A stretch of DNA of 64,000 nucleotides from Escherichia coli (lineage in GTDB: Bacteria > Pseudomonadota > Gammaproteobacteria > Enterobacterales > Enterobacteriaceae). Below the pieces are notes generated by a model. The model ran no database searches. It saw only the letters and a program-made list of their open reading frames with translations, and was not told where the DNA came from. The translations under genes were made by a program, and so were the position numbers. Each line of letters starts with the position of its first letter. Within the stretch, counting starts at the first letter, position 1. The DNA lies in the NCBI RefSeq assembly GCF_017348835.2, contig NZ_CP072315.1. One strand, 5' to 3'. Shown in pieces: positions 1-64,000 of this stretch.

Positions 1-1362
1 GTTGAATCTTCTACAAATGCCTGTGTTGGCATGATCCCATGTTCTGGAGGAACATGCGAAACTGGGCCAAAGGAAGAGAACAACGATTTTGGAAAAGTTG
101 CGGCTTATTCAAACATGGTTCAGTACATGCAGGGCGAAGCCAAATGCGAAGACCCTAACGATGCCAATTCCTGTTCTGTCTTTGAAGGAAAACCTGAATG
201 GTGTGGTCGTTCAGTAGGCTTTGTAAATGGCCTGGCAAAGACGGACTGCTGCGAAGCACCGCAGGGAACCGCAGGAGCACTTGAAGGTATCATGCTTGCC
301 GGATCTATGATCAGAAACACTAACTGGACCAGAGTTAATGCTCAGCTAATAAAATGGACCGGCGGTGATACAGGTACATGGGCTTCTATGTCCAATGCGG
401 TCGGTGAGTGGACTGCATCAGCTGGTAAAACAGTAGGGCAAATGTGGAACAATGTCACGAGCTCCTTAACGAGCGTATATGAAAACGTCGCTGGTAATCT
501 AAGCAGGGCAGTTGGGTCTTCCGCAACTTCTGGAGGGGCAGGAGGTGCTGGCCAGTTGGCACAGGAAACAATGTCCAGCTTCGGTATAGGTCAGCTTAAG
601 CAGATGGCAATGAAGAAAGCCTACGAATTGCTACCAGATACAGTTCGAGACTTTGTCTTTAAGAACGTTGCTACTACCGGAGGAGAGGTTGTCTTCTCGG
701 CTGCGGTTCAAAACTTTATGCTTGCATTAAACGTGATCGGTTGGATTTATACAGCCTATCAGGTCACTAAAATGCTTTTAGAAATGTTGGTAGCATGCGA
801 CCAGAAAGAGATGGAAGCTTCTATTCATAAGAATCAAAAATCCTGTTTTACATTAGATACGGAACGATGCGTCAAATATCTGAATGTTGGTTTCACAAAG
901 AAATGCGTTAAAAAAGCAACAGACATGTGCTGTTATAATTCCATGTTGTCACGCGTTATTATGCAACAAGCTTATCCGCAATTAGGAATAGACCCTGTCG
1001 CCTCTAATTGCGTGGGGCTATCAATAAAGCAAATACAGCAACTGGATTTCGATAAAATTGATCTGACGGAGTGGATTAATGATGCAGTTCAGGTAGGAGA
1101 AGTTCCTGATCAATATTCAAAATTCTCCGAAGAATCAATTGTGGAAAACTTACCATTCCAGAATGAGAACTATCAACTTCCATCAGAACGTACCAAGGAA
1201 GCAATGGGCGGTGAAGAAAATATGATAAAGGCCAGACAAGAAAATGCTCAGGCTATAAAAGAGGAAAATGTAGATTGTAGCTATTTACCTCGACCGGCCA
1301 TATGTGAGGTAGGTTCAACTACGCTGGATCCGGTTACGGGCAAGCAGTTGCCGAAATATTGA
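1..1362 (+). CDS. Cysteine-rich conjugative transfer protein, TraN-like (C-terminal part; frame open to window start)
   Basis: No stop codon between position 1 and the track ORF at 31; many spaced Cys (CETG, TDCCE, CVKYL, KKCVKK, DMCCYN) as in TraN-type outer-membrane mating-pair proteins; family assignment from memory. Confidence 0.4.
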   Translation, partial: VESSTNACVGMIPCSGGTCETGPKEENNDFGKVAAYSNMVQYMQGEAKCEDPNDANSCSVFEGKPEWCGRSVGFVNGLAKTDCCEAPQGTAGALEGIMLAGSMIRNTNWTRVNAQLIKWTGGDTGTWASMSNAVGEWTASAGKTVGQMWNNVTSSLTSVYENVAGNLSRAVGSSATSGGAGGAGQLAQETMSSFGIGQLKQMAMKKAYELLPDTVRDFVFKNVATTGGEVVFSAAVQNFMLALNVIGWIYTAYQVTKMLLEMLVACDQKEMEASIHKNQKSCFTLDTERCVKYLNVGFTKKCVKKATDMCCYNSMLSRVIMQQAYPQLGIDPVASNCVGLSIKQIQQLDFDKIDLTEWINDAVQVGEVPDQYSKFSEESIVENLPFQNENYQLPSERTKEAMGGEENMIKARQENAQAIKEENVDCSYLPRPAICEVGSTTLDPVTGKQLPKY

Positions 1363-1366
1363 AGAA

Positions 1367-1388
1367 GGGGCCGTTAGGCCCCTTTTTT
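1367..1388. terminator. Bidirectional intrinsic terminator between convergent genes
   Basis: GGGGCC-gtta-GGCCCC stem followed by TTTTTT, between the 1362 stop (+) and 1391 stop (-). Confidence 0.6.
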
Positions 1389-1390
1389 AA

Positions 1391-2263
1391 TTACTTGGCT
1401 TTCAATGTTTTTTCTGGGAAGCCTTTTTTACCGTATTCACCGGTAAAGAGGTAATAATCTTTTCCGTTGATGGAGGCTGCAACACCCCCTGGAGTTGTTG
1501 TATTTGGGCTATCAGAACGGAAAATGATACCCGAAAAATCAGCGCTTGTTTCGTTTCCTTTAAATGGGATGAACACATAACGAATTACAGCGTAATCACC
1601 AGCGGGAAGGTTTAGCTGAGGAATTTCGGTTCCTGTTGCGGGGCGAATCGCCTGAAAGCTGTACATTGAATCTGTAGGGAAAACATCAGCATCAGGCTTA
1701 GAGGGCAGATCACAGGTACTCCATTTATTGACGACTGCCATATCAATTTTACATGTGGCCAGAGCTGCTTTCTGTTTTTCAGGGTTGTATCCAAATGAGG
1801 CCTGAGTTGCTTTTGTATGCTCAAAAACATACTTAGCTCCTTCACGTACCAAACTTTCATCATTGTAAGGCAATTTTTTTGGATTGGGGACGAACACTAG
1901 GTATTGATTGACCTGGATGTATTCGGCGTCAGAAGAACTGTACAAAGAGCCGAGGCTCATGATCCCAAAACCTTTTAGACCGCCTGTTACGTAGCCCATC
2001 GAACTATTGATGAGATACTTAGAAAGAAAGTTGTCGGCATCCCCTCCAGGAGTAACCTCTTGCTCCTTAAAATTAACGTCGAAACCAGCAAACGAATAGG
2101 CATTCTTGGCGACAGAATCATTTGCTTTAGCATGCCAGTACTGGCCGTGACTGTACGCATTCAGAGCGGTGCCTGGCGTAGTGCCGGTGTCACCGGCACA
2201 ACCCGATAGGGAAAAACCAATGACGACAGAAGAGACCAGAGATACTAAACGTAAAAGTTTCAT
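1391..2263 (-). CDS. Lipoprotein of unknown function
   Basis: N-terminal signal peptide MKLLRLVSLVSSVVIGFSLSGC with lipobox LSGC; no recognisable catalytic motif. Confidence 0.6.
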   Translation of the reverse strand: MKLLRLVSLVSSVVIGFSLSGCAGDTGTTPGTALNAYSHGQYWHAKANDSVAKNAYSFAGFDVNFKEQEVTPGGDADNFLSKYLINSSMGYVTGGLKGFGIMSLGSLYSSSDAEYIQVNQYLVFVPNPKKLPYNDESLVREGAKYVFEHTKATQASFGYNPEKQKAALATCKIDMAVVNKWSTCDLPSKPDADVFPTDSMYSFQAIRPATGTEIPQLNLPAGDYAVIRYVFIPFKGNETSADFSGIIFRSDSPNTTTPGGVAASINGKDYYLFTGEYGKKGFPEKTLKAK

Positions 2264-2442
2264 TTAAAGCCCTTTTTGTAATGTCTTTTGGAGATGGAAC
2301 CATTATTCCATAGTCACGCGTTTCACAAACAACCTGATTGCATAAAAAAGGAAAAAAAGTGATTTCCAGTAGAACCAGCAGTACACAAGAAAAGCGCTTT
2401 TATAAAAATGTATAATTATTAAAACGAAGTAATGAGGTTGAA

Positions 2443-4227
2443 ATGGGTAAGCCAACAGAAGAGCAAAGACCTGTTATCGAGAATGCTAGCGCAAACAATA
2501 TGGTGATAGCAGCGCCTGGATCAGGCAAATCATTCACCATGATAGAAGCGGTTATATCGATTCTCAAAAAGTATCCATATGCAAGAATCGGGATGGTGAC
2601 CTTTACTCGCGCTGCAACAAACGCACTTGCAGCAAAGTTACAAAAGCGATTGAGCAAGAAGGATCTTGACCGGGTGCTGGTGGATACTTTTCACGGACTC
2701 GTTAAGAAGCAACTGGACATGATTCGCTGGCCGGGAAAGATGTTGATAGGGCCAGCACAGAGATCTGTCATTCACCGGGCTTTGAAAGAATCCGGTGTAA
2801 CGATGAAGTTTGCTGAAGCTGAATTCGTTATTGATGCTATCGGCAGAGAAATGGATACGGATGTGATTTCAGTTCGGCATAACAGACAACAGATCCATTT
2901 ATTTAATACCTATCAGGCGTTATGCCAGAAAGACCATGTGGCGGACCTCAATGCTCTTTCAAAATTTGTTGTCGGTCAAATGCATTCGGGAAAAATGCGC
3001 ACGTTAGATTTGACACATTTGATAGTAGACGAAGTTCAGGATACTGACTCTATACAATTCTCATGGATAGCATTGCATACAAGAGCTGGAGTCTATACGA
3101 GTATAGTTGGAGACGATGATCAGGCCATCTACTCCTTCAGATCCTCAGGAGGAGTCAAAATATTTCAACAGTTTGAAAAACACTTCAGACCTAACATATT
3201 TTACTTAAACACATGCTTTAGGTGTGAACCTGAAATTTTAGAGGTGGCCGGAGCACTGATAGGAAAGAATGTTTACCGTTATGCCAAAGAGTTACGCTCG
3301 GCAAAAAAGGGAGGAGGAAAGGTCACTTTTCGTTCATATGTAGATATGGAGGAACAGATACAGGGTATTTTAAGCCTTATAAATCAGGATCCACATGGAT
3401 GGGCAATTCTAAGCCGCAATAATGCTCACTTGGATGAGCTAGAAAGTTTGATCGAACAGCCAGTAATTCGTTACGGAGGTAAATCATTCTGGGATGAAAA
3501 AGAAACAAGCGATGTGTTAAGCCTTATGGCCTTTTTCCGACAATCAAATGATCCTCGCTTAATGAAGAGAGTATTGGCATTGTTTGGAGAACAGGAATCA
3601 GTTTTGGATGATGTGGCATTGAGTATGAGAGGAAGAAAAGTTACTTTTGGCGACCTTGCCATCCCGGAGGACAGTTCTCTCGAAACAAAAACATTACATT
3701 CAAACTTCGTGCGCTTTACCCAGGAAAGTACTGATAAAGTTGAGATAGCAAAACGTTTCGCCAACCTTACGAAATGGATGGAATCGTCGTCAATCAAGAT
3801 GAGGAGTAATAAAGGTACAGCAACCTTAACAAAAATTGCTTTAGACACTTGTAAACAGTGGGCAGAAAAGACTGGTTGGATGAATATGATCAATCGTGCT
3901 GCTGCAATGTCATTAGGCCCTAGGAAGAAGGACGAGGAATACAGCCCAGAGAAAGTAGTCCTATCAACCTTGCATGGTTCAAAGGGTCTTGAGTGGAATA
4001 AAGTAATAATAATGAGTTGTAATGCGGATCAGATACCAAGTAAAAGATCAGTTGGGGAGGAGGCAATAGAAGAAGAAAGACGTTTGCTTTATGTTGGATT
4101 TACGCGTGCAGAAAAGCAACTTTTTGTAATGTGGTATGGTGACCCTTCTTTCTTTTTAAGAGAATGCAGTGAAGAAAAGATAAAAGAAGCAGCTAATATT
4201 CGAATTTCTCCAGTTTATACAGAATAA
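2443..4227 (+). CDS. UvrD/Rep-type superfamily-1 DNA helicase
   Basis: Walker A AAPGSGKS, DEVQDTD (motif II), VGDDDQAIYSFR, C-terminal LHGSKGLEW and LLYVGFTRA. Confidence 0.85.
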   Translation: MGKPTEEQRPVIENASANNMVIAAPGSGKSFTMIEAVISILKKYPYARIGMVTFTRAATNALAAKLQKRLSKKDLDRVLVDTFHGLVKKQLDMIRWPGKMLIGPAQRSVIHRALKESGVTMKFAEAEFVIDAIGREMDTDVISVRHNRQQIHLFNTYQALCQKDHVADLNALSKFVVGQMHSGKMRTLDLTHLIVDEVQDTDSIQFSWIALHTRAGVYTSIVGDDDQAIYSFRSSGGVKIFQQFEKHFRPNIFYLNTCFRCEPEILEVAGALIGKNVYRYAKELRSAKKGGGKVTFRSYVDMEEQIQGILSLINQDPHGWAILSRNNAHLDELESLIEQPVIRYGGKSFWDEKETSDVLSLMAFFRQSNDPRLMKRVLALFGEQESVLDDVALSMRGRKVTFGDLAIPEDSSLETKTLHSNFVRFTQESTDKVEIAKRFANLTKWMESSSIKMRSNKGTATLTKIALDTCKQWAEKTGWMNMINRAAAMSLGPRKKDEEYSPEKVVLSTLHGSKGLEWNKVIIMSCNADQIPSKRSVGEEAIEEERRLLYVGFTRAEKQLFVMWYGDPSFFLRECSEEKIKEAANIRISPVYTE

Positions 4228-4621
4228 TTCGATATGGGCATTTACTTATGCTTAAAGCTATAGTATAAAAACAATGAGCTTAAATATCAGCTCCCAAATT
4301 TGAGTAACTTTGCTTAAAGTTACTTTCGCGTTAAGCGTTGATTTAGCCGTGAAAAGCGGCCAGCTTAAACAAGCTGTAAGACACCACCGGCAAAATGTCA
4401 CCTTTGTCGCTGGTGCACTTCCCATGCCTGAAAAAGGCAATCTGAATTTACCAAACCGTAACTAATTTAGCTCCTCCTGGAGCTATTTTTGTTGCGTACT
4501 TCTAATGCCAGATAGTATAAATCAGGCGGTTCATAGCTTACGGGAGATGAATGACAGGCTTTGCCTTCGTGTTGAAACAAAAAATTGTTTCTTCCTTCTT
4601 ACTATATATAGGTGACCCCAA

Positions 4622-5494
4622 ATGTCTAAAAATAAAGCTCGCAGTAAAGCCCTTCATCAAACCTTTAGTGAAATTATTCCAGAGATGGATAAGGCGCTAA
4701 ACAAACAGCTCTTAGAAGTTCTGATGAAATATACAGAACGTGATAATGAACTGATTGTTATTTTGAATGAGGACGGCCCAAATATCATTGAACTTAAGTC
4801 TCTTAAGCCTGTGTCTTTGTTGGCCGAAAAGCTTTCTGCTTATTCAAGCTATTATCATGTGGATGTTGTGGAGCTCGTGGTCAAGAAAATTGATTTCGAA
4901 GGAGCTTATAAGCTTCTTAAAGCTTCCCCAGATGTACCACTTTTTAAAAGCTTAACTGAACTGGATAAATATCTTGTTGAGGAGTTTGAAAAATACGGAT
5001 TAAATTCATTTCTTGACGTGGATAATCTGGATTACTCACTTGAAAAAGCCAGTGAACTCAAAAATGAGCAGTTAATAAATTGGGTTTCGGACATCATTTG
5101 CAAACGTGAAAAATTAACTTTACGTAAGCGTTTTGATGTCGCAGTAAAGGCCCACTACGAAAATGTAGAAAAAATGTATGATACCATTCGTCCGTTAATG
5201 AAAAAACTGGGTTTCCCAGAAGATCTCATGACGCACACCTTTAGTGAGTTAAGCGTTTTTGAAACTAAAGGATGGGACCATGCAATAAAATCGAAAATTG
5301 AGACTCTCGCTAAGCGTGAAACTCAATATTTAGATGATGCGGCTAAAGCAGAGAATCGACGTCTTGTAACAGAGAAGTTGGAGAACTCTTTAGCGATTGC
5401 ACCAACTAAACCAACAAGAAATTGGTTACATATTGCCGGAATTGCCTGTTTGGTAGTCTGCACGTTCATGTATGTAACTAATAAATTTATTTAA
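4622..5494 (+). CDS. Hypothetical protein, helical with C-terminal membrane anchor
   Basis: 290-aa ORF; hydrophobic C-terminus IAGIACLVVCTFMYV; upstream RBS-like stretch. Confidence 0.5.
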   Translation: MSKNKARSKALHQTFSEIIPEMDKALNKQLLEVLMKYTERDNELIVILNEDGPNIIELKSLKPVSLLAEKLSAYSSYYHVDVVELVVKKIDFEGAYKLLKASPDVPLFKSLTELDKYLVEEFEKYGLNSFLDVDNLDYSLEKASELKNEQLINWVSDIICKREKLTLRKRFDVAVKAHYENVEKMYDTIRPLMKKLGFPEDLMTHTFSELSVFETKGWDHAIKSKIETLAKRETQYLDDAAKAENRRLVTEKLENSLAIAPTKPTRNWLHIAGIACLVVCTFMYVTNKFI

Positions 5495-5551
5495 TCCTGT
5501 TAAGGGGGAACCCTAACGGGGCTTCTCTTTGAACAAATCGAGGAGCGGAAA

Positions 5552-5929
5552 ATGTCATATCTTGAATATATCAATGAAGTAAAAGTGTCCGGGATAGTTA
5601 TCAGTGCTGTGGAGAAAAAAATGACTGACCAGAGTATAGGTTTGTTAATAAAGCTCAAAAATAGGATGAAGACAGAAGTTGATGGTGAAATCACTGAGAG
5701 AGAATTTTCAGTTCAAATCAAGGTGTCGCCTGAAATGTATTCAACCTGTTTCACTGGTATAAATCAGGGTGATGAGTTGATGGTCTCCGGTTATATTGTT
5801 GTCGATACTATTATGATTGAAGGGAGAGAACATCCTCTTGACTACATGAGAGTGGTAGCAACAAGTAAGTTGGCTCACATACCTAAACCTCTAAAAGGTT
5901 TTGGACAAAGTAGCTTTAATCAGATCTGA
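5552..5929 (+). CDS. Hypothetical protein (125 aa)
   Basis: ORF with GGAG-type RBS upstream; no motif recognised. Confidence 0.45.
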   Translation: MSYLEYINEVKVSGIVISAVEKKMTDQSIGLLIKLKNRMKTEVDGEITEREFSVQIKVSPEMYSTCFTGINQGDELMVSGYIVVDTIMIEGREHPLDYMRVVATSKLAHIPKPLKGFGQSSFNQI

Positions 5930-5949
5930 CATTAAACCCACCCTAAAGG

Positions 5950-5980
5950 GGAGAAATCCCTTCATGGGATTTCTCCTTTT
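5950..5980 (+). terminator. Intergenic hairpin + U-tract (terminator/attenuator-like)
   Basis: GGAGAAATCCC-ttcat-GGGATTTCTCC then TTTT, immediately followed by GGAG and the ATG at 5990. Confidence 0.55.
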
Positions 5981-5989
5981 GGAGTCCCC

Positions 5990-6967
5990 ATGAAACAAAA
6001 ATTTAGGGCTACTGCAATAAGTAGTAATCAACTTAGTTTTTTTTCTATACTCGATATAGATGAAGATGAAATAACGCAAATAGTTGATTCACCCAAAGAG
6101 CATTTAAATGATGCTTACACGTCCGGATTAAACTTTAAATCAGAAGAAAGTAACATTTCTGAGATAAATTATGATTCTGAAAGGCGTGAAAATCACCTTT
6201 ATGAAAAATCCAAATTACTTAAAAATCAGATTTTGCATACAATTAATTTTGCAGCAGAAACAGATTATCTATATACGGTTGAAGAATATAACCCAGATTT
6301 GGGTGGTCTGGTAATAGAATGGACCCCTGAGGATGTGTATGTTGTTTTTCTATCCGCTATGGAAGAGTCTTTGGAAATCATTAAAGAACTAGTGTTGAGG
6401 AGAAAGTTATTCTTCAAAGATGACAATGGTAATATCACAGTGAATCCACTTTTAGAAGCTGAAACACGGTGGTATATGTCAAAATCATTTGAATACACTT
6501 GTTTATGTCATGGACTTGATGCATGTGAATTTAGAGCGGAATTAAAATCATGGCTCTATTATCATTCGCATCGTTCGATTAGTGAAAACACGAAATTAGC
6601 TGAATGCAGGAATGATGATGAAATCATTTTGCATGATTGCAATGACGATATGGGCTGGGACATCTTCTTTGATCAGGATTATTTAATGTCAGAAAAAAAA
6701 CTGGCTGTTAAATGGACTGACAGGGAAATTATGGATGTTTACATAAAAGCTTTTAAATCCACATTAGAGTTGTTTGACGAGCTTGTTTCATGTGATCTGT
6801 TAACTAAACGAAACGCTTTTGGCAAGTTAGAAATCAATCCAATATTCGAAAATCATTTTGAATGGATCATGTCTGAAGCTTTTGAAATAGTGGGAAATCA
6901 TCTTGGTTATAATGTGCCTCAAATCAGGAAACTGATGGCAACTATTTGCCAAATGAATCTCAAATAA
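5990..6967 (+). CDS. Hypothetical protein (325 aa)
   Basis: Long AT-rich ORF with RBS; no motif recognised. Confidence 0.5.
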   Translation: MKQKFRATAISSNQLSFFSILDIDEDEITQIVDSPKEHLNDAYTSGLNFKSEESNISEINYDSERRENHLYEKSKLLKNQILHTINFAAETDYLYTVEEYNPDLGGLVIEWTPEDVYVVFLSAMEESLEIIKELVLRRKLFFKDDNGNITVNPLLEAETRWYMSKSFEYTCLCHGLDACEFRAELKSWLYYHSHRSISENTKLAECRNDDEIILHDCNDDMGWDIFFDQDYLMSEKKLAVKWTDREIMDVYIKAFKSTLELFDELVSCDLLTKRNAFGKLEINPIFENHFEWIMSEAFEIVGNHLGYNVPQIRKLMATICQMNLK

Positions 6968-7024
6968 AATGCCACTGGCAAACATCTGCCAGAGGGCGGT
7001 GTTTGCATTTTACCGGAGTTAAAA

Positions 7025-8083
7025 ATGTCTAATGCCGCTATGAAGTTAAATGAAACATCTTCTGATGCTTATGAAAAATTAGAAGCTCTTCTTTCCCCGG
7101 ATGTTATAAAGTTAAAACATTATGTGGATAAAGGTGAGTATCTTTTAGTTCTAGCAAAGGACCTTTTTGGTATTCCAGAAATGGATCCAAAGATGGCTGT
7201 GCCTGTTTTCAAAACTAAAACCTCGTATCGAGCTCCGCTGAACAAAGACTACATACCAAATCCCCGAATACTTGAACAAGTGGTTAAACTGCTTATCAGT
7301 CCGGATATAGATTTAAGTGTGTGTCTTAAAGGTGAGTCCGGTTCTGGCAAGACTGAAATGGTAATGTACATTAGCCACATGATGAATTGGCCGCTGACAA
7401 TTAAGCAGATCAACAGCAATATTCGAGTTGATGAGCTTGAAGGTGAGCGCAGTCTTAATGGTGGTAATACAGGTTTTGTACACAGCGATTTGGTAACGGG
7501 ATTTCGTAATGGTCACCTCATTCTTCTGGATGAAGTGGACAAAATCGATCCTGATACGGCAGCAAAACTTCACATGCCCATTGAACGTAAGCCCTGGTCA
7601 CTCAGTGCTAATGGTGGTGAGGTTATAACTGCTAATGGCTACACGCGATTTATTGGTACTGCAAACACAAACATGAGTGGAGGCGCTCGCCGGTTCGTTT
7701 CTTCTCAACGTCAAGATGCAGCTTTTATAAAGCGGTTCTTGATAGTTGAAATGGAGAAGCCCGACAAAGTTGCTTTAACCAATGTGCTTACTAAACGATA
7801 TAGCTCTTTGCCTTTTCAGGTCATTGAGAAGTTCGTAAGAGTAGCGATTGCAGTAAATGACTCTGGTACAGAAGACAGTGTGATGGATATTCGTCAATTA
7901 GTAGCTTGGGTTGGCACGTCGATGACGTTAAAAACCTTTAGTCTTCTTGACACTTTCAAAATAGCTTTTGCTTCTGCTTTACCTTTACATGTGGTCGATC
8001 TTGTTCTTCAAGCTATAGATCTTTCTCTTGGCGAAGACAAGGATAAATCGCTGGAGTATTTCACAGCAAAAAAGTCGAGTTAG
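7025..8083 (+). CDS. AAA+ ATPase, MoxR/CobS-like
   Basis: Walker A GESGSGKT, Walker B HLILLDEVDK; size (~350 aa) matches CobS/MoxR-type ATPases. Confidence 0.75.
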   Translation: MSNAAMKLNETSSDAYEKLEALLSPDVIKLKHYVDKGEYLLVLAKDLFGIPEMDPKMAVPVFKTKTSYRAPLNKDYIPNPRILEQVVKLLISPDIDLSVCLKGESGSGKTEMVMYISHMMNWPLTIKQINSNIRVDELEGERSLNGGNTGFVHSDLVTGFRNGHLILLDEVDKIDPDTAAKLHMPIERKPWSLSANGGEVITANGYTRFIGTANTNMSGGARRFVSSQRQDAAFIKRFLIVEMEKPDKVALTNVLTKRYSSLPFQVIEKFVRVAIAVNDSGTEDSVMDIRQLVAWVGTSMTLKTFSLLDTFKIAFASALPLHVVDLVLQAIDLSLGEDKDKSLEYFTAKKSS

Positions 8084-8418
8084 ATGGGATTTGTTATGAA
8101 ACCTCTGATATTTGTATCTCAGAGTTATCCCATCTTGAATTTAGTGCGTTTTTAAGTACGGATGGTGCTGCTACCATTGCTATAGCAAAAAACGGAACTA
8201 ATTTTACTGGACTTATGCAACTGAATAACGACTATTCTTTATTGTTTTATCATGATGGTAAAATAAATATGGAAGGTCTGATTAAACAAATGGAATTAAA
8301 AGGTTATATGTATCAGGGAGCAATGGGCAATGATGATGTTGTTGCTGAGTTTCCCGGTATTCTTTTAATTTCACCAGAGAAGCTTTAATATCAACCCTAT
8401 CGGGAAATCTTTCCCGTT

Positions 8419-8441
8419 GGGGAGGGTTTCCCCTTTTTTTT
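8419..8441 (+). terminator. Intergenic hairpin + U-tract directly upstream of an RBS
   Basis: GGGGA-gggtt-TCCCC followed by an 8-T run, then GGAG and ATG at 8452; an additional CGGGAAA/TTTCCCG hairpin at 8401-8416. Confidence 0.5.
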
Positions 8442-8451
8442 GGAGAAACCC

Positions 8452-9579
8452 ATGACTTTAAATACTTCAATGCTTAACAAAGTATCTGCAAAACAAATCT
8501 CTGAGAATTTTGCAAAATCATATCCAGATTTACTGGAAGGTGCAGTTATAACAAAAATTGAAATAAGTGGCTGTCAAGGATCGCGTCGAACCGATAAAAT
8601 CGATTTGTCTTATGATGGAGATGATATTACGGATCAAAAAAGCGTATCTAAAAGCGAAGTACGCTGGATTGACATAAAAGCCCTTAGCTTCAAAAGTACG
8701 ATTACCAGCAGAATATCAACTCTTTGCTCACGCTTGTGCATCCGCTATAGCAATATGTGGATTTTACCAGTATCCAGTATGGAAGAGTTTCTGGAAGGGG
8801 CCCAAGAGATTGAACGAGAGTTTCAGGCAGGTATTCAAAACGTTGTAGACAATTATGAGATGCATATTGAGGCTGAAAAAAATAGAAGCCCAAGAATGTC
8901 TTCTTTGATTGATCAGTTGAAATTAACTAAAGATGATTTCATAAAATCCTTTAGATTTAATATTGCTCACTTTATTCCTTTTACGCCTATTAGCGTTGAA
9001 GGTGATGAAACCCAGGACTACTATCAGGAACAATTGATAACAGATCTGGCAGAAGAAGCAATGAAGGTTTATGAAAAAATTAGCAAAAATAACAATTTGC
9101 GCTCAAGTACTATTGACCGACTGAAGCAAATGCAAAATAAGATCATTAGCTTCATGTTTATACATAAAGAGGCGGCAGTACTTGCAGAAGCTATAAAACA
9201 CATAATGAATAATTTACCTAAAGGTGCCATTTCTGAACCTCGCGACGTTGCGGTGTTACAGCAGTGGTTTTATTTCATGAGTGATGCTTCAATGTTAAAG
9301 CGTATTATTTCAGGAGAGCAAAAGGTTACTGACTGGTTGGAATCTATTACCAGATCATTTAATCAAAGCTCACAAACAGAACCGAACGCGCTACAGAACA
9401 CAGGTATTGAAGCTATTTTAGATTCAACAAATGTGTTCCAGGTTGAACCTGTCGTAGAGAACGATATAAATAACAGCACGTTTTCAAACACTGATCCTGT
9501 AGCTGAACCTGAGAAATCAGTTTCGCAACAGGAAGACAATGTTGAAAATGGTTTTGATATCGAGCTCAAAGGCTGGTAA
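8452..9579 (+). CDS. Hypothetical protein (375 aa)
   Basis: Track ORF starts at TTG 8440; ATG at 8452 has a GGAG RBS. No motif recognised. Confidence 0.5.
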   Translation: MTLNTSMLNKVSAKQISENFAKSYPDLLEGAVITKIEISGCQGSRRTDKIDLSYDGDDITDQKSVSKSEVRWIDIKALSFKSTITSRISTLCSRLCIRYSNMWILPVSSMEEFLEGAQEIEREFQAGIQNVVDNYEMHIEAEKNRSPRMSSLIDQLKLTKDDFIKSFRFNIAHFIPFTPISVEGDETQDYYQEQLITDLAEEAMKVYEKISKNNNLRSSTIDRLKQMQNKIISFMFIHKEAAVLAEAIKHIMNNLPKGAISEPRDVAVLQQWFYFMSDASMLKRIISGEQKVTDWLESITRSFNQSSQTEPNALQNTGIEAILDSTNVFQVEPVVENDINNSTFSNTDPVAEPEKSVSQQEDNVENGFDIELKGW

Positions 9580-9599
9580 CTGTTTGCTTTATTAAAAAC

Positions 9600-9641
9600 C
9601 CCAGATGGGTACTTCACCATCTGGGTGAGTACCCCTTTTTT
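9600..9641 (+). terminator. Intergenic hairpin + U-tract
   Basis: CCCAGATGG-(8 nt)-CCATCTGGG stem, then ACCCC and TTTTTT, 16 nt before the ATG at 9657. Confidence 0.55.
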
Positions 9642-9656
9642 ATAAAGAGGTATTCT

Positions 9657-11669
9657 ATGAAATTAGATCTTAAATCATCACCGCGCCATATTAAGCGTTT
9701 ACAGAATATAGCAAAAGTCATTAGCGGCTTAGGCGATGTAAGAGTTGTAATAGACGACAATACCAAAGGACCGTATTTTGATCCTGTAAATAAAGTTTGT
9801 GTTTTACCAAACGGCGATTATAGCGATGATGACTTTGTCAGTCTGATTGAAGGTTTTACCTGTCATGAAGCTGGTCATGGTCGCTATACCGACAGCGAGG
9901 TTTACAGTGACGCCTTTAATAGTGTTCTCAAGTCATCTGAAGGGTTTACACGCTTCGATGACGGAATGAATGCAGAGTTTGAGAGCCTCGCTGAGAAACG
10001 TAAAGCTTATAGCAGGGCAAAACGTCTTACCGGGCTTATAAATCTGTTCGATGATGTACAGATGGAAGAGAAGGTTGGTAACGATTATCCGGATGCAAAG
10101 CGGCGGCTTGCAGCCACTTACGCACTGATGGTTAAAGCCGGAAGGATGACTCCTGATATATCTTCTCGTCCGGAAAATCCTGTCCTATTTATTGAGTGGT
10201 ATCTGCTTAACTCATTGCGAGTAAAAGTCCTTCAGCAGGCAGGTCACAAAGAAACACTCGATCCGTTTTTTGACTATGCCCAAAAGATACTTTCTCCAGT
10301 AATTTCTGATGTTGAGGAAATTTTTCATGATGCTCTTGGTTGTGAAAATACTCAGGGCTGTGAATCCCTTGCTCGTAAGACCCTGGCTCTTTTAGAGAGA
10401 CTGCGGGATGAGGCAAGGGAACAACAGCAGCAGACAGAGCAGGAGGAGCAGGAGGCATATGATGAATCCGAGACCGATACCGATACCGATACCGAATCAG
10501 AAGATAAATCGCTTGAGTCGACTGATAGTCGTGAGGATGATTCTGAGGACGATAGTGAAGGTCAGGCAGATACTTCCGATAACTCTGATCTTGCTCAAGA
10601 GGGATGTTCTGAGCCTTCAGAACTTGCTGAAGATAACGAGGGAAATAATGAACCCACCGGTGGCAATCCCACAGGTGATAACATTATTGAAGACGATACT
10701 GATGCGATTAACCCTTCCGAGAGTGAATCAGATGAAGCCAGTTCGACTAACGTTGAAGATGAAAGTAACTTTTCATCGGCTCAATGGGAGATACTGGCAG
10801 ATTTGTTGGATGCCTTTCTTGGCAGTGATGAGGATAGCGAAGATTATCACGATGCTTTGGCTAAAGAGATTGAAGGTATTGCATCAAAAGTATCCGATGA
10901 CGTGAAAGCCGAATTCGGTGCTTCTGAATGGGATATCCCTGATCTCCTTATCGATTTGAATGTTTACAATGAGGCTTTGTCTCTGAGTCATTCAATCGGT
11001 AGCGACTTGTCTGTTTTACAGCAGGTTAAAATGCGTGGCCGAAACAAAACTCATGAGCGTGGAATTACCTTCGATGGAAATCGATTAATTCTGTCACCAA
11101 TGGGAGTTCGTGATGTCTTCAGAGCTCAAAGCGAATCTAAAAATAGAGGGCATGTTGGCCTCGTATTAGTTCGTGATATTTCAGCGTCAATGGCTAATGA
11201 TGAAAGATATATTCATGCCATTAAGTCAGATCTTGCTTTATCGATGGCCGCTGAAAGTTTGTCAAAAATGCATGTCTCCAATATAGTCTTTCCCTTCAAG
11301 GAAAGTGAATTTGAGATTATCAAAACGTTTGATCAAAGCGTTGAGGAATCTCTATCGAAATTCACTCTTGGATGTAAGGGTTATTATACCCCTACGGGAT
11401 CGGCTTTAATGGCAGCTGTTGATCTGTTACTTGACAGCCAATTCGATAGGAAAATAATTTTTCTTATAACTGATGGTTATCCGAATAAATCGGAATTTAC
11501 TATCGGCGAAGTTATGGAAAAGGCTAAATGTAATGGAATAGAAATCGTTGGTGTTGGTATTAAGACTGATGAAATAATTGGTTTTGAAACGGACACTTTC
11601 GTAACAGTTGATGATACTTCTTTATTGTCTATTGAAGTCAGTAAGCTAGTTCATCAAATACTTTCTTAA
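9657..11669 (+). CDS. vWA-domain protein, CobT-like, with acidic linker and N-terminal HExxH motif
   Basis: C-terminal vWA with MIDAS DISAS and ITDG; central highly acidic D/E/S/T-rich segment; HEAGH at residues 70-74. Architecture resembles CobT, the usual partner of CobS-like ATPases. Confidence 0.7.
   Translation: MKLDLKSSPRHIKRLQNIAKVISGLGDVRVVIDDNTKGPYFDPVNKVCVLPNGDYSDDDFVSLIEGFTCHEAGHGRYTDSEVYSDAFNSVLKSSEGFTRFDDGMNAEFESLAEKRKAYSRAKRLTGLINLFDDVQMEEKVGNDYPDAKRRLAATYALMVKAGRMTPDISSRPENPVLFIEWYLLNSLRVKVLQQAGHKETLDPFFDYAQKILSPVISDVEEIFHDALGCENTQGCESLARKTLALLERLRDEAREQQQQTEQEEQEAYDESETDTDTDTESEDKSLESTDSREDDSEDDSEGQADTSDNSDLAQEGCSEPSELAEDNEGNNEPTGGNPTGDNIIEDDTDAINPSESESDEASSTNVEDESNFSSAQWEILADLLDAFLGSDEDSEDYHDALAKEIEGIASKVSDDVKAEFGASEWDIPDLLIDLNVYNEALSLSHSIGSDLSVLQQVKMRGRNKTHERGITFDGNRLILSPMGVRDVFRAQSESKNRGHVGLVLVRDISASMANDERYIHAIKSDLALSMAAESLSKMHVSNIVFPFKESEFEIIKTFDQSVEESLSKFTLGCKGYYTPTGSALMAAVDLLLDSQFDRKIIFLITDGYPNKSEFTIGEVMEKAKCNGIEIVGVGIKTDEIIGFETDTFVTVDDTSLLSIEVSKLVHQILS
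10473..10493 (+). repeat. In-frame hexanucleotide tandem repeat (ACCGAT) x3.5 encoding TDTDTDT
   Basis: accgataccgataccgatacc read directly in the acidic linker of the vWA gene. Confidence 0.6.
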
Positions 11670-11685
11670 TAAACTCTACCCAATC

Positions 11686-11712
11686 GGGGCAAAAGGCCCC
11701 GGTGGGTCTTTT
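11686..11712 (+). terminator. Intergenic hairpin + U-tract
   Basis: GGGGC-aaaag-GCCCC then GGTGGGTCTTTTT, downstream of the 11669 stop. Confidence 0.5.
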
Positions 11713-11740
11713 TGCTCCATGAAGGAATAAGGAGCAAAAT

Positions 11741-11962
11741 ATGACTCAGATAAAAACTTACCGTGTAGAACATGAAAAAGTCGGTGCGATGCATAAAGTC
11801 CGTATTTTCGGACGTGTTGGTGAAGTTATAAGCAATGATAGCCCTCAGGAAAGAATCTTCCGCGAAGTCACTATAGCGGAGGGTAATAGCCAGCAGGCTG
11901 CGTTACTTGTAGATAACTACATACAGTGTCTTGAGAATAATGGCTTCACGACTGAAGCATAA
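11741..11962 (+). CDS. Hypothetical small protein (73 aa)
   Basis: ORF with AAGGAG-like RBS (aataaggagcaaaatATG) and its own downstream terminator. Confidence 0.45.
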   Translation: MTQIKTYRVEHEKVGAMHKVRIFGRVGEVISNDSPQERIFREVTIAEGNSQQAALLVDNYIQCLENNGFTTEA

Positions 11963-11967
11963 ATGTT

Positions 11968-11991
11968 GAGGGCCCCCGGGCCCTCTTTCTT
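11968..11991 (+). terminator. Intrinsic terminator
   Basis: GAGGGCCC-cc-GGGCCCTC perfect stem followed by TTTCTT. Confidence 0.55.
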
Positions 11992-12075
11992 AAATTCTGC
12001 GTTGTGGGTTTCTCCCTGTCTTCTGCACCGCAGAAGGCATTGAGAAACTCACAATGCCAGATAAGAGAGATCATC

Positions 12076-13308
12076 ATGACTTATGCATCCCCGGCTCTTC
12101 GTCGTAATCCACAGGAAGTATCTGAACACTTTATTAAACTCGTTCATGCTCGAATTGCTGAAGTGTCTGGCTGGAAGTATATATTCGAAAGAATACCTGC
12201 TTTCAAAGACGCTTGTGCAAAAGCCCCGAGCCAGGTTCCTTGCCCGTTTACTGGCGCAGGGAAATCGAAGTTTCGTTTCCGACAAAAAGACCTTTATACC
12301 GGATGTGCGATCCATAATGACTTTCCGGTAAATGAGTTTTGCGACGGAATTGATGTTCTGGCGAAATATTATGAATTAAGTAAAACGCAGACTTGCAAAA
12401 AGATTCTCTCAGATTTTTTCGGGATGGATCTGCATGCTCCGTTAACTGACGCCGACATTGAAAATGAACGACGCTATAAATCAGCAGTTCGTGCCACAGA
12501 AACTCTTGACCGAGAGGAAGTGGCAAAGCGAATGCGAAAACTTGATGTGATGTATCACTATACCGGTGAAATCAAGCCTAATACTCCTGTTGCTTTGTAC
12601 CTCCGTAATCGTGGGATCTCCCGCTTACTGAGTCACTTACCAAAGGATTTAGGCTTTAATAACCGGATCTACTATTGGGATAAAGATAAGCAGAAATCGA
12701 TTATCTATCCGGGAATGATTGCGATCTATCGTGACACCCGAGGTCGGCCTCTGACTATTCATAGAACATACGTAGACAAAAATGGTGATAAGGCACCTGT
12801 AGAAAATCCAAAGCTGATGATGAAGCCTCCTGCCGATATGACAGGTGGCTCAATTCAGTTGTTTGACCCTCACTATGATTCAGGTAGTTCGACCTGGACA
12901 CTGGGAGTGGCTGAAGGGATCGAGAACGCGCTTTCTGTTGTAGAAGCGACTTCAACACCATGCTGGGCAGCCAGCTCCGCATGGTGCCTTGAAAACGTTA
13001 CTGTTCCTGATTTTTTACTGCCTCCGCCGGATGTAAAATCTATAAACTTTTATATCTGGGCGGATAAGGATATTGCTAACTCACAAGGCACTCGTGCCGG
13101 TATTGAAGCTGCTCAGCGACTTCAAAGCCGCATGGTTGAGTTTTTGGCTAAACGATATCCCGCATCAAAGCTGACAATTGAAGTCTTCGAACCAGCACAA
13201 GATATTCCTGATGGGAAAAAGGGTATCGACTGGAACGATGTTCTCCAGTTAACAGGGCAGGATGGATTCCCGATTCACTGGGCTCCTGAATGTCTTAATC
13301 AGCTGTAA
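12076..13308 (+). CDS. Toprim-domain DNA primase-like protein
   Basis: Toprim signature (conserved Glu in LGVAEGIENALS, DxD in YIWADKD), N-terminal Cys cluster (VPCPFTG, CAIHNDF) suggesting a zinc-binding region. ATG at 12076 has an AAGAGAGA RBS; track start 12004 is GTG without RBS. Confidence 0.55.
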   Translation: MTYASPALRRNPQEVSEHFIKLVHARIAEVSGWKYIFERIPAFKDACAKAPSQVPCPFTGAGKSKFRFRQKDLYTGCAIHNDFPVNEFCDGIDVLAKYYELSKTQTCKKILSDFFGMDLHAPLTDADIENERRYKSAVRATETLDREEVAKRMRKLDVMYHYTGEIKPNTPVALYLRNRGISRLLSHLPKDLGFNNRIYYWDKDKQKSIIYPGMIAIYRDTRGRPLTIHRTYVDKNGDKAPVENPKLMMKPPADMTGGSIQLFDPHYDSGSSTWTLGVAEGIENALSVVEATSTPCWAASSAWCLENVTVPDFLLPPPDVKSINFYIWADKDIANSQGTRAGIEAAQRLQSRMVEFLAKRYPASKLTIEVFEPAQDIPDGKKGIDWNDVLQLTGQDGFPIHWAPECLNQL

Positions 13309-13339
13309 CAACGATAACTCCCCCGCTTTTTGCGGGGGG

Positions 13340-13387
13340 GGTTATCTTATCAATATTATATTTTAAAATTGTATTGATAAGATAACC
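13340..13387. repeat. Perfect 16-bp inverted repeat with 16-nt AT-only spacer
   Basis: GGTTATCTTATCAATA - ttatattttaaaattg - TATTGATAAGATAACC, directly after a CCCCCGC/GCGGGGG hairpin (13320-13338) downstream of the primase-like gene. Confidence 0.75.
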
Positions 13388-13578
13388 GCTTTCCTTCGTG
13401 ATAATTACCTGCCTTTAAGGTCTTTTCACGGCTGAGATGCTTGCTCAGTTAAATAAATGTGCGGTACTACTGGCTATGGTCGGTTGTATGACATGGTTAT
13501 TCCATAAACTATTAAAACCCATAACGGGAGTATTACCGTTATGGTGATGCTCGTCGTTTTACATCGGAGAGCATTTTA

Positions 13579-14100
13579 ATGAATTTTCAAATTAACGAAG
13601 TTTTTAATAAATTTGCTGCTGTTATAAAATCGCGCATCGTCAATGAACCATCGTCATGCTATTTGCTGCATGATAATGAGATAGATATAACGATTTTGAA
13701 ACATAGCATATTAGAAAATGACAGAAACCTGTTGTACGTAGTTCGTCCTTCAGGAACGTGTTTGTTGCGTTGTGACAAATATTTCTATCCGAAATATTAT
13801 CTTCGTTGCCGTGGAGATTATAAGTCATTCATATATGTCCATCTTGATCTACATAGTGGTGAAGCTAAAGAAATCACATGGGAGCAAGCAGACGATATGC
13901 TGTCTAGTCCAGGAAAACCCCCATTAAAAGGGAATCTTGGACGATTTGAGTATATAAAAGTTGTGGTTGAGGACCTTCGTATTCGAGGTTACGCTGATTA
14001 TCTTCCTGCGTATAATCTTGATGACCTTCGCCGTTTTGCCTTACAGGACGACCGCCCATCCCTTGTCAGATACATTGACAATGTCATGGCAACGGTCTGA
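13579..14100 (+). CDS. Hypothetical protein (173 aa)
   Basis: ORF with RBS (cggagagcattttaATG); no motif recognised. Confidence 0.45.
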   Translation: MNFQINEVFNKFAAVIKSRIVNEPSSCYLLHDNEIDITILKHSILENDRNLLYVVRPSGTCLLRCDKYFYPKYYLRCRGDYKSFIYVHLDLHSGEAKEITWEQADDMLSSPGKPPLKGNLGRFEYIKVVVEDLRIRGYADYLPAYNLDDLRRFALQDDRPSLVRYIDNVMATV

Positions 14101-14178
14101 TTGATTGCTAATTGATTTACATATTTTCCCTGATGGCCAACCTGCATCAGGGAGGCCTCAATAACGAATGGAGGCTGT

Positions 14179-15057
14179 ATGAAGTTAGCTACGGACCTGG
14201 TAAAAGCTATTTTGATTAGAAATGGCGTTGAACCAGTAAATATAAGCGAATCATCTAAGTTATCTTTGAAACAACCACTGACAGAACTTAAATTCAGTTT
14301 ATATTTGCGAACTGAGCATTTATCTCACTTCCTACCCGGTTATGTTTATTCTATAAAAGAATGTCCACTGTCATATGACATCGGGATCGAAATTCAGAAA
14401 ATCTTCGAAAGTTTACATTTGTTAAACGAAGAATTTGAATCCCTCGGTTTTGTTTCTGTATGGATAGAAATGCATCAAAGCATTTTTGAACAAAGTCGGT
14501 TTAAGAAAAGTAACTTTACTTTTCGGGAGGAAGAGGTCGAGCTTGCTAAAGGGCTTGTTTGTTCTCACAATTCACAAATAAGTAATGCGGCTTATTTCTG
14601 GCTTCAGCACTTTGAGGAGTTTATGATTTATGTTCGTAATAAGCTTATCGACCTCTTTCGAGAGGCCTATGACCTGATCCTTGGAATGCAGCAAGTATTT
14701 TTCATTCGGGAAAAGGAAGAGCTGTTGAAAACTATAAGTTATGGCGATGAGCTGTATGAGGTGAAATTCATGGCGGCTGAGCTTTACTCTATCGAACAGA
14801 ACTTAAAGTGTTCTGAATCGATAAGTACAAAATCTCAAGCTTCGGCATATATTAACCGCATCCGTGAGTTTGTGCGTTCGGGGTGGAGGCAGGGCTATAT
14901 AGTCTGCCATCATAAGCGAAGTAATCAAATTTCATCATTGTCATTACCGATGTACTTGAAAGATACGTCAGGCCGAAGTGCTCGAAAGCGAGTAAAACGT
15001 CTTATATCTTCTACAGTTTGTGGTAGAAATAAAGATTTAGGTCTTACAGATTTTTAA
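14179..15057 (+). CDS. Hypothetical protein, member 1 of a tandem array of ~300-aa genes
   Basis: 292 aa; same size class and N-terminal pattern as the next four genes; own RBS (ggaggctgtATG). Confidence 0.5.
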   Translation: MKLATDLVKAILIRNGVEPVNISESSKLSLKQPLTELKFSLYLRTEHLSHFLPGYVYSIKECPLSYDIGIEIQKIFESLHLLNEEFESLGFVSVWIEMHQSIFEQSRFKKSNFTFREEEVELAKGLVCSHNSQISNAAYFWLQHFEEFMIYVRNKLIDLFREAYDLILGMQQVFFIREKEELLKTISYGDELYEVKFMAAELYSIEQNLKCSESISTKSQASAYINRIREFVRSGWRQGYIVCHHKRSNQISSLSLPMYLKDTSGRSARKRVKRLISSTVCGRNKDLGLTDF

Positions 15058-15075
15058 TTAAATTATACCCATGTG

Positions 15076-15111
15076 GGGATCACACCCCATATGGGAGTGA
15101 TCCCTTTTTTT
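15076..15111 (+). terminator. Intrinsic terminator between array genes 1 and 2
   Basis: GGGATCAC-(13 nt)-GTGATCCC stem followed by a 7-T run, then GAGAGG RBS and ATG at 15128. Confidence 0.6.
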
Positions 15112-15127
15112 ATTGAGAGAGGATCAC

Positions 15128-16063
15128 ATGAAAATTATCGAAAAAATCATTAATGCCTTTTTGGTTGTTCAACATAAAAAAATACAGGTTAAAAACATTA
15201 CATTTTTAGACAATGGGCAGGGCATGTTCTCTGGTATGTCTTTTGATGCTGATGTTTCACTGGAGTTTATGTATGAATCAGCAAAAGCATATAGTTCTTG
15301 TTTCTGTGATATTCCCTTTCCAGGTTTTGAAGATGCAAATCTGGAGGAAATTACGAAATTTCAATTAGATGCTTTGAAGCAAAGAAAGAATCATTCTTTC
15401 TTTGTTAACCATTTGAGGTTTCCTATAGTTTTAAGGGAAGGGTGCAAAATCGAAAGAGGAGAAGTCTATTCAATTTCGAATTGCACTTATAATAAAGAAA
15501 GATTGCAGTATCTTTTTTCTCAGGATATTTACGGTAAGTTGTATAATTCCTTAGAGAAAGAATTAAGCTCGTTTTTCTCATTTATCAATGTTGAGGTGCA
15601 CGAGTTGTTAAAAGATGCTGTATGCTTTGCATTAAAAATCCTGAATAAGATATCTTTGGATACACCTGAAAGACTTATTAAAGCTTTTAATTATCGTGAC
15701 TGGTATTGTAGTTACGATGTTGAGCTTTTTAGGAAAGGCTTACCTGGTCATATTCTGGAAGAGCTCATTGCTCCAGATATCTTACTTTCAGACCTTAACG
15801 GTTGTAGAAAAATACTTAGAAATGCAAAACGAGTTCTAAATGGACATACACAAACCAATTGTGTTTATATTAAATATGAATGGTGGTTGGGGCCTGTTGA
15901 TACCTCACACTCAGCTAAGTTGATGTCTGACAAAGAAATTAATAACCGAAGTGACTTGAAGAATTTTTCAAAGGTCTTTTTCAAAGAGTGTTTAAGTTCT
16001 GGTAAGTCGGAATATGAAAACCATCTTAGTGAAAAAGAACATGCGCTTCGCTATAATTATTAA
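15128..16063 (+). CDS. Hypothetical protein, array member 2
   Basis: Track start 15113 is TTG; ATG at 15128 has a GAGAGG RBS. 311 aa. Confidence 0.5.
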   Translation: MKIIEKIINAFLVVQHKKIQVKNITFLDNGQGMFSGMSFDADVSLEFMYESAKAYSSCFCDIPFPGFEDANLEEITKFQLDALKQRKNHSFFVNHLRFPIVLREGCKIERGEVYSISNCTYNKERLQYLFSQDIYGKLYNSLEKELSSFFSFINVEVHELLKDAVCFALKILNKISLDTPERLIKAFNYRDWYCSYDVELFRKGLPGHILEELIAPDILLSDLNGCRKILRNAKRVLNGHTQTNCVYIKYEWWLGPVDTSHSAKLMSDKEINNRSDLKNFSKVFFKECLSSGKSEYENHLSEKEHALRYNY

Positions 16064-16084
16064 TTAAAATTATTTTCTCCCATA

Positions 16085-16111
16085 GGGATTTCTCCCTATG
16101 GGAGAAATCCC
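16085..16111 (+). other. Perfect 12-bp stem hairpin between array genes 2 and 3
   Basis: GGGATTTCTCCC-tat-GGGAGAAATCCC; no clear U-tract after it. Confidence 0.6.
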
Positions 16112-16131
16112 TCTATTAAGAGGGTATTGAA

Positions 16132-17052
16132 ATGAATGCTATACAAAAGTTAGTTGAATCTATTCTTGTTAAAATGGGTTTTGTTGGCGCTGTAGTGGAA
16201 AATATATATTTGGATTCAAAACCATTTCGGCATATTCGATTTGTGGCTGATATTCCAGTAATATCTTTTCTACCTCATTTGGTGAAATATCTTAAGGGTG
16301 CAGACCATCTTTACAGTGGTAACGATGATTTGCATCCTCTTTTCATTTATTTTTCCGAAGCGGCTACATTAAAAGCAGGTCCTGTAAATCTCGCGAACTT
16401 TCGTTTTGAAGTTTCTATAGCTTCAACTCATTTACGACTGGTCTCAGAGCAGCCTGATTTGCTTTTCAAAGGATTTAACCGGGATAATCTAGAATACGTT
16501 TATTACCGCTCAGATTTGGCCTCTAAGGATCTTATACTAGGCCTTGTTGAACACGGTTCTCCTTTCATAAAACATCTACATGGACTTATACAAAAGCGAA
16601 TTTTAAACGAGTTCTCTCTGATTTTTTCTGTTCTTGAAAAGATTTTAGAAAGCGCGAAGCCACAAATTCTTGCTTGCTTCCATAGTGTTGATTATGAAAT
16701 GAACGTAAAAATAATAGCCGAAGCTATACCTGAAACTGTATCTAATCAGATAGTCACATCTGATTATATAGTTAATTCTATATCAGATGCGGACAAGTTT
16801 ATAAATCATGTTCGTCGCTATTTAGCAGGCAGGGTAATGAAGAGGCGGATATACGCTGAATTAGATGTTTGTGAAGAAACATCAAGTATTTCACTAGTGA
16901 ACTTAGGATGCTTTACGTCTCCTCTGCTCGTTACGGAATATCAAATGTTTAAGCCACACTCTTCAGGGTTATATCGAAAAGCTATAAACAACTCCTTAAA
17001 ACAGTTCAAACCAGAAATGCATGTACCTTCTGAAGAACTCTTTTATAATTAA
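16132..17052 (+). CDS. Hypothetical protein, array member 3
   Basis: 306 aa ORF; RBS agagggtattgaaATG. Confidence 0.5.
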   Translation: MNAIQKLVESILVKMGFVGAVVENIYLDSKPFRHIRFVADIPVISFLPHLVKYLKGADHLYSGNDDLHPLFIYFSEAATLKAGPVNLANFRFEVSIASTHLRLVSEQPDLLFKGFNRDNLEYVYYRSDLASKDLILGLVEHGSPFIKHLHGLIQKRILNEFSLIFSVLEKILESAKPQILACFHSVDYEMNVKIIAEAIPETVSNQIVTSDYIVNSISDADKFINHVRRYLAGRVMKRRIYAELDVCEETSSISLVNLGCFTSPLLVTEYQMFKPHSSGLYRKAINNSLKQFKPEMHVPSEELFYN

Positions 17053-17062
17053 TCTAACCCAT

Positions 17063-17100
17063 CCGGGAACCTGCTTCCCGGTGGGAAGCACTTCCTTTTT
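17063..17100 (+). terminator. Double hairpin + U-tract between array genes 3 and 4
   Basis: CCGGGAA-cctgc-TTCCCGG followed by GGAAG-ca-CTTCC and TTTTT; then GAGGTAGTGTA RBS region and ATG at 17119. Confidence 0.55.
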
Positions 17101-17118
17101 AGTCATGAGGTAGTGTAA

Positions 17119-18057
17119 ATGTTTAAAGAATCTGACCACGTGGAATTTGTTAGTGCCTTTCTTTATCAAAATTTAGGCCTTAATGTTTCCGCTGACGATA
17201 TAACCGTTCAATTATCTGATACTTCGTTCGACAAAGTAACCTTTGATTACGATGTAGATATCGATAATTTAAATTGTATGTTGGATCTCTACATATCTGA
17301 GCTAATAAAGCACAACGCATCTTACTCCGATTCTATTCTTTTGAAACAAAAAATAATTTATTTTCTTGGAGTATTTAAGAATTTCGGATTTTTTACGTTT
17401 GATATTCGCGGATATAGTAATACTTTAAGCCCAGTTAAAGTTATTGATATTGTTTCAATGATTATTAATGACTGTGAAGAGTTATCTAAAGCTAATTCTT
17501 CTACTGATGCTATAAGAAATCTTTATCTCGATAAAATGAAGGTGGATGGGAAAGTGTTAGTTGCGAAATTTGCACTTAAACAGTTTTTTCATTCCGACTT
17601 TGGTGACTTTATCTCATTTGTCGAGAAAAGAATTACAGATTGTCTTAATGAAACTTTAAGGATTATCAAAGCTGTTGAACATGGCTTTGTACGTGTAGGG
17701 CAGCATAAGATTAATCGCCGTATTAATGATGACTTAAAGTTATGCATTGATTTCAATACTGATGATTATCCGGCAAATATGCCAGATATATATATTAAGT
17801 TTAACGATACATTTGATGGGAACGGGGCGTTATATTGTGACAATGATGCCCTCATATCCCTCTATACCGATGTTGCTTCAATTATCAATGTGCCGGTGAT
17901 GATGGAAGTAAGATTGATCAATAAAAGAGGGCGTGTTGTCTGTGATTCTTCGCATTCAACTTACGTATCTCTCGAAAGTAATGACCGATACAGAGTAACT
18001 GATCGCACATTACTAATAACTGAAGCTTTTGACGATTTTCGTAACGCGTCTCAATGA
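17119..18057 (+). CDS. Hypothetical protein, array member 4 (clear paralogue of member 5)
   Basis: Blocks shared with the next gene: KMKVDGKVLVAKFALKQFFHSDFGDFISFVEKRIT vs LMQVDGQVMIARFALQQFWDTHFIGLITFVSESIT, and HSTYVSLESNDRYRVTDR vs HTVYVSELTGGRIKIHDR. Confidence 0.6.
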   Translation: MFKESDHVEFVSAFLYQNLGLNVSADDITVQLSDTSFDKVTFDYDVDIDNLNCMLDLYISELIKHNASYSDSILLKQKIIYFLGVFKNFGFFTFDIRGYSNTLSPVKVIDIVSMIINDCEELSKANSSTDAIRNLYLDKMKVDGKVLVAKFALKQFFHSDFGDFISFVEKRITDCLNETLRIIKAVEHGFVRVGQHKINRRINDDLKLCIDFNTDDYPANMPDIYIKFNDTFDGNGALYCDNDALISLYTDVASIINVPVMMEVRLINKRGRVVCDSSHSTYVSLESNDRYRVTDRTLLITEAFDDFRNASQ

Positions 18058-18176
18058 TCCTTTTGCTTCAGTCCAAAAAAGTAACTTTGGTTGGCTGAAG
18101 ACACTTGTCTATGACAATGTAAAATCTGTCGCTGGCATCTTCTTTTAGCTTAACCAAATTTTTATCTAACCCAGTG

Positions 18177-18191
18177 GGGAAGTCGCTTCCC
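18177..18191 (+). other. Hairpin in 5' region of array gene 5 (copy of the gene-4 upstream element)
   Basis: GGGAAG-tcg-CTTCCC; followed by the same GAGGTAGTGTA-N-ATG leader seen upstream of gene 4. Confidence 0.5.
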
Positions 18192-18228
18192 TTCTGGGGC
18201 ACTTCCTCTCAAATTCGAGGTAGTGTAT

Positions 18229-19185
18229 ATGACACATTCATCTGATGATAAAAACTATGTCCGAGCAGTTCTGAGTTATCTTGGCATAGATTTTGATGAG
18301 GCGGATATAGTATTAAGTGTTTGCCATTGTCAAAGTGACGAGCTTTCTTTTACCTGTAATATCAAAGCTATTGAACTCAAGAATGTTGTTGATTTATATG
18401 TCGATAGTATCTCTGAGAATGAAATAGAAGCTTTAAACAGAGAATCTTTAAAATCGCGACTCTGTTACTTTCTTGAGGTGTTTGACGCAGTCTCTGGTCA
18501 GTACCTTGAAATTTCAGGAAAACACTTTGCAACTAGTCGTTTTGAATATGATGATGTTTGTAGTGAAGTTCTTAGCATGTCTAATGATGTTTCTCAGTCG
18601 AAAGGTTATGACCGGGATGAATATAACAGACTGATGCAGGTTGATGGTCAGGTTATGATTGCCCGTTTTGCTTTGCAACAGTTCTGGGATACTCATTTTA
18701 TTGGACTAATAACATTTGTATCTGAGTCTATAACATCGAGCCTCTATAAAGCTTATGAAACTTTTAGTGATATTAGTTTGGCTTGCTATAAACTGAGTGA
18801 ATATTCTTATTCACGCTCTATCAACAGTGAATTGACCCTTAATATTTCACTTAAAGAAAATGACTTCTGTGAGGACCTATCTGATTGCTATATGGAAGAT
18901 GAGGCTTTACCTTCTGGTAGGGTAATTTCTCGACGCAACAATGACTCCATAATAAGTATTTATGAGAGCTATGCTGCGGCTTCTTATATTCCGATGATTG
19001 CATCTTTGGAAGTCGTTGATGAATACGGCGAAGTGGTTACTGACCTCTGCCATACCGTTTATGTTTCAGAGTTAACCGGTGGGCGGATTAAAATCCACGA
19101 CCGTAATGACTTAGTATCTGAAGTTTTCGATAACCTAAGAAATTTAAATCTTGCAGTTGGAGATTCAGTTTCACAAGCTGCTTGA
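18229..19185 (+). CDS. Hypothetical protein, array member 5
   Basis: Track start 18223 is GTG; ATG at 18229 has a GAGGT RBS. Paralogue of 17119-18057. Confidence 0.6.
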   Translation: MTHSSDDKNYVRAVLSYLGIDFDEADIVLSVCHCQSDELSFTCNIKAIELKNVVDLYVDSISENEIEALNRESLKSRLCYFLEVFDAVSGQYLEISGKHFATSRFEYDDVCSEVLSMSNDVSQSKGYDRDEYNRLMQVDGQVMIARFALQQFWDTHFIGLITFVSESITSSLYKAYETFSDISLACYKLSEYSYSRSINSELTLNISLKENDFCEDLSDCYMEDEALPSGRVISRRNNDSIISIYESYAAASYIPMIASLEVVDEYGEVVTDLCHTVYVSELTGGRIKIHDRNDLVSEVFDNLRNLNLAVGDSVSQAA

Positions 19186-19224
19186 TTCTTTCCCTGATTT
19201 TGATTTTTTCTCACATACTCTTAT

Positions 19225-19249
19225 GGCACGGTTTCCGTGCCTTTTTTTT
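19225..19249 (+). terminator. Intrinsic terminator closing the paralogue array
   Basis: GGCACGG-ttt-CCGTGCC followed by an 8-T run. Confidence 0.7.
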
Positions 19250-19448
19250 GCCTCGCTTACAAGCGTCTACTCCTCTTCTACCTATCCCACCTTACATCAC
19301 CACTTAAAATCTATCTTTCTAATTCCATTATCCTTTTCGTAGCCTCTAATGCTCTGGTATGAACATACTCTTTAAACTCAAAAAAGTGCTATTAACGAAA
19401 AAAAATCCCTAAAGAGATTTGTATACTGTTCTCAACCAAGGAGAGCTC

Positions 19449-19724
19449 ATGAATGAACTAAAATCCAAAAACGAGAACAGTACCAAAAGCAACTTTCCCC
19501 CGGTTGATAATCAGTTTTGCTTTTACCATGTTGATTTCAGCATAGAACGACTACTTTCTACGGCCGAGGATCTCCAGCTTGAGTACATCTTCCAGAAACC
19601 TGGAAGTGAAGTAAGAAAGGATTTGGTTGAGCGATTCGAACGTGGAGAGCGCTTTGTTACAGCTTCACACTGTGACAATTTCTGTGAAATCCTTGGTTGT
19701 CAAGGCCATCAGGAAAATGCATAA
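19449..19724 (+). CDS. Hypothetical protein (first gene of an eight-gene operon)
   Basis: Track start 19419 is TTG; ATG at 19449 is preceded by AAGGAGAG. Confidence 0.45.
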   Translation: MNELKSKNENSTKSNFPPVDNQFCFYHVDFSIERLLSTAEDLQLEYIFQKPGSEVRKDLVERFERGERFVTASHCDNFCEILGCQGHQENA

Positions 19725-19768
19725 ACCCATAAACCTACATTTCCACTTTTAAGGATGTTCACTAAAGA

Positions 19769-20359
19769 ATGATTGGAGAAAGTATTTTTGACTGGGTAAT
19801 TTACGGAATATCCATTTTGATATTTGCCTCAGCACTAATTGAAGGAAAGACAACTCGCTACCCAGCACTTTTTTTCTATGGGAGTTTAATTTTAATGTTA
19901 ATCCTGATAGTTGCTGGAGGCCTTAACTGGTGGTTCTACAGGTCAAAATATGGCGCAGTAATCGTTATCTTCACAGTGGTTTCTTTACTGATGACTCGAT
20001 TCCGCCTGGTCATATATAAATTAAGATTAAGAAAGTTAGTTTCAGAGATCAGATTTCGTATAAAAACGGGTTTTCGTATAATTCTTGTTTTGTCGGATAA
20101 TGAGGATGAGCGTAATGTTCTGCTGTCTATGCTTAGCAACGTATTGCCAGAGCAAACGCTTATTCACACGCGTGATGCTCTCGGACCTCATTCAGGGCCT
20201 ATCCTAAAAGCTCTTGAGCTACATCATCAACAGGGAACAGGTTACATACTCGTCTGTGAACAACAAATCTCAGCGCGTACGTGGTTGAGTATCGTAGAAA
20301 ATGGGAAACCTGATACATCTATAGCTGTTAATTTTCATTCGATCCCAGAAATGGAGTGA
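19769..20359 (+). CDS. Membrane protein (three N-terminal TM helices + cytoplasmic domain)
   Basis: Hydrophobic segments WVIYGISILIFASALI, LFFYGSLILMLILIVAGGL, AVIVIFTVVSLLM; tightly spaced after the previous gene. Confidence 0.5.
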   Translation: MIGESIFDWVIYGISILIFASALIEGKTTRYPALFFYGSLILMLILIVAGGLNWWFYRSKYGAVIVIFTVVSLLMTRFRLVIYKLRLRKLVSEIRFRIKTGFRIILVLSDNEDERNVLLSMLSNVLPEQTLIHTRDALGPHSGPILKALELHHQQGTGYILVCEQQISARTWLSIVENGKPDTSIAVNFHSIPEME

Positions 20360-20366
20360 TTTTTCA

Positions 20367-20624
20367 ATGAGTAGAACCGTTTCACAAAGTGTCACAGAAG
20401 ATTGTCTTTTTGATACCCGCACACAAGTCAGATTACAACTAAGTCGAAGCGTTCATAAAACGCTGGCATCTGCTAAAGAAATTTTACAGGGAAGGGGGGT
20501 TGATTCGGTCTCTATTGAAGATCTTGTGCGAGCCTGTCTTGAAGAGAACCAGCCAATTGATCTCGCCTCACTTTACCTTGAAAATCTCTTAAAACAGAAA
20601 GGTACCAGCATTTGCGATTTTTAG
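20367..20624 (+). CDS. Hypothetical small protein (85 aa), possibly DNA-binding
   Basis: 8-nt gap from upstream gene; weak ribbon-helix-helix-like impression only. Confidence 0.4.
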   Translation: MSRTVSQSVTEDCLFDTRTQVRLQLSRSVHKTLASAKEILQGRGVDSVSIEDLVRACLEENQPIDLASLYLENLLKQKGTSICDF

Positions 20625-20697
20625 TGTTTTCAAACCTATTAGATAAAATGCCGGTTGTGTTTATATAACATCAATAATTTCATGCAACAGGTAAAAC

Positions 20698-21234
20698 ATG
20701 AGTACTCAAAAGCAACTTTCCAGAACAACCGGCACTGAACGTATGTTTAAGGAAGAGCTGGCGTTATCCTTAATTTGTTGGGTTTTCACCAGTCCATTTA
20801 CCAACTGGACCGATAAAGTCTTCAGTGGTATTGAAGTTCCGTCTGAAGGACCGTCAACATTACTGGGTGAGGCTGAAAAATTCTTTCGTTTTGTCGTTAA
20901 TGAAGAAGGCTACGACGCAGGAAGGGCTGCTCTTGGTCTTGACCTATGTTGTTTTTCACTTCCGTCGTGTTTGTTCCCGGACGCTGCCCTGTCTGAGGAA
21001 GAGGTTATGAGTAAGTTAACCGGAGAAGTTATCCATGGGATTCTTCTTTCCTTACCTGAATTTATTGATATGCCAGAAGTGCTCGCTTACCAGGTCAGGG
21101 ATGAAATTCTTGCTTTTAACACTCGCTGTGGAGACGGGATCTTTCATGGTTGGAACACGGCTTCAGAATTGTGGAAGTTTGAAATCTTTCCCCGCACCAC
21201 CATCATGATGCAGCATACTTCGGCAATACATTAA
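20698..21234 (+). CDS. Hypothetical protein (178 aa)
   Basis: ORF in the same operon; no motif recognised. Confidence 0.45.
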   Translation: MSTQKQLSRTTGTERMFKEELALSLICWVFTSPFTNWTDKVFSGIEVPSEGPSTLLGEAEKFFRFVVNEEGYDAGRAALGLDLCCFSLPSCLFPDAALSEEEVMSKLTGEVIHGILLSLPEFIDMPEVLAYQVRDEILAFNTRCGDGIFHGWNTASELWKFEIFPRTTIMMQHTSAIH

Positions 21235-21250
21235 AATTAGGCGGGGCAGA

Positions 21251-21697
21251 ATGCATAAAAAACTTTTTCTTCTCGAATGGAAACCCTGTCAGAGCCGCGT
21301 ATGGGCCGGTTGGATGGCCCTGTGGTTGACTATCAGTTTTCTGATGTTATCTGCCTTGCTTATGACAGATCATCTCCTGAACAAAGTCATCCTGCCGCCA
21401 ACATGGTTGTTGATCTGGTTTTCGCCAATGCTGGGGTTTTTGATAAAAGTTCGCGTCGTCGAAACTCAACATTTCCTGGAGCATGACCTCTGTGTTGCAG
21501 GTTTCTCTTTTTACCGCTGGAAGAGGTTAGTTTCTCCCGGGCTTTGGTCAGTTGACTGTATAAATGGTCGTTTTCGCCTCAATCGGATCACCCAGGTGGG
21601 TAAGACTATCCACTATCCATGGCGTCTCCATTATCATCCTTTGTTCATGAGCCCTATCGAACATAAATCGCATGCTGTGAAAGCTGTTTCAAAATGA
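21251..21697 (+). CDS. Hypothetical membrane protein (148 aa)
   Basis: Hydrophobic segments (WMALWLTISFLMLSALLM; LPPTWLLIWFSPMLGFLI). Confidence 0.45.
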   Translation: MHKKLFLLEWKPCQSRVWAGWMALWLTISFLMLSALLMTDHLLNKVILPPTWLLIWFSPMLGFLIKVRVVETQHFLEHDLCVAGFSFYRWKRLVSPGLWSVDCINGRFRLNRITQVGKTIHYPWRLHYHPLFMSPIEHKSHAVKAVSK

Positions 21698-21769
21698 CTT
21701 CTTTAGAGGTTTACATGACATTTATGTTCTGCAAGGTCAGCCAGGGCAGCAAAATTGATTTGAAATAAC

Positions 21770-22750
21770 ATGAGCCTGGAGAAACGTATGAGTTATGACG
21801 ATTTGCCCTATTTTCGTGACCAGATTCTGGAACGTATCGACTCGCTTAAGTGTTTTCTTTCGAACACCCCCCCGCTGATGGCAAACCTGATGACTGTCTC
21901 CACCGTATCTCGAACAGAAGAGCGACTGAAGCAGGTTAAACCCATCAGGGTTAGTGTTAAAGACGATGCTTCGGTTGAGGAAATTATTCAGGCACTTACT
22001 GACATCTGTGTGGATGACATAGAGTCATTAAGTCATGATTCCACCAAAGTGACCACTAAATACCCGGGTCTTATCATTGTCCCAGAAAGAGCAGATCTTC
22101 TCGAAAGCTTGATCACATCTATAAATGAAGCAAAAAATGATTTTGCTGCGGCAATGAGGCGTATCGATAATAAAAAGAATGTCCGTTTTGATAAAGTGCA
22201 CAAGAAGCTCCCGGGCCTTGTCGCTATGCACTCAACAAGAAATGTCCTTTTCATCAAGTCCCAGCTTAAAAAAGTTACTTTTTCATGGCGGCTAAACCGA
22301 AACCAGGAAGTTAAAACAGCAGAGCAACTTGTGAGTTTGTTGGAGCGCAGGAGAGCCTCAGAAGTAAAAAATGTAGCAACTACCAATTTGAATGTCGTGT
22401 CTAATATCGATAAGGCTTTACACCGTCTTGAATTTCACCCACTGAAGCAGGGCGAATCTTATCGCCTTTGTCGAACTAACTCTTTCCCTGTTCCGATTGC
22501 TCACATTTTTGCATTTAGGCCTGAAGGGCAGGAACGAAACGGGAATAAATATGCTGAGACTGATTATTCAGTAGTAAAAGCATCCTTGCCCATTTTCGCA
22601 GCAGGCAACATACCTCAATTAAAAACGCTCTCTGACTGGGCTCCTGAAAACAGCCAGGGCCCGTCCAACCAACGGAAGCTGAGCCTGAAATATACAGAAC
22701 TCGTGCCGGGGGCTGAGCTGGGCATTTTCATTGTCAGCCCCGAAAATTAA
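21770..22750 (+). CDS. Tus-like protein (replication terminus-binding family), tentative
   Basis: VHKKLPGLVAMHSTRNVLF...VTFSWRLNRNQEVKTAEQLVSLLERR resembles my recollection of E. coli Tus [52 protein letters not shown]; similar length. Not verified by alignment. Confidence 0.45.
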   Translation: MSLEKRMSYDDLPYFRDQILERIDSLKCFLSNTPPLMANLMTVSTVSRTEERLKQVKPIRVSVKDDASVEEIIQALTDICVDDIESLSHDSTKVTTKYPGLIIVPERADLLESLITSINEAKNDFAAAMRRIDNKKNVRFDKVHKKLPGLVAMHSTRNVLFIKSQLKKVTFSWRLNRNQEVKTAEQLVSLLERRRASEVKNVATTNLNVVSNIDKALHRLEFHPLKQGESYRLCRTNSFPVPIAHIFAFRPEGQERNGNKYAETDYSVVKASLPIFAAGNIPQLKTLSDWAPENSQGPSNQRKLSLKYTELVPGAELGIFIVSPEN

Positions 22751-22759
22751 GGAACAACA

Positions 22760-23665
22760 ATGCAATGGATTTCCACAGCCAGCCAGAAAATCGATGAGCG
22801 TCTCTATCGTGTCTGCGTCTGGGTAAAAAAATATCACGCTGATGCGATTAACCGCGTTGTGCTTACCGTTGATCTAAGTAAAGCCCGACATGACCCTGAC
22901 GAGGACCAGGTAAGAGCAGAGCTGCTGTGCGGCCATTATTTTTTGCTTCGTAAGGAAAACGCTTCGAACTCTGCGCCTGACGATCAAAAGTTTGCTTTCC
23001 TGCCTGACGGGCGCAATCTGTGTTGGCAGACCGCAACCCCGGTGCTTCAGCATCTCCTGCTCAATAAAAACGTTCCTGAGTCGCTGAGGTTGCTTACGGA
23101 CTACATACATATGCGTCTGGCCAGGCTGACAATGGTACCAATGTCCGGAACCATCATGAACGAGGCTCTGCTGGACAGCATCAGCTGGGTTAAGGTGGAT
23201 TTGACCTACTTCTGGCAGTACGAACAGCTCAGCTCTCATCTGGGACCCATCCAGATAACCCACAAGGCACTAGTACGCTTCGGGCATCTGGCAAAGAATG
23301 ATGAAAACTCCAGTGCCATAAGAATCCTGCGTCAGCGTCTGTCTTCAGAATTCTTACAAGAATTTCAGATGGCTGAGGATGAGCTAAAGCGCAAACAGTC
23401 GTTGATGGGCACCATGGACGTGAAAATGCTGTTTCATGCTCATTACCCCAGCCAGAAGATGCTGGTGGCTCGATATAAAAATGGTTGGGTAATGGTGGAT
23501 TGTTTTCTGTTTCATCATACCAAACCTAAGAAAAAAGCAAAAAACAAAACTACTGTGGCTAAGCCTCAACTTAAAGAGACTAAAAGAGAAGGGAGTGAAA
23601 ATGGAACTGGGCATTATGGTGTGCATCGTGTTGTTACTCTCCGTGGCGGCGGCGTGGATCAGTAA
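22760..23665 (+). CDS. Hypothetical protein (301 aa)
   Basis: ORF 10 nt after the previous stop; no motif recognised. Confidence 0.45.
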   Translation: MQWISTASQKIDERLYRVCVWVKKYHADAINRVVLTVDLSKARHDPDEDQVRAELLCGHYFLLRKENASNSAPDDQKFAFLPDGRNLCWQTATPVLQHLLLNKNVPESLRLLTDYIHMRLARLTMVPMSGTIMNEALLDSISWVKVDLTYFWQYEQLSSHLGPIQITHKALVRFGHLAKNDENSSAIRILRQRLSSEFLQEFQMAEDELKRKQSLMGTMDVKMLFHAHYPSQKMLVARYKNGWVMVDCFLFHHTKPKKKAKNKTTVAKPQLKETKREGSENGTGHYGVHRVVTLRGGGVDQ

Positions 23666-23945
23666 TAAGACAGTTGATTTGCTCGAAAGATTCTATTTCA
23701 AGCGTCCGCTGAGCATGGAGTACGCGGCATGGCTACGTGTAATGTGTGCAGGCTTGTTATTGGTTTTTATTCAGGTTGCTCCACAATTTACACTTCTGTA
23801 TACCCTTAAACTTGTCACGCTTATTAATCTTGGAATCCAGACAATGAAATTAAATGGCGTGTACAAATATAAAAGAACGGGAATTTTGCCTCCGGGAGGG
23901 GCACTCTCTAATCTCACCAGACTTAACCCGTTCAAGAAAAAATAA
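23601..23945 (+). CDS. Small membrane protein (114 aa)
   Basis: ATG at 23601 with AAGGGAG RBS; overlaps the previous gene by 65 nt in another frame; two hydrophobic helices. Confidence 0.45.
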   Translation: MELGIMVCIVLLLSVAAAWISNKTVDLLERFYFKRPLSMEYAAWLRVMCAGLLLVFIQVAPQFTLLYTLKLVTLINLGIQTMKLNGVYKYKRTGILPPGGALSNLTRLNPFKKK

Positions 23946-23951
23946 AGTTAT

Positions 23952-23967
23952 GCGCCCGTGAGGGCGC
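23952..23967. terminator. Bidirectional hairpin between convergent genes
   Basis: GCGCCC-gtga-GGGCGC between the 23945 stop (+) and the 23967 stop (-). Confidence 0.5.
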
Positions 23968-25151
23968 TATTCATCAAAGGCATTTCGCATAAGCTTGATC
24001 ATTGCTTTTTTACCAGCTTCAATATTACGAATGTAGCGCATAACCATTTCTTCATTCGACCAGTTCCCCATTTCCATAATCTGTGGTAGCGAGTAACCTT
24101 CAATATTTAGCTGTATCGCTCCGCCTACACGAACGCTGTGCCCTGTCCAGTAACGAGTTTTAGTCTCATTTGGATAAAGCTCATTCCACATCTCTTTAAA
24201 TGCTCGTAAAAGGGAATTTTTGCTGAGCATACCGGCATCGTCCACAGTGTCTTCTTCATCTTCATCGTTCAGAAGACTTTGCTTAGCACGATAGGGTAGG
24301 TTATGCCTTTTAAGAAGTTCAGATAGCTCATTCCCCTTACTCCGAAGCTTCCAGCCGGGTGGCATATAGCCTGTATCATGGAAATTTACGGCCTGGAAAA
24401 GGAATTCATCCGGATGACTGTGCTGATCCATTTTCACGAGGTTCATCAATCTCAAGAGGCAGTTAGTTAACTGACGTGTCAGCCGGTAGGTAAGAAGTGT
24501 ACTAATGTTCGTTTTTGTACGGTATACCGTCAGGTTAAATTCACCGGTCATACTATCCAGAGACAGATCTTTCAGACGTATACGTCGAATTTCGGATGAA
24601 CGGAGCAGTGTTTCAAAGCCTGTCCAGATCAGGCACAGGTCACGAAGTTTACGAACTGAGTTTGTAGTACTGCGTAACTTTATCAGAGCCTTGAGATCGC
24701 CAATAAGAAAGGGAGTTGCCTGTTTAGTCGTCTTTCGCTTCCGGGCTTCCGATTGTTTTAAGGCTTCCAGCATGTACCATGCTTCAGACGTAATAATCCC
24801 GGGCAGGTTAAGCCCTTTTTTATGGATACTATTTAAGGCCTGAAGACAGCTGTTTATGCTGCTTCGTGACAATTTGCCTTCAAGATGCCCCATAAACGCA
24901 AGCAGAGCGTCCTCAGACACGGGGAGCGAACTTACTGGCCAGTCTGTATGCAACCGGGCATTCGCCAGATACCATTCGTTCCATACTCGTAGCCAGTGCA
25001 GATAGGTTTTAGCAGTGTTGTATCTCAGATGGGAAAAGTAACGGATCAAGCGTGAAAGCTGTTTATCATGGTTGCCGAACGTTTCCAGCTGCTGATGCAA
25101 TTCGCTTTCCGAAAACTGTCTGATCACTGATTGATTCTTCATCCTGCTCAC
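23967..25151 (-). CDS. Tyrosine site-specific recombinase (phage-integrase family)
   Basis: C-terminal catalytic signature HSVRVGGA (H-x-x-R) and the Tyr in MVMRYIRN; upstream Arg in LRSSEIRRIRLKDL. Confidence 0.8.
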   Translation of the reverse strand: MSRMKNQSVIRQFSESELHQQLETFGNHDKQLSRLIRYFSHLRYNTAKTYLHWLRVWNEWYLANARLHTDWPVSSLPVSEDALLAFMGHLEGKLSRSSINSCLQALNSIHKKGLNLPGIITSEAWYMLEALKQSEARKRKTTKQATPFLIGDLKALIKLRSTTNSVRKLRDLCLIWTGFETLLRSSEIRRIRLKDLSLDSMTGEFNLTVYRTKTNISTLLTYRLTRQLTNCLLRLMNLVKMDQHSHPDEFLFQAVNFHDTGYMPPGWKLRSKGNELSELLKRHNLPYRAKQSLLNDEDEEDTVDDAGMLSKNSLLRAFKEMWNELYPNETKTRYWTGHSVRVGGAIQLNIEGYSLPQIMEMGNWSNEEMVMRYIRNIEAGKKAMIKLMRNAFDE

Positions 25152-25312
25152 CGGGATACACTGGTTTTAATTACAGGTCATTTTAGCACTCATGTACCTG
25201 GTTATGAACAGGGTGGAAACAACGAAAAAGGTTGTGAAATCGTTAGGCTTAAGTGAAAAATGATATTAAGATTATCCCTGGCCAGTTGAGGCCTGTCTAA
25301 AGAAGGTTGATT

Positions 25313-25525
25313 ATGTCTGACACAAAGCAGTCTTATTTAATGAAATTCCGTAAGTGTAGTTCGTTCGAAACGCTCGAAAAAGTATTTGAAAGGTTATGTG
25401 AAAAAAACTCGGGTGTCGCCTCTCTTGAAATTTCTGGTGCTTATGATCATCGTAAAGCCGAACTGACAATGAAAAAGTTATATGACAAAGTTCCTGCGAG
25501 TGTGTGGACCTTTGTTCGCGAGTAA
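25313..25525 (+). CDS. hha: Hha/YmoA-family modulator (H-NS co-regulator)
   Basis: YLMKFRKCSSFETLEKVFE...YDHRKAELTMKKLYDKVPASVWTFVRE aligns by eye with E. coli Hha (YLMRLRRCQTIDTLERVIE...[26 protein letters not shown]). ATG at 25313 with GAAGG RBS. Confidence 0.8.
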   Translation: MSDTKQSYLMKFRKCSSFETLEKVFERLCEKNSGVASLEISGAYDHRKAELTMKKLYDKVPASVWTFVRE

Positions 25526-25885
25526 TTATTAATATTGGCACAACAAAAAGACTGTGCCTAGATTTGAAAATAGTTTATGCCCCTTTCGGGGCTAAAGGCA
25601 TTGTAATAGCCTGTCTTTTAAAGTTGTTTATTAAGTTCGGAGAAAAACTTTAATCATAAGCCAAGCCCACTGCTAAATACATCCGATATTCTCCTTCATT
25701 TTATTAGAAGTGATAAAAGTTACTTTACCTAAACTTCTCTCTCAATATTTGTAAGGCTCTCATTTGATTTTTGTCAAACATTAATCTGGAAGACGGAAAA
25801 ATCATTTCTTTTAATACGTTTTACAGAAATCCTCCTCCGTTATTTCGGATATAGTTTGAATCATTATCAAAAACGGGGTGCAGCC

Positions 25886-26968
25886 ATGCGTAAGAGTTAT
25901 ACATTTGGTATTCCATTTGGACTCCAGCGAGAATCAGGACTCTTTTTAGATATTACAGAGGTCAGCCGGGGTATTGACTGTAACTGCATCTGCCCCGCTT
26001 GCAAAACTGATCTGTTAGCAAAGCAGGGGGAGGTCAAGCTTTGGCATTTCTCACACAGTACAGCTGTAGCCGGTGACTGTGATGGTCTGATGGAAGCCAT
26101 CCGGGGAAAGATTATTGAAGTCATCAACGAGCACCAGGTTCTTGGTTTCCCAAATCTTCTCGCTGGCGACGATGGTGGGCCGGTTTCACTGAATGAGGTT
26201 AGTGGAAGCGGCAGTATGTTCGGAGGCACAGCTGATCTGTTCGTAAAGGTTAATGATTTATGTGTGGCCGTCTTTCTGGACAGGGATCGCAGCATTTCAG
26301 AGAAGTTAACCTTTGACCATCTTCATCCTTCCGAAAGAGTTGCCGCATTGCGTATCGATCTTCCTGATATTGAATATGAAATCAGTCAGGTGCAGCTCGG
26401 GCGACGTAAAACAACATACAGTGAGTGCATTGAAAGCCTGATCATTGATGAGACCAGTTCCCGGGAATGGCTATATCATCCATTAATGCATGAACTTGAA
26501 TCTGAACCTCTTCAGGAGTATCGGGGACGGGAGCCTTCAGAGGAAGGGCCTCTTCTTCAGCGCCTTGCTGACTGTAAGATGAAATTGCCTGATATCCTTC
26601 CGGGCAGTCATAACGCGCTAGTCAGGTTACAGCAGGATACGATTGTATGTCTGTGTCGGTTAACGGTTCGGGCTTATGACATCGCTCAGACCGATGAATT
26701 TCCTTTGTTCCTTCGCTATTTCAGGTTGCACTGCCTGGAAAACAGCGAACATGTCAGTTACGAAAGACTGATCTGCTGGCAGGAAATGATTTCAAAAACC
26801 CAGGAAGGCCAGTCCTTGACACAAAACGAACTTGAATATCTTCATGAGATTGTCCGCATCGCCTTTTACAATCACCGGCTTAACAATGTCAGTATTTCAG
26901 ATGTTAAAAACCATGACACTGGAAAGAAGAGCGGCAGGGTAGAGTCACAAAATTATTCACTTTTATAA
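25886..26968 (+). CDS. Zinc-finger protein, possibly CoiA-like nuclease family
   Basis: N-terminal CNCICPACKTDL...KLWHFSH (Cys cluster + HF[AS]H) recalls competence protein CoiA; otherwise unassigned. Track start 25856 is TTG; ATG at 25886. Confidence 0.4.
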   Translation: MRKSYTFGIPFGLQRESGLFLDITEVSRGIDCNCICPACKTDLLAKQGEVKLWHFSHSTAVAGDCDGLMEAIRGKIIEVINEHQVLGFPNLLAGDDGGPVSLNEVSGSGSMFGGTADLFVKVNDLCVAVFLDRDRSISEKLTFDHLHPSERVAALRIDLPDIEYEISQVQLGRRKTTYSECIESLIIDETSSREWLYHPLMHELESEPLQEYRGREPSEEGPLLQRLADCKMKLPDILPGSHNALVRLQQDTIVCLCRLTVRAYDIAQTDEFPLFLRYFRLHCLENSEHVSYERLICWQEMISKTQEGQSLTQNELEYLHEIVRIAFYNHRLNNVSISDVKNHDTGKKSGRVESQNYSLL

Positions 26969-27134
26969 ATAACTTGGGCTTTGCGCATTAAACCCTTGCC
27001 GCAGGCGGTGTACCGCATATCCGGCACAGACAGTCAGTTTTTTCTGGCAGCTTAAATTTGACACTGCTTAATATAGTGATTCATTAAACAGGTTCAGTAT
27101 GCTGCCAGAACGTTTTAGTCGTAATGGGCGTCCG

Positions 27135-28688
27135 TTAGTTTTCAACTAACTGAACGACGACCAGCCTGCCGCCTTCCTCCTTTGACAGAACAAACTGAGC
27201 GTTATTCGTCAGTTCAATTTTTTCCCCAATGGCAATCTGTCGTTTATCCGGTAATGACATAAGCCCATTTATGCCTTCATTTACTAACCACCACTGATCG
27301 TTATGGAAAACAAAATACCCAACTCGTTTCCTTTGTGCATCGGTTGTGCGCTCATTTGGCGCAATGAGGCGATTCACATGCCACGCATAGATTGACTGCC
27401 CGCTCCACACCATCAACCGGTGGTCGTCAGGACGATAACTGCCTTCCTTTCGGGATGAATATAAATTTAGAACCGGTAATTTACCCTTGTATGGCGTACC
27501 GCAGTAGGGACAAACCGGCTTTGTCTTACCTGAGAAAACGTACCATTTCTGTTCACACGCCTTGTTCTGGCAGGGCTGTATCAGATCGACTGTTTTAACC
27601 AGGGCACTTTCCCACTCATCGGCGGTCGGGCGTTTATTGGCATCGTGTAAGCCATCAATAAAGGCGCGTTCAAACAAAGGCGTCAAATAAGGGCCCATGA
27701 TGGTGTAAGGAATTTTCTCCGGGTCAGCCCAGGGCAGTGAAAAGGAGGATAGCTGACTGACTTTGACTGCATTGCTTTTGTCTGTCGGATGTTCAATGAA
27801 GAGTGCCTTCTCACCCATAGATAAGGTCTCATCACGTACTTCATCCGACATGTCATGTATTTTTCCGCCACGTAGCGGATGACGGAAGAACAGATACATG
27901 TAGATAAGCACCGACAGCGCATGACGGTCAGTAGAAATGCTTGGCAATACGCGGTTCGGATCCTCTTTGGAAAGATGGCTGGTTTTCACCACTTCCGGAG
28001 CGATAAAATCCGGGGTGCCCACGACGTCGGGAGGATACTTTCCAGGGACAACCAGGCCGTCTACGTCAATGATGCAGGCATGTCCCATTTCTGGATCGAT
28101 AAGCACGTTTTTATAGCTTAGATCGCTGTGACAGAGACCTGCCGCATGCATCCTTCTGACGGCTCTTGTTAGCAGCAGACAGACCTTGAGATAGGTAAGC
28201 GTATTGCCTCGTTCACGTGGGTCGAGAAATTTATTCTGGTTGCTGGCGCTGGCAAACCATTTGCCTTCCTTTTCACGGCCTTTTATGCCAAGAAAATCAT
28301 CGTTTTTAGAGCCGTATTTAAAGAAAAAGTAGCTTTTGTAGGTTGGAACCACGATGCCGATTTTATCCCCATGCTCAACAACGTGGGTCGGCCAGCAAAA
28401 CAGGTCCTTCCAGTATTCACCTCCGGACTGGCCAAAAATGTTTTGCCTGTAGCGTCCGGTGATCATATCAATCCGATCCCGGGCCTGCTCGTTCTGCGGT
28501 TTATGATAAAAAGCGACGACGTATGATTTATCAGGCGAGAAGTAAACATCCTTCATCGAGCCCGAACCAATTACCTCGTCAACATACTGGACTGTTTCGC
28601 CGTCCTTTGTTTTGCACGTAACAATATTTGCCATATTGATCACCGAAGAAGCGTATCCCTTACCACAACACCGCAATAGTGCGGTCAT
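27135..28688 (-). CDS. Ser/Thr protein kinase of the TerY-associated triad, with C-terminal zinc ribbon
   Basis: Catalytic loop CHSDLSYKNVLID, DFG-equivalent IIDVDG, later CQNKACEQ...CPYCGT; last gene of the TerY operon. Confidence 0.8.
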   Translation of the reverse strand: MTALLRCCGKGYASSVINMANIVTCKTKDGETVQYVDEVIGSGSMKDVYFSPDKSYVVAFYHKPQNEQARDRIDMITGRYRQNIFGQSGGEYWKDLFCWPTHVVEHGDKIGIVVPTYKSYFFFKYGSKNDDFLGIKGREKEGKWFASASNQNKFLDPRERGNTLTYLKVCLLLTRAVRRMHAAGLCHSDLSYKNVLIDPEMGHACIIDVDGLVVPGKYPPDVVGTPDFIAPEVVKTSHLSKEDPNRVLPSISTDRHALSVLIYMYLFFRHPLRGGKIHDMSDEVRDETLSMGEKALFIEHPTDKSNAVKVSQLSSFSLPWADPEKIPYTIMGPYLTPLFERAFIDGLHDANKRPTADEWESALVKTVDLIQPCQNKACEQKWYVFSGKTKPVCPYCGTPYKGKLPVLNLYSSRKEGSYRPDDHRLMVWSGQSIYAWHVNRLIAPNERTTDAQRKRVGYFVFHNDQWWLVNEGINGLMSLPDKRQIAIGEKIELTNNAQFVLSKEEGGRLVVVQLVEN

Positions 28689-30300
28689 CGTGGTTCCCTG
28701 TGGAGAAAAAGTTAAGCCAGTCGCCTAACCTCTCAGGCGCAATACTGGCGTCTGTAAGGACAGGGATGAGCTCATCAAGGAGACGGGTCCATTTTTCGTC
28801 ACTGCGAAGCCCGTTATCTGTCTCAAACAGAGGGTCTGATACGCCATCTGTCATGAGGATCAAGTGAGATACATCATTCCATTTACCCACGCTGATGCGG
28901 CCGCTAAACGAGGGGTCTGCGATAATGCTCTGGTCAAGAAAGCGGGTTTGTCCTGCGTATTCTCCGCTATCGGGATTTCCCAGTATCCTGACTTTACCGG
29001 AAGGGCTGTATGCACCTATCGCACCATCACCAAGCCAGAATGCAGCCGCAAACAGCTCGTTATCAGTTCGTAGCGCTACAGTTGCCAGTAGGGTTGTTGA
29101 ATAGGATTTCACAGGTTGTTCTGCACAAATGGCTTCGTTCTGGATACTGTTGACCGCGAGCGTAGCTGCCTGTTTAAAATGATGAAGCATGGCGTTTATG
29201 GTTGCCTGCTGATCGCTCCCTTCCCACGCCGTGATGTGCTGCTTTAGATGGACGCCTTTCAAACCACTGAGCTGATTGAAAAGGTAATCGCCAGCCGTTT
29301 GGACTGCAATCCGGGAGCCTTCCCGGGAATTTACCGCACTACCGGCCCCGTCTGCGACCAGCATGACAGACCATCCTGTTTCCTGGCAGTGGTTGATATA
29401 GAAGTCGTCATCTCTGAAGCTCCCGGCATGCTCATGAGATCGTCCCCGGCGACTGGCGGCAGCAATACGTATGTCACCCCTGACCAGGCCAGCAGCGTCC
29501 AGATGGGACTTAGGGTAGGAAGCGTCTGCTGGTGGCTCTACCACCTTCCACAGGCTTCTCGGATCGGGATTGACTATAAAAAGCTGTTTTGTTTCGCATT
29601 CGTCGTGCGAAGCGCATGACCAGAGTACTGAAAGCTCTATATCGCCGCTTTCGGTGGGTGTACCTGTCAGCAACTTATGCTCTTTGTCAAAGGTCAGGCC
29701 AATGTTCCTGGGAAAGACAACGTCCCTGACAGTAGCCTGCTGGCCCTCATCCAGAACTATAGCAACCGGCGAAGAGAAACGTTCGCCTGCGCGGGCGTTG
29801 GGAATAACTATTTTAGCTCTCGGGGGAACGGCAGGTGGCACAGCTAATCCGGCCCGCTGCTGGCCTGTCGGTATCTGCCCGGGTTTTAATACCAGGGAAG
29901 ACAGGTTTTCGTCTTCCCTCTGTGCTGGTTTATCAAATTCGTAATAAGGCATCAGCTTCCAGAACGGAGGATGAGGTTCATTTTCTGGCAGGGGTTGCAG
30001 TAATGGTGTATCGGTAGCGTCAATGCCCGGGTTATCAGCATCACTTACGACCGTTTGTTGCTGATCGGAAAGGCTGGATGCTGACGAGGGGGCGATCTCT
30101 GCGTCGTTATAACCTTCGCTAACCCGCGCAGATAAACCCTGTGCAAGGCTCTCAATCCGCTCTTTAAGCCGCATAATCTCTTCAGTAAGGGAAGGGTCGT
30201 GCGATAGAAGAAAAAGCCGCTCACCTTCTACAGGGTGGCCCAGCTCAGACAGCACTAAGCGGATAATCTTCTCTTCAAGTAAAACATTTTGCGACATCAA
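28660..30300 (-). CDS. PP2C-family Ser/Thr phosphatase of the TerY-associated triad
   Basis: Metal-binding motifs LVADGAGS and LILMTDGVSD; start ATG overlaps the upstream stop (ATGA). Confidence 0.8.
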   Translation of the reverse strand: MMSQNVLLEEKIIRLVLSELGHPVEGERLFLLSHDPSLTEEIMRLKERIESLAQGLSARVSEGYNDAEIAPSSASSLSDQQQTVVSDADNPGIDATDTPLLQPLPENEPHPPFWKLMPYYEFDKPAQREDENLSSLVLKPGQIPTGQQRAGLAVPPAVPPRAKIVIPNARAGERFSSPVAIVLDEGQQATVRDVVFPRNIGLTFDKEHKLLTGTPTESGDIELSVLWSCASHDECETKQLFIVNPDPRSLWKVVEPPADASYPKSHLDAAGLVRGDIRIAAASRRGRSHEHAGSFRDDDFYINHCQETGWSVMLVADGAGSAVNSREGSRIAVQTAGDYLFNQLSGLKGVHLKQHITAWEGSDQQATINAMLHHFKQAATLAVNSIQNEAICAEQPVKSYSTTLLATVALRTDNELFAAAFWLGDGAIGAYSPSGKVRILGNPDSGEYAGQTRFLDQSIIADPSFSGRISVGKWNDVSHLILMTDGVSDPLFETDNGLRSDEKWTRLLDELIPVLTDASIAPERLGDWLNFFSTGNHDDRTIAVLW

Positions 30301-31337
30301 CCTCTCCCTCTGTTTACGTCGAAGTTAGTGTTTCCGCCATCATTGCTGAATGACAGACCTGTTTCACACCACGGGCAGATCACGTCATCCGGGCCGTCAA
30401 TGCACAGCAATTTTCCGCATGAGCACAGGGCAAACGCACTGGCATTACCGCAGTGAGGGCAACCCGGTACGCCATGCAGTTCGCTGGTGTTTACCTGCAA
30501 ACCGGTAGCGGTGGCATCTGACCATGCAAAATAGTCTTCATCGATGGGATAGCATCCGGCAATATTAAAGCTGTTCAGGTTCAGGCTGAAATCGAGCCCG
30601 GAAATCCTTGCTGGTGGCCGTTCATACTTCATCAGATACGGACGACGGGTCTTGCTGCAACGGCCGGTAAGCGTAACGCAGTTTTCGTCGTACGCTTTTA
30701 CTGGCTCGTCCTTGGCCAGCCGGACTATGTATTCAGTCTGGCTGAGCTCAGGTTGTTTGTCGTCTCCGACGCTGCGGCTGTGCGCCGTAACCGAGGCTGT
30801 GATCCATTTGATGAAGCGGGTAAAGTCCCCTTCCTGAGACTCGGTGAACAGCATGACATTCTCTGTCAGTTGCCGCAGGGTATTCAGGTCCGCTGACGGC
30901 CCCAGGCCAACGGCAATGAGATTCACTTTACTCGCGTAGTGATCCTTCCAGCGCTTCACTTCTGCGGTTGTGTCGTCAGTCGGACGTCCGTCGGTAAGGA
31001 GATACACGACGGGTTTCCAGTCGCCTTTAGCCTCATGAGTGGTTTTTCTGACCTGGGTATCAATTTGTACGGTCAGCTCACGCAATGCGGCCCCAAGGCT
31101 CGTACCGCCGCCAACGGGAAGGCGGGGAGGGTAGAACGAGGCAATTTCGTGAAGAGGTACAATCGTACGGGCTACACCGGCAAATGCGATTACCGAAACC
31201 CAGGCTGTTTCAAGTGCGTGTGGATCCTTTCTTAAATCTCCGATGATCATTTGCAGACCATCAGTCATTTTTTTCAGGTTTTCACCAATCATGGACTCTG
31301 AACAGTCCAGGACAAAAAACACGGGAAGGCGTCTCAT
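30297..31337 (-). CDS. TerY-like vWA protein with C-terminal Cys-rich zinc-ribbon region
   Basis: MRRLPVFFVLDCSESM (MIDAS DxSxS), YLLTDGRPTDD; C-terminal CPHCG...CSCGKLLC...CPWCE. ATG at 31337 with GAGGAAAA RBS; the track's upstream extension lacks an RBS. Confidence 0.75.
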   Translation of the reverse strand: MRRLPVFFVLDCSESMIGENLKKMTDGLQMIIGDLRKDPHALETAWVSVIAFAGVARTIVPLHEIASFYPPRLPVGGGTSLGAALRELTVQIDTQVRKTTHEAKGDWKPVVYLLTDGRPTDDTTAEVKRWKDHYASKVNLIAVGLGPSADLNTLRQLTENVMLFTESQEGDFTRFIKWITASVTAHSRSVGDDKQPELSQTEYIVRLAKDEPVKAYDENCVTLTGRCSKTRRPYLMKYERPPARISGLDFSLNLNSFNIAGCYPIDEDYFAWSDATATGLQVNTSELHGVPGCPHCGNASAFALCSCGKLLCIDGPDDVICPWCETGLSFSNDGGNTNFDVNRGRG

Positions 31338-31422
31338 AATTTTCCTCGTACGGCTGGTACGGCCAGCAGAAAACGTTGCTGTACAGAAAGGTGCTGCCCG
31401 GAAAGCAGCACCTTTCTGTCTG

Positions 31423-32064
31423 TCAGAGCACCAGCTGGATTTCTGGTGGAGGAGGGGGAAGGGTATCAGTTCCGTTATTGATCCCCGCGCTTGTGCTGCC
31501 GGAAGACACGCTGGCCGATACCCATTTAAAGAAACCTGCAAACGCGGTTGAATCTAGCGTCTCCAAAGACACAACCTTATCGGTGAGCTGTTTTAAGTGC
31601 TCATGGCCTGCTTTAGGACCAACGGCGCAGGCAATGATGGATCCGAATCCCCGGCCGCGAATCGCTTTTACCGCTTCACCGTACGCCAGGGCATCAGAAG
31701 GGGTTCCATCAGTCATCAGGAATACCAGAGGACGCCAGTCTCCTTTTGTATCACCATCTGAGCGACGTACATCCCGTTCAACACACTGCATCAGACATTC
31801 AAGGGCAGCACCGGTGAACGTCCCGCCTGCGCTTGGCACAACGATGTCAGAAAAGTGGAAGTCTTCCAGCGGCGTGAGAGGAATGAACTCACGCGCCTCA
31901 TTGTCATAGGTGATAATGGAGATATGAACGCTTTCGAGGGCGTAGGGATCCTGGCGAAGAGCGCTAAGCATCGCCTGAATTCCAACGTTAACGGAATGGA
32001 TGGACTCACCGCGCATCGAGCCGGATGTGTCGATAACAAGGTAAACAGGCAGGCGGCGCATCAC
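31423..32064 (-). CDS. TerY-like vWA protein
   Basis: MMRRLPVYLVIDTSGSM and FLMTDGTPSD MIDAS motifs; ATGA overlap with terX stop. Confidence 0.8.
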   Translation of the reverse strand: MMRRLPVYLVIDTSGSMRGESIHSVNVGIQAMLSALRQDPYALESVHISIITYDNEAREFIPLTPLEDFHFSDIVVPSAGGTFTGAALECLMQCVERDVRRSDGDTKGDWRPLVFLMTDGTPSDALAYGEAVKAIRGRGFGSIIACAVGPKAGHEHLKQLTDKVVSLETLDSTAFAGFFKWVSASVSSGSTSAGINNGTDTLPPPPPEIQLVL

Positions 32065-32702
32065 ATGTAATTCCTCAGGTGCGAGACAAACGAATCTGAT
32101 TCTGAAGGCTCACCAATTGCCCTGAGTTTCCAGCCTGTAGCCTCGCGTATCAGCTCGGCAAAAACCATGGAGCGCTGGCTGGCGAAGGCGGGTCCGCCAG
32201 AAAGATCGAATCGTGCCATTTCAATATTACGGGCATCTACTGCCCGGATGAAGGCATTCTGAACTTTACCAAAGTGCTGCTGGAGCTTTTCACCATTGTA
32301 GATCTGAACGATGAACACAATTTTCTCGTACTGAGCGTCAAGGGAATTCAGGCGCACAATAATTTGCTCATCGTCACCATCACCGGCTCCGGTTCGGTTA
32401 TCGCCCGTCAGCCAGATATTTCCTGACTTATGGCGAAGGCTGTTGAAAAAGATGATATCGCCATTCACAAGCGTTGGTTTACCATTTTCCACATTGCCGA
32501 GATCGGTCACCTTTCCGGCTGAATTACACAGGAAAGCGATCACATCAAGGTCGTATTCTTCTTCTTTTTTACCAAAGATCCCGCCGAGGAAACCTTTCTT
32601 TTCCTCATTAATATCCCAACCCAGGCCGATAGTAACGGACGAGAGATCGTATTCATTTTTTTTCAGGCTTACGCCCTGGCCTTTGCTCAGACTGACAGAC
32701 AT
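32061..32702 (-). CDS. terX: TerD-family protein TerX
   Basis: TerD-domain hallmarks: N-terminal SLSKGQGVSL, GLGWD, GDNRTGAGDGDDEQI; sits between TerY paralogues as in known ter loci. Confidence 0.75.
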   Translation of the reverse strand: MSVSLSKGQGVSLKKNEYDLSSVTIGLGWDINEEKKGFLGGIFGKKEEEYDLDVIAFLCNSAGKVTDLGNVENGKPTLVNGDIIFFNSLRHKSGNIWLTGDNRTGAGDGDDEQIIVRLNSLDAQYEKIVFIVQIYNGEKLQQHFGKVQNAFIRAVDARNIEMARFDLSGGPAFASQRSMVFAELIREATGWKLRAIGEPSESDSFVSHLRNYM

Positions 32703-32724
32703 GACATCCCCTTAATTAATAAAA

Positions 32725-33363
32725 TTATAAGACCACGTTTACTTCTGGCGGCGGCGGTGGCAGGTCTTCAAGACCGATCACTTCTTTTTTGCTGGACTCC
32801 ACTTTCTGACTGCCTACCGAAATGCTCGCACTGACCCATTTAAAGAAAGCTTTAATCGTCGAACTGTCAGCTGTATCGAGCTGAACCACGATTTCAGTGA
32901 TTTCTTTGAGGACGCTGGTATCGGCATCATGCCCGGCTGCACATGCCACAACAACGCCGGTTCTGGCCGCTTTAAAGTCATTCAGGCCTTTACGCCAGTC
33001 ATCATTCGGACTTCCATCCGTCATCAGGAATACAAGGGGACGCCAGTCACCTTTAGTGTCAGCCGTCGTTTTCTGTACTTCTTTGGCAATGGAGCTGGCC
33101 GTCAGGGTAAGCGCTTCGCCAAGAGAGGTGGTGCCGCTGGCTGTTAGTGCTGGCATCTGGAAACTCAGGAGGTCTGTCAGGGGGACTGCCTGTCGGGCTG
33201 AAGAATCAAAGGTGATCACTGACACGTAAGCCGTTTCGAGTGCATACGGATCCTGTTTCAGCGTGGTAAGCAGCGTCTGAACGCCATTCTTAACCGCTTC
33301 GATAGGCTCTCCGTGCATAGAGCCGGACGTGTCGAGTAGCAGATATACGGGTAAGCGTCTCAA
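32725..33363 (-). CDS. terY: TerY vWA protein (first gene of the TerY operon), TTG start
   Basis: RRLPVYLLLDTSGSM, FLMTDGSPNDD. Homology begins at a TTG (revcomp of caa 33361-33363) preceded by AAGAAGGAA RBS; the track's longer N-terminal extension is not supported. Confidence 0.75.
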   Translation of the reverse strand: MRRLPVYLLLDTSGSMHGEPIEAVKNGVQTLLTTLKQDPYALETAYVSVITFDSSARQAVPLTDLLSFQMPALTASGTTSLGEALTLTASSIAKEVQKTTADTKGDWRPLVFLMTDGSPNDDWRKGLNDFKAARTGVVVACAAGHDADTSVLKEITEIVVQLDTADSSTIKAFFKWVSASISVGSQKVESSKKEVIGLEDLPPPPPEVNVVL

Positions 33364-33825
33364 ATGTAATTCCTTCTTAAGAGATCGGAAGAGGAGAGTA
33401 GTTTCAGGAAGAGGCCAGAGTTTGTAGATTTGATAAAACGGCACGACATCTGTCGGGTGGAGATTAAATACTCAGAAGCGGCATTAAAGAAATAAGTTAA
33501 CCACCATTGAATTACCGACATGTGAATGGCCTCTTATCAGAGAAAAAAATTCAGACCGTACTGGAATATAAATTTCTGAAAAAAACTCCGGCAAAAATAA
33601 ACTTTCTTATGTATGAAAATCATCATACATCACAGATCTGCATGAATGGAGTGTAAATCGCCCAAAGATTGATGTGTAGCACAAGAGGATGTCAAGACAC
33701 CAGGTTTTGTAGGCAGAAAGGCGCTGCTGACATTGCGGGAGGAGAATAGATCAAAACTCCGTCACGCAGATACAGAGGTGAAATATGACAAAACCGGGGT
33801 TTTCACCCCGGTCTGAGATTTAGCG

Positions 33826-34293
33826 TCAGGACTTTTTAGCGCTGTATTCTTTTATCAGTTCATCAACGGAGTGCAGAGCCAGCTTCTCTACCGCTTCACT
33901 TCGGGTCGAGCCACTCAGCGCAGCCAGACGGTCAATTTTTCTTAAAATCCGCATGCGTAGCGATAATGACACGGCTGTTTTTTTATCCTTATCGAGTACG
34001 ACCTTCCCTGTGGACTCACCGGTTTTCAGTTCAGCATTCTGTGCGAGCGCTTCATTCATCCGGCGAAGGGTCTTTTTATCCAGCTGGCCCGGATTAACGA
34101 GATGGTAGGAATGACCTGCCTTGCTGTATTTGATCTCCGCAGAATATGACTCGCGTAGCTCTTTGAGTGCCCGGGTTAATGTCGGCTCTGAGCATTCCAG
34201 ACTGGTTATAATGTCGGCAGCGGAAACGGGCTTGCCGGTGCCCAGTAAGTTGGCAAGCTTAAAAATCCGGGCCTGTCTGGTATTTAATTGCAT
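33826..34293 (-). CDS. terW: TerW, winged-helix DNA-binding protein of ter loci
   Basis: 155 aa, HTH-like N-terminus (ARIFKLANLLGTGKPVSAADIITSLECSEPTLTRALKELRE); position upstream of terY matches the known terW location. Confidence 0.65.
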   Translation of the reverse strand: MQLNTRQARIFKLANLLGTGKPVSAADIITSLECSEPTLTRALKELRESYSAEIKYSKAGHSYHLVNPGQLDKKTLRRMNEALAQNAELKTGESTGKVVLDKDKKTAVSLSLRMRILRKIDRLAALSGSTRSEAVEKLALHSVDELIKEYSAKKS

Positions 34294-34310
34294 CGTAAGA
34301 TTTAGCCTGC

Positions 34311-35519
34311 TTAAAGGGTTAGTGGTTCAATAGGCTGAAAAATGAAGGTACTGCTCATCTTTCGAATAACCGGGTGATCGCCTAACGCTTCAACCGGATC
34401 AATGTGTTCTAAGCCTGCAAAATTTACTGACGACATCTGGCTGCGACTGCATTTGCAGGACAGGATATACTCATCCTCCAGATAGCCGGTCCGCTTACTG
34501 ACCCGTTGCGTAAAGCCTGACACAATCACGTTGTCGAACGGTAGCGTATGTAAAACGATACCGACCAGGCGGAACAAGCAGCCATGGACGTGGCGGGCAT
34601 AGTTTTCGCGTACGGCTTTTTGCGTCATGGCTTTTTCCGTCAGCTCCGTGCCCCGGGCATTAACGCCGTAAATCTTATCAGGGAAATCTTCAATCTCAGC
34701 TAAATCAACATCCAGCAGGACTGCTGATAGCTCCGGCTTTACTTCAAATGCAACAAGCGTTTCACGCGGCCATTCAGTTTCTGCCAGCACACCCGCCAGG
34801 TATGATTCGAAAAACGCGGCGTCTGTCCGGAACTGCTGCCGGGCATCTGCCTGAGCCGTGGCGAGCCGTTTTTCATGTTCTTCAGCCTCAAACTTCCAGT
34901 TTGCATACTGTTCGGCCCAGGCCGTCCGTTGTTGCTGGTACCGGTGCTGTCGAAGGGTATTCTCACGCTCCACATCAATCAGCTCCTGCTGCCACCGGCG
35001 AAGATTTTCGGCGTGGCGCTCAGCTTTAGCTGATTCCGATTCAAACCATTTACCCAGAAAACTAATGCCTTCGCTCTCGGCAGGCTTTTCCGGCAATGCA
35101 AGATAGTCTGGCTTTTCTGGACGCACCGGTGCCGGAACCTGAAAAGGCGACGTTCTGTTATGCAGGTATACTGCTTCCAGCTCTGCCCAGCTGATGCCTG
35201 TTTTAGGATCCGGCGTCAGCTCGTGAATATTACGGATTGCGGTCACCGCTGACATGAGATCAGCGGCTTCCTCCTCAAGCGCCTGTCTGAGCCCCGGGTC
35301 GGTAGCCGTCCGGTTCCCACCTCCGGAACGCGCGGCCCGATCAAGCCGGGTACGGTAACTCAGCCCGGTACCGGGCAAGCCCAGATTGGCATAGGTCCCC
35401 CGGCTTCCAAAAGAAACGGAAGCACCTCTCGGCCCGACACTCAGGCTCGGTGCACCGTTACTCAGGTTGAGGCGAACACCAGGAATAATGTTGATCGACT
35501 TTCTGAATCTGAACCCCAT
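34311..35519 (-). CDS. Hypothetical protein with DUF4236-like N-terminus
   Basis: N-terminal MGFRFRKSINIIPGVRLNLS typical of that uncharacterised family (recalled); coiled-coil middle; last gene of the biosynthetic operon. Confidence 0.5.
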   Translation of the reverse strand: MGFRFRKSINIIPGVRLNLSNGAPSLSVGPRGASVSFGSRGTYANLGLPGTGLSYRTRLDRAARSGGGNRTATDPGLRQALEEEAADLMSAVTAIRNIHELTPDPKTGISWAELEAVYLHNRTSPFQVPAPVRPEKPDYLALPEKPAESEGISFLGKWFESESAKAERHAENLRRWQQELIDVERENTLRQHRYQQQRTAWAEQYANWKFEAEEHEKRLATAQADARQQFRTDAAFFESYLAGVLAETEWPRETLVAFEVKPELSAVLLDVDLAEIEDFPDKIYGVNARGTELTEKAMTQKAVRENYARHVHGCLFRLVGIVLHTLPFDNVIVSGFTQRVSKRTGYLEDEYILSCKCSRSQMSSVNFAGLEHIDPVEALGDHPVIRKMSSTFIFQPIEPLTL

Positions 35520-35529
35520 TATGATTTCC

Positions 35530-36489
35530 TTAATGATGCTGGGTCACGGTAAGTAATCTGATTCCATCAGCGCTTTGCTCGTTCTGTAACCCATAAAAAC
35601 GAGCTCTGTCCAGAATGCCAGCCGCCCAGCGGCGATGTGTGGCGGGTTCACACATTGCTCCCTGCGACTTAAACACGGCCTGGGTAGAGTTCAGGATCCG
35701 CAGAGCGTCAGAATGCTCACCCTGAGTGACCATCAGCGCGTTTTGAATGACCTCTATCTGACCCGGGTGAATGGCCGTTTTCCCAACAAGCCCATGTGCC
35801 ATATCAAGAGCCAGCTCTCTGGCCATTACGGCATGATCGTCAATATGCTCACATACGGGCGCGGTCAGGGCAAAATCACGCGGGCCGAAGACCGAAACGA
35901 GCATTTTGATGACGTAGCCCATCGGGCTGTCATACAGCGTCAGGTCCCGGGGACGGCGAAGCGACACAACGTTCATAAGATCGTTGCCGCCGATTCGAAG
36001 CGCAATAATGCGGTCGTGGCAGGGATGTTCCACCAGACGGGTGGCCAGCTCCCGCATCTGAACCACGTCAAAGACGTCTTCTGTTTCCAGCGTTGGCATC
36101 ATGCACAGGTGAGTCCCGCCCATGATATCCCACCATTCAGCTAACGAACTGAGGGTAAATTTCGGCAACACAAACCCGTCGACAGCGGAAAGATCATAAT
36201 GCGCTTTTAACCATCTGCCCATTTCGGCATGCCGGGGGCGAATGAACACCAGAGGCCAGTCATTTTTACCCAGGCTATGCATGCTGTTACTGAGCTCGTG
36301 CAGCAGGTGCTCCAGATTTTTGAGGGCGACGGGGATGTCTGCTTCACTGACAGCATCCTCCAGGCAAATCACCAGAGAGCGCAAACCCGGGATTTTCCCG
36401 TGCAGGACGGCATCAGCAATATCTTCCCGTGTTGCAGGCATGTATAGCGTGGCTCCCAGATTCCAGGGAGAAAGACGATTTTTCATCAA
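35530..36489 (-). CDS. HpcH/HpaI aldolase / citrate-lyase beta (CitE)-like enzyme
   Basis: TIM-barrel lyase-like motifs (LRIGGNDL, GKTAIHPGQIEV); stop/start overlap with upstream gene. Confidence 0.7.
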   Translation of the reverse strand: MMKNRLSPWNLGATLYMPATREDIADAVLHGKIPGLRSLVICLEDAVSEADIPVALKNLEHLLHELSNSMHSLGKNDWPLVFIRPRHAEMGRWLKAHYDLSAVDGFVLPKFTLSSLAEWWDIMGGTHLCMMPTLETEDVFDVVQMRELATRLVEHPCHDRIIALRIGGNDLMNVVSLRRPRDLTLYDSPMGYVIKMLVSVFGPRDFALTAPVCEHIDDHAVMARELALDMAHGLVGKTAIHPGQIEVIQNALMVTQGEHSDALRILNSTQAVFKSQGAMCEPATHRRWAAGILDRARFYGLQNEQSADGIRLLTVTQHH

Positions 36490-37565
36490 AGTACCTTCTT
36501 GATAATGGTTACAGCCCGATACTGGCCGAGGGTTCCCCCCATTTCTGTAACAACTATTCCCTTTTCACGAGCAAGCCCTACAAGCAAGGCAACGTCCGAG
36601 TCGTCAATAGAACGCACAAATACATGGTCCGGTACCCGACGTAATACAGCCCGGGTTGCTTCAGCAATACCGGGTTTTATACGATTGACGCTGTCCACTT
36701 TAAATTCATCGGCCAGGAACGCGATAACGTCGCGACTTGTCTGCCATAAGACCCGGGCTGACTCCGTATTCCAGCTCAGGGGAGCGAGGGATGACGGGGT
36801 TAACTTCTTACGGAAATGAGCGACGGTATCGACAAGCATCCGGCTGCATTCGAATTCACTGAGATGCTCGCAAACCATGCACCCGTGTAATCCTTCAGAG
36901 GACCACACTGACCGGGAGATCAGGCCTGACACCGGCGCACCCATGATGCCAAAAGGAATGAGCCAGTCATCATCACTGGCTGCAAGCCAGGAGCAGCCAC
37001 AGGGATCGGCCAGGACAACCAGTCGCGGCTGCTCAGGATAGCCCGGGCGATCTTTCAGTGCGCGTACAAGCTCTCCGGTAATTGCGCCTTTACCTGTCCA
37101 TCCGTCAACAAAGACAATACCGCTGGTACCATGCCGCTCTTCAATGACGTCGAGGGCTGCACCGTCAATTCCACGATCCCGGATAATGCTGATACCGTAA
37201 TGCCATGAGGTTTTCCCCATGTCACGCAGGGCCTGGTGCAGCATAACGCCGAGCGGCACGCCAGCCCTGACAAGACTGGCCAGTACAATGGGCTCATCAC
37301 CAAAGCGTTTGGCCAGAGCAATAGCGAGCTGTGTGACTTCTTTTGCAAGTCTCTCTGCGCCCCGATCCAGCGCCCGGTGAAACAAATCAAGATGCCATTG
37401 TGTTGGCGCTGGCTCCTGACTGAGCATGTCCGAATAATGTTTCTTCCCTGACTGAATCAGCTCTTCTTTTTGCTCAACCGGCGTCATCTCAATGACAACC
37501 GGCTTTAGCAGAAATTCCACGTCACCGGGCTGGTATGAGCCGGTAAATGTGTCATGTGGCTGCAT
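36486..37565 (-). CDS. Ter-associated protein, phosphoribosyltransferase-like (annotated in databases, as I recall, as cysteine protease StiP family)
   Basis: VFVDGWTGKGAITG and DPCGCSWLAASDD; ATG at 37565 follows GGAG RBS and abuts the upstream stop. Family name from memory. Confidence 0.5.
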   Translation of the reverse strand: MQPHDTFTGSYQPGDVEFLLKPVVIEMTPVEQKEELIQSGKKHYSDMLSQEPAPTQWHLDLFHRALDRGAERLAKEVTQLAIALAKRFGDEPIVLASLVRAGVPLGVMLHQALRDMGKTSWHYGISIIRDRGIDGAALDVIEERHGTSGIVFVDGWTGKGAITGELVRALKDRPGYPEQPRLVVLADPCGCSWLAASDDDWLIPFGIMGAPVSGLISRSVWSSEGLHGCMVCEHLSEFECSRMLVDTVAHFRKKLTPSSLAPLSWNTESARVLWQTSRDVIAFLADEFKVDSVNRIKPGIAEATRAVLRRVPDHVFVRSIDDSDVALLVGLAREKGIVVTEMGGTLGQYRAVTIIKKVL

Positions 37566-37566
37566 T

Positions 37567-38340
37567 TTAATTTTCTCCAAAAATTCGCTGTGAAATGGCA
37601 TCTGCAAACTGACTCTGACGCGGGATGCCAAACCAGCTGCACAGTTTCATAAAACGATGATCGCTCAGGCTGTCGCCCAGGCCAATTACGGGGAAGACTC
37701 CGCGTTCAGCCCGAAGTTTTTCAAGCAGCCATCTGACTGCCAGCCCTTTCTCAACCGGGGTGGGAAGCCAGGCCACGTTATTACTGTTGCGGTGGATGTA
37801 GAAGCCCTCGGTCGGAAACACCGTTTCTATCTCATCTGCAATGGCATTAAGCTCGTCAAGGCGGGTGCTGTCGCGGTGCTTCATCACCATATAAACCGCC
37901 GTTTCACCGTATTCGAAGTTCAGCCTTGCCCAGGCATTGATCCCTTTTGCGTCCATCATTTCAGTGATCAGACGCTGCATCGATGTCAGCTTTTCCTGGT
38001 AGGGAGCCAGCTGGCCAAGCATATGGGCCTTCCACTCCTCGTCGGGTTTGCCTTCAGGCGTGAGAATGACGGCCCCGTGCGTGGTGATTGCCCAGGAGTG
38101 GAAAGGGATCCGGACGCGGCTGATTTCTTCAGTTCCCCGGGCGGTAACAGGTATGAGTTCAGCCTGCTCCAGGAGCCAGTCCACCAACATGGACTGTTCT
38201 TCCGTCATAAAGCTTCGTGGATTCAGGGTGCGATCAACGGCACCGGTACGGAATGGCTCCAGGGCCAGCTCGTCCACCATTTTACGACGGGTCTGAAAGA
38301 GCGTGTCGTCAAGGTCGCTCAGAACAACGGGTTTATTCAT
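37567..38340 (-). CDS. HAD-superfamily hydrolase
   Basis: Motif I VVLSDLDDTLF (DxD), C-terminal VIGLGDSLSD. ATG at 38340 overlaps upstream stop in the sequence ATGAATAAA. Confidence 0.7.
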   Translation of the reverse strand: MNKPVVLSDLDDTLFQTRRKMVDELALEPFRTGAVDRTLNPRSFMTEEQSMLVDWLLEQAELIPVTARGTEEISRVRIPFHSWAITTHGAVILTPEGKPDEEWKAHMLGQLAPYQEKLTSMQRLITEMMDAKGINAWARLNFEYGETAVYMVMKHRDSTRLDELNAIADEIETVFPTEGFYIHRNSNNVAWLPTPVEKGLAVRWLLEKLRAERGVFPVIGLGDSLSDHRFMKLCSWFGIPRQSQFADAISQRIFGEN

Positions 38341-39481
38341 AGGTAACAATCTCCACGACGGGCGCAACCTCAGCCAGGGCTTTAAGAAGCTGCGTGTCAA
38401 TACTTTCTGCGGGTGTCTCAGTACACACAAGAATACGGTCAAACTGCTGGTGGGCGACGTTATAGACAAAATTGGGGATGCCCAGCCCGTAGTTATCCGT
38501 AAAGGAAATGGCGGACTCAATGGCATAACCAACGGCGATAGGGGAGCGGGTGGTCGAACCATAAAGTGCCTGTGCTCCGGCAGCTTCGAGCCGTTCAGCA
38601 AGCAGGAACGGCTCCCAGACGAATTCCCCGGTCCCGAGAACCAGAATACGTTCCCCCTTGCGGACGGAGACCTCATGGCCGAGATCGGCCGCAGGTGCGA
38701 GCATCCCCAGTCGACCCCAGGACTGTTTTCCCAGGATGTCCCATTCTCCGCGTGAAGTTACGTTGACTTTCGGCATGTCCGGGACAGGTGCATCAGGTAA
38801 TGGGGTCCATCCCCACTGACCGCTTACAAGCGAAACCGAAGTGACGGGCAAGGATGTGCGCTCCGACAGGGCGTTGCTACTCCAGTCGGTAAGCGTAACG
38901 GCGATAACCTGTTCAATATGTTGAAGCTTGCCGGTATTACGCAGGGCAGAAAGCAGGTTAATAAAGGTATTACCGGTGGTTGCCTCGTCATCAATCAAAA
39001 CCAGCGTTCGTGCGTTGGTAACACGACGTCTTTTCTCTTCATCATCTGGCAGATAGATCAGATGATCGGTGGCGTGGCTGTGTTCTTCCTTGAACTCGCA
39101 AAGTAACGTGCCATCAACCGGGTGACGGGTAGAGGTCAGATAGACAGATTCACGATGCTGGTGGCGCACTTCATCAAACACACCGGCCCCTAGCCCAACG
39201 GCGGTTTCAGCCATACCGATAAAAAGTACGGGCCCTGTCAGCGTTGCGGGGAACTGGCTGGCAAGCTGTCTGTAGGCCTGCCGCATGACTGAGGGTGGCA
39301 CGGGAATGTGCCTGCCGAGTACTTTGCTGACAAACAGAAAGGCGCGTTTCGGGTTACGTCTTTCAGCGATATCAAACAGGTCATCGAGCGAAACATCACC
39401 CTGGTCGCGGGTTACCTGTATCGTACCGCATGAGAGGGTACGGCGATAAATCATATCTTCGAGGGTATCAGACATAAACAC
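38333..39481 (-). CDS. Phosphoribosyltransferase (PRTase)
   Basis: PRPP-binding loop TLVLIDDEATTGNTF. Confidence 0.75.
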   Translation of the reverse strand: MFMSDTLEDMIYRRTLSCGTIQVTRDQGDVSLDDLFDIAERRNPKRAFLFVSKVLGRHIPVPPSVMRQAYRQLASQFPATLTGPVLFIGMAETAVGLGAGVFDEVRHQHRESVYLTSTRHPVDGTLLCEFKEEHSHATDHLIYLPDDEEKRRRVTNARTLVLIDDEATTGNTFINLLSALRNTGKLQHIEQVIAVTLTDWSSNALSERTSLPVTSVSLVSGQWGWTPLPDAPVPDMPKVNVTSRGEWDILGKQSWGRLGMLAPAADLGHEVSVRKGERILVLGTGEFVWEPFLLAERLEAAGAQALYGSTTRSPIAVGYAIESAISFTDNYGLGIPNFVYNVAHQQFDRILVCTETPAESIDTQLLKALAEVAPVVEIVTYE

Positions 39482-39484
39482 GCC

Positions 39485-40543
39485 TTAATTCAGATGGTTA
39501 GAGAGTGATTCCGGGTAAACGATGACATCTGTGATGGATCTCACTGCAACCGGAGAAAAGGTATTTCTGGCGCTCTGGATCACCGCATCTTCAGACATCA
39601 GACCGAGCTTAAAGGCAGCAAACAACCCGGGAAGGTTCACCCCGCTGTGAAGGGTATAACCCACCCCGCCTGACGGACGCATGTTGGTTTCAAGCAGCAC
39701 CGGGTTGCCATTCACATCGTTTCGCGTCTGAACATTCACCAGCCCGTCGGCCTTCATAACCCGGGCGCAGTCACAAGCCAGTTCCCAGGCGCTTCCTTCG
39801 TTTACCAGATACTGGATAGCCCCTTCCTTACGGCGTCCCACGGCTGCGAGTATTTCGCCCTTATCCGCGAGGATATCGACGGAAAATTCCGGGCCTGGCA
39901 GGTACGGCATCAAAACAAGGGGTTTAAACGACTCAGAAGCCGATGCTGCTGCAATATACTGTTGCGGACTGACCAGACGATGTTCGGGATGATTAAAGAC
40001 GGCCATGGGCGAAGCACTGTCATCAAAGCGCCAGAATCCCATGCCATAGATACCCGTCACCGGCTTCACGCATACCGGGCTGTCCGAGAACGGCGGGGCC
40101 GCGAGGTGCGTCTTTAATTCTGCCAGCGTATTCACCCGCCAGGACGGTACGACCGGGAGCCCGTTTTGCTCCATAAACTGAGCAAAAGTAACTTTTTCGT
40201 CAGCCAGAGTTAACCAGTCGACGCCTGTTGCACCGGTAGTAAGGGTGGCTCCGGTCGATTCAATGGCTGAACGGTGTTCTTCAAACCACTGGCTGTTACG
40301 GCCAGTATGAATATGGTGGATGCCGTAGGTCTGAATGGTTTCCTGAATAAACTGAAGACGTTTTTGAGGATCTTCAGGTTCAGTCAAAGAATAATCGGCA
40401 ACGGAAAGAATTTCATGTCTTTCGTTACGGTGGGAGGCAAATACGGTAATAGCAAAATTATTTTTTTGTGCAAATGATTTTACCCCCTGAATAATATCTC
40501 GCTGGGAGGACAAACCTTCCATAAACCAAATTTTCTTGTTCAT
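39485..40543 (-). CDS. ATP-grasp enzyme
   Basis: ATP-grasp-like C-terminal motifs (VLLETNMRPSGG); first gene of the operon divergent from terZ. Confidence 0.7.
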   Translation of the reverse strand: MNKKIWFMEGLSSQRDIIQGVKSFAQKNNFAITVFASHRNERHEILSVADYSLTEPEDPQKRLQFIQETIQTYGIHHIHTGRNSQWFEEHRSAIESTGATLTTGATGVDWLTLADEKVTFAQFMEQNGLPVVPSWRVNTLAELKTHLAAPPFSDSPVCVKPVTGIYGMGFWRFDDSASPMAVFNHPEHRLVSPQQYIAAASASESFKPLVLMPYLPGPEFSVDILADKGEILAAVGRRKEGAIQYLVNEGSAWELACDCARVMKADGLVNVQTRNDVNGNPVLLETNMRPSGGVGYTLHSGVNLPGLFAAFKLGLMSEDAVIQSARNTFSPVAVRSITDVIVYPESLSNHLN

Positions 40544-40865
40544 TTTTTTTAATTATCCGGAACGCCATGCAAATTTATGATTGAGAAGTGAGTCTATGAG
40601 TGTCTACGCTACATGTCAATCATAATATGATTAATAACTTCAGTGGTTATGGAGTGCGTCAGTGTTTTTTTAGTGCCTTATAACGTATTGATATTTAAAT
40701 TAAAAATAGAAAAATGAACACCATGAAAAGGATTTATTTTTGTGTTTTTGAAGAAAACTACCAAAATTTCCCTTGTCAGAGAACTTCATCATGATATGAT
40801 TTTCTTCGTCAGTTACTAAATATACCTTTGATTGTCTCGGTCATTACCATTTTAAGGAATAAAAC

Positions 40866-41447
40866 ATGGTTTCATTAAGTAAGAACCAGACGGTATCACT
40901 CAGCAAAGAATCTTCAGCATTAAGCCAGCTTCAATTCGGTCTCGGTTGGGATCCGGTTAAGAAAAAAGGTCTTCTTGGAGGATTGTTTGGAGGCAACGAC
41001 TCAATCGATCTCGATGCTGGCTGCGTATTAATGGACAGCACCGGTAAAACAATTGACACCATCTGGTTCCGCAAACTGGAATCCACCTGCGGCGCTGTTG
41101 TGCACAGTGGCGATAACCTGACCGGTGAGGGTGACGGTGACGATGAGGTGATTAAGGTCAACCTCTCCCGACTGCCTGCAAACGTTGAATACCTGGCGTT
41201 TACGGTAAACAGCTTCCGTGGTCAGTCGTTCAATGACGTCGAAAACGCGTTCTGCCGCGTTGTCGATCAAACCGGCAAAGAGCTGGCTCGCTACAAGCTG
41301 ACTGAGCAGGGCTCACATACCGGGATCGTTATTTCTTCGCTGCGCCGTAATAACGGCAACTGGGACTTTACCGCCCTTGGCCATGCCTGTCGCGGCCGCA
41401 CAATTGACGATATGCACTCCGATATCGTTTCAGCGGTTATTCGCTAA
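40866..41447 (+). CDS. terZ: Tellurite resistance protein TerZ (TerD family)
   Basis: MVSLSKNQTVSLSK..., [20 protein letters not shown]; first gene of terZABCDEF. Confidence 0.85.
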   Translation: MVSLSKNQTVSLSKESSALSQLQFGLGWDPVKKKGLLGGLFGGNDSIDLDAGCVLMDSTGKTIDTIWFRKLESTCGAVVHSGDNLTGEGDGDDEVIKVNLSRLPANVEYLAFTVNSFRGQSFNDVENAFCRVVDQTGKELARYKLTEQGSHTGIVISSLRRNNGNWDFTALGHACRGRTIDDMHSDIVSAVIR

Positions 41448-42604
41448 TGAACCTGACGCCGGGGGGCAATGCCCCCGTTCCAGCCCAGGAGTTGCGGGTC
41501 CGGATCACCTCGGGCGGCCAGGTGGATGCTTCGGCGTTTCGCCTGTATGCCGACGGGAAGGTGCAGGGTGATGCGGACATGGTGTTTTATGGTCAGCCAC
41601 GTAACGATGATGGTACCGTCAGCCTGGTCAGTGAAGGCCAGTACTCAACCTTTACTGTCGCGCTCAACCGGCTGAAACCTGATGTCCAGAAAATTGCGTT
41701 CACCGTGACCTGTGACGGTGGGCAGACGGTGTCCGGTCTTCGTAATCTTTCCATCGACGTGGAGCAAGGGGCTACCGGCCTGGTTAGCGGCAGTGTCGAA
41801 CTGAGCGGCCGTCAGGAAGCAGCCTTAATTCTGGGTGAATTTTACCGTCGTAATAATGACTGGAAATTCCGCTTCGTTGCGCAGGGGTTCAACGGTGGAC
41901 TTAAACCGCTGGCAGAGCATTTCGGCGTAAATATTGCCGACGAACCGGCTCCCGCAGCCCCGACTCCTCCGGTTGTAACCCCTCCGCCAGTTGAGACAAA
42001 AATCAGCCTGAGCAAGGTATCGCTGACAAAAGAGAAGCCTGCAATCAGCCTGACCAAACGGGATAACTTCGGTGAAATCCGGATCAACCTGAACTGGCAC
42101 CGGGGCAGCGGCAAATCAGGCTTTGCAGGCATGTTCGGCTCCAAAGGAATCGACCTGGATCTGGGGGCCTTTGTTGAGCTTCAGGACGGGTATAAATCGG
42201 TCATTCAGGCGCTCGGTAATGCATTCGGTAATTATCGCGATGAACCGTATGTTCAGCTCAAGGGCGATGACCGGACGGGTGATGTATCAGACGGCGAGTG
42301 GCTGCATATCAATGGACGTGAATGGAAGCATATCCGCGAAGTGCTGATTTACGCCTTTATTTATGAAGGTGTTCCCAGCTGGGACAAGACTGATGGTGTG
42401 GTCACCATTCATGTGCCGGATCAACCGCCCATTGAGACCCGCCTGACCGAAGGTGAAAACCGTCGCACATTGTGCGCCATTGCCAGACTCGTAAACGAAA
42501 ACGGCGCAATTAAAGTCGAGCGAATTAACCAGTACTTCAAAGGCCAGGACGAAATGGACCGGGCATTTGGCTGGGGATTTCGCTGGAGCGCCGGTTCTAA
42601 ATAA
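41447..42604 (+). CDS. terA: Tellurite resistance protein TerA (TerD-domain containing)
   Basis: 385 aa, start overlapping terZ stop (TAATG); proline-rich linker PAAPTPPVVTPPPVE between TerD-like halves. Confidence 0.85.
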   Translation: MNLTPGGNAPVPAQELRVRITSGGQVDASAFRLYADGKVQGDADMVFYGQPRNDDGTVSLVSEGQYSTFTVALNRLKPDVQKIAFTVTCDGGQTVSGLRNLSIDVEQGATGLVSGSVELSGRQEAALILGEFYRRNNDWKFRFVAQGFNGGLKPLAEHFGVNIADEPAPAAPTPPVVTPPPVETKISLSKVSLTKEKPAISLTKRDNFGEIRINLNWHRGSGKSGFAGMFGSKGIDLDLGAFVELQDGYKSVIQALGNAFGNYRDEPYVQLKGDDRTGDVSDGEWLHINGREWKHIREVLIYAFIYEGVPSWDKTDGVVTIHVPDQPPIETRLTEGENRRTLCAIARLVNENGAIKVERINQYFKGQDEMDRAFGWGFRWSAGSK

Positions 42605-42626
42605 CACAGCAACAAAGGAAACAGGT

Positions 42627-43082
42627 ATGAGCTTTTTCGACAAGGTAAAAGGTGCCATTAACTCTGGCCGGGACGAACTGACCCGCCAGGTTGGTCGTTT
42701 CAAAAACAAAAAATTTATGCACGGCACCGTTGCTGTATGTGCCCGTATTGCCGTATCGAGTGACGGCGTGAGTTCGGAAGAAAAGCAGAAAATGATGGGC
42801 TTTCTTCGCTCTTCAGAAGAGCTGAAGGTCTTCGATACCAATGAGGTGATCGAGTTCTTCAATAAACTGGTTTCAAGCTTCGATTTCGATGTTGAAATCG
42901 GCAAGGGCGAAACCATGAAATACATCCTGGCGCTGAAAGATCAGCCTGAGGCCGCTCAGCTGGCCTTACGTGTTGGTATTGCCGTTGCGAAAAGTGACGG
43001 TAACTTCGATCAGGACGAGAAACTGGCCTCCCGCGAGATCGCTATCGCGTTGGGCTTCGACCCGGCTGAATTTGGCCTCTGA
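42627..43082 (+). CDS. terB: Tellurite resistance protein TerB
   Basis: 151 aa from ATG 42627 (RBS AAAGGAAACAGG); MSFFDKVKGAINSG N-terminus; track start is an RBS-less upstream extension. Confidence 0.85.
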   Translation: MSFFDKVKGAINSGRDELTRQVGRFKNKKFMHGTVAVCARIAVSSDGVSSEEKQKMMGFLRSSEELKVFDTNEVIEFFNKLVSSFDFDVEIGKGETMKYILALKDQPEAAQLALRVGIAVAKSDGNFDQDEKLASREIAIALGFDPAEFGL

Positions 43083-43104
43083 TCCACATCCCTAAGGGTA
43101 AAAT

Positions 43105-44145
43105 ATGGTTTCCACACACATCGGCTTCCCGACTGAAACGGTCATTGTTTTCATTGCGCTTTCAGTCGGTGCCATCTTTATTGACCTGTTTATGCACCGT
43201 GATGACAAGCCCATTTCCCTGAAGAGTGCGGCGCTCTGGTCCGTATTCTGGGTTGTGGTTGCGATGGCATTTGCCGGTTTCCTCTACATCCACCACGGTG
43301 CTGAGGTTGCCAGCCTGTTTGTAACGGGTTATGCGCTGGAGAAAGTGCTGTCGGTCGACAACCTGTTTGTCATGATGGCCATCTTCTCCTGGTTCGCCGT
43401 TCCTGATCGTTACCGCCACCGTGTTCTCTACTGGGGGATCATTGGTGCCATCGTCTTCAGGGGCATCTTTGTCGCCATCGGTACGAGCCTGCTGAGTCTG
43501 GGGCCGTATGTTGAAGTTGTCTTCGCTATCATCGTCGCCTGGACGGCGGTCATGATGCTTAAAAGCGGTGATGACGATGATGAAATTGAGGATTATTCCC
43601 AGCATCTGGCTTACCGCATGGTTAAACGCTTCTTCCCTATCTGGCCGAAGCTCAGAGGTCATGCTTTCCTGCTTAACCAGAAGGAAGTGGATGCCGAACT
43701 GGCGAAACCAGAAAACAGCGATGTCACCATTGGCCGTGGTAAAAAGGCGGCGCTGTATGCGACCCCTCTGTTCCTGTGTGTGGCCGTGGTTGAACTCTCG
43801 GATGTTATGTTTGCGTTTGACTCGGTACCGGCAATCATTGCCGTCAGTCGTGAACCGCTTATCGTCTATAGTGCCATGATGTTTGCTATCCTGGGCCTGC
43901 GTACTCTGTACTTTGTCCTTGAAGCACTGAAACAGTACCTGGTTCATCTGGAGAAGGCCGTTATCGTGCTGCTGTTCTTCATCGCGGCAAAACTGGGCCT
44001 GAATGCGACCGATCACATTTGGCATCATGGTTACAGCATCGCGGCGACAACCAGCCTGTATGTTGTACTGGGTGTTTTGGCGCTGGGCATTCTCGCAAGC
44101 GTCATATTCCCGGGCAAACCTGAATCTGAGGAAAAGGGGAGCTGA
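43105..44145 (+). CDS. terC: Integral membrane protein TerC
   Basis: Multi-pass membrane protein (~9 hydrophobic helices) in the canonical position. Confidence 0.9.
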   Translation: MVSTHIGFPTETVIVFIALSVGAIFIDLFMHRDDKPISLKSAALWSVFWVVVAMAFAGFLYIHHGAEVASLFVTGYALEKVLSVDNLFVMMAIFSWFAVPDRYRHRVLYWGIIGAIVFRGIFVAIGTSLLSLGPYVEVVFAIIVAWTAVMMLKSGDDDDEIEDYSQHLAYRMVKRFFPIWPKLRGHAFLLNQKEVDAELAKPENSDVTIGRGKKAALYATPLFLCVAVVELSDVMFAFDSVPAIIAVSREPLIVYSAMMFAILGLRTLYFVLEALKQYLVHLEKAVIVLLFFIAAKLGLNATDHIWHHGYSIAATTSLYVVLGVLALGILASVIFPGKPESEEKGS

Positions 44146-44193
44146 TCCCCTGAAGTGTTAACCTGAACAATTACTAATCGAAGAGGTTATTTT

Positions 44194-44772
44194 ATGAGTG
44201 TTTCTCTTTCCAAAGGCGGGAACGTCTCCCTGAGTAAAGCAGCTCCGTCAATGAAAAACGTCCTGGTGGGCCTTGGCTGGGATGCGCGTTCAACAGACGG
44301 TCAGGACTTTGACCTGGATGCTTCAGCATTCCTGCTGGCCGCAAATGGCAAAGTGCGCGGCGATTCAGATTTCATCTTCTATAACAACCTGACGTCATCT
44401 GACGGTTCCGTAACCCATACCGGTGATAACCGTACCGGTGAAGGTGATGGTGATGATGAATCGCTGAAAATTAAACTGGACGCCGTCCCGTCTGATGTTG
44501 ACAAGATCATCTTCGTTGTCACTATCCATGATGCTCAGGCTCGTCGCCAGAGCTTTGGTCAGGTATCCGGTGCGTTTATTCGCCTGGTCAATGACGATAA
44601 CCAGACTGAAGTCGCTCGCTACGATCTGACCGAAGATGCGTCCACTGAGACTGCCATGCTGTTCGGCGAGCTGTATCGCCACAATGGTGAGTGGAAATTC
44701 CGCGCAGTGGGCCAGGGTTATGCTGGTGGTCTGGCATCTGTATGTGCTCAGTACGGCATTAACGCGTCCTGA
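44194..44772 (+). CDS. terD: Tellurite resistance protein TerD
   Basis: 192 aa, [35 protein letters not shown]. Confidence 0.9.
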
Positions 44773-44839
44773 TCGAAAAGTAACTTTTCACCCGGGGCTG
44801 TTAATGCAGCCCTCATTCAACTGTTTGCAGGAGCTAAAA

Positions 44840-45415
44840 ATGGCAGTTTCTCTCGTAAAAGGCGGCAACGTATCTCTGACCAAAGAAGCACCAACCATGA
44901 ATATCGCTATGGTTGGCCTCGGCTGGGATGCCCGTGTAACTGACGGTCAGGCTTTTGACCTGGACGCTTCCGTGTTCGCAGTAGGCGAAGACGGTAAAGT
45001 GCTGTCAGATGCGCATTTCATTTTCTTCAATAACAAAACCAGCCCTGATGGCGCGGTAGAGCACCAGGGCGACAACCGTACCGGTGAAGGCGACGGTGAC
45101 GATGAGCAGGTCAAAATCGATCTGACCAAAGTCTCAGCAGATATCAAAAAACTGGTGTTTGCCGTTACCATCTATGATGCAGAAGCGCGTAAACAAAACT
45201 TCGGCATGGTGAGCAACAGCTTCATGCGCGTTTACAACAACGACAACGGCACGGAAATTGCCCGTTTCGATCTGTCTGAAGATGCCTCAACCGAAACCGC
45301 TATGGTCTTCGGTGAACTGTATCGTCATGGCGCTGAGTGGAAGTTTAAAGCTGTCGGTCAGGGCTTTGCCGGTGGCCTGGCGGCTCTTGCCTCCCAGCAC
45401 GGCGTTAACATCTAA
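44840..45415 (+). CDS. terE: Tellurite resistance protein TerE (TerD paralogue)
   Basis: 191 aa from ATG 44840 (RBS GCAGGAGC); [30 protein letters not shown]. Confidence 0.9.
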
Positions 45416-45432
45416 AACAACGCTGAATCATA

Positions 45433-45457
45433 CCCCGGCAATGCCGGGGTTTTTTTT
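45433..45457 (+). terminator. Intrinsic terminator after terE
   Basis: CCCCGGC-aat-GCCGGGG followed by an 8-T run. Confidence 0.75.
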
Positions 45458-45843
45458 GGTTGCGATCCGCTTTCAGGAGGGAGTAGTAGAAAGGGGACTG
45501 GAAATTTCAGAAAGCAGGTCATGTTAATTCAGACCTGAGCCTTTTAAAGGCAGGAAACGGATTTATCTCTGGTTGCTGGTTAAAGCCGGTATTCCGTGCC
45601 TTTTATCAACAGAATGCCCCTCTGATATATGTTACTTTTGCGGTTTATGAAGGAACGGGATCTGGAACATAAGATACCCGGTCAATCAAAATTCCAGTTC
45701 AACAGGTATAGAAACTTCAGCGTGATGAAATATGGTGTCACACCATATATACGCCTCACCAGAAATCCAGCGTCCTGAACTAAGCCTGGGGAACATATAT
45801 AAGCGCTGCGCTTTAAAAATAATCAAAAATCAGGAGAGTTAAT

Positions 45844-47085
45844 GTGAATCTACAATCCGGACAAAACATACCGCTTCAGCAATCTGCGATCAGGCTGAAT
45901 CTTCAGTACCCTGCCAAATCCGGCTTTAAAGGCGAACCCGATACCTGCCTCTTCCTGCTTAATGCTCAGGGAAAGGTAACCGGCGATTCTGACTTTATCT
46001 TTTATAATAATCTGTCTTCTCCTGAAGGGGCAGTAAAGCTCGTTACCGGTTCTCAGCAGTCCAGCATTGAGATAGCACTGGATCGTGTTCCGGCGAACGT
46101 CAGTAAGATTGCGATCACCGTTGTCATTGATGGTGAAGATACTATCAGTGGGCTCAGTTTATTGAGCATTCAGGCTCCTGGTATCGCTGATTTTCAGGCT
46201 GAGACTCAGGGCCGCAGTGAGAAAGCAATCATCCTGGGTGAAGTATATCGGCACAATGGCGCCTGGAAGCTTCGTGCGCTCGGGCAGGGTTTCAACGGTG
46301 GTCTTGAGCCTCTGGCCATTAGCTTTGGCGTTGATGTCGCACAGCCAGCTCCGCAGCCAGCAAAGCCTGCTCGTATCAGTCTGGAAAAGAAACTTGAAAC
46401 CAGATCTCCGCGCCTCGTAAGCCTCGCTAAAAAAGCCTCGGTCAGTCTCACTAAAAATAAACTGGACACCCTTGAGGCAGCGGTTGCATTTGTACTTGAC
46501 GCATCCGGCTCAATGAGTGGCCAGTTCAGTAAGGGCAACGTTCAGTCTGTGCTGGACCGCATCGCCGTTCTTGCCGCCCAGTTCGACGACGACGGTGAAA
46601 TGGATGTCTGGGGATTTGGAGAGAAGCACAAGAAGTATCCAAACGTCACACTGGACAACCTGGACACATATATTCAGTCCATTCGCGGGTCTGGAAAGCG
46701 TTCAGCCTGGGAGAACCTGCCGGGACTTGGTGGGACAAACAATGAGCCCCCTGTGATGGAAGAAATTGTCGACTACTTTAAGGACTCGAAAATCCCGGTA
46801 TATGTTGTATTTATTACCGATGGCGGGATCAGCAAGACCCGGGCGATTAAAGATGCAATCCGGCGTTCTGCCAACTACCCCATCTTCTGGAAGTTTGTCG
46901 GCCTGGGTGGTTCAAGCTACGGTATCCTCAAAAATCTGGATGACTTTACTGACCGCCGGGTTGATAACACCCACTTCTTTGCCATGGATGATTTCGGTTC
47001 GATCAGCGATGAAAAGTTATATGATAATTTACTGGAAGAATTCAGACCGTGGATCGATGAAACAAAAAGGTTAGGCATCCTGTAA
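45844..47085 (+). CDS. terF: TerF: TerD-domain + C-terminal vWA-like domain, GTG start
   Basis: N-terminal TerD-like region, C-terminal VLDASGSM and FITDGG; GTG at 45844 preceded by AGGAGA RBS; own promoter region after the terE terminator. Confidence 0.8.
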
Positions 47086-47113
47086 TACGCACAGTTTTCG
47101 CATGGTTAAAGGA

Positions 47114-47147
47114 GCTCTACAGCAGCTTAATACTGTAGAGCCTTTGT
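47114..47147 (+). terminator. Hairpin downstream of terF
   Basis: GCTCTACAG-(10 nt)-CTGTAGAGC then CTTTGTT; U-tract weak. Confidence 0.4.
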
Positions 47148-47175
47148 TCACTGGAAATCGTACAGGGAGGAGCAT

Positions 47176-47307
47176 ATGGACCGCATCAAGTACCTGAAAT
47201 GGATAGCTGAAGAATCACCAACTGATGATGAAATCGACAACTACGATAGTATCATTAGTCGGGGCGCAGAAAGGGCCGAGAAGGTTCAGTTGTCTTTAAG
47301 ACGTTAA
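47176..47307 (+). CDS. Possible small protein (43 aa)
   Basis: ATG preceded by GGGAGGAG at ideal spacing; below the 60-aa track cut-off; no homology recognised. Confidence 0.3.
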   Translation: MDRIKYLKWIAEESPTDDEIDNYDSIISRGAERAEKVQLSLRR

Positions 47308-47647
47308 TATACGGGAGTTTAAATGTTCGCAGAAATCAAAGATAATTATTCGTTAGGTGGATAAAGAAAGGTTGCCATTACCAGCTTTCGACGAGTCGAA
47401 AATAAAAACCTTATTTATAGTGACAGGGAGTATGAGCTGACGCTTGCCAATGGAACAATAATTAAAAATGTACTTAGAAAAGAAGAGTGGGAACTGTTAG
47501 AAAGCAATTCAATTAAGGTTATATTATAACGAAAATATATTTACAGTTTTGGATAGGTTTCAAACGAGTCCGGACATTTGTACCTGAAGTATCTGACATT
47601 ACAGTTAAGTGACGATTATGCCAGCACGTCTGTTGCTGGCAGCTTAG

Positions 47648-47929
47648 CTATCGGTCTAAAAGCTGATCCATTAATAATTCTTCGTAAAGCCCAGAGGTAT
47701 CGGGCTTTATTACAATATCCGTTATTTCGAAGCGTTCAAGTACAAATTGCAGATATTCCGGAGTAACGTAGTAGGGATCAGGTTCAGCCAGATTAGTATA
47801 GAGTGGGTCTTCTGCTGCATTAATGTCATAATCAATGCACATATGAAACCACTGCAAAGGTGGATCCCAGCCTAACATCACCTGAACAATTCCCTGATTG
47901 CTTTTCACCTCATACCAGTGCTGGCTCAT
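47648..47929 (-). CDS. Hypothetical protein (93 aa)
   Basis: ORF only; no motif recognised. Confidence 0.4.
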   Translation of the reverse strand: MSQHWYEVKSNQGIVQVMLGWDPPLQWFHMCIDYDINAAEDPLYTNLAEPDPYYVTPEYLQFVLERFEITDIVIKPDTSGLYEELLMDQLLDR

Positions 47930-47978
47930 ACTTAGTCCTTAAGAAAATTTGTCATCGGAAAATAACACGAAGCCTGCA

Positions 47979-48170
47979 TCATCGAGGCGCATAACCTTCT
48001 TCCCTTAACGCCTGTTGTAATTTATCAACTGCGCTTTTCATTACCCAGGCTTCTTCGTCACTCACAGCACAACCACGTAGATCGCTCCAGCTCAGACGTT
48101 TAACAAATTGAGCAAGGGCCATAGTTTCGTTCTCATCAAGCCGCAAACTCAGTGTCTCAATACCTTCCAC
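47979..48170 (-). CDS. Hypothetical small protein (63 aa)
   Basis: ORF with RBS (aaggaggttagattgtgg on the minus strand); no motif recognised. Confidence 0.35.
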   Translation of the reverse strand: MEGIETLSLRLDENETMALAQFVKRLSWSDLRGCAVSDEEAWVMKSAVDKLQQALREEGYAPR

Positions 48171-48261
48171 AATCTAACCTCCCTTATAATGAAAAATGGC
48201 GCTTTACTTCTGACCAGATGCCGAAGCCTTGAATGCAGCCGGAACTGTCGTTGTTTCTACT

Positions 48262-48633
48262 TTACAGAAATGGAATTAAAAAGTGGTGATGCTGGGCACG
48301 TTTCTTTTCCAGCCGGGGTTTAAGCCAGAGCTGAAACTCATTCAACTTCTCAGCAGCCAAAACCGCTTCAACGGGGAAAACTTTATATTTACCCTGTTGC
48401 TGAGGTTCACCCAGCCATCGCCTGATGGCTCCGTCAGTCCATAAACGAGTCTCTTTTAGCCTAGTTACAGTGACCCATTTTCTGGACCATTCATCAAATT
48501 GTCGCTGGCGATCCCGATAACGTTGTTCTTCCTGCTGCCGAAGCCACTCGCGATCAACAGCAAATTTTCGGTATCCAACAAAGAGCCCTTGTACTTTGGC
48601 CATGTCATATTCCGGTTGCTTAGAGTTACTCAT
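48262..48633 (-). CDS. Hypothetical protein (123 aa), basic/Arg-rich
   Basis: ORF only; Arg/Gln-rich helical central region. Confidence 0.4.
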   Translation of the reverse strand: MSNSKQPEYDMAKVQGLFVGYRKFAVDREWLRQQEEQRYRDRQRQFDEWSRKWVTVTRLKETRLWTDGAIRRWLGEPQQQGKYKVFPVEAVLAAEKLNEFQLWLKPRLEKKRAQHHHFLIPFL

Positions 48634-48975
48634 TCAACCAAAACCTAAACGTCGATACAAACTCTGTTTCATAACCAGGGTTTTATCCTTACCGCGACAG
48701 TAAGTAACAGGGGCTGCATAAACCGGTCATTTAGTCCGTTATGCAAAAATTATTGAGGATCCGGGCTGTTAAACTGTTCTTCCTCTTTCGCTTCCGGTGA
48801 AAAGGGGAGGTGTCACCCTGCGAGCCCGTGTAGTGAAAGGGATTCGTCGTAATACAGGCCAAAGGCTAACATGACCGCAAAGGACGCCCGGGCGACCGGA
48901 TACCTGCCGGGTTGTGCGATGTAAAATCCGGAAGCAGTGATAACACAAACAGGCCCCTACAGCGTAAGGATTGTG

Positions 48976-49368
48976 ATGGACGATAAAGAGCAGTTTACGA
49001 ATCTTGTGGCAAAGCATGCCTCCGGACTCACCGAAGAGCAGCTGGCCGGGTACGATGCCTGTTCCCTGGATGGTGAATGCGTCACGCCTTCATACGAGGT
49101 TTTCCGGGGGTATCGTACCCGCCACACACTGGATGAATTTCTGGAGATGGCCATATCGCTGAATGCCATCCACCCGGATGAATATTTAACGGATATGCTG
49201 CTGAAGCCTCATGAGGTGATCGGCGCTCTGGCCGATGAAGGCGACCAGCTGAACAACGCCACCCCGGTTTATTTCTTTCCGGATACCGGCGTCTATGCAG
49301 CGGCCGTTAGTGAAACCCGGGTGCTCGATGCCTGGCTTTGCTGGCCATGCTACCCGGCGAACTGGTAA
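48976..49368 (+). CDS. Hypothetical protein (130 aa)
   Basis: ATG at 48976 with AAGGA RBS; track start 48937 is GTG. Confidence 0.45.
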   Translation: MDDKEQFTNLVAKHASGLTEEQLAGYDACSLDGECVTPSYEVFRGYRTRHTLDEFLEMAISLNAIHPDEYLTDMLLKPHEVIGALADEGDQLNNATPVYFFPDTGVYAAAVSETRVLDAWLCWPCYPANW

Positions 49369-49436
49369 CGCGGCCGTTGGAATTGCACCGGCCGGATACG
49401 AATTTAACCGATCCCGTGGCGGGAAGGCTATCAGAG

Positions 49437-49689
49437 TTGCATGTCCTCATCCCTCAAGCCCCCTGCCAGGCCCCAACGTGCTGTCAGGCTTCGCCTGATT
49501 CCCGATCTGCGCCGATACTTCAGCCGATAACTTTTTGTTTTCTTTTTATTTTCTTCCCATTTCCTCAAAAATCGCGGGCGGCGTGGACAGGGCACCATTG
49601 CCGCATGTGGGGTCTTAATAAGGGCAGGGTGGTCAGTTTTGCTCGATGCCATGGGTAGGCCCTCCCCTTCATGGGATGAGGACATGCAA
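49437..49689. repeat. Element bounded by perfect 17-bp terminal inverted repeats (MITE-like or large stem-loop)
   Basis: TTGCATGTCCTCATCCC at 49437-49453 and its exact reverse complement at 49673-49689, ~220 bp apart, with no convincing ORF inside. Confidence 0.5.
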
Positions 49690-49842
49690 GTAAGCTAACT
49701 ATCTGAAATGACGAAGGTTCATTTGGTGAATGTCGCTTCATATTAATGTTGTGTCACTTATGATCGTATGTAGCTGGTTGCAAAGAGGAGCGATGAGACA
49801 ATAAAGTTGTATCGCTAACAAGATTTATGCTGCCACATAGTA

Positions 49843-49941
49843 ACAGCCTAAAAGTTGTACGCCCTATTTAACAGCTTTTAGGCTGTTAATTTGATATTAC
49901 AGCTTTTAGGGTGTATGTTTAGGAAACAGCCTGCAAGGTGT
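49843..49941 (+). promoter_or_regulatory. Four evenly spaced operator-like repeats upstream of hipB
   Basis: ACAGC-N6-GTTGT (49843), ACAGC-ttttag-GCTGT (49871, perfect palindrome), ACAGC-ttttag-GGTGT (49899), ACAGC-ctgcaa-GGTGT (49926); spacing 27-28 bp, ending 28 nt before the hipB ATG. Confidence 0.6.
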
Positions 49942-49968
49942 ATCAGAGGAAACTACTGAGGCCAGCTT

Positions 49969-50265
49969 ATGATCAATAATGATTACCCGTTAAACACGCT
50001 CAACCAGCTGCGTCCCTTGCTCATTGGTTTTCGCAAGGCGAATGGCCTGACGCAAAAAGACCTGTCCGAAAGGTTAGGCGTCACTCAACAGACATACTCA
50101 CGTCTGGAAGCCAACCCTGCCAGTGCGAGCATTGAACGGCTATTCAAGGTGTTTTCCATCCTGGGCGTAAAAATCAGCTTCTCCTCGGCAACCACCTCTT
50201 CAGAGAGGAAGCAGACGGAAGAAATGCTTAAATCAAACTCACCTGCACGACAGGAGGATTGGTAA
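49969..50265 (+). CDS. hipB: HipB antitoxin (XRE-family HTH repressor)
   Basis: 98 aa; LIGFRKANGLTQKDLSERLGVTQQTYSRLEANP matches HipB helix-turn-helix; 4 nt upstream of hipA. Confidence 0.85.
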   Translation: MINNDYPLNTLNQLRPLLIGFRKANGLTQKDLSERLGVTQQTYSRLEANPASASIERLFKVFSILGVKISFSSATTSSERKQTEEMLKSNSPARQEDW

Positions 50266-50269
50266 CGAT

Positions 50270-51595
50270 ATGAGCCGGAAACAGCAACGTCTGGTAATTT
50301 GGATGAACGGCATCAAAGTCGGGTACTGGGAAAAAAGCAAAGGGGTAGACAGCTTAGAATACCTTCCTGAATGGGTTGCTGACGAACAGGGAAGGCCGCT
50401 GTCATTGTCCCTTCCTTTTACTCCCGGGAACCAGGTCTGGCGTGGAAATGTGGTACGTGACTATTTTGATAATTTACTGCCGGACAGCGAAGGCATACGC
50501 AGACGTCTGGCAATGCGTTACAAGGCCGATAGCCTGGAGCCTTTTGATCTGCTGACGGAGCTGGGAAAAGACTGCGTGGGCGCGATACAGCTGCTTCATG
50601 ACGGAGATGAACCCACTGATTTATATTCCGTGAAGTATCACCCGCTTACTGAATCAGAAATTGCGGCAACTTTGCGTAATACCACGGAGACATTGCTACC
50701 GGGCAGGCCAGAAGATAACGACGACTTACGTTTATCTATTGCCGGTGCTCAGGAGAAAACAGCCCTACTGTGGCATGAAGATCGGTGGTGTATGCCGGAG
50801 GGTAATACACCAACGACGCATATATTCAAGCTACCGCTCGGACTTGTGGGGAACATGAAAGCCGACATGAGCTCGTCGGTTGAAAATGAATGGCTCTGCT
50901 CGGTACTTCTCGGCCAGTACGGGCTCCCCGTGGCAAGAACGCAGATTGCTCACTTTGAAGATCAGAAAGCGCTGGTGGTAGAACGTTTTGACCGAAAATG
51001 GTCAGGAGACGGACAATGGATCATTCGTTTACCCCAGGAGGATATGTGTCAGGCCCTGGGCGTTTCGCCATTACGAAAATATCAGGCGGACGGCGGGCCA
51101 GGTATATCGGAAATTATGGAGGTTCTGAGTAATTCAGACCGTGCTGAGCGTGACAAAGCGCAGTTTTTTATGACGCAGATAATTTTCTGGATGATGGCCG
51201 CAACAGATGGCCACGCTAAAAATTTCAGTATTTCTATTGGGCCACAGGGACGTTATCACCTTACACCAAACTATGATGTGTTGTCGGCATGGCCGGTGAT
51301 CGGTCATGGGAACAATCAGATATCCTGGCAGAAGTGCAAACTGGCGATGGCCGTACGTGGCAGTAGCAACTATTACCAGATATATCGAATACAACGACGC
51401 CACTGGATCAGGCATGGTGAGATAACCGGCCTGAGTAAACAGCAGACAGAGGCGATGATAGAGGAAATCATCGCCAGAACCCCGGGTGTCATTGAACGTG
51501 TTAGCGGGCTTCTTCCGGACCAGTTCCCCCAGCAGCTTGCGGAAAGTATTTTTGATGGAATGAGGCAGCAATGCAGGCGCCTGGCTGAGAAATGA
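50270..51595 (+). CDS. hipA: HipA-family Ser/Thr kinase toxin
   Basis: 441 aa; blocks shared with E. coli HipA (PLSLSLP, FDNLLPDS, SIAGAQEKTALL, ATDGHAKNFS, RLPQEDMCQ). Confidence 0.9.
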   Translation: MSRKQQRLVIWMNGIKVGYWEKSKGVDSLEYLPEWVADEQGRPLSLSLPFTPGNQVWRGNVVRDYFDNLLPDSEGIRRRLAMRYKADSLEPFDLLTELGKDCVGAIQLLHDGDEPTDLYSVKYHPLTESEIAATLRNTTETLLPGRPEDNDDLRLSIAGAQEKTALLWHEDRWCMPEGNTPTTHIFKLPLGLVGNMKADMSSSVENEWLCSVLLGQYGLPVARTQIAHFEDQKALVVERFDRKWSGDGQWIIRLPQEDMCQALGVSPLRKYQADGGPGISEIMEVLSNSDRAERDKAQFFMTQIIFWMMAATDGHAKNFSISIGPQGRYHLTPNYDVLSAWPVIGHGNNQISWQKCKLAMAVRGSSNYYQIYRIQRRHWIRHGEITGLSKQQTEAMIEEIIARTPGVIERVSGLLPDQFPQQLAESIFDGMRQQCRRLAEK

Positions 51596-51655
51596 CAGCC
51601 GCAATTTATAGTGTGCATGTTTTCAGAATAGCTGATGTAAGCGTGAGGATTCAGT

Positions 51656-51862
51656 ATGACTGAAGAACAAAAAAGAATAGAGCGGGCTATTGAGTTGGCT
51701 TGTCGTTACGGCGGAACCGATGAAATGCATCATCTGCAATGGGTCGTGGATCAGATGGTAAGAGAACTTGCTGGAGAACGTTATGCACAGATTGTAGCTG
51801 ATGCCACCAGCGGAGAAGATGGGCCTGATACTTACAAATGGAGTGTTGGGATCGCGCCTTAA
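51656..51862 (+). CDS. Hypothetical small protein (68 aa)
   Basis: ORF only. Confidence 0.35.
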   Translation: MTEEQKRIERAIELACRYGGTDEMHHLQWVVDQMVRELAGERYAQIVADATSGEDGPDTYKWSVGIAP

Positions 51863-51963
51863 CAGCTGTCGGTCTGGGGGTGAAAACGTATTCTTCATTC
51901 AGCGAATTCCCAGGCTTCACATTAAGACTAAAGCGGCGGCCGCAGTAACGTAAGAGAAAATAA

Positions 51964-52374
51964 ATGGCTATTTTAGCAATCATTGCAGTTATCGCCCTGG
52001 GTGGGTACGCCTACGGATTTATTAAAACCCGTGAGCTGAGCGCTTTGCGTAAAGAAATGAAACTATACGTGGATCGCATGGAAGCGGCGGAGCTGGACTT
52101 ACACGCAATCAGAAGTGTAGCGGAGCACCGGTTGCACGGTGCAGGTAAACAGTTTGCCGACCTTTACAGCCGTATCGACGGTGCAACTGTGACGCTGACA
52201 CCCGAAGATCAGCTGTTACTGGCAACGATGCCATTTAATATTCAGGATGTAGAAGACATCGTAAACGAGCGCGGTCCAAAGACAATTAGCGGCCGTCCAT
52301 TCTGGGAAGTTGAGCCAGGCCCGCATGATTATGAATATGGCCCGCAATATCCGTATTTCCCAGACCAGCGCTAG
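51964..52374 (+). CDS. Hypothetical protein with N-terminal TM anchor
   Basis: MAILAIIAVIALGGYAYGFI hydrophobic N-terminus; 12 nt upstream of the HNH gene. Confidence 0.45.
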   Translation: MAILAIIAVIALGGYAYGFIKTRELSALRKEMKLYVDRMEAAELDLHAIRSVAEHRLHGAGKQFADLYSRIDGATVTLTPEDQLLLATMPFNIQDVEDIVNERGPKTISGRPFWEVEPGPHDYEYGPQYPYFPDQR

Positions 52375-52386
52375 GAAGAGATCAAG

Positions 52387-53202
52387 ATGAGAGAGCCAAG
52401 ACCACGCCATACCTTGCAGGTCATTCGTGTACCTTCTCTGGAGGTTCAGGACCTGGGGCTGACCAGCTTTGATAGCTGGCTTGACGAGCACGGGTATGAC
52501 AAAACGAATGCCAGAAATAACCGTACCATCTGGGCGAGAGAAGGCGGATGGCATCTGAAACGTTGCAGAAATCTTGAAACTGGCACGGACGATTTCTGGT
52601 TTATCGCTTTCGATGGTAAAGGCGGGAAGATTTACCCGCTGAAAACCCAAAGAGACTACCGGGCTGCATATCGTAAGCTGGAAGCAGAAGGTTATGCGCC
52701 TGCGGTCATCGAGCAAATGACCACAGGCGCAGCATATAACCTGGCCTATCCACGTTCCATCCTAAAACAAGCTGAGACGGCCACCAGCGAGCCAATTCGG
52801 AAACCTGACGTAGATATCCAGGGTGAGCACTGCGAGCGCGTAGTGACGCAACGTAGTGGCGTGGCACAGGGTAAATTCAAAGCTCTGCTCATCGAGAATT
52901 TCGCAGGCCGTTGTGCGGTAACCGGTTGGGTTAATGGAGGTGTCCTGGATGCGGCACACATTGAACATGGAACCCGGTACAATCCGTCTAATGGCATCCT
53001 GATGACTCCAACAATGCATGCGCTGTTTGATGCCGATCTTATGGGCATAGATCCGGCCACCCTGACCGTTCATTTTAAGCCAGGCATTGAGGTGGGCGAG
53101 CTGTTTGAAGGCCGTAAAATCACACCGCTGGTGTACGATCTGGACTTAGAGCGGCTGGCCGTACGCTGGGCAGAATACCAGGGCCTTGCTCAGGACCAAT
53201 GA
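52387..53202 (+). CDS. HNH-nuclease-domain protein
   Basis: C-terminal HNH-like signature GRCAVTGWVNGGVLDAAHIEHGTRYNPSNGILMTPTMHALFD; N-terminal ~150 aa unassigned. Confidence 0.6.
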   Translation: MREPRPRHTLQVIRVPSLEVQDLGLTSFDSWLDEHGYDKTNARNNRTIWAREGGWHLKRCRNLETGTDDFWFIAFDGKGGKIYPLKTQRDYRAAYRKLEAEGYAPAVIEQMTTGAAYNLAYPRSILKQAETATSEPIRKPDVDIQGEHCERVVTQRSGVAQGKFKALLIENFAGRCAVTGWVNGGVLDAAHIEHGTRYNPSNGILMTPTMHALFDADLMGIDPATLTVHFKPGIEVGELFEGRKITPLVYDLDLERLAVRWAEYQGLAQDQ

Positions 53203-53485
53203 AGGGTGACAGCCAGGTTGTGCCTAAACCTGGCAGTAAAACCTGCATGCCACAAACCTTTAAATTCTGACTCAAGAGCCTGGCACAAGATAAAAGCGAA
53301 ATGAAAAGGTTAAAACCGGTGCACCAGACCTCTTAGGTTTAATACCTGAGCCAGTATACTGGCAGTCTCAGGTAAGTGGGTATCATACACTTCAGAAATA
53401 TCCACACCGAGATAACCGCAACAGTTAAAGGGTGATGCTGCCAACTTACTGATTTAGTGTATGATGGTGTTTTTGAGGTGCTCCA

Positions 53486-53761
53486 GTGGCTTCTGTTTCT
53501 ATCAGCTGTCCCTCCTGTTCAGCTACTGACGGGGTGGTGCGTAACGGCAAAAGCACCGCCGGACATCAGCGCTATCTCTGCTCTCACTGCCGTAAAACAT
53601 GGCAACTGCAGTTCACTTACACCGCTTCTCAACCCGGTACGCACCAGAAAATCATTGATATGGCCATGAATGGCGTTGGATGCCGGGCAACCGCCCGCAT
53701 TATGGGCGTTGGCCTCAACACGATTTTCCGCCATTTAAAAAACTCAGGCCGCAGTCGGTAA
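53486..53761 (+). CDS. insA: IS1 InsA
   Basis: [42 protein letters not shown]..., canonical InsA. Confidence 0.9.
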
Positions 53762-54183
53762 CCTCGCGCATACAGCCGGGCAGTGACGTCATCGTCTGCG
53801 CGGAAATGGACGAACAGTGGGGATACGTCGGGGCTAAATCGCGCCAGCGCTGGCTGTTTTACGCGTATGACAGGCTCCGGAAGACGGTTGTTGCGCACGT
53901 ATTCGGTGAACGCACTATGGCGACGCTGGGGCGTCTTATGAGCCTGCTGTCACCCTTTGACGTGGTGATATGGATGACGGATGGCTGGCCGCTGTATGAA
54001 TCCCGCCTGAAGGGAAAGCTGCACGTAATCAGCAAGCGATATACGCAGCGAATTGAGCGGCATAACCTGAATCTGAGGCAGCACCTGGCACGGCTGGGAC
54101 GGAAGTCGCTGTCGTTCTCAAAATCGGTGGAGCTGCATGACAAAGTCATCGGGCATTATCTGAACATAAAACACTATCAATAA
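53680..54183 (+). CDS. insB: IS1 InsB reading frame (expressed as InsAB' transposase by -1 frameshift)
   Basis: Canonical InsB sequence (...[36 protein letters not shown]...). Confidence 0.9.
53737..53743 (+). other. IS1 programmed -1 ribosomal frameshift motif A6C
   Basis: AAAAAAC inside the insA/insB overlap. Confidence 0.7.
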
Positions 54184-54226
54184 GTTGGAGTCATTACCGG
54201 AGAATTGTATCATTAACAGTCTAGTT

Positions 54227-54892
54227 CTAACGACTACCACTTTTAAGTATGTATTGAGCCAGTTTTATATTCAGGCACACCATATTGCACTCTAGCTCTT
54301 TCATCATTCTTGAAGAACTCTTAATTAAGTATTCTTCAAGTGGGCCAGCATATGCCCCTGATGTCACGATCGTTAGTTGCGTAAGAGGATGAGTCAAACT
54401 CTCAATGCCCTTCAGGATGTCATTCTGGACAGCAGCAATATAAACAGGCGAAGCCGCAATCAAATATTCATCATTCGGGCTGGACTGCATTAACTGGCTT
54501 ATAGTTGCGCAACGGTTATGCTTACCTAGTGATTTTGTGATGGCTTTCCACCAGAGATCATGCCTGAATGGTACTTGATGAAATGTCGCCTCGTAAGAGG
54601 GCACCCGATCTCGACTATTTAAAAACCCCATCCCGGCAGAGATTATCCACAACTCCAGATTTCTGGTTGAGTTTAAAATTTCCTTTGCCGTAGACCAGTG
54701 ATTACCTGAATACAAGGACAATGCCGGTACCGCCTGATTACTTCTGGCGTCGTCTACAATGTTACTCCAGGCATATGCTGCGTCGTCCGGGGTTTGTTTT
54801 GGATCTATGTCCAATGTCGGCCAGACGTGGCCCTGATGATTCTTGCCCTTTGTACAGGAAGTGATTAAGTGTACTGAGCGTTCAGAGAACAT
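54227..54892 (-). CDS. Hypothetical protein (221 aa)
   Basis: ORF only; no motif recognised. Confidence 0.45.
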   Translation of the reverse strand: MFSERSVHLITSCTKGKNHQGHVWPTLDIDPKQTPDDAAYAWSNIVDDARSNQAVPALSLYSGNHWSTAKEILNSTRNLELWIISAGMGFLNSRDRVPSYEATFHQVPFRHDLWWKAITKSLGKHNRCATISQLMQSSPNDEYLIAASPVYIAAVQNDILKGIESLTHPLTQLTIVTSGAYAGPLEEYLIKSSSRMMKELECNMVCLNIKLAQYILKSGSR

Positions 54893-54949
54893 TATCTTCC
54901 TTACATACCCATAGAACAGCTTTCTAAGAACGGTGGGCTCGCCTGAAAA

Positions 54950-55330
54950 TTACAAATCAGCCCCTTTCACGGCATCATTTTGATTCTTCGCGTCTGCCCC
55001 CAGTAAGATGACCGGTTTTCTGCATGACAGTGTTATTCCTAACAAACGCAACACAAAACCACGCCAGCCAGAGCAAATTTTTTCATTTGCTGCGTAAAGC
55101 CTATTGTTTTCTCTTTTAAGCTTCGCCCACTCGTTACAGAGGGTAACATCATCAAGCGCTGTTATATGCTTCGCCTCACCTTCGACGATAACGGTATGGA
55201 TACCGTATGCTGTAAATCTCATACTATTTTCCAGAACCCAGTTGCGGTATTCGTCGAGTCCACCTTCGGAACCGGTAGCTCTGCGCCACATTTCAATTTG
55301 CTTGTGTGATGGGTCAAGTGTACTTGTCAT
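54950..55330 (-). CDS. Hypothetical protein (126 aa)
   Basis: ORF only. Confidence 0.4.
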   Translation of the reverse strand: MTSTLDPSHKQIEMWRRATGSEGGLDEYRNWVLENSMRFTAYGIHTVIVEGEAKHITALDDVTLCNEWAKLKRENNRLYAANEKICSGWRGFVLRLLGITLSCRKPVILLGADAKNQNDAVKGADL

Positions 55331-55960
55331 TGAAGCCTCGTCTCAGCGATAACGCTTGAAATAGCCCGCTTTGGTCATCATGAAATTAGCCATCTGACTG
55401 GCGATTTGATTGTATCTTACTCATAGTGCCCTACCTATAGGTTAAAAAGGGGCATTTTCGCTTTATAGCGTGTTCAGCAGCATCAATCCTCCCAAGAAAG
55501 GCTGGCTTATTAAGCCGGTCCATCATTTTCTGTATATCTCTCATCAATTTTTATATCCGCCCTGGAGTGCACCGTTCAAGCACACCGATTAGGCAGATAG
55601 TCACTAGTTAACTCTTTACTAGTGACTAAATTCCATTGATATACGTGACAACGTCACGTCATGAAAGCTTATAAATGCCTATTTTTCATACAATGGGATT
55701 TAATTAGGAGTAAATCCCATAGGCTTACATAAGGATGACAATTAAAAGCGTTAAATATCAACCAGATAGAATGATTACCCCCAATTAATGGGCTCATCAC
55801 ATTATTTCACTGGCTGGGGTTATTGCTGGCATATCTGAAAGTGCTAATATGTTAGTCATTAGTAATTAGTAAAGCCTTTACTAAACGCGTTTCTACGTAA
55901 ATTCTATAGGTTTTATAGTGTCCTACCTTTGCTCAAATCAAAATGTTCTGACATACCAAA

Positions 55961-56791
55961 ATGGAGTGTAAAATGACTCAAAACCAGGGTTCTGAGCCAG
56001 TACCGGCGAGCCGGACAGGGCAGCTCATCAGCGCCCGGGATATGGCCATGCAGAAATTCGAAGAAGGGATGCGGTTAATCTCGGAAGCGTCGGAACTGTG
56101 CGGTCTCTCTCTCTTCACCAGCAGAATTATGCAGCCCAACGCATTTGGTCTTCCGTCGTCACTGGATCGCACCATCGAGGAGGGGCGTAAGGAAATTGAC
56201 CGTAAAACGTGGAAAAGGCTCTTTGAAGAAACAGGTATGGACCGGTACTGGAACCATAAGCAAAAAGAAGCCTTTAACGAATCCCTTCGTACGGATCCGC
56301 CCGTCGCTTCCCTGGAGATTGTTAAGGGAACATTACAGCATGCACTGGCTAACAGACGAGACACCCTTGCAGAAGGTTTCGTTGATGTTCTCAACAAGCT
56401 TGACCGAAGTTTCAAAAGCAATGCCAGGCAATATACAATGCCAAAAAAGCTTGTTCTTCGGGGGATTTTTCCTGGTGTGAACGTGCTGAGGTACAACGGT
56501 TTCTCGCAGGACAATCACTTTTGTTTACGCGACTTTGAGAATATTGTATGCATCTGTTCTGATACTCCAACACCTGCAACCGGCGGTGGGCTGAGTATGG
56601 TCGACAGGCTGACGGCCATGAGAAATACAGAATTCACAGGCGAGGTCAGTGATGAGAATGGCTGGCGGTGTCGCCTGTTTGAGAATGGAAACGTTCATAT
56701 TTGCATCGACAGTATCTCGCTTCTGAATGCTCTGAACGATCTTATCAGCATATATTTTGCAAACCAGCTTCCGGCCGCAGGAAAAAAATGA
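55961..56791 (+). CDS. Hypothetical protein (276 aa)
   Basis: ORF whose stop overlaps the start of the next gene (ATGA); no motif recognised. Confidence 0.5.
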   Translation: MECKMTQNQGSEPVPASRTGQLISARDMAMQKFEEGMRLISEASELCGLSLFTSRIMQPNAFGLPSSLDRTIEEGRKEIDRKTWKRLFEETGMDRYWNHKQKEAFNESLRTDPPVASLEIVKGTLQHALANRRDTLAEGFVDVLNKLDRSFKSNARQYTMPKKLVLRGIFPGVNVLRYNGFSQDNHFCLRDFENIVCICSDTPTPATGGGLSMVDRLTAMRNTEFTGEVSDENGWRCRLFENGNVHICIDSISLLNALNDLISIYFANQLPAAGKK

Positions 56792-57993
56792 TGATTGAAA
56801 ATGATAAAGAAAAAAGCCTGAACGATGCTACCCCGCCAGAGGTGCAGAATGACATCCGCAGCGAATCCACTGAAAAATCAAAGGAAATGGGTCGTTCAAG
56901 GTACTCATCTATCGCGATGATCGATTACTTCAATGCAATCGAACGTCTGTGCAAAGAGAAAGAAATTAACCCGGAAAATATCGATCTGAGCTTCAAAGTT
57001 CACTGGCTCAGAAACGCTGTTGGCGGCTCGTTTGCAAGGTCACAGGAGATGTTCGCGGAGTACCAGAAGTATGTTAAAGAGGTTCCTGAAGAGGCCCGTT
57101 ACCTGGATATACCCGATGAGGTAAAGGTTGCACTCGGCGATATTATCTCGTACATCACCTGGCACTACCGTAGAAGCTATACCGCAATACAGAATGATAG
57201 TGTTAAAAAAGCTGAAGCACGTAGCATGCAGCTGGAGGAGGAGGTAACGCAGCTGTTACAGCGGCTTGAGCAAAGCGCTACCGATATGGATGAGCTGAAA
57301 CTTGAGAATCAGGCACTACAGGGTCGATTAGAGATCCGGGACAGTACCGTCAAGGAGTTAGAAACAAGGCTGAATGTTGCCGAAGCAGAACTCGAAACCT
57401 GCCATCACCAGTTAGATAGCACACGGCATGAATTGAGCCTCGCACAGCAGTCAAATGACTCACTCTCCCAGCAACTGGCTGAACGTAAAACAGAGATCGC
57501 TGGTCACCTTGAATATCAAAAAAAGCTGAACGAAGAGATCAACACGCAGCGTTCTGATAACGCCGGTCTTTCCAGACAATGCGACCAGTTAAGTCAGACT
57601 GTGTCAGATACAAAGGCAGAGAGGGACAGGTTTGAACAGGAATTGATTGCTGCACAGAACCTTTGTACTGAGCTGAAAAGTGCACTGTCCGGGAAAGAGG
57701 GTGACCTGGTGGCGGTGAATGCCGAGCTTACTGAACTCCATAAACTAAACGAGTCGCTGAGCGCCGACCTGAATAAAGTAACTTTGGTCAGCCAGGGCTA
57801 TGAAGCGGAAGTGGCTGAACAAAGCAATGAACTCAAAACGCTCCAGGCCAAAGTAATGAAGCTGGAAGCTACCCTGGAGGCGGAGAAAACAATCTCAGAA
57901 TCCCTAAAAGGCACCATTGATACATTAACTGGTGCAATGGCAGGGGGAGGTACTGGAAAGTCAAAACAGCCGCGTAGCAGAAAAACATCATGA
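56788..57993 (+). CDS. Coiled-coil protein, KfrA-like (tentative)
   Basis: N-terminal globular region followed by ~250 aa of heptad-like Q/E/L-rich sequence and a basic tail (GKSKQPRSRKTS); resemblance to KfrA is architectural only. Confidence 0.4.
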   Translation: MMIENDKEKSLNDATPPEVQNDIRSESTEKSKEMGRSRYSSIAMIDYFNAIERLCKEKEINPENIDLSFKVHWLRNAVGGSFARSQEMFAEYQKYVKEVPEEARYLDIPDEVKVALGDIISYITWHYRRSYTAIQNDSVKKAEARSMQLEEEVTQLLQRLEQSATDMDELKLENQALQGRLEIRDSTVKELETRLNVAEAELETCHHQLDSTRHELSLAQQSNDSLSQQLAERKTEIAGHLEYQKKLNEEINTQRSDNAGLSRQCDQLSQTVSDTKAERDRFEQELIAAQNLCTELKSALSGKEGDLVAVNAELTELHKLNESLSADLNKVTLVSQGYEAEVAEQSNELKTLQAKVMKLEATLEAEKTISESLKGTIDTLTGAMAGGGTGKSKQPRSRKTS

Positions 57994-58056
57994 TAAATGA
58001 AGCCAGGTTGATACACTTCTCTGCATCCCCTGGCACATAAGAACTTCTGCGGACAT

Positions 58057-58260
58057 TCAGCCCGTCCGCAGGAGTTTTCGTCCTTCAGTCAACAAATGCA
58101 CTACCTTTTTTGAGTCTCCACTTTCCAGAGCAGAAAACACGTTACCGATTCTACCAACAGCTTGTATCTGAGTGATAACCCCAGTCTTGTAATCATCTAG
58201 GATCCCTGACAGGAAAGCGTTCAGTTTTGTCTGTTCGCTTAGCGAAAGCATGTAGGACAT
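58057..58260 (-). CDS. Hypothetical small protein (67 aa)
   Basis: ORF only. Confidence 0.3.
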   Translation of the reverse strand: MSYMLSLSEQTKLNAFLSGILDDYKTGVITQIQAVGRIGNVFSALESGDSKKVVHLLTEGRKLLRTG

Positions 58261-58272
58261 TTTTTCTCCATT

Positions 58273-59592
58273 TTAAGCAGGTGTGTCAGTTGAAAGAGGT
58301 TTGCGTGATTCTGGAAAATGAGGCAGCACCATAGTTTCAGATGCTGTGGTCGCATCCCAGTGCCACCATCCATAAGGCCCATATTCACGGTTGTAATAAT
58401 CTTTTTTGAGTTGCTTTCGGGCCAGATAAGCAGGAGTGGCCATACCAAATACTTCCATCGGGAACGGCTTATCGCTTTTTGTGTCGAGCAGGTAGAAGTC
58501 AGGGAACACCTCACTAATACTCGCATCATAACGCATGGGCTTAACGTACTGCCGGTGCTCTGCATCCAGCTTTTCTGCAACAACCGCCTCATAGGAGGAG
58601 TCCAGAGGTATCCAGTTCTCGCTAACGTGCATCAGCACAATTTGATGAGCTCTTACAGAAGGGCCTCTGCCGGTTACCACAGCTGGTGACGTCAACGCAA
58701 AGACAACTATTTTCGCCCCGGATTTCCATGCTGCGTACTCCGATGAAAATCGTTTCTTTACGCTATCCCAATGGACTTCTGAATTGAAAAAAATCAGCGG
58801 TAGCCCCCCAAAATTCCGCAGGGGTAAAAATTTAAGTGGCTTCTCATGCTTTTCAGCATCGTAGCGAGGTAAAACTGACAGGAGCATGAGACGTTTATCA
58901 CTCATCGCCTGTGATGAAAGACGCTGAATTTGCGACTGAGCGACAGGTTGTTTCGGGTCAGGTACACCAATGAATAAATGGTCACCTATGCAGGCTCTGC
59001 CGGTACGAATTTGTTTAGCGGTTTCAAGCAGACGATACCGTACCAGTGAATCGTTACGTTTCCCTGCCATTTTCGGGTACCAGACATTCAGACCAGACTC
59101 TGTCCACAAAAGACTAAGCAAGCCCAGGAGGGTCATTGAGGCCTGACCTCCTTCTGGTCGCTGAACATGGGGCAGGGGAGGCACTTCTGATTTTTCAGGA
59201 GGATCTTTCTCTGTCATACCGATACCGAGCCTTACAGCCATATCACCTTCGGTTGTAATCCGGACCACACCACTCGCATATCCTTTCAGGCCGGTATGCC
59301 GGGCATCAAGGGAGAAGAATACACAGGAAGGATCATGCTCAATGCCCGTGTTAGCGGCTTTGACGAGAATAAAGGCATCACCGTTCGGTAAAGCACGAAC
59401 ATAAAGTCGCTTTTCTCCTTTTCCACGACATCCGCAGGTGATGACTGATTTTTGACCTGAGGTGTGGTGTGCCTTTTTAAGAGCCGACTGCCACCCTTTA
59501 GCAAACTCATCCTGCGTTTGAAAGTCAGGTGAATACCTTTTGACGTTTGGATCGTCGTCGTAAGCAATCATCACTGCGAATTTTTGGCTCAT
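58273..59592 (-). CDS. Hypothetical protein (439 aa), downstream of dcm on the same strand
   Basis: Large ORF with good start context; no catalytic motif recognised. Confidence 0.5.
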   Translation of the reverse strand: MSQKFAVMIAYDDDPNVKRYSPDFQTQDEFAKGWQSALKKAHHTSGQKSVITCGCRGKGEKRLYVRALPNGDAFILVKAANTGIEHDPSCVFFSLDARHTGLKGYASGVVRITTEGDMAVRLGIGMTEKDPPEKSEVPPLPHVQRPEGGQASMTLLGLLSLLWTESGLNVWYPKMAGKRNDSLVRYRLLETAKQIRTGRACIGDHLFIGVPDPKQPVAQSQIQRLSSQAMSDKRLMLLSVLPRYDAEKHEKPLKFLPLRNFGGLPLIFFNSEVHWDSVKKRFSSEYAAWKSGAKIVVFALTSPAVVTGRGPSVRAHQIVLMHVSENWIPLDSSYEAVVAEKLDAEHRQYVKPMRYDASISEVFPDFYLLDTKSDKPFPMEVFGMATPAYLARKQLKKDYYNREYGPYGWWHWDATTASETMVLPHFPESRKPLSTDTPA

Positions 59593-59614
59593 AGTAGTCT
59601 CCTAAACAGGAAGT

Positions 59615-59782
59615 TTAATATCCCAACCAGAGCAACACTTCCTGAGCGTCATACTGTTCCTTTACGCCCATGTCGCTAAAGAATTCTTCGAAATCTGTTT
59701 CGGGAACGCAATGCCTGGACAGTTCTTGTAATGCTCGTTCTTTAGATACCGTCTCACCTTCAGCTGATTCGAAATACGTCAT
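59615..59782 (-). CDS. Possible small acidic protein (55 aa) between dcm and the 439-aa gene
   Basis: Translation MTYFESAEGETVSKERALQELSRHCVPETDFEEFFSDMGVKEQYDAQEVLLWLGY; acidic; not in the track (<60 aa). Confidence 0.3.
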   Translation of the reverse strand: MTYFESAEGETVSKERALQELSRHCVPETDFEEFFSDMGVKEQYDAQEVLLWLGY

Positions 59783-59842
59783 GGTTGACCTCTGACATTA
59801 TTACAACAATCTTAAGCATTTAAATTGATGAAGGAGCTCAGG

Positions 59843-61312
59843 TCAGCTGACTTCGTCGTAAAACTGCCGCAAGCGCTGGGAGGCTGCAAATTCAATTCGT
59901 GACTTCAGCAGTTTGGCGACGGCCGCAAAGACATCAACGACCACGGAGTTCCCAAACTGTCTGTAAGCCTGTGTATTGGACACAGGGATACGGAAAACAC
60001 TTTCCCCGGGTTTATCGAAGCCCATTAGCCTGCTGCATTCACGTGGCGTTAGCATGCGTGGCCGACGGTCCATGTTGTATGTGTTATGGAAATCAGTTTC
60101 TCCCAGTTCATGAGACCAGCCCCGATCAATAAGAATTTCAGATCCGTCTTTCATATAGCGGCTTGAGAGGGTTCTGGTGACACTATTAACATTGGAAGGA
60201 TCTACTAGTCCAAAACCAAAACCATTGCCTTTTGCCGCATGTTTCTTTGCATAGTTGTATAAGTACTCCCAGAGTTTAGGGGAGAGGATGTATTTACTAT
60301 CTACGCTCGGATCCAGTAAATCTGAGAGAGAAGGGCGCTTGTCCGGATAAAAGTCTTTAATGTCTCTCAGAGTAAAACCGTCTTTCAGACGTAGGTCGCG
60401 GCGAAAACCAATAAGGACGATACGTTCACGGTGCTGGGGTCGGAAATGACGGCCATCGATGACTTTAGGATCATCCGCGCCCGTGCTTTCGCTGTTTGCG
60501 ACGTCGTAGCCAAGCTCATCGAGCGTTTTCATGATGATGTTAAAGGTATTACCCTTATCGTGACTCTTCAGATTTTTTACGTTTTCCAGAACAAAAATTG
60601 CAGGTTGTTTTGCCCGGATGATCCTGGCCACATCAAAGAAGAGCGTACCCTGAGTGTCGCACTCGAAACCGTGTTTGCGACCCATAGAGTTCTTTTTACT
60701 GACACCGGCGATGCTGAATGGCTGGCATGGAAATCCCGCAAGAAGAACATCATGATCCGGGATAGAGGCATCGATAAATTTGTATGCCTCGTCATCAGTA
60801 ACCTCGGGCCGGTTGCTAAGAGTGATGTCACGGATGTCTGAATTGAAGCGGTGCTCGTTCTCATCGCAATACCAGTTCGCCCGGTAAGTACGGCTGGAAT
60901 AAGTATTCCATTCGCTCGTGAAAAGACATTTACCACCGATGGCATCAAATCCGCTTCGCAGTCCACCTATCCCTGCAAACAGATCGATAAAGCTAAAGTG
61001 CCTGTCCTCATAATCAGCAGGTCGTGAAGGTATTAAAGTCTGTAGATAGCGTCCATCTGCGATACTCAGCTCACAATGCTCAGGTATGCATGTAACCTGA
61101 CGTTTAAGGGATGCACGGGACCAATTACTGCCATTTTCATCATTTAATACCTGAGCCAGATATTTCAGGTCATAAATGGTCGAAGCTGTTAACAAAGTTT
61201 TGTGGATCAGAGATGGTGTTTTATCCACATCATTCAGGTCTGTCTCAAGATCATGAGTGTAACGTTTCATCCAAACTCTCTCAGGAATAATATCTTTGAG
61301 ATAGATTAACAC
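59843..61312 (-). CDS. dcm: DNA cytosine-5 methyltransferase, Dcm orthologue
   Basis: Motif [11 protein letters not shown], motif [10 protein letters not shown], motif VI ENVKNL; long stretches near-identical to E. coli Dcm (recalled) including C-terminal RLMGF...QFGNSVVV. Confidence 0.9.
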
Positions 61313-61481
61313 GCTTAATTTGGATTATTTTTTGGTTCAGGTTCTAAATTTATTGTGATTATTCTGCCTTTAAGTTGCAAAAAGATTGGTTTTAAGCCCG
61401 CCCATGAAATAATGACTTGTTAAAATACTGCCTGTAAATAGGCTTGTGGATACATGTCTGTACTCAACAAATCAAGGTGAA

Positions 61482-62000
61482 ATGATGTTTTTTTTAACAA
61501 AGTTACTTTTGCCCATCATGATTGTTGTATTCCCAGTGGCGTCCTGGGGGAACTCAACAACTTTTGAGGCAAAGGTGGTTAAGATTGTTGACGGTGACAC
61601 CATAACTGCGTTGGATGCTCAAAACACAACCATCAAAATACGGATGTATGGTATAGACGCTCCTGAATCTAAACAGGCTTTTGGCCAAAAAGCAAAACAG
61701 GCCTTAACCACAGCTATAGCAACTAAAATCGTTACCGTGATAGACCATGGTACGGATATCTATGGCCGTATGTTAGGTACCATCTGGTTAGATGGATATG
61801 ATATCAATGCCTCTATGGTGGACAGTGGATATGCGTGGGTTTATCGGTTCGAAGATAACGCCATTGTCCCTGGCTATATCAAATATGAATCCGCAGCACA
61901 AAAGGAGGCAAAAGGGTTATGGGCAGACACCAACCCTGTCCCACCATGGCAGTGGAGACAGGCAAACGAAAAGCCCAGAAAGGTGAAAGAGAAGAAATAA
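61482..62000 (+). CDS. Secreted thermonuclease (SNase-like) homologue
   Basis: Signal peptide MMFFLTKLLLPIMIVVFPVASWG; SNase core VDGDTI...RMYGIDAPE. ATG at 61482 with AAGGTGA RBS; track start 61446 is GTG. Confidence 0.75.
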   Translation: MMFFLTKLLLPIMIVVFPVASWGNSTTFEAKVVKIVDGDTITALDAQNTTIKIRMYGIDAPESKQAFGQKAKQALTTAIATKIVTVIDHGTDIYGRMLGTIWLDGYDINASMVDSGYAWVYRFEDNAIVPGYIKYESAAQKEAKGLWADTNPVPPWQWRQANEKPRKVKEKK

Positions 62001-62002
62001 CC

Positions 62003-62899
62003 ATGATGAAAGAGCCTCATCCGTTACTTCAGTTGGTACTAAACGATTCCGGTCGTCTAACCATGCCTGTTTATTATAGAGATCAACAGTATTGCCCGAC
62101 TTGCCTTACAAAGGTGTTGAAGAGTGAGGATGGAAGTTTGGCGCACCTCGGGGAAATAAATCAAAATACATGTAGACCTTCTATTTCAGTAGTTGTGACA
62201 AAAGCAATTATTGAAATGTTATGTGACGGGGAAAAAATATATGTAAATCCAATACGACACCGAGGCCGGGTGCTGGCACCCTCAGTAATTTTTTCTCCCG
62301 ACACTCACACTTTCAAACCGTTTATAAATACAGACTATCAGCCTGTGGGAGCAAACTGGAAAAGTGAAAAGGGATATAAACTCGGTCTGTTTTATCTCAA
62401 AGATCGAGCCAACTCTATCAATAAAGAGGAATTTGATTTCATTGCCGTTATAGACCCTGAGGCAATGCAGAAAGAATTTATTTCGGCCTGGTCTGAGGTT
62501 GATGAAAAAAATCCATTGGAAACGCTGAAGCAGATCTTACGATCTAAAAACAACTCTTCTTTATGGGTAAAATGGCCTGGCAAAATTGAGCATGCGCAAA
62601 AAGGAAATTACAACGAAAATTACTGGTTCGATTATCAATCTGATAATCAGGAAGTGAACTGTACGGTCTCTGTTGTAGGTATCGAAGGTAACAGTTCCGG
62701 TGAGACAATTTATAGATTGCAAACTTTGCTAAAGCGTAAGCTCAATGAATATCAACTGGTTCGGTCTTTAGGGACTATTATGCTTCTTGATAATACCGGG
62801 AATATGATTCCATCAAACCATCCTTATTTTGAAGTCATCTCAAAAGCATGTATAAATGGAGTGCGTGACTTTGTTCGTCAAAACCCGTGGGTAGTCTGA
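62003..62899 (+). CDS. Hypothetical protein (298 aa)
   Basis: ATG 62003 immediately after the nuclease stop; no motif recognised. Confidence 0.5.
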   Translation: MMKEPHPLLQLVLNDSGRLTMPVYYRDQQYCPTCLTKVLKSEDGSLAHLGEINQNTCRPSISVVVTKAIIEMLCDGEKIYVNPIRHRGRVLAPSVIFSPDTHTFKPFINTDYQPVGANWKSEKGYKLGLFYLKDRANSINKEEFDFIAVIDPEAMQKEFISAWSEVDEKNPLETLKQILRSKNNSSLWVKWPGKIEHAQKGNYNENYWFDYQSDNQEVNCTVSVVGIEGNSSGETIYRLQTLLKRKLNEYQLVRSLGTIMLLDNTGNMIPSNHPYFEVISKACINGVRDFVRQNPWVV

Positions 62900-62946
62900 C
62901 GGTCAACTATAAAGCATAATATAATTAGTAATAACAAGGAACAGAC

Positions 62947-63354
62947 ATGAATGAAAACTCAGTAATCTTAATAAGTTTATTTTGGTTTTTTTTGGGATCG
63001 AGTGTTGTAGCTGGTTTTATGGATGCATCATTATATTGCTGGATTTTTGCAGCCATAAGCGCATTGTTTCTTCTTTCGGTGATACAAACACCAAAGGAGT
63101 TAACGGTATCTATTAGTCATATGACAAGCAAAACGCTGATCTCAAAGACAGATGATGGATACACATTTAGCATTTCACCTTACGGAGACGGGTACCGCTT
63201 ATCAGTCTCGCCTGAAAATCGTCACAATGGTACCCAAAGCTTTGACGGCTGGTTCCCACGTTTTTTTTCCGAACCACAGTATGCCAAATCATCTTTAACT
63301 AAATTTCTCGGTGAGTCCTTAGTATGGGAAGAAGATTCAAGTAATGCTCTATGA
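62947..63354 (+). CDS. Hypothetical membrane protein (135 aa)
   Basis: Two N-terminal hydrophobic helices. Confidence 0.45.
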   Translation: MNENSVILISLFWFFLGSSVVAGFMDASLYCWIFAAISALFLLSVIQTPKELTVSISHMTSKTLISKTDDGYTFSISPYGDGYRLSVSPENRHNGTQSFDGWFPRFFSEPQYAKSSLTKFLGESLVWEEDSSNAL

Positions 63355-63399
63355 GATTACTTATTATAAATTTTTCTATTAATCTCCATGGAGTGATAT

Positions 63400-63654
63400 A
63401 TGAATTTGGCCTATTTTTTATTTTTGTCTATAACTGTTATGCTTACGAGCTTTATTATTAAATCACTTGTCGTATTGGTAAAGTTCAAATTACTTCGTGA
63501 TGAACGTCTCGAATATACCAGCAATAAAAATATTGATGAGATGTACGATTTAATGAATGCGAAGGAAGAAATCCTCATAAGGCATCATAAGCAGATGTTG
63601 GCATTGCATCTTTCACTATTAATATTCGTTCTATTTATTGCTTACATTTACTAA
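63400..63654 (+). CDS. Small membrane protein (84 aa)
   Basis: Hydrophobic N- and C-terminal helices. Confidence 0.4.
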   Translation: MNLAYFLFLSITVMLTSFIIKSLVVLVKFKLLRDERLEYTSNKNIDEMYDLMNAKEEILIRHHKQMLALHLSLLIFVLFIAYIY

Positions 63655-63691
63655 AAATAATTTTATTCAACATTTCAACAAAGGGTTTTCA

Positions 63692-63979
63692 ATGGAAAGC
63701 TTCGAAACTGAACAAATGATTCAATATGCTTTCTACATAAATATCGTAATAACGACTGGTTTGGCATGGTTTTGCTTGCGGTCAGGATTGCATTACAATT
63801 TTTTCAGAAAAGCAGAGAGTGCCAGAACAAAAGGGCTGAGTAGTACCTCTACTGAACACGGTCCAGCAATAGTGAGACTAAAGAAGCTACAAGCATTAGT
63901 AGATTTTATTAGTAACTGTGCTTTTCTAATCCTTTCAATTGGCACAGCTTATATTTTGTATGTTTGGAGCCACAGTTAA
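63692..63979 (+). CDS. Small membrane protein (95 aa)
   Basis: ATG 63692 with AAGGG RBS; the track's upstream extension overlaps the previous gene. Confidence 0.4.
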   Translation: MESFETEQMIQYAFYINIVITTGLAWFCLRSGLHYNFFRKAESARTKGLSSTSTEHGPAIVRLKKLQALVDFISNCAFLILSIGTAYILYVWSHS

Positions 63980-64000
63980 CTCATACGAGGTAACTTCGGC

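Follow-up and report, generated by a model that had tools for sequence, protein, structure and literature searches.

A conserved cluster of putative protein-binding sites in the backbone of IncHI1 and IncHI2 plasmids, probably combining gene switches with a DNA crossover point

The locus and its flanking genes

The window analyzed here is a stretch of 64,000 nucleotides from Escherichia coli contig NZ_CP072315.1, and positions 55331-55960 within it form a 630-bp spacer in the backbone of an IncHI2 resistance plasmid. Open reading frames and annotation place the spacer between divergent genes, as originally predicted. A gene for a 126-aa hypothetical protein lies to the left on the minus strand (54950-55330), and a gene for a DUF4942 protein (Pfam E = 2.7e-26) lies to the right on the plus strand (55973-56791). 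The left gene is specific to IncHI2 and is missing at the IncHI1 locus. A Pfam search assigned its product to no family; homologues with 46-56% identity are encoded on IncI1 and Klebsiella IncF plasmids, beside ProQ/FinO or Hha genes. In intact relatives, the leftward operon continues through a DUF6884 gene toward the H-NS-like sfh gene. The DUF4942 protein has an IncHI1 orthologue that is 63-64% identical, and distant homologues are found on IncI1 and IncL (pOXA-48-size) plasmids, where they are presumably located in the leading regions. The gene order is common to IncHI1 and IncHI2, and the flanking proteins are ~63% identical between the two groups.

The spacer had been described as lying upstream of a KfrA-like gene. 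It is the DUF4942 gene that lies directly downstream, and the gene in question (56788-57993, plus strand) is the second in the right operon, where it encodes a 401-aa protein with coiled-coil Pfam matches. The protein has a helical N-terminal domain followed by a long coiled coil; coiled-coil families match residues 160-377, and the family alignment agrees. While this architecture fits the KfrA-like label, the KfrA_N domain (PF11740) has no match in the query protein at E-values up to 10, and the N-terminal domain has no Pfam match of its own. KfrA_N was matched by one of 11 family members, weakly (E = 9.4e-4). A structure model is all-helical and weak (pLDDT 62), and a fold search with it returned no structural match.

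The N-terminus (residues 1-156) was also used in a tblastn search of 72,556 plasmids, which returned 1429 records at E-values up to 0.01. The identity bands and 50 sampled rows were all from IncHI2/IncHI1-type plasmids; judged on these rows, the plasmids with this N-terminal domain are the same set that carries the spacer motifs described below. No pSLT-type tlpA match appeared among the identity bands and the 50 rows, and a word-indexed protein search with the same N-terminus gave fragments only. The R27 orthologue, R0158, is annotated tlpA (PMC4853401, Table S2), a name that reflects an old annotation. KfrA of IncP-1 and IncU plasmids and TlpA of pSLT do share with the 401-aa protein a small helical N-terminus and a long coiled coil, along with repeated or palindromic sites in the upstream control region. 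Unlike those genes, the IncHI2 gene is second in its operon, behind DUF4942.

Motifs within the spacer

Every motif listed in the original prediction is present at the position given for it. The palindromes are TAGTCACTAGT-N9-ACTAGTGACTA at 55598-55628 (here called S1), ACGTGAC-aac-GTCACGT at 55643-55659 (P2), and ATGGGATTTA-N8-TAAATCCCAT at 55693-55720 (P3). A fourth palindrome that had been missed, TTAGTAAAG-c-CTTTACTAA at 55866-55884, is also perfect and belongs to a further element, S2 (55853-55884). With arms of 7-11 nt and a spacer of up to 10, the region contains 4 distinct perfect inverted repeats (7 counting overlapping variants), where 1000 dinucleotide-preserving shuffles averaged 0.6. 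The palindrome count was equaled by a single shuffle of the 1000 and the summed arm length by none, so the high density of operator-like palindromes that had been noted is well above chance.

A 14-nt direct repeat occurs as ATAGTGCCCTACCT at 55423-55436 and as ATAGTGTCCTACCT at 55915-55928, and the two copies adjoin CTATAGG cores at 55435-55441 and 55904-55910. These repeats and cores had been reported correctly for the window, but they are not conserved in relatives. In R478-type IncHI2 plasmids, AGAGGGTCCTAC stands in place of the second copy and CTATTGG in place of its CTATAGG, and the first copy falls within a segment wholly missing from IncHI1 plasmids.

The left part of the spacer (55331-55590) is specific to IncHI2, with no IncHI1 counterpart. 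It contains a terminator-like hairpin (55500-55520) and a weak candidate for a leftward promoter (TTGAAC at 55579 to 55574, 18 nt, TATAAA at 55555 to 55550). In relatives, foreign DNA is joined to this segment at 55508, 55532, and 55572. Two small open reading frames in the spacer (38 aa and 40 aa) were considered and rejected as genes. All three between-lineage substitutions are non-synonymous, a stop codon is lost in the sister lineage, and the terminator-like hairpin lies inside one of the frames.

Conservation across IncHI2 and IncHI1

Four elements, S1, P2, P3, and S2, are found in the same order on IncHI1 and IncHI2 plasmids. Identity between the two families is 0.89 for P3, 0.82 for P2, 0.78 for S2, and 0.63 for S1, and 0.18-0.49 for the gaps between them. 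With the IncHI2 spacer as query, blastn in its 'distant' mode found no IncHI1 plasmid, and the intergenic DNA is unalignable. The segment to the right of P3 (55721-55815) is replaced between lineages; at 55770-55815 the window and the R478-type lineage are 64% identical, and their flanking genes are 98-99% identical. The survival of conserved motifs amid unalignable intergenic DNA argues for a cis-acting, operator-like cluster under selection. Such a cluster had been predicted from the window, and poor conservation among relatives was named as one finding that would refute the idea; all four elements are kept in IncHI1. The motifs are also confined to the locus. In a regulon test, none of the four occurred elsewhere on the 246-kb IncHI2 plasmid NZ_LT795115. 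Loose ATAGTGYCCTACCT matches upstream of parA are part of a 249-bp tandem array and are probably coincidental. Overall, the spacer is a conserved cluster of putative protein-binding sites and probably includes gene switches and a DNA crossover point, along with the landing site of the silver/copper-resistance transposon described below.

The specific functions first suggested for the spacer (centromere, origin, or transfer-associated region) are not supported, which leaves the original prediction partly supported. For transfer, the MobH relaxase, mobI, and the mobI-trhR gap are ~80 kb away (mobH, mobI, and traD at 16.7-23.1 kb of NZ_LT795115, the spacer at ~104 kb). For replication, the repHI2 and RepB-type genes are elsewhere, at ~200.7 kb and 216.3 kb of the same plasmid, and the spacer has no iterons of 17-22 bp. 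For partition, parA/parB and parM are in Tra2. The Del14 deletion of R27 (144,480-150,565; text and Table S2 of PMC4853401) removes the orthologous region, with the R27 P3 at 146,788-146,827, and it is not among the deletions that reduced stability (PMC4853401). A role as a conjugative leading region was considered and set aside, the position being unsupportive, with Tra1 and oriT ~80 kb away.

Searches for a structured RNA were also negative. An Rfam search of the whole window gave nothing at gathering score, and a sensitive search of the region gave sub-threshold chance matches only; a Hammerhead HH9 match, which scored 22 bits against a gathering score of 52, falls within the coding part of the DUF4942 gene and was taken as chance. 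As DNA, both single strands have more stable predicted folds than shuffled sequence, with z = -5.4 (plus) and z = -3.5 (minus). This additional stability is attributed to the short symmetric palindromes and is present on both strands.

S1, S2, and P2 as candidate operators

S1 (TAGTCAC TAGTTAA ctc TTTACTA GTGACTA) and S2 (TAGTCAT TAGTAAT TAGTAAA g-cc TTTACTA A) are arrays of the 7-bp unit TAGTNAN, mutually inverted. They are 229 nt apart and 80% complementary to each other. The counterpart of S1 in IncHI1 is TTTAGTCATGCCTTTACTAATAACTAGTTACC, and two relatives (L008 and L009) have exactly one additional 7-bp unit in S2. P2, between the arrays, has a conserved core, GTGAC-N3-GTCAC, that is kept in IncHI1 with a central triplet that varies (aac, acc, or ggt).

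The heptad layout resembles the operators of the omega repressor in the inc18 plasmid pSM19035, where 7-bp units, repeated a variable number of times both directly and inverted, are likewise found at promoters. The pSM19035 arrays serve both as operators and as centromeres. There are also differences. The unit is TAGTNAN in the IncHI spacer and WATCACW in pSM19035, the IncHI host range is Gram-negative, no partition ATPase gene is nearby, and no ribbon-helix-helix protein was identified.

A candidate for a rightward promoter (55823-55850, plus strand) consists of TTGCTG at 55823-55828, a 16-nt spacer, and the extended -10 element TGcTAATAT at 55842-55850. Its TTG and TGCTAAT are invariant in all six aligned IncHI1 and IncHI2 sequences. 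A sigma-70 consensus scan of the region found no site, and a position-weight scan found no promoter candidate above the median best score of shuffled sequence; the rightward promoter scored 6.1, against a shuffle-maximum median of 9.2. Because neither scan supported them, it is conservation alone that nominates the promoter candidates. Transcription is predicted from the sequence to start near 55857, in which case S2 spans about +1 to +30 of the candidate rightward promoter. On the other side, direct reading of the sequence shows that S1 of IncHI1 adjoins a perfect leftward TATAAT.

These positions suggest a mechanism in which S1 and S2, ~230 bp apart with P2 between them, would be operators for locally encoded DNA-binding proteins. 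S2 would cover the predicted start of a conserved TTG-16/17-TGnTAnnnT promoter, and in IncHI1, S1 would cover the -35 and spacer of the leftward TATAAT promoter. We infer that the coiled-coil protein encoded downstream is a candidate binder of S1 and S2; it is the best one available and may be an autorepressor like KfrA or TlpA. This operator layer, with S1, S2, and P2 as operators and the coiled-coil protein as their binder, is put forward tentatively. In about half of IncHI2 plasmids, a 32-kb transposon separates the candidate promoter and S2 from the DUF4942 gene, indicating that the link between promoter and gene is dispensable.

P3 as a possible recombination core

P3 (55693-55720) has 10-bp inverted arms around an asymmetric 8-bp spacer, ATGGGATTTA-attaggag-TAAATCCCAT. 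The arms are invariant across IncHI1 and IncHI2, and the spacers vary (ATTAGGAG, ATTCGGGG, ATTATCGG, and ATTATGGG). Plasmids have essentially a single P3 each, with 1400 places in 1397 records. The exact pattern was found at 8 loci in 100,044 species genomes, all in unrelated AT-rich environmental genomes and regarded as chance matches that contribute nothing to IncHI diversity. An arrangement of fixed arms and a variable spacer would suit a dimeric repressor and a recombinase equally well. The geometry matches that of a tyrosine-recombinase core, with inverted arms of 9-13 bp and an asymmetric centre of 6-8 bp. The half-site centres of such cores (dif, cer, loxP, and FRT) are 17-21 bp apart, and those of P3 are 18 bp apart, ~1.7 helical turns.

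Three exchange boundaries fall on P3, a small sample made up of one laboratory fusion junction and two natural mosaic boundaries. The laboratory fusion, pCLDRW_444k, joined IncHI2 DNA to IncHI1 DNA and put mcr-1 and tet(X4) on one plasmid, an event its authors termed homologous recombination (PMC8653826). The primers and amplicon of that study place the junction at P3. Of the two primers, the forward one is in the gene for the IncHI2 126-aa protein and the reverse one is in the spacer of IncHI1. A composite of 423 bp from IncHI2, ending at P3, and 162 bp from IncHI1, starting at P3, is consistent with the 580-bp amplicon. The parents share just two 13-bp identical runs at P3, but they carry far longer identical copies of IS26, IS1, and intI1 elsewhere. 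Among natural plasmids, L008 is an R478-type plasmid with an ST3-type patch whose right boundary is inside 55693-55719. To the left of P3, the IncHI1 lineage 0H24 shares 93-100% identity with the pHCM1 type, and from mid-P3 on the figure is ~50%. No natural IncHI2/IncHI1 hybrid at P3 was recovered from PLSDB with chimeric queries in either arrangement (IncHI2-left/IncHI1-right or the opposite).

The only tyrosine recombinase of the backbone is a XerC/D-like protein (23967-25151, minus strand) with Phage_integrase and SAM-like N-terminal domains. Its gene is 30 kb from P3 and adjoins Tus-like and Hha genes, and the Tus-like and recombinase genes form a separate conserved module. The adjacency to a recombinase gene that is usual for a core site is lacking, and no P3-like half-site was found beside the recombinase gene. 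The recombinase has a 63% identical IncHI1 orthologue and co-occurs with P3. In R27, R0183 is annotated as cre-like, and stability was not noticeably lowered when the recombinase alone was deleted (Del183; PMC4853401).

P3 can be compared with cer/psi and XerCD, loxP and Cre, and rfsF and ResD. Like these sites, it has inverted arms of ~10 bp and an asymmetric 8-bp centre; the arms are conserved, the centre varies by lineage, there is about one copy per plasmid, and crossovers may map there. It differs in having arms unrelated to XerC/XerD, Cre, or FLP sites, in the 30-kb distance to the candidate recombinase gene, and in R27 deletions that lack a stability phenotype. The proposal is that a site-specific recombinase would use P3 as its core site for dimer resolution, with catalysis most plausibly by the plasmid's own XerC/D-like tyrosine recombinase; rare exchange between plasmids at P3 would then account for the mosaics. 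The chances for and against this assignment are evenly balanced.

A probable attachment site for the sil/pco transposon

Junction sequences in relatives mark the right edge of the spacer (55893-55928) as the likely attachment site of the Tn6230-family Tn7-like sil/pco transposon. The site is empty in the window. It includes a conserved CTACG (55893-55897) and overlaps the second copy of the 14-nt repeat, ATAGTGTCCTACCT. In 549 of 1172 records the joined junction is present, so the site is occupied. Three independent insertions, in IncHI2 of the ST3 type, IncHI2 of the R478 type, and IncHI1, lie within 2-4 alignment columns of each other, all in one orientation with the tnsA-proximal end facing S2. 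Their flanking pentamers are GTCCT (55920-55924), CCTAC (55922-55926), and GGTGG, with the target duplication at the far end seen directly for CCTAC only and the IncHI1 element being truncated. In the R478-type insertion, CCTAC is found on both sides and homology resumes at CCTAC. Fang 2016 reported the 5-bp direct repeats GTCCT and GGTCC in IncHI2 plasmids (PMC4855149).

The chromosomal site of the sil/pco element is the 3' end of yhiN, and the plasmid site was found to have no likeness to it in sequence. The element encodes an additional 308-aa protein with a weak TniQ match (E = 6e-4) that is below the Pfam cut-off. The molecular details of Tn6230 targeting have been listed as unknown in a review (PMC11406308). 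It seems likely that the right edge of the spacer is a specific attachment site of this transposon. The DNA 25-70 bp to the left of 55920-55926, comprising S2 and CTACG, would be what is recognized as the plasmid-specific site, and the recognizing protein would probably be the second TniQ-like protein of the element. Taken by itself, the assignment of that protein as the selector for the plasmid site is speculative.

There are parallels with attTn7, where a TnsABC-type element also inserts beside a recognized sequence, with its distance and orientation fixed, and makes 5-bp duplications. In contrast to attTn7, the IncHI site is found upstream of an operon, in an AT-rich control region of the plasmid, and not at the 3' end of a conserved gene. 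A second parallel is found in the relatives of Tn5053, in which TniQ targets plasmid resolution sites (PMC11406308). As with these 'res hunters', the sil/pco site adjoins a probable recombination locus. The heptad operators and the recombination core could conceivably form a standing protein-DNA complex, a homing site read by the TniQ-like selector, although this combined idea is doubtful.

Alternative explanations

The strongest competitor to a multi-protein hub is purely transcriptional control. All four elements would then be operators, the crossovers at P3 would be accidents at the sole identical DNA shared by diverged plasmids, and the transposon would simply favor AT-rich or bent promoter DNA. 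The position between divergent genes and the conserved promoter-like elements beside S1 and S2 are as this explanation would have them, and P3 has arms and a spacer that suit a dimeric regulator. Confinement of the motifs to the spacer is what autoregulation would predict, and both the lack of a stability phenotype for R27 Del14 (PMC4853401) and the naming of the fusion as homologous recombination (PMC8653826) are in line with it. The geometry of P3 is harder to accommodate, however. Half-site centres 18 bp apart are awkward for a dimeric repressor and typical of tyrosine-recombinase cores. Shared identity also falls short as an explanation for the fusion, whose parents had much longer matches available than the 13-bp runs at P3, and three separate boundaries fall on one 28-bp interval. 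Insertions within 2-4 bp, in one orientation, in two plasmid families are likewise not what a general preference for promoter DNA would give. Purely transcriptional control is considered unlikely.

An explanation close to the original prediction is an auxiliary segregation site in which the KfrA-like coiled-coil protein would bind the heptad arrays, on the model of KfrA systems and the omega heptad arrays of pSM19035. The direct and inverted 7-bp units of variable copy number, the neighboring gene for a long coiled-coil protein with an N-terminal domain, and the KfrA_N match in one family member (E = 9e-4) are all compatible with a centromere-like function. A partition ATPase gene is not nearby, however, with ParAB and ParMR both in Tra2, and R27 Del14 removes the site and the coiled-coil gene without marked instability (PMC4853401). 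The idea is also at odds with the 32-kb insertion that, in about half of IncHI2 plasmids, separates the site from the operon, and analysis of these points leaves a centromere-like role improbable.

A third possibility is a small replication terminus in which S1 and S2 would be fork-arrest sites for a Tus-like protein, flanking a dif-like P3 and mirroring the Ter-dif-Ter layout of the chromosome. S1 and S2 are indeed mutually inverted around P3, a Tus-like gene is the immediate neighbor of the tyrosine-recombinase gene, both in this plasmid and in a Klebsiella MOBH plasmid, and the opposite strand of the IncHI1 S1 contains GTAACTA, part of the Ter core. Yet neither S1 nor S2 matches the Ter core GTTGTAACTA, whose one canonical copy on the plasmid is in Tra1, the heptad layout and variable repeat number are unlike Ter sites, and nothing ties the Tus-like protein to the spacer locus. 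A mini-terminus of this kind is highly improbable. It can also be framed as a bolder extension of the hub, with S1-P3-S2 as a Ter-dif-Ter-like arrangement served by the Tus-like and recombinase genes.

Least probable of all is an origin of transfer or replication or a structured RNA or single-stranded DNA element (a small RNA, a leading-region single-strand promoter, or a single-strand initiation site), for which the better-than-shuffled folding and the distant DUF4942 homologues on IncI1 and IncL plasmids could be cited, but which is opposed by the lack of a matching Rfam family, the origin of the folding in short symmetric palindromes on both strands, arms conserved in sequence without compensatory changes, the relaxase and oriT ~80 kb away, rep genes located elsewhere, and the absence of iterons.

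Significance

The reading preferred here, with a probability of roughly 0.55, is that the spacer acts as a multi-protein control hub conserved in the backbone of IncHI1 and IncHI2 plasmids. Plasmids of these two groups rank among the major carriers of resistance to multiple drugs, colistin (mcr-1), tigecycline (tet(X4)), and metals, and their backbone is mostly uncharacterized. What had been an unannotated 630-bp gap is now a map of five discrete, testable elements conserved in both groups. Recombination at P3 offers a specific proposed mechanism for the laboratory IncHI1-IncHI2 fusions that unite mcr-1 and tet(X4).

The analysis also identifies the spot at which the sil/pco Tn7-like transposon enters IncHI plasmids, and plasmid targeting becomes testable on a fragment of ~110 bp. 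If the homing-site idea is true, this transposon would have a two-pathway lifestyle that uses the chromosomal yhiN site and the IncHI plasmid site, like the Tn5053 'res hunters'. Such a homing site would explain the consistent carriage of silver and copper resistance on IncHI plasmids.

A Conserved cis Module on IncHI Plasmids

The intergenic region at 55331-55960 (the spacer) is a conserved, local, multisite cis module of IncHI plasmids. The window represents an IncHI2 backbone: 1173 PLSDB plasmids match it, inspected matches were typed as IncHI2A with a MOBH relaxase, and its backbone genes include ter genes, a Tus-like gene, a tyrosine recombinase, hha, and hipBA. The spacer does lie between divergent genes: on its left a 126-aa ORF (54950-55330) reads leftward, and on its right a DUF4942 gene (55973-56791) reads rightward. 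The 401-aa coiled-coil gene named KfrA-like in the original prediction (56788-57993, rightward) is not its immediate neighbor, as the DUF4942 gene intervenes and overlaps the coiled-coil start. A sub-threshold Rfam match to Hammerhead HH9 (55986-56050, minus strand; 22 bits, gathering score 52, E = 0.01) falls inside the DUF4942 coding sequence and was taken as chance. A second, far longer DUF4942 protein (563 aa) is encoded on the IncHI2 backbone near a dam-type methyltransferase gene (retrieved sequence L030, 41686-43377). On the left, IS1 at 53486-54183 replaces ~7 kb kept by other IncHI2 plasmids (a helicase, an HNH gene, the H-NS-like sfh gene, and small ORFs), so that sfh and the far end of the leftward operon are missing from the window plasmid.

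All the motifs originally listed are present at the coordinates given for them, including S1 (55598-55628), P2 (55643-55659), and P3 (55693-55720), and a further perfect palindrome, the fourth, occupies 55866-55884 (TTAGTAAAG-c-CTTTACTAA). With arms of 7 nt or more and a loop of 10 nt or less as the criterion, the spacer held 4 distinct perfect inverted repeats (7 with overlapping variants) versus a mean of 0.6 in 1000 dinucleotide-preserving shuffles. The count was equalled by 1/1000 shuffles and the summed arm length by 0/1000, placing the predicted palindrome density far from chance.

Among IncHI2 plasmids, no part of the neighborhood has diverged more than the spacer (91-94% identity versus 97-99% for flanking genes), and 55770-55815 is a replaced block (64% identity). 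In IncHI1 plasmids (pHCM1/R27-like and IncHI1B), the order is sfh, then leftward DUF6884, the spacer, rightward DUF4942 and coiled-coil genes, and leftward DUF1173 and dcm. The IncHI1 DUF4942 protein is only 63-64% identical to that of IncHI2, and the IncHI2 spacer used as a blastn query found no IncHI1 plasmid. S1, P2, P3, and S2 (55853-55884) are retained in IncHI1 in unchanged order. Between-family identity is 0.89 for P3, 0.82 for P2, 0.78 for S2, 0.63 for S1, and 0.62 for the promoter block, with 0.18-0.49 in the gaps. The P2 core, GTGAC-N3-GTCAC, is kept, and the P3 arms are identical (10/10) around differing centers (ATTAGGAG, ATTCGGGG, ATTATCGG, ATTATGGG).

IncHI1 lacks both the 126-aa gene and the leftmost 260 bp of the spacer. 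The first ATAGTGCCCTACCT copy is found in this stretch; both predicted copies of ATAGTG...CCTACCT (55423 and 55915) exist, but the pair is not conserved as a repeat, and the second matters mainly because it overlaps a transposon insertion point. The left spacer half is a joining hotspot for foreign DNA, with homology of relatives ending at 55508, 55532, and 55572; in these relatives, segments associated with KPC, IS26, or other IS elements are found close by.

No copies of S1/S2, P2, or P3 were found outside the spacer on the 246-kb plasmid NZ_LT795115, so whatever binds them acts locally. The specifics of the proposed centromere, origin, or transfer role were not supported. In NZ_LT795115, a complete plasmid, ~80 kb separates the spacer from the relaxase, mobI, and the oriT region, and the two rep genes, like both partition modules, are located elsewhere. 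Removing the whole locus from R27 (Del14) did not noticeably lower stability (PMC4853401). An unannotated ~3-kb array of ~249-bp tandem repeats (9-10 copies; L030 20400-23500, NZ_LT795115 186.4-189.5 kb) sits between parA and a traC-like gene and might be the ParAB centromere; loose ATAGTGYCCTACCT matches inside it look coincidental.

Heptad Arrays and Candidate Divergent Promoters

S1 (TAGTCAC TAGTTAA ctc TTTACTA GTGACTA) and S2 (TAGTCAT TAGTAAT TAGTAAA gcc TTTACTA) share the 7-bp unit TAGTNAN, are 80% complementary, and lie 229 nt apart. In two relatives (L008 and L009), S2 has exactly one extra unit. Consensus and weight-matrix promoter scans of the spacer were uninformative. Upstream of S2, TTGCTG-16-TGcTAATAT (55823-55850) has TTG and TGnTAnnnT invariant in 6/6 aligned IncHI1/IncHI2 sequences, which would place a transcription start near 55857, in the first heptad of S2. 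Leftward, a perfect TATAAT abuts S1 in IncHI1; in IncHI2 this element is no longer intact, and a weak candidate, TTGAAC-18-TATAAA, is found farther to the left. The starts in both directions are predictions from sequence. S1, S2, and P2 most likely provide divergent promoter-operator control.

Among candidates for binding S1 and S2, the coiled-coil protein ranks first, judged on position and architecture alone. Its N-terminal domain is confined to IncHI1/IncHI2 plasmids, the same set that carries the motifs. That domain had no Pfam match of its own, and a KfrA_N match was found in 1 of 11 relatives (E = 9e-4). The predicted structure is helical, and a PDB search with this weak model gave no match. 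Annotators named the R27 orthologue tlpA (PMC4853401).

P3 as a Probable Crossover Site

P3 is probably a site-specific recombination core. Its 10-bp arms around an asymmetric 8-bp center match the geometry of tyrosine-recombinase cores such as cer, loxP, and FRT. A XerC/D-like recombinase is encoded on the backbone, and its IncHI1 orthologue (63%) occurs together with P3. Fusion plasmid pCLDRW_444k formed from IncHI2 pLD91-1-MCR1 and IncHI1 pRW7-1_235k_tetX under co-selection, with junctions at intI1 and at a 42-bp sequence that contains P3 (PMC8653826). The diagnostic primers for this fusion lie in the IncHI2 126-aa gene (forward) and the IncHI1 spacer (reverse), and the 580-bp product comprises 423 bp of IncHI2 up to P3 and 162 bp of IncHI1 from P3. 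At this junction the parents share only ATGGGATTTAATTnGGnGTAAATCCCATAG, two 13-bp identical runs with unrelated flanks; the IS and integron sequences that they have in common are identical over far longer stretches.

Two mosaics found in nature are consistent with a crossover here. In the R478-type plasmid L008, an ST3-type patch covers 55432-55692, and the switch falls inside 55693-55719. Left of P3, the IncHI1 lineage 0H24 matches the pHCM1 type at 93-100% identity; from mid-P3 the identity is ~50% for 120 bp, then 66-75% up to a point ~40 bp upstream of the DUF4942 start codon, beyond which it is at least 90%. The stretch from mid-P3 to that point behaves like a cassette that can be swapped between IncHI1 lineages (L014 ~3720-3960 versus L024, both retrieved sequences), with its right edge at most ~10-15 bp from the Tn7-like insertion point.

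Counting against P3 as the core site, the recombinase gene is 30 kb away in a conserved Tus-like/recombinase module, no natural IncHI2/IncHI1 hybrid was found in PLSDB, and neither Del14 nor deletion of the recombinase noticeably lowers R27 stability (PMC4853401). The Tus-like and recombinase genes share one neighborhood in IncHI2 (21770-25500), with hha directly next, and are also neighbors in a Klebsiella MOBH plasmid (L035 2917-6621), which suggests a plasmid termination and dimer-resolution module. The sole perfect E. coli-type Ter core (GTTGTAACTA) on NZ_LT795115 is in Tra1 (L029 25300-25309), ~2 kb from the presumed oriT gap.

A Probable Plasmid Attachment Site for a Tn7-Like Element

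The right edge of the spacer is a plasmid-specific Tn7-like attachment site (55893-55928). Homology of many relatives ends at 55924 or 55926, and the sequence beyond, TGTCCGA(G/A)GACAATAAAGTTGTACAC..., is the tnsA-proximal end of a Tn7-like sil/pco element (Fang 2016, PMC4855149). Three independent insertions occurred here (two in IncHI2, one in IncHI1), all in one orientation with the tnsA end toward S2 (junctions at L004 6590-6600, L002 6592-6602, and L026 5566-5575). In ST3-type IncHI2 plasmids the element follows GTCCT. In R478-type plasmids a sequence variant of the transposon end follows CCTAC, and homology picks up again at CCTAC, indicating a 5-bp duplication. The IncHI1 insertion follows GGTGG at the orthologous position. 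Every insertion lies to the right of S2, at 40-70 bp, and of a conserved CTACG, at 23-27 bp. With Tn7, TnsD binds the target at a comparable side and distance from the insertion, the position that CTACG and S2 occupy here.

The joined junction is found in 549 of 1172 matching plasmids, and the transposon end occurred on a plasmid without it in only 3 of 40 sampled rows; in the window the site is empty. In 675 E. coli chromosomes, the same element sits at the yhiN 3' end, where the flank is unrelated in sequence to the plasmid insertion site. The family is Tn6230, whose targeting has been described as unknown (PMC11406308). The element encodes TnsA, TnsB, TnsC, TnsD, and a 308-aa protein with a weak TniQ match (E = 6e-4, below the Pfam cut-off), its gene directly downstream of tnsD (L032 17945-18871, inside the transposon on the E. 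coli 55989 chromosome; L004 10677-11603). This TniQ-like protein may be a second target selector, a candidate for directing the element to the plasmid site.

Follow-up and report, generated by a model that had tools for sequence, protein, structure and literature searches.

A Dcm-type orphan methyltransferase and its companions in the IncHI2 plasmid backbone, including a DUF1173 protein with a predicted nuclease fold

A Dcm-like DNA methyltransferase gene without an accompanying vsr gene raises the question of what the genes downstream of it do, and whether they encode enzymatic partners of the methyltransferase. For such a locus in the window (the whole stretch of 64,000 nucleotides that was analyzed), the first-pass annotation had listed the methyltransferase, a 55-aa ORF, and a 439-aa unknown. 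All three are found where it placed them, on the minus strand, but the 439-aa protein is a member of a known family, DUF1173 (PF06666), and a 67-aa ORF within the same range (58057–61312) had been omitted. The features of the locus are as follows.

61485–62000, plus strand: SNase-type thermonuclease with a signal peptide (RefSeq annotation; similarity to NCBIfam EcnA and NucI)
61409–61438, minus strand: candidate sigma-70-like promoter upstream of the methyltransferase (consensus scan, 9/12 matches)
59843–61312, minus strand: orphan Dcm-subfamily DNA cytosine-5 methyltransferase (NF007772, PADLOC, identity to Dcm, C5 motifs)
59615–59782, minus strand: orf55, a small acidic protein, R478 SMR0164, member of phrog_25588 (E = 1.8e-24)
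58273–59592, minus strand: DUF1173 (PF06666) protein, 439 aa, pI 9.1, with a predicted zinc site, OB fold, and PD-(D/E)XK domain
59323–59436, minus strand: putative zinc-binding motif C53-x-C55 ... H86-x3-C90, DUF1173 codons 53–90 (from conservation)
58333–58620, minus strand: minimal PD-(D/E)XK (Vsr/I-Bth0305I-like) domain, DUF1173 codons ~325–420 (predicted fold)
58057–58260, minus strand: orf67, a small basic protein, 67 aa, pI 9.2 (copies in relatives, SD-like GGAG)
58047–58071, minus strand: terminator-like hairpin (9-bp stem with six G-C pairs, then a T-rich tail; inverted repeat I2)

Gene Organization and Plasmid Context

The four minus-strand ORFs are separated, in the order methyltransferase–orf55–DUF1173–orf67, by gaps of 60, 22, and 12 nt, with an SD-like sequence at each (GGAG upstream of orf67, which lies 12 nt from the DUF1173 stop codon). 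The region is at least 99% identical across 1,132 plasmids, typed as IncHI2A/MOBH/MPF_F, and the window is identical to, and collinear with, positions 133063–197062 of the 257-kb plasmid pAMSH1. Diverged relatives carry all four genes, or the first three, with intact frames (the methylase of a Photorhabdus locus apart), at identities of 40–62% for orf55, 53–82% for DUF1173, and 62–72% for the methyltransferase. Because of the conservation among the 1,132 plasmids and the intact frames in diverged relatives, all of the ORFs are regarded as real genes, not chance frames. The order methyltransferase–orf55–DUF1173 is kept in all eight IncHI-like loci. The fourth gene, orf67, is limited to three IncHI-like lineages: database searches retrieved IncHI2-type relatives only, tblastn added IncHI1 (60% identity) and a Photorhabdus contig (70%), and a Pfam search gave no match.

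The best explanation is that the genes form one four-gene operon of the IncHI2 (R478-type) backbone; taken as a whole, the reading developed below has, in our estimation, somewhat better than an even chance of being correct. The hairpin, which straddles the orf67 stop codon, is the probable end of the operon. At the other end, the promoter candidate lies within a 130-bp AT-rich region common to the methyltransferase and the divergent thermonuclease gene; promoter-like sites are no more numerous in this upstream region than in shuffled sequences, so the candidate is weak. In pAMSH1 (257 kb), mobI and the MobH relaxase gene are located at 32–37 kb and the operon at 191–194 kb; resistance insertions lie in between. 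Because the operon is distant from the relaxase/mobI region rather than adjacent to it, early leading-region expression is not established. IncHI2 plasmids rank among the major vehicles for mcr-1, ESBL genes, and heavy-metal resistance; over 1,100 sequenced plasmids contain the operon.

The Orphan Methyltransferase

The methyltransferase comprises 489 aa from a GTG at 61312, or 475 aa from the ATG at 61270 that is used in RefSeq (WP_000833382.1). It matches NCBIfam NF007772 with 845.7 bits (cut-off 710; profile positions 14–468 of 472), its best PADLOC model is an orphan MTase (3e-206), and the C5 motifs are all present in alignment with Dcm: I (FxGxG), IV (PCQ), VI (ENV), VIII (QxRxR), IX, and X, including GNSVVV. 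Identity to E. coli K-12 Dcm is 64.8% across 438 aa (63% in the target-recognition region), and identity to an IncN EcoRII-type methylase is 66%. Because Dcm and the EcoRII-type methylase are both known CCWGG enzymes, identities of 63–66% suggest CCWGG as the most likely target of the plasmid enzyme, in the DNA of both plasmid and host. The window shows no avoidance of CCWGG (152 sites vs. 92 expected), and at least three further orphan methylases are encoded on the same plasmid.

The methyltransferase is an orphan on a conjugative element, as the first-pass annotation had proposed. By tblastn, K-12 Vsr gave a best E of 4.7 against the six frames of the window and of 0.72 against 224 of the 257 kb of pAMSH1, and no vsr annotation was found at the plasmid records examined; by these sequence searches, vsr is absent. 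One weak Vsr match (E = 24), within the 3′-terminal part of the methylase gene, was dismissed as chance. Nor is there an EcoRII-family nuclease next to the methylase: comparison of the DUF1173 protein with the EcoRII-type nuclease of pHKU1 gave a BLASTP E of 5.6 and an hhalign probability of 0.3%, and DUF1173 was the sole family matched in a Pfam search of the 439-aa protein.

By analogy, protection from EcoRII-type restriction would be the most economical role for this orphan methylase, in agreement with the earlier suggestion that it guards incoming DNA. On plasmid pKAZ3, deletion of dcm raised EcoRII restriction about 2,700-fold when the donor lacked dcm (PMC11602122), and conjugative plasmids prominently feature orphan methylases (PMC11541004). 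A plasmid methylated at CCWGG would reach new hosts hemimethylated and would thereby resist EcoRII-type restriction; the methylase might also counter the post-segregational killing exerted by EcoRII systems, a frequent component of co-resident plasmids. A vsr gene of its own would be unnecessary, since Vsr is supplied by its usual hosts. A plasmid Dcm looks redundant where the host is itself dcm+ (E. coli, Salmonella, and Klebsiella), so that its benefit must come from dcm-negative donors or from regulation. Orphan plasmid Dcm enzymes guarding against EcoRII are already documented, and in this respect the methylase is ordinary and adds little; the value of the locus lies in its two uncharacterized companions, DUF1173 and orf55, as leads of moderate interest.

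Probable Independence of DUF1173 from the Methyltransferase

DUF1173 comprises ~2,500 protein clusters and is encoded in more than 3,300 plasmid records, from Klebsiella, E. coli, Salmonella, Enterobacter, Acinetobacter, Burkholderia, and rhizobia. A locus scan based on a 15-sequence DUF1173 alignment (a 34-sequence alignment being too diverse) yielded 23 loci, and the neighborhood census comprises 36 loci, a small set biased to Proteobacteria. A Dcm-like gene is located upstream of DUF1173 in eight of the 36, all IncHI-like; no C5 methylase ORF was found within the 5–8 kb flanks of the other 28, among them representatives from Pseudomonas, Acinetobacter, and alphaproteobacteria. Only fragments of the methylase are left in the Photorhabdus locus, where orf55, DUF1173, and orf67 are intact. 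Because only eight of 36 loci have a Dcm-like neighbor, and because DUF1173 is intact beside a decayed methylase, the protein does not act as an obligate partner of the methylase, nor as a restriction enzyme or a nuclease dependent on CCWGG methylation. The first-pass annotation had offered the 439-aa protein as a methylation-dependent nuclease partner; this is not supported by the same census, nor by the occurrence of the protein alongside CCWGG methylation, both that predicted for its own operon and that of dcm+ hosts. The preferred reading is that orf55, DUF1173, and orf67 would be co-transcribed passengers of a plasmid-protection/maintenance module, not enzymatic partners of the methylase. 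DUF1173 itself belongs to the backbone of conjugative plasmids and integrative elements, in which it is widespread.

The methyltransferase–orf55–DUF1173 synteny is tight down to 53% identity, which could reflect a functional link, contrary to the preferred reading. Between IncHI1 and IncHI2, DUF1173 is 81% identical and its neighbors 60–74%; it is the best-conserved gene of the neighborhood, yet in open-access PubMed Central and bioRxiv full text the family is mentioned by two papers only. In these same sources, no functional study of DUF1173, PF06666, the R478 locus tags, or an IncHI dcm was found.

The presence of a methylase and a nuclease-fold protein in one operon could also be read as a Type II restriction-modification system in which DUF1173 cuts unmethylated targets. 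The conservation of putative catalytic Asp and Glu residues in DUF1173 would agree with this, as would a weak PADLOC match to the defense candidate PDC-S68 (E = 9e-5), which was the one match found across NCBIfam, PADLOC, and PHROGs and was judged too weak for membership. Nevertheless, we regard such a system as extremely improbable: in most loci DUF1173 occurs alone, it persists where the methylase has been lost, and it belongs to a uniform, backbone-borne family, whereas restriction enzymes are patchily distributed; moreover, PADLOC classes the methylase as an orphan. The lack of any relationship between DUF1173 and the EcoRII nuclease led to rejection of this reading.

Neighbor clustering over the 36 loci revealed no DUF1173 partner beyond the IncHI-like block and a loose association with SNase; the SNase gene is its most recurrent neighbor across clades, occurring close to DUF1173 in four lineages (10 of 36 loci). 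Neighbors also include PLD and HNH nucleases, a HipA toxin, and kinase/phosphatase genes. Such defense-island-like surroundings, the solitary occurrence of a nuclease-fold protein that has a separate N-terminal DNA-binding region, and the weak PDC-S68 match would be compatible with a modification-dependent (Type IV-like) or other defense or exclusion nuclease directed against phages or rival plasmids, to which the methylase is unrelated. We consider this unlikely. DUF1173 coexists with 5mC in CCWGG, so it cannot target that mark; its strong conservation between IncHI1 and IncHI2 and its fixed backbone position are unlike typical defense cargo; and it is absent from PADLOC as a known system. 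No N-terminal base-flipping SRA/PUA-like reader domain (of the MspJI/SRA type) was found in DUF1173, the fold search of the protein without its C-terminal domain returning OB folds only, and for lack of a reader domain the Type IV version was rejected.

Predicted Architecture of the DUF1173 Protein

The 439-aa protein is a full-length member of PF06666 (E = 7.1e-39, model positions 7–367 of 386). A CxC...Hx3C motif and a C-terminal PD-(D/E)XK-like region have been described in the family (Laganeckas et al., 2011; PMC3045609), and C53, C55, H86, and C90 are each 99–100% conserved in 178 representatives. Structure models are confident, and the alpha-beta-beta-beta-alpha-beta core of the PD-(D/E)XK fold is predicted to be present in the C-terminal domain, for which the closest fold matches are Vsr and I-Bth0305I; when this domain is removed from the model, only OB folds are returned. 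Six residues of the C-terminal domain (E335, K351, D365, D370, E380, and K396) are 86–98% conserved in the 178 representatives. D365 (86%) and E380 (88%) fall on the strands where such residues are expected, and the third (D/E)xK position is occupied by Phe or Tyr, not the canonical Lys. Lysine relocation is known in PD-(D/E)XK enzymes, and K351 (98%) or K396 (87%) could substitute for the canonical Lys in DUF1173.

Because the canonical Lys is replaced, and because in a previous profile analysis the family was considered to be without a conserved active-site signature (PMC3045609), the nuclease-fold domain may be non-catalytic. DUF1173 might then be a catalytically dead descendant of a nuclease that binds DNA in a regulatory, structural, or partition-related capacity, in an operon concerned mainly with epigenetic or expression control by Dcm methylation; consistent with this are distant members without the Asp and Glu residues, and ParA, ParB, resolvase, and Rep genes beside DUF1173 in other elements. 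This deserves some weight but appears doubtful, given that only a metal-binding or catalytic site would readily account for conservation of the six residues, and given the lysine relocation noted above. We infer instead from the models that DUF1173 binds single-stranded or structured DNA, that it probably cuts it, and that it would serve plasmid DNA processing or maintenance. The predicted combination of zinc site, OB fold, and Vsr-fold nuclease constitutes a concrete, testable biochemical hypothesis for DUF1173.

The resemblance to Vsr bears on a further alternative. The first-pass annotation had allowed for a vsr-like frame at the locus; none is present by sequence, and Vsr is echoed solely at the level of the predicted fold, in the DUF1173 C-terminal domain. 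Located downstream of dcm in one operon, where E. coli has vsr, and syntenic with the methylase across eight diverged loci, DUF1173 could be a Vsr substitute that nicks T:G mismatches arising from 5-methylcytosine deamination, forming an unorthodox dcm-vsr pair. In the hhalign alignment, E335 is placed on E25 of Vsr and D365 on D51, a sensible register, but the match is not significant (probability 2.9%) and was not used as evidence of homology; no Pfam Vsr match to DUF1173 was obtained even at E ≤ 10. Vsr has a catalytic His and a zinc site inside its nuclease domain, whereas no conserved His or Cys is present in DUF1173 residues 325–420 among the 178 representatives. Together with the 28 of 36 loci without a nearby C5 methylase, and the retention of DUF1173 where the methylase is a pseudogene, this makes a Vsr substitute very unlikely.

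The Small Acidic Protein orf55

orf55 encodes 55 aa with 13 Asp/Glu vs. 4 Lys/Arg residues (pI 4.17), confirming the acidic character noted earlier, and in each of the eight IncHI-like loci it separates the methyltransferase from DUF1173. Pfam, NCBIfam, and PADLOC gave no match, the sole match being phrog_25588, a family without an assigned function that spans plasmids and phages. Homologs are encoded by two phages, PhiM1 (gp01) and PGT2 (gp02), in both cases inside the early region as defined for PhiM1-like Autographiviridae (PMC6115819); in PhiM1, gp01 is located directly after the terminal repeat. Other copies exist with neither the methyltransferase nor DUF1173 beside them.

The earlier suggestion that this protein could be an anti-restriction factor is weakly supported: the phage early-gene homologs speak for it by position, not directly, and sequence and profile comparisons in Pfam, NCBIfam, and PADLOC revealed no similarity to the characterized anti-restriction families (Ocr, ArdA/B/C, and KlcA). 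On the basis of charge and gene position, orf55 is a candidate early-acting host-interference or anti-defense factor. The family ties plasmid backbones to the earliest phage genes, and it is a cheap candidate for anti-defense screening.

A bolder proposal, which we advance tentatively as possible but improbable, is that the operon is a plasmid-establishment module, in which orf55 would be a new 55-aa acidic anti-defense protein common to IncH plasmids and the first-expressed genes of Autographiviridae phages, and DUF1173 an active zinc/OB/Vsr-fold nuclease whose substrate would be plasmid DNA in single-stranded or mismatched form; in the IncHI clade DUF1173 might even replace Vsr beside the Dcm homolog. 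If true, this would provide a function for a family of ~2,500 clusters on clinically important conjugative plasmids.

Comparison with Known Systems

Like the chromosomal Dcm of E. coli, the plasmid methyltransferase has the Dcm N-terminal domain and the full set of catalytic motifs, but in E. coli vsr overlaps dcm, whereas the plasmid locus instead has orf55, DUF1173, and orf67 downstream. Complete EcoRII-type systems with a 65–66% identical methylase are found on IncN and Klebsiella IncHI1B plasmids (e.g., pHKU1). These resemble the IncHI2 operon in having a plasmid-borne Dcm-subfamily methylase, and differ in that the methylase is convergent with a gene for a ~400-aa EcoRII-type nuclease, which the IncHI2 operon lacks. 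The orphan dcm of pKAZ3 (IncA/C), likewise an orphan plasmid cytosine methylase, serves as the working model for the first gene of the IncHI2 operon; pKAZ3 belongs to another plasmid family, and the experiment concerns the pKAZ3 gene.

orf55 is small and acidic, as are T7 Ocr and plasmid ArdA, but it is half the size of Ocr and without sequence similarity to Ocr or ArdA. In T7, ocr is the first protein-coding gene, and the orf55 homolog of PhiM1 is likewise the first gene. DUF1173 is three times longer than Vsr and the Vsr-like "EDxHD" homing endonuclease I-Bth0305I, and it has additional zinc and OB domains. No active-site signature was reported for the family by Laganeckas et al. (2011; PMC3045609), whereas the present set of 178 representatives has conserved Glu, Lys, Asp, Asp, Glu, and Lys residues, together with a predicted OB fold.

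Operon organization and plasmid context

The segment at 58057–61312 carries four ORFs, all on the minus strand, the last of which fell within the range of the first-pass annotation but was missing from its title.

ORFs of the putative methylase operon
61312/61270..59843, minus strand: methyltransferase (methylase) ORF
59782..59615, minus strand: 55-aa ORF (orf55)
59592..58273, minus strand: 439-aa ORF (DUF1173 protein)
58260..58057, minus strand: 67-aa ORF (orf67)

The gaps from methylase to orf55, DUF1173, and orf67 are short (60, 22, and 12 nt), an SD-like sequence precedes each downstream start, a promoter-like site lies in a 130-bp AT-rich region common to these genes and a divergent thermonuclease gene, and a G+C-rich hairpin with a T-rich tail spans the orf67 stop codon. 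From these sequence features, the four genes are read as a putative single operon. RefSeq labels are "DNA cytosine methyltransferase", "hypothetical protein", and "DUF1173 family protein"; orf67 is missing from the PLSDB gene table for the 257-kb E. coli plasmid pAMSH1 (NZ_CP030940.1), a table that is itself incomplete.

The segment is at least 99% identical in 1,132 plasmid records, chiefly conjugative and chiefly from Escherichia, Salmonella, and Enterobacter, and the plasmids that carry it are typed IncHI2A/MOBH/MPF_F. The entire window is collinear with pAMSH1 133063–197062, and runs from the end of a transfer region (trhN, trhI) through the tellurite-resistance cluster to the methylase operon. 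In pAMSH1, mobI and the MobH relaxase gene lie at 32–37 kb and the operon at 191–194 kb, and the operon therefore does not adjoin the transfer origin; of the two routes around the plasmid that join them, one contains about 60 kb of resistance insertions.

On one side, the operon is convergent with two overlapping genes, for a DUF4942 protein (55973–56791, plus strand) and a coiled-coil (SMC-like) protein of ~400 aa (56788–57993, plus strand). Just upstream of the conserved block, an IS1-family transposase ORF (53680–54183, plus strand; IS1B in the pAMSH1 annotation) interrupts the backbone. On the other side, genes for a signal-peptide SNase-type thermonuclease (61485–62000, plus strand) and a protein of ~300 aa (62003–62899, plus strand) diverge from the operon. 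The AT-rich end of the window (62500–64000; 35–37% G+C) has small ORFs of 135, 84, and 113 aa with hydrophobic, membrane-like sequences.

A Dcm-subfamily methylase without vsr

By sequence, the methylase is assigned as a true Dcm-subfamily enzyme: it scores 845.7 bits against NCBIfam NF007772 (cut-off 710), shares 64.8% identity with K-12 Dcm over 438 aa (63% in the target-recognition region), and has the complete set of C5 motifs. It is equally close to the methylase of an IncN EcoRII-type system (66% identity). Dcm and M.EcoRII both methylate CCWGG (PMC11602122), and because the plasmid enzyme is close to both, CCWGG can reasonably be inferred as its specificity. K-12 Vsr, used as a tblastn query, matched the window at E = 4.7 at best and the 224 kb searched of the 257-kb pAMSH1 at E = 0.72 at best, and no vsr gene is annotated in the pAMSH1 and window annotations examined. 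The initial description of a Dcm-like orphan methylase without vsr is thus borne out.

Family and predicted architecture of the DUF1173 protein

The 439-aa protein, initially listed as an unknown, is a full-length member of a named family (DUF1173/PF06666; E 7e-39), although the family itself is uncharacterised. The family is large (2,516 clusters at 50% identity) and uniform, with almost all members at 400–450 aa. Members were found in 3,330 plasmid records, of which 2,437 are conjugative, and the hosts include Klebsiella, Escherichia, Salmonella, Enterobacter, Acinetobacter, Burkholderia, Rhizobium, and Pseudomonas. The literature searched yields a single functional comment, from a 2011 profile study that reported an N-terminal CxC...Hx3-5C zinc motif and judged the C-terminal PD-(D/E)XK-like region as "lacking the active site signature" (PMC3045609).

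The AlphaFold2 prediction, based on 34 homologues, has high confidence scores (pLDDT 88.8, pTM 0.89); no solved structure resembling the whole protein was found. Among 178 family representatives, the four zinc ligands are 99–100% conserved; strong conservation is also seen in the C-terminal domain, at E335 (96%), K351 (98%), D370 (96%), K396 (87%), D365 of the "PDF" strand (86%), and E380 of the "E-V-F-G" strand (88%). The Asp and Glu fall at the expected PD and (D/E)xK positions, and the canonical Lys is replaced by Phe or Tyr; a relocated Lys is possible. With fold assignments taken from the tool results, the protein is read as combining a zinc site, an OB-fold, and a Vsr-fold, and as binding DNA and probably cutting it, where we infer both catalysis and substrate. 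The analysis thereby provides this uncharacterised family with a concrete predicted architecture.

DUF1173 as a possible partner of the methylase

The first-pass annotation had raised the possibility that the 439-aa protein is a methylation-dependent nuclease partner. Our survey covered 36 DUF1173 loci, drawn from annotated plasmids, from metagenome contigs, and from genomes representative of their species. Eight form an IncHI-like clade (IncHI2, IncHI1, a Photorhabdus contig, and metagenomic relatives), with DUF1173 proteins 53–100% identical to that of the window and a recurring block: SNase (leftward); Dcm-like methylase, orf55, and DUF1173 (rightward); sometimes a small ORF (rightward); and then the coiled-coil and DUF4942 proteins (leftward), a pair that borders the block in all eight. 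The remaining 28 loci have no C5-methylase ORF within 5–8 kb; DUF1173 instead neighbours varied backbone genes (replication initiators, zeta toxin, ParA/ParB, resolvase, UmuC, a UvrD-like helicase, a coupling protein and relaxase, or a large methylase and primase). In most elements, DUF1173 is independent of the methylase. In Photorhabdus tasmaniensis (JASNMP010000008.1; 5137–5669 of the retrieved locus), only two fragments of the Dcm-like gene remain (residues 16–143 and 438–475), beside intact orf55, DUF1173 (82% identical), and orf67 (70%).

DUF1173 and the EcoRII nuclease share no similarity, and DUF1173 coexists permanently with CCWGG methylation. Together with the 28 loci and the intact Photorhabdus gene, this argues against a restriction enzyme, against a nuclease dependent on CCWGG methylation, and against an obligate Vsr substitute. 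The persistent IncHI-like synteny leaves a small probability of a clade-specific DUF1173–methylase link. Between IncHI1 and IncHI2, DUF1173 is better kept than its neighbours (81% identity, vs. SNase 74%, methylase 72%, orf55 62%, and orf67 60%), a pattern suggesting that it has a core role on the plasmid.

Across clades, the gene seen most often near DUF1173 is SNase (10/36 loci), and IncHI1, Klebsiella, and Pantoea plasmids have PLD-family Nuc-like genes next to DUF1173. An IncHI1B-type Klebsiella plasmid, other than the one with an EcoRII-type system described below, carries a solitary DUF1173 beside SNase, PLD, H-NS, and psiA genes.

The small proteins orf55 and orf67

The 55-aa product is acidic, as first described (pI 4.17), and belongs to phrog_25588 (E 2e-24), a well conserved family with the consensus MTYYESAEGxxIS..RA..EL..HG....EFF...G....YDAQ.VL.WLGY. 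It lies between methylase and DUF1173 in all eight IncHI-like loci, and homologues also occur on contigs without either gene; in one metagenomic contig (L015, 172–2244), a homologue is directly upstream of a umuD/umuC-like operon.

In PhiM1-like phages, the early region is defined as the genes preceding the primase (PMC6115819). Homologues of orf55 were found in 35 phage genomes, including Pectobacterium phage PhiM1 (gp01, the first gene past the terminal repeat, annotated by its depositors as similar to R478 SMR0164, which is orf55) and E. coli phage PGT2 (gp02). This link to phage early genes was unexpected. This early-region position is the one occupied by ocr in T7. The earlier proposal that orf55 is an anti-restriction factor thereby gains positional support and no more. 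The protein has no match in Pfam, NCBIfam, or PADLOC. In PGT2 (L048, 1699–3177), the early region also encodes a small SAM-dependent methyltransferase, gp05, three genes after gp02.

The basic orf67 (pI 9.2) has no Pfam family; a database search returned IncHI2-type relatives only, and tblastn added the IncHI1 (60% identical) and Photorhabdus (70%) copies. It is confined to a few IncHI-like lineages. The DUF1173 architecture and the phage link of orf55 are two leads that justify moderate interest.

Proposed methylation shield and comparison with known systems

Dcm-subfamily methylases are present in 3,922 plasmid records, and the best PADLOC model for the IncHI2 enzyme is "orphan methyltransferase". 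CCWGG is enriched rather than avoided across the whole window (1–64000; 152 sites vs. ~92 expected from mononucleotide composition alone), and therefore the plasmid does not depend on site avoidance. The core reading, correct but ordinary, is that the orphan Dcm homologue would act as a methylation shield of the conjugative plasmid. At least three further orphan methylases on pAMSH1, outside the window, suggest a multi-methylase shield. The pAMSH1 region concerned (67770–69020, 77820–78581, 91107–92798, and 94579–95391) encodes a site-specific MTase, a "methyltransferase", a Dam-family enzyme, and a second DUF4942 protein of 563 aa.

In IncN and Klebsiella IncHI1B plasmids, a methylase 65–66% identical to that of the window is convergent with an EcoRII-type nuclease of ~400 aa, forming complete restriction-modification systems (in one Klebsiella IncHI1B-type plasmid, L052 3920–6627, the methylase is 65% identical); unlike these, the IncHI2 operon has no EcoRII-type nuclease. 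A direct precedent for the IncHI2 orphan methylase is plasmid pKAZ3: with a donor lacking dcm, deletion of the plasmid's own orphan dcm raised its sensitivity to EcoRII ~2,700-fold (PMC11602122). Among plasmid genes with a presumed role in protecting DNA on entry, orphan methylases form a leading class (PMC11541004). The protective role proposed in the first-pass annotation is thus sound, though not new.

Follow-up and report, generated by a model that had tools for sequence, protein, structure and literature searches.

Does the orphan gene that follows a thermonuclease gene on large resistance plasmids act on that nuclease, or does it have business of its own? IncHI2 plasmids rank among the chief vehicles of mcr, ESBL and other resistance genes, and for a large share of their backbone no function has been assigned. 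We analysed a 64,000-nucleotide (nt) stretch of an Escherichia coli contig (NZ_CP072315.1; the window), in which a staphylococcal-nuclease-like (SNase) gene is followed by a gene for a 298-amino-acid (aa) protein, here called the partner, and by a run of small genes. Our literature searches found no study, experimental or otherwise, of this IncHI2 nuclease gene or its partner, and none on what SNase-type nucleases do for plasmids. We favour, with a probability of about 0.6, a reading in which the block is conserved IncHI2 backbone made up of an exported SNase, a coupled cytoplasmic partner with its own role and separate small genes. The outcome is a clarifying one: the nuclease looks intact and exported from its sequence, and the suggestion of the initial annotation that the partner might be an inhibitor or specificity factor found no support in the distribution of the two genes, the size and composition of the partner, the compartment it is predicted to occupy or a fused structural model.

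A DNA identity search placed the DNA of the block, at 99% identity or more, in 1,133 sequenced plasmids, and the reference plasmid record is typed as IncHI2A, MOBH and MPF_F. The block is conserved backbone of IncHI2 conjugative resistance plasmids, ordinary and already annotated. It has the ter/HipA region on one side and the resistance island on the other, with Tra2 far away, and on these grounds a leading-region or anti-defence placement was set aside. Between 57000 and 64000 no Rfam family matched and a repeat scan returned no meaningful repeats. All of the open reading frames (ORFs) that had been described are present where they had been placed. They are not chance ORFs, because dN/dS is 0.13–0.33 for each gene of the block; all block genes are under purifying selection.

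The SNase gene (61485–62000, plus strand) encodes 171 aa. A start at 61482 would give 172 aa; an AAGGTG Shine–Dalgarno sequence at 61474–61479 favours the ATG at 61485, which is also the RefSeq start. The protein matches Pfam PF00565 over model positions 1–107 of 107 (E = 3.9e-24; score 85.6 bits, cutoff 21), which bears out its description as a thermonuclease homologue, and thermonucleases in the PDB align with it at E values of about 1e-10. The catalytic and Ca2+-binding residues are D38, R53, D58, A59, E61 and R95 in the 171-aa numbering; their Staphylococcus aureus counterparts are the Ca2+ ligands Asp21, Asp40 and the backbone of Thr41, and the catalytic Arg35, Glu43 and Arg87. The Arg and Glu residues on which catalysis depends (R53, E61 and R95) are thus present on alignment, and the equivalents of S. 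aureus D21, R35, D40, E43, R87, Y85 and Y113 are invariant in 11 SNase orthologues, with a dN/dS of 0.13–0.16 for the gene. In an AlphaFold2 model the SNase part (pLDDT ~90) runs through three strands, a helix, two strands and three further helices, an order that agrees with an OB-fold barrel plus three helices. Judged from the sequence, the active site is intact and an export signal is present. The gene is a further member of the known staphylococcal-type nuclease family, already annotated in RefSeq as 'thermonuclease family protein'. Scores for the NCBIfam equivalogs EcnA (NF047969; 68.2 against a cutoff of 180) and NucI (NF047694; 49 against 250) fell short, and in PADLOC the protein's match (E = 3e-11) is confined to the SNase component of the candidate 'SNc+LTD' model.

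Export is predicted from residues 1–20/22 (61485–61550), where a positively charged n-region and a hydrophobic core lead to a site between MFFLTKLLLPIMIVVFPVASWG and N with small residues at −3 and −1. Hydropathy finds a single hydrophobic segment in the protein, at residues 1–22, and the signal-peptide pattern, with A-x-A-type sites, is kept in 11/11 SNase orthologues. The signal peptide and signal peptidase I site were judged by rule and by conservation, and as a rule-based prediction the signal-peptide claim stands. The pre-nuclease would be exported by the Sec pathway and then cut by signal peptidase I, and the mature product would be a small basic SNase-fold enzyme. Its activity, location and substrate we infer: given Ca2+, it would cut DNA and RNA non-specifically, whether in the periplasm or extracellularly.

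The protein resembles S. aureus Nuc in its full-length domain match, identical Ca2+ ligands and catalytic Arg/Glu/Arg, strand and helix order, N-terminal export signal and basic character. It differs in showing modest identity only (best PDB E about 1e-10), in the absence of the loop formed by S. aureus residues 44–49, in an Ala in place of Thr41 (although the ligand there is the backbone carbonyl) and in an extra Trp-rich basic tail (PVPPWQWRQ...); moreover, it is plasmid-borne in Enterobacteriaceae and known here from sequence. Parallels are also found among plasmids. SNase-type nucleases occur on at least 7% of sequenced plasmids, and exported SNase homologues are also backbone genes of IncC plasmids, of a Klebsiella MOBH IncFIB plasmid and, as ParB, of IncP plasmids. 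ParB of RK2/RP4 is reportedly a Ca2+-dependent SNase-like nuclease. The IncHI2 locus is not a parCBA-type operon, because its SNase gene adjoins no resolvase or parC-like gene; its neighbours are instead dcm, a DUF1173 gene and the 298-aa orphan gene. An SNase match on a Variovorax plasmid was rejected as a parCBA member since it does not lie in a parCBA context.

Upstream, an AT-rich intergenic region (61313–61484; GC 0.37) separates the SNase gene from a divergent DNA cytosine-5 methyltransferase gene, dcm (59843–61270, minus strand; Pfam DNA_methylase, E = 3.8e-75). This region presumably holds the promoters of both genes. A promoter scan marked a promoter-like site on the minus strand at 61438–61409, and no consensus plus-strand promoter upstream of SNase passed it. 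The best PADLOC match of the dcm product, which is 475 aa long from the RefSeq start, is to an orphan methyltransferase model (E = 3.4e-206). Of the 10 lineages that include upstream sequence, 9 retain the divergent layout, and we treat dcm as conserved context of the SNase gene. Next come a 55-aa ORF (59615–59782) and, beside it, a gene for a 439-aa DUF1173 protein (58273–59592, minus strand; E = 5.7e-39), whose position is unchanged in IncHI1 and other relatives. The DUF1173 gene is a neighbour that the Klebsiella MOBH plasmid has in common with IncHI2, and there it directly adjoins the SNase gene.

Downstream, the partner gene (62003–62899, plus strand; start backed by homologue N-termini) begins 2 nt past the SNase stop codon. 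In orthologues the junction is an ATGA or GTGA overlap of 4–8 nt or a gap of 5–17 nt, which upholds the proposed translational coupling, and no terminator-like site was found in 61200–64000. An SNase gene lies directly upstream of the partner in 11/11 lineages, down to ~22–25% partner identity; one lineage (L009) keeps the pair despite different neighbouring genes. Because this adjacency is conserved throughout, it argues for co-expression. The two genes are probably co-transcribed and translationally coupled, in which case both proteins would be made together. Pairwise identities of SNase and partner track each other (r = 0.94), with the partner diverging faster, a correlation that shows only that the two genes are inherited jointly. 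The nuclease does not always come with the partner. More than 5,000 PLSDB plasmids carry an SNase (76% of them conjugative), against 1,555 that carry the partner, and related SNases on other MOBH plasmids do without it: the Klebsiella copy, at ~50% identity, is followed by an H-NS gene, and the IncC copies, at ~38% identity, by an HU gene. The partner is therefore not an inhibitor that accompanies the nuclease everywhere.

What kind of protein is the partner? Its N-terminus bears a C-x2-C...H...C motif (C31, C34, H48, C57), the Cys ligands of which have been lost in two family members, and two further domains follow that have no recognisable fold. Hydropathy found no signal peptide or transmembrane (TM) segment, so the protein is predicted to stay cytoplasmic and would occupy a compartment other than that of the mature nuclease. 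As a single sequence or a profile it gave no usable match to Pfam, NCBIfam, PADLOC, PHROGs or PDB sequences, and Foldseek against BFVD returned nothing at E ≤ 0.001. A model of the partner alone reached a pTM of 0.65 in AlphaFold. A PD-(D/E)xK nuclease was considered and rejected because there is neither a conserved triad nor a fold match. An HMM run exhaustively against 1.84 billion representatives recovered 25 proteins only, and extension from a remote homologue (P0049) found 5 proteins only; the orphan family of the partner is small, and its members are confined to MOBH-type plasmids. Remote homologues with the same architecture and the same N-terminal motif sit by parAB or elsewhere, without an SNase. 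Most likely, the partner is a zinc-ribbon-bearing, nucleic-acid-related MOBH backbone protein with its own role, the zinc-ribbon reading being drawn from the Cys/His pattern and from sub-threshold Pfam matches.

The arrangement nevertheless recalls barnase–barstar, Anabaena NucA–NuiA and the colicin DNase–Im pairs, in which the gene of a secreted nuclease is likewise followed at once by a coupled gene for a protein without an export signal. By this analogy the partner would bind the pre-nuclease in the cytoplasm before Sec and shield plasmid and host DNA, as a dedicated immunity protein or export chaperone. We consider this unlikely. Unbroken adjacency, overlapping or closely spaced reading frames and the correlated identities with a faster-diverging partner all suit it, and, having no export signal, the partner could meet the unexported nuclease only. 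However, the known inhibitors of such pairs are small and acidic, whereas the IncHI2 partner is a large protein of three domains that is not acidic (pI 5.5–8.7 across orthologues); it is absent beside related SNases and occurs elsewhere without one; and the correlation speaks to joint inheritance and no more. SNase also requires far more Ca2+ than the cytoplasm contains, so immunity to it would generally be unnecessary. A linker-fused AlphaFold2 model of SNase and partner, built with an artificial linker and 11 paired rows and scored by pTM only, gave 0.44, as two independent domains would be expected to; it predicts no confident complex and weakly suggests that none forms. The partner is thus probably neither an obligatory inhibitor nor a specificity subunit of the nuclease. 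Even so, persistent coupled adjacency is what one would expect of cooperating proteins, and treating the partner as independent may undervalue a real link. If the pair does work together, it would offer an inexpensive genetic entry point to the way in which large resistance plasmids treat periplasmic or extracellular DNA.

One form that such cooperation could take is DNA handling in two compartments, as in competence, with the exported nuclease nicking or degrading DNA outside the inner membrane and a CoiA-like zinc-ribbon partner processing intracellular DNA in the course of transfer or establishment. The N-terminal C-x2-C...H...C pattern is common to the partner and CoiA-type proteins, the coupling to SNase is conserved, and there are weak profile matches to DUF7828 (E = 1.6e-4), DUF7830 (E = 3e-3) and CoiA_N (E = 0.08–0.2), which come from remote family members and one close member. 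All of these matches, however, lie under the curated Pfam cutoffs, the nuclease and C-terminal domains of CoiA are unmatched, the central and C-terminal domains of the partner have no recognisable fold and the two members that lack the Cys ligands do not fit, which makes this analogy, inferred throughout, improbable. Taken together, the proposal that the SNase and the zinc-ribbon protein form a true two-component module restricted to IncHI-type plasmids, whether as a nuclease with a new cytoplasmic immunity protein or as a nuclease with a CoiA-like partner, is in our view rather unlikely; were it true, the partner would have a previously unseen fold and, in the CoiA-like version, would work at the inner face of the membrane. 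The divergent methyltransferase gene raises a further idea, namely that Dcm, SNase and partner form a restriction–modification-like or exclusion system in which the methyltransferase marks self and the partner, with or without SNase, attacks unmarked incoming DNA. IncHI2 and IncHI1 both keep the layout, as do several more distant lineages, and restriction enzymes often lack relatives that can be detected by sequence, which is also true of the partner. Yet the methyltransferase fits an orphan model best, and the SNase cannot reach cytoplasmic DNA because of its export signal. A type II system would always include its cognate methyltransferase, whereas L009 has the SNase–partner pair with none nearby and the remote partner homologues have none adjacent. 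Since the pair also occurs where there is no methyltransferase, we rejected this reading as very improbable. The preferred reading therefore remains that of an exported nuclease and a coupled cytoplasmic protein with its own role.

The genes that follow appear to be separate, shuffled and lineage-variable, and to encode mostly small membrane proteins and one 77-aa soluble protein, as judged by homology, shuffled order and a deletion junction. A promoter-like site matching at 10/12 positions lies ahead of them at 62896–62925, and neither they nor the partner gene has a PADLOC match. The initial annotation had counted three small membrane proteins here. TM segments are indeed predicted in all three, but the first ORF is a deletion chimera and the last more probably begins at another start codon. 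The chimeric ORF (62947–63354, plus strand; 135 aa), preceded by an AAGGA Shine–Dalgarno sequence, has two TM segments by hydropathy. Its codons 1–56 (62947–63114) belong to a 104-aa membrane-protein gene, of which they form the 2-TM N-terminus. A 530-bp deletion, whose junction lies at 63114/63115, has joined them in frame to a complete 77-aa conserved soluble gene (63121–63354). Blastn against pEC-IMP shows that the window lacks positions 2716–3245 of L015, and the sequences at the junction agree. Free-standing homologues of 75–77 aa occur at 96% identity in L017, 62% in IncHI1 and 56% in L006, and databases record both the 77-aa and the 135-aa forms. In this plasmid lineage, then, a deletion fused one small membrane gene to the 77-aa gene.

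The last of the small genes most likely starts at ATG 63692, behind an AAGGG Shine–Dalgarno sequence and in line with the pEC-IMP annotation, and not at TTG 63638, from which the earlier 113-aa version began. From this ATG it extends to 63979 on the plus strand and encodes 95 aa; hydropathy shows a strong TM segment near the C-terminus and a weaker hydrophobic stretch near the N-terminus. Its homologue in L017 shares 54% identity and that in IncHI1 35% (E = 1e-15), and dN/dS is 0.17–0.23. Between it and the chimera lies a gene for an 84-aa small membrane protein (63400–63654, plus strand), with a GGAG Shine–Dalgarno sequence and a dN/dS of 0.24. Two TM segments, at residues 1–29 and 63–84, are predicted by hydropathy to flank a charged middle, and the protein has a counterpart of 94% identity in L017 as well as a weak homologue in L007 (E = 3e-7). 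In pEC-IMP the same gene is annotated from an internal Met, as 71 aa.

The gene that opens this region of the plasmid (+ strand) starts at position 61482 or 61485 and ends with a TAA stop at 62000; an AAGGTG Shine–Dalgarno sequence at 61474–61479 suits 61485 better, and this is also the RefSeq start. Its 171-aa product is an SNase family member on every feature testable here. It matches the full Pfam SNase model (E = 3.9e-24; 85.6 bits against a cutoff of 21) and PDB thermonuclease structures at about 1e-10, and the SNase part of an AlphaFold2 model (pLDDT about 90) has the strand and helix order of SNase. We aligned the protein with Staphylococcus aureus nuclease A and ten orthologues and found the Ca2+ ligands Asp21 and Asp40, the catalytic residues Arg35, Glu43 and Arg87, and Tyr85 and Tyr113 (S. 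aureus numbering) to be invariant; their equivalents here are D38, D58, R53, E61, R95, Y93 and Y120, respectively. The catalytic Arg/Glu residues, the absence of which the initial annotation had named as grounds for rejecting a nuclease, are thus all present and the active site is intact. The Thr41 position is Ala in our protein; the Thr41 Ca2+ ligand is a backbone carbonyl. The signal peptide noted earlier is also borne out by rule-based inspection: each of the 11 proteins begins with an n-region containing Lys, followed by a hydrophobic core and a site of the A-x-A type, and hydropathy places the only hydrophobic segment at residues 1–22. The gene has a dN/dS of 0.13–0.16. Because the protein scores below the NCBIfam cutoffs for the EcnA and NucI equivalogs, we regard it as a family member that is neither named enzyme.

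The tight coupling proposed between the nuclease and a 298-aa protein held in a survey of gene neighbourhoods in eleven family lineages, in which partner identity to our protein ranges from 81% down to 22–25%. The partner gene (62003–62899, +) begins directly after the nuclease stop, at a start backed by the conserved N-termini of its homologues, and an SNase gene lies immediately upstream of it in every lineage, with a 4–8-nt overlap in five and a 2–17-nt gap in six. One relative (L009) retains the pair with dcm and the DUF1173 gene gone, and no terminator-like site lies between the two genes. Together, these observations make co-expression of nuclease and partner well supported. Pairwise identity in one protein is correlated with that in the other (r = 0.94), with faster divergence in the partner; this correlation shows joint inheritance only.

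The partner represents a small orphan family travelling with the nuclease. Single-sequence and profile searches of Pfam, NCBIfam, PADLOC, PHROGs and PDB sequences returned no match. The family is very small: 5.8 billion proteins yielded only 34 clusters, and a set of 1.84 billion yielded 25 representatives. By tblastn it occurs in 1,555 plasmids, with IncHI2 copies at least 95% identical, IncHI1 copies about 52% and a few remote ones about 25%. Hydropathy revealed no hydrophobic segment, so the protein is predicted to be cytoplasmic, and its dN/dS is 0.19–0.24. The family alignment contains conserved motifs including YQPxGAxWKSxKG, NKxxFDFIAVIDP, GETIYxLQ and LLLDNTGN, and an N-terminal-proximal C-x2-C...H...C pattern that is lost in two members. 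Remote members give sub-threshold matches to Pfam models related to CoiA_N (DUF7828, E = 1.6e-4; DUF7830, E = 3e-3; CoiA_N, E = 0.08), as does one close member (CoiA_N, E = 0.2), a weak lead that suggests a zinc-ribbon N-domain and nothing further. In this IncHI2 lineage the partner ends in ...NPWVV (stop at 62897–62899); most homologues extend 8–20 residues further at the C-terminus, ending for example in ...NPWVVGQTTIKT in the database protein P0002. Rare database proteins of 191–193 aa (P0033 and P0034) join an SNase domain to about the last 50 residues of the partner and look like deletion fusions with most of the partner gene removed.

It had been proposed that the partner is an inhibitor or specificity factor of the nuclease, a role that our data do not support. 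More than 5,000 plasmids carry SNase homologues, and some of these lack the partner: a Klebsiella MOBH plasmid SNase (about 50% identity) adjoins DUF1173 and has H-NS after it, and an IncC SNase (about 38% identity) is followed by HU. Conversely, distant homologues of the partner are encoded at sites that lack an SNase: one adjoins parAB on a Klebsiella plasmid of 358 kb, and others are carried by an IncT plasmid and a metagenomic contig. In the Klebsiella type, the C-x2-C...H...C N-terminus is preserved. Known nuclease inhibitors are far smaller than the partner, which, with a pI of 5.5–8.7, is not acidic. As a crude test, we modelled mature SNase fused through a linker to the partner, from an alignment of 11 paired rows to which unpaired rows for the partner were added. 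Each half was individually confident and the pTM was 0.44, the value expected without fixed packing, which would argue weakly against a complex. Two readings based on known systems were also rejected. The locus has no resolvase operon, which IncP-type parCBA has, and the nuclease is therefore not a parCBA-type ParB; a restriction–modification-like unit of dcm, SNase and partner fails because the pair occurs without the methyltransferase. PADLOC placed the nuclease in no catalogued defence system. In the Klebsiella MOBH plasmids that carry it, the remote partner homologue (336–344 aa; P0049 and P0058; locus L012, 4749–5759) lies just downstream of parA–parB, beside genes for large Ig-like proteins and with no SNase nearby.

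A promoter-like site (62896–62925; 10 of 12 matches) precedes three ORFs that follow the partner on the same strand, each with a recognisable Shine–Dalgarno sequence. Their positions stand as initially called, except that the last (95 aa, to 63979) plausibly starts at ATG 63692, as in the pEC-IMP annotation, and not at TTG 63638. All three had been described as small membrane proteins, which is the prediction for the 84-aa (63400–63654) and 95-aa products, with homologues in relatives L017 and L007 and in IncHI1. The 135-aa ORF (62947–63354) is a chimera: relative to pEC-IMP-type IncHI2 plasmids, 530 bp are absent at junction 63114|63115, so that a 104-aa membrane-protein gene breaks off after codon 56 and continues in frame into an entire 77-aa gene. 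The deletion (pEC-IMP locus L015, 2716–3245) takes out the 3′ part of the 104-aa gene and a complete 85-aa gene, so that a two-TM N-terminus is fused to a soluble protein in which no TM segment was found. Among 40 evenly spaced matching plasmids, 22 carry the deleted form and 16 the longer one, and both the 77-aa and 135-aa forms are common in databases; the 77-aa gene is free-standing in L017 (96% identity), IncHI1 (62%) and L006 (56%). All the small genes are under purifying selection (dN/dS 0.17–0.33). Their order and content vary between lineages, and synonymous divergence between 61485–63979 and L017 (5486–9029) spans a 25-fold range across adjacent genes: it is lowest in the 77-aa and 84-aa genes (0.08–0.11), intermediate in SNase (0.29) and the partner (0.57), and highest in the 95-aa gene (2.0). 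This pattern points to gene-by-gene recombination that has made the run a patchwork, and nothing supports a functional tie of the small genes to the nuclease.

The nuclease region is an ordinary part of the IncHI2 backbone that has been sequenced many times and already carries annotation; RefSeq names the nuclease a thermonuclease family protein and the following genes hypothetical. The final 6 kb of the window match 1,211 plasmid records (1,133 at 99% identity or more), mainly from Escherichia, Salmonella and Enterobacter, of which 1,036 are predicted to be conjugative. A reference with 100% identity, pAMSH1, is of IncHI2A type; its relaxase is MOBH and its mating-pair genes are MPF_F. Tra2 genes (trhN and trhI) are followed by a tellurite-resistance cluster, a HipA toxin–antitoxin pair, an HNH endonuclease, DUF4942, DUF1173 and the nuclease region, with a resistance island directly past the window end. 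In IncHI1, IncHI2 and more distant elements, the SNase–partner pair is accompanied by a conserved block (about 56000–61312) comprising DUF4942 and a 401-aa coiled-coil protein (9974–11994 in locus L001), a 67-aa ORF (58057–58260), DUF1173 (58273–59592, −), a 55-aa ORF (59615–59782) and an orphan-type Dcm methyltransferase (59843–61270, −).

In the IncHI1 plasmid p724-MDR, a 259-aa phospholipase-D-family gene (L014, 6980–7759) lies directly 3′ of the partner. The same Dcm–thermonuclease–PLD block has been described within a resistance insert in the chromosome of monophasic S. Typhimurium ST34, for which the capture of plasmid fragments in resistance islands is on record (PMC10151351); where the IncHI1 version is found on a chromosome, this reflects such capture. 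In relatives, a cargo hotspot follows the conserved module on its downstream side, holding a Thoeris system (ThsB TIR and ThsA Macro; L002/L005, 8235–9691), a type VI secretion cluster (L006, 8640–12942) or an 810-aa Ig-like (Big_3) protein (L019, 5976–8408).
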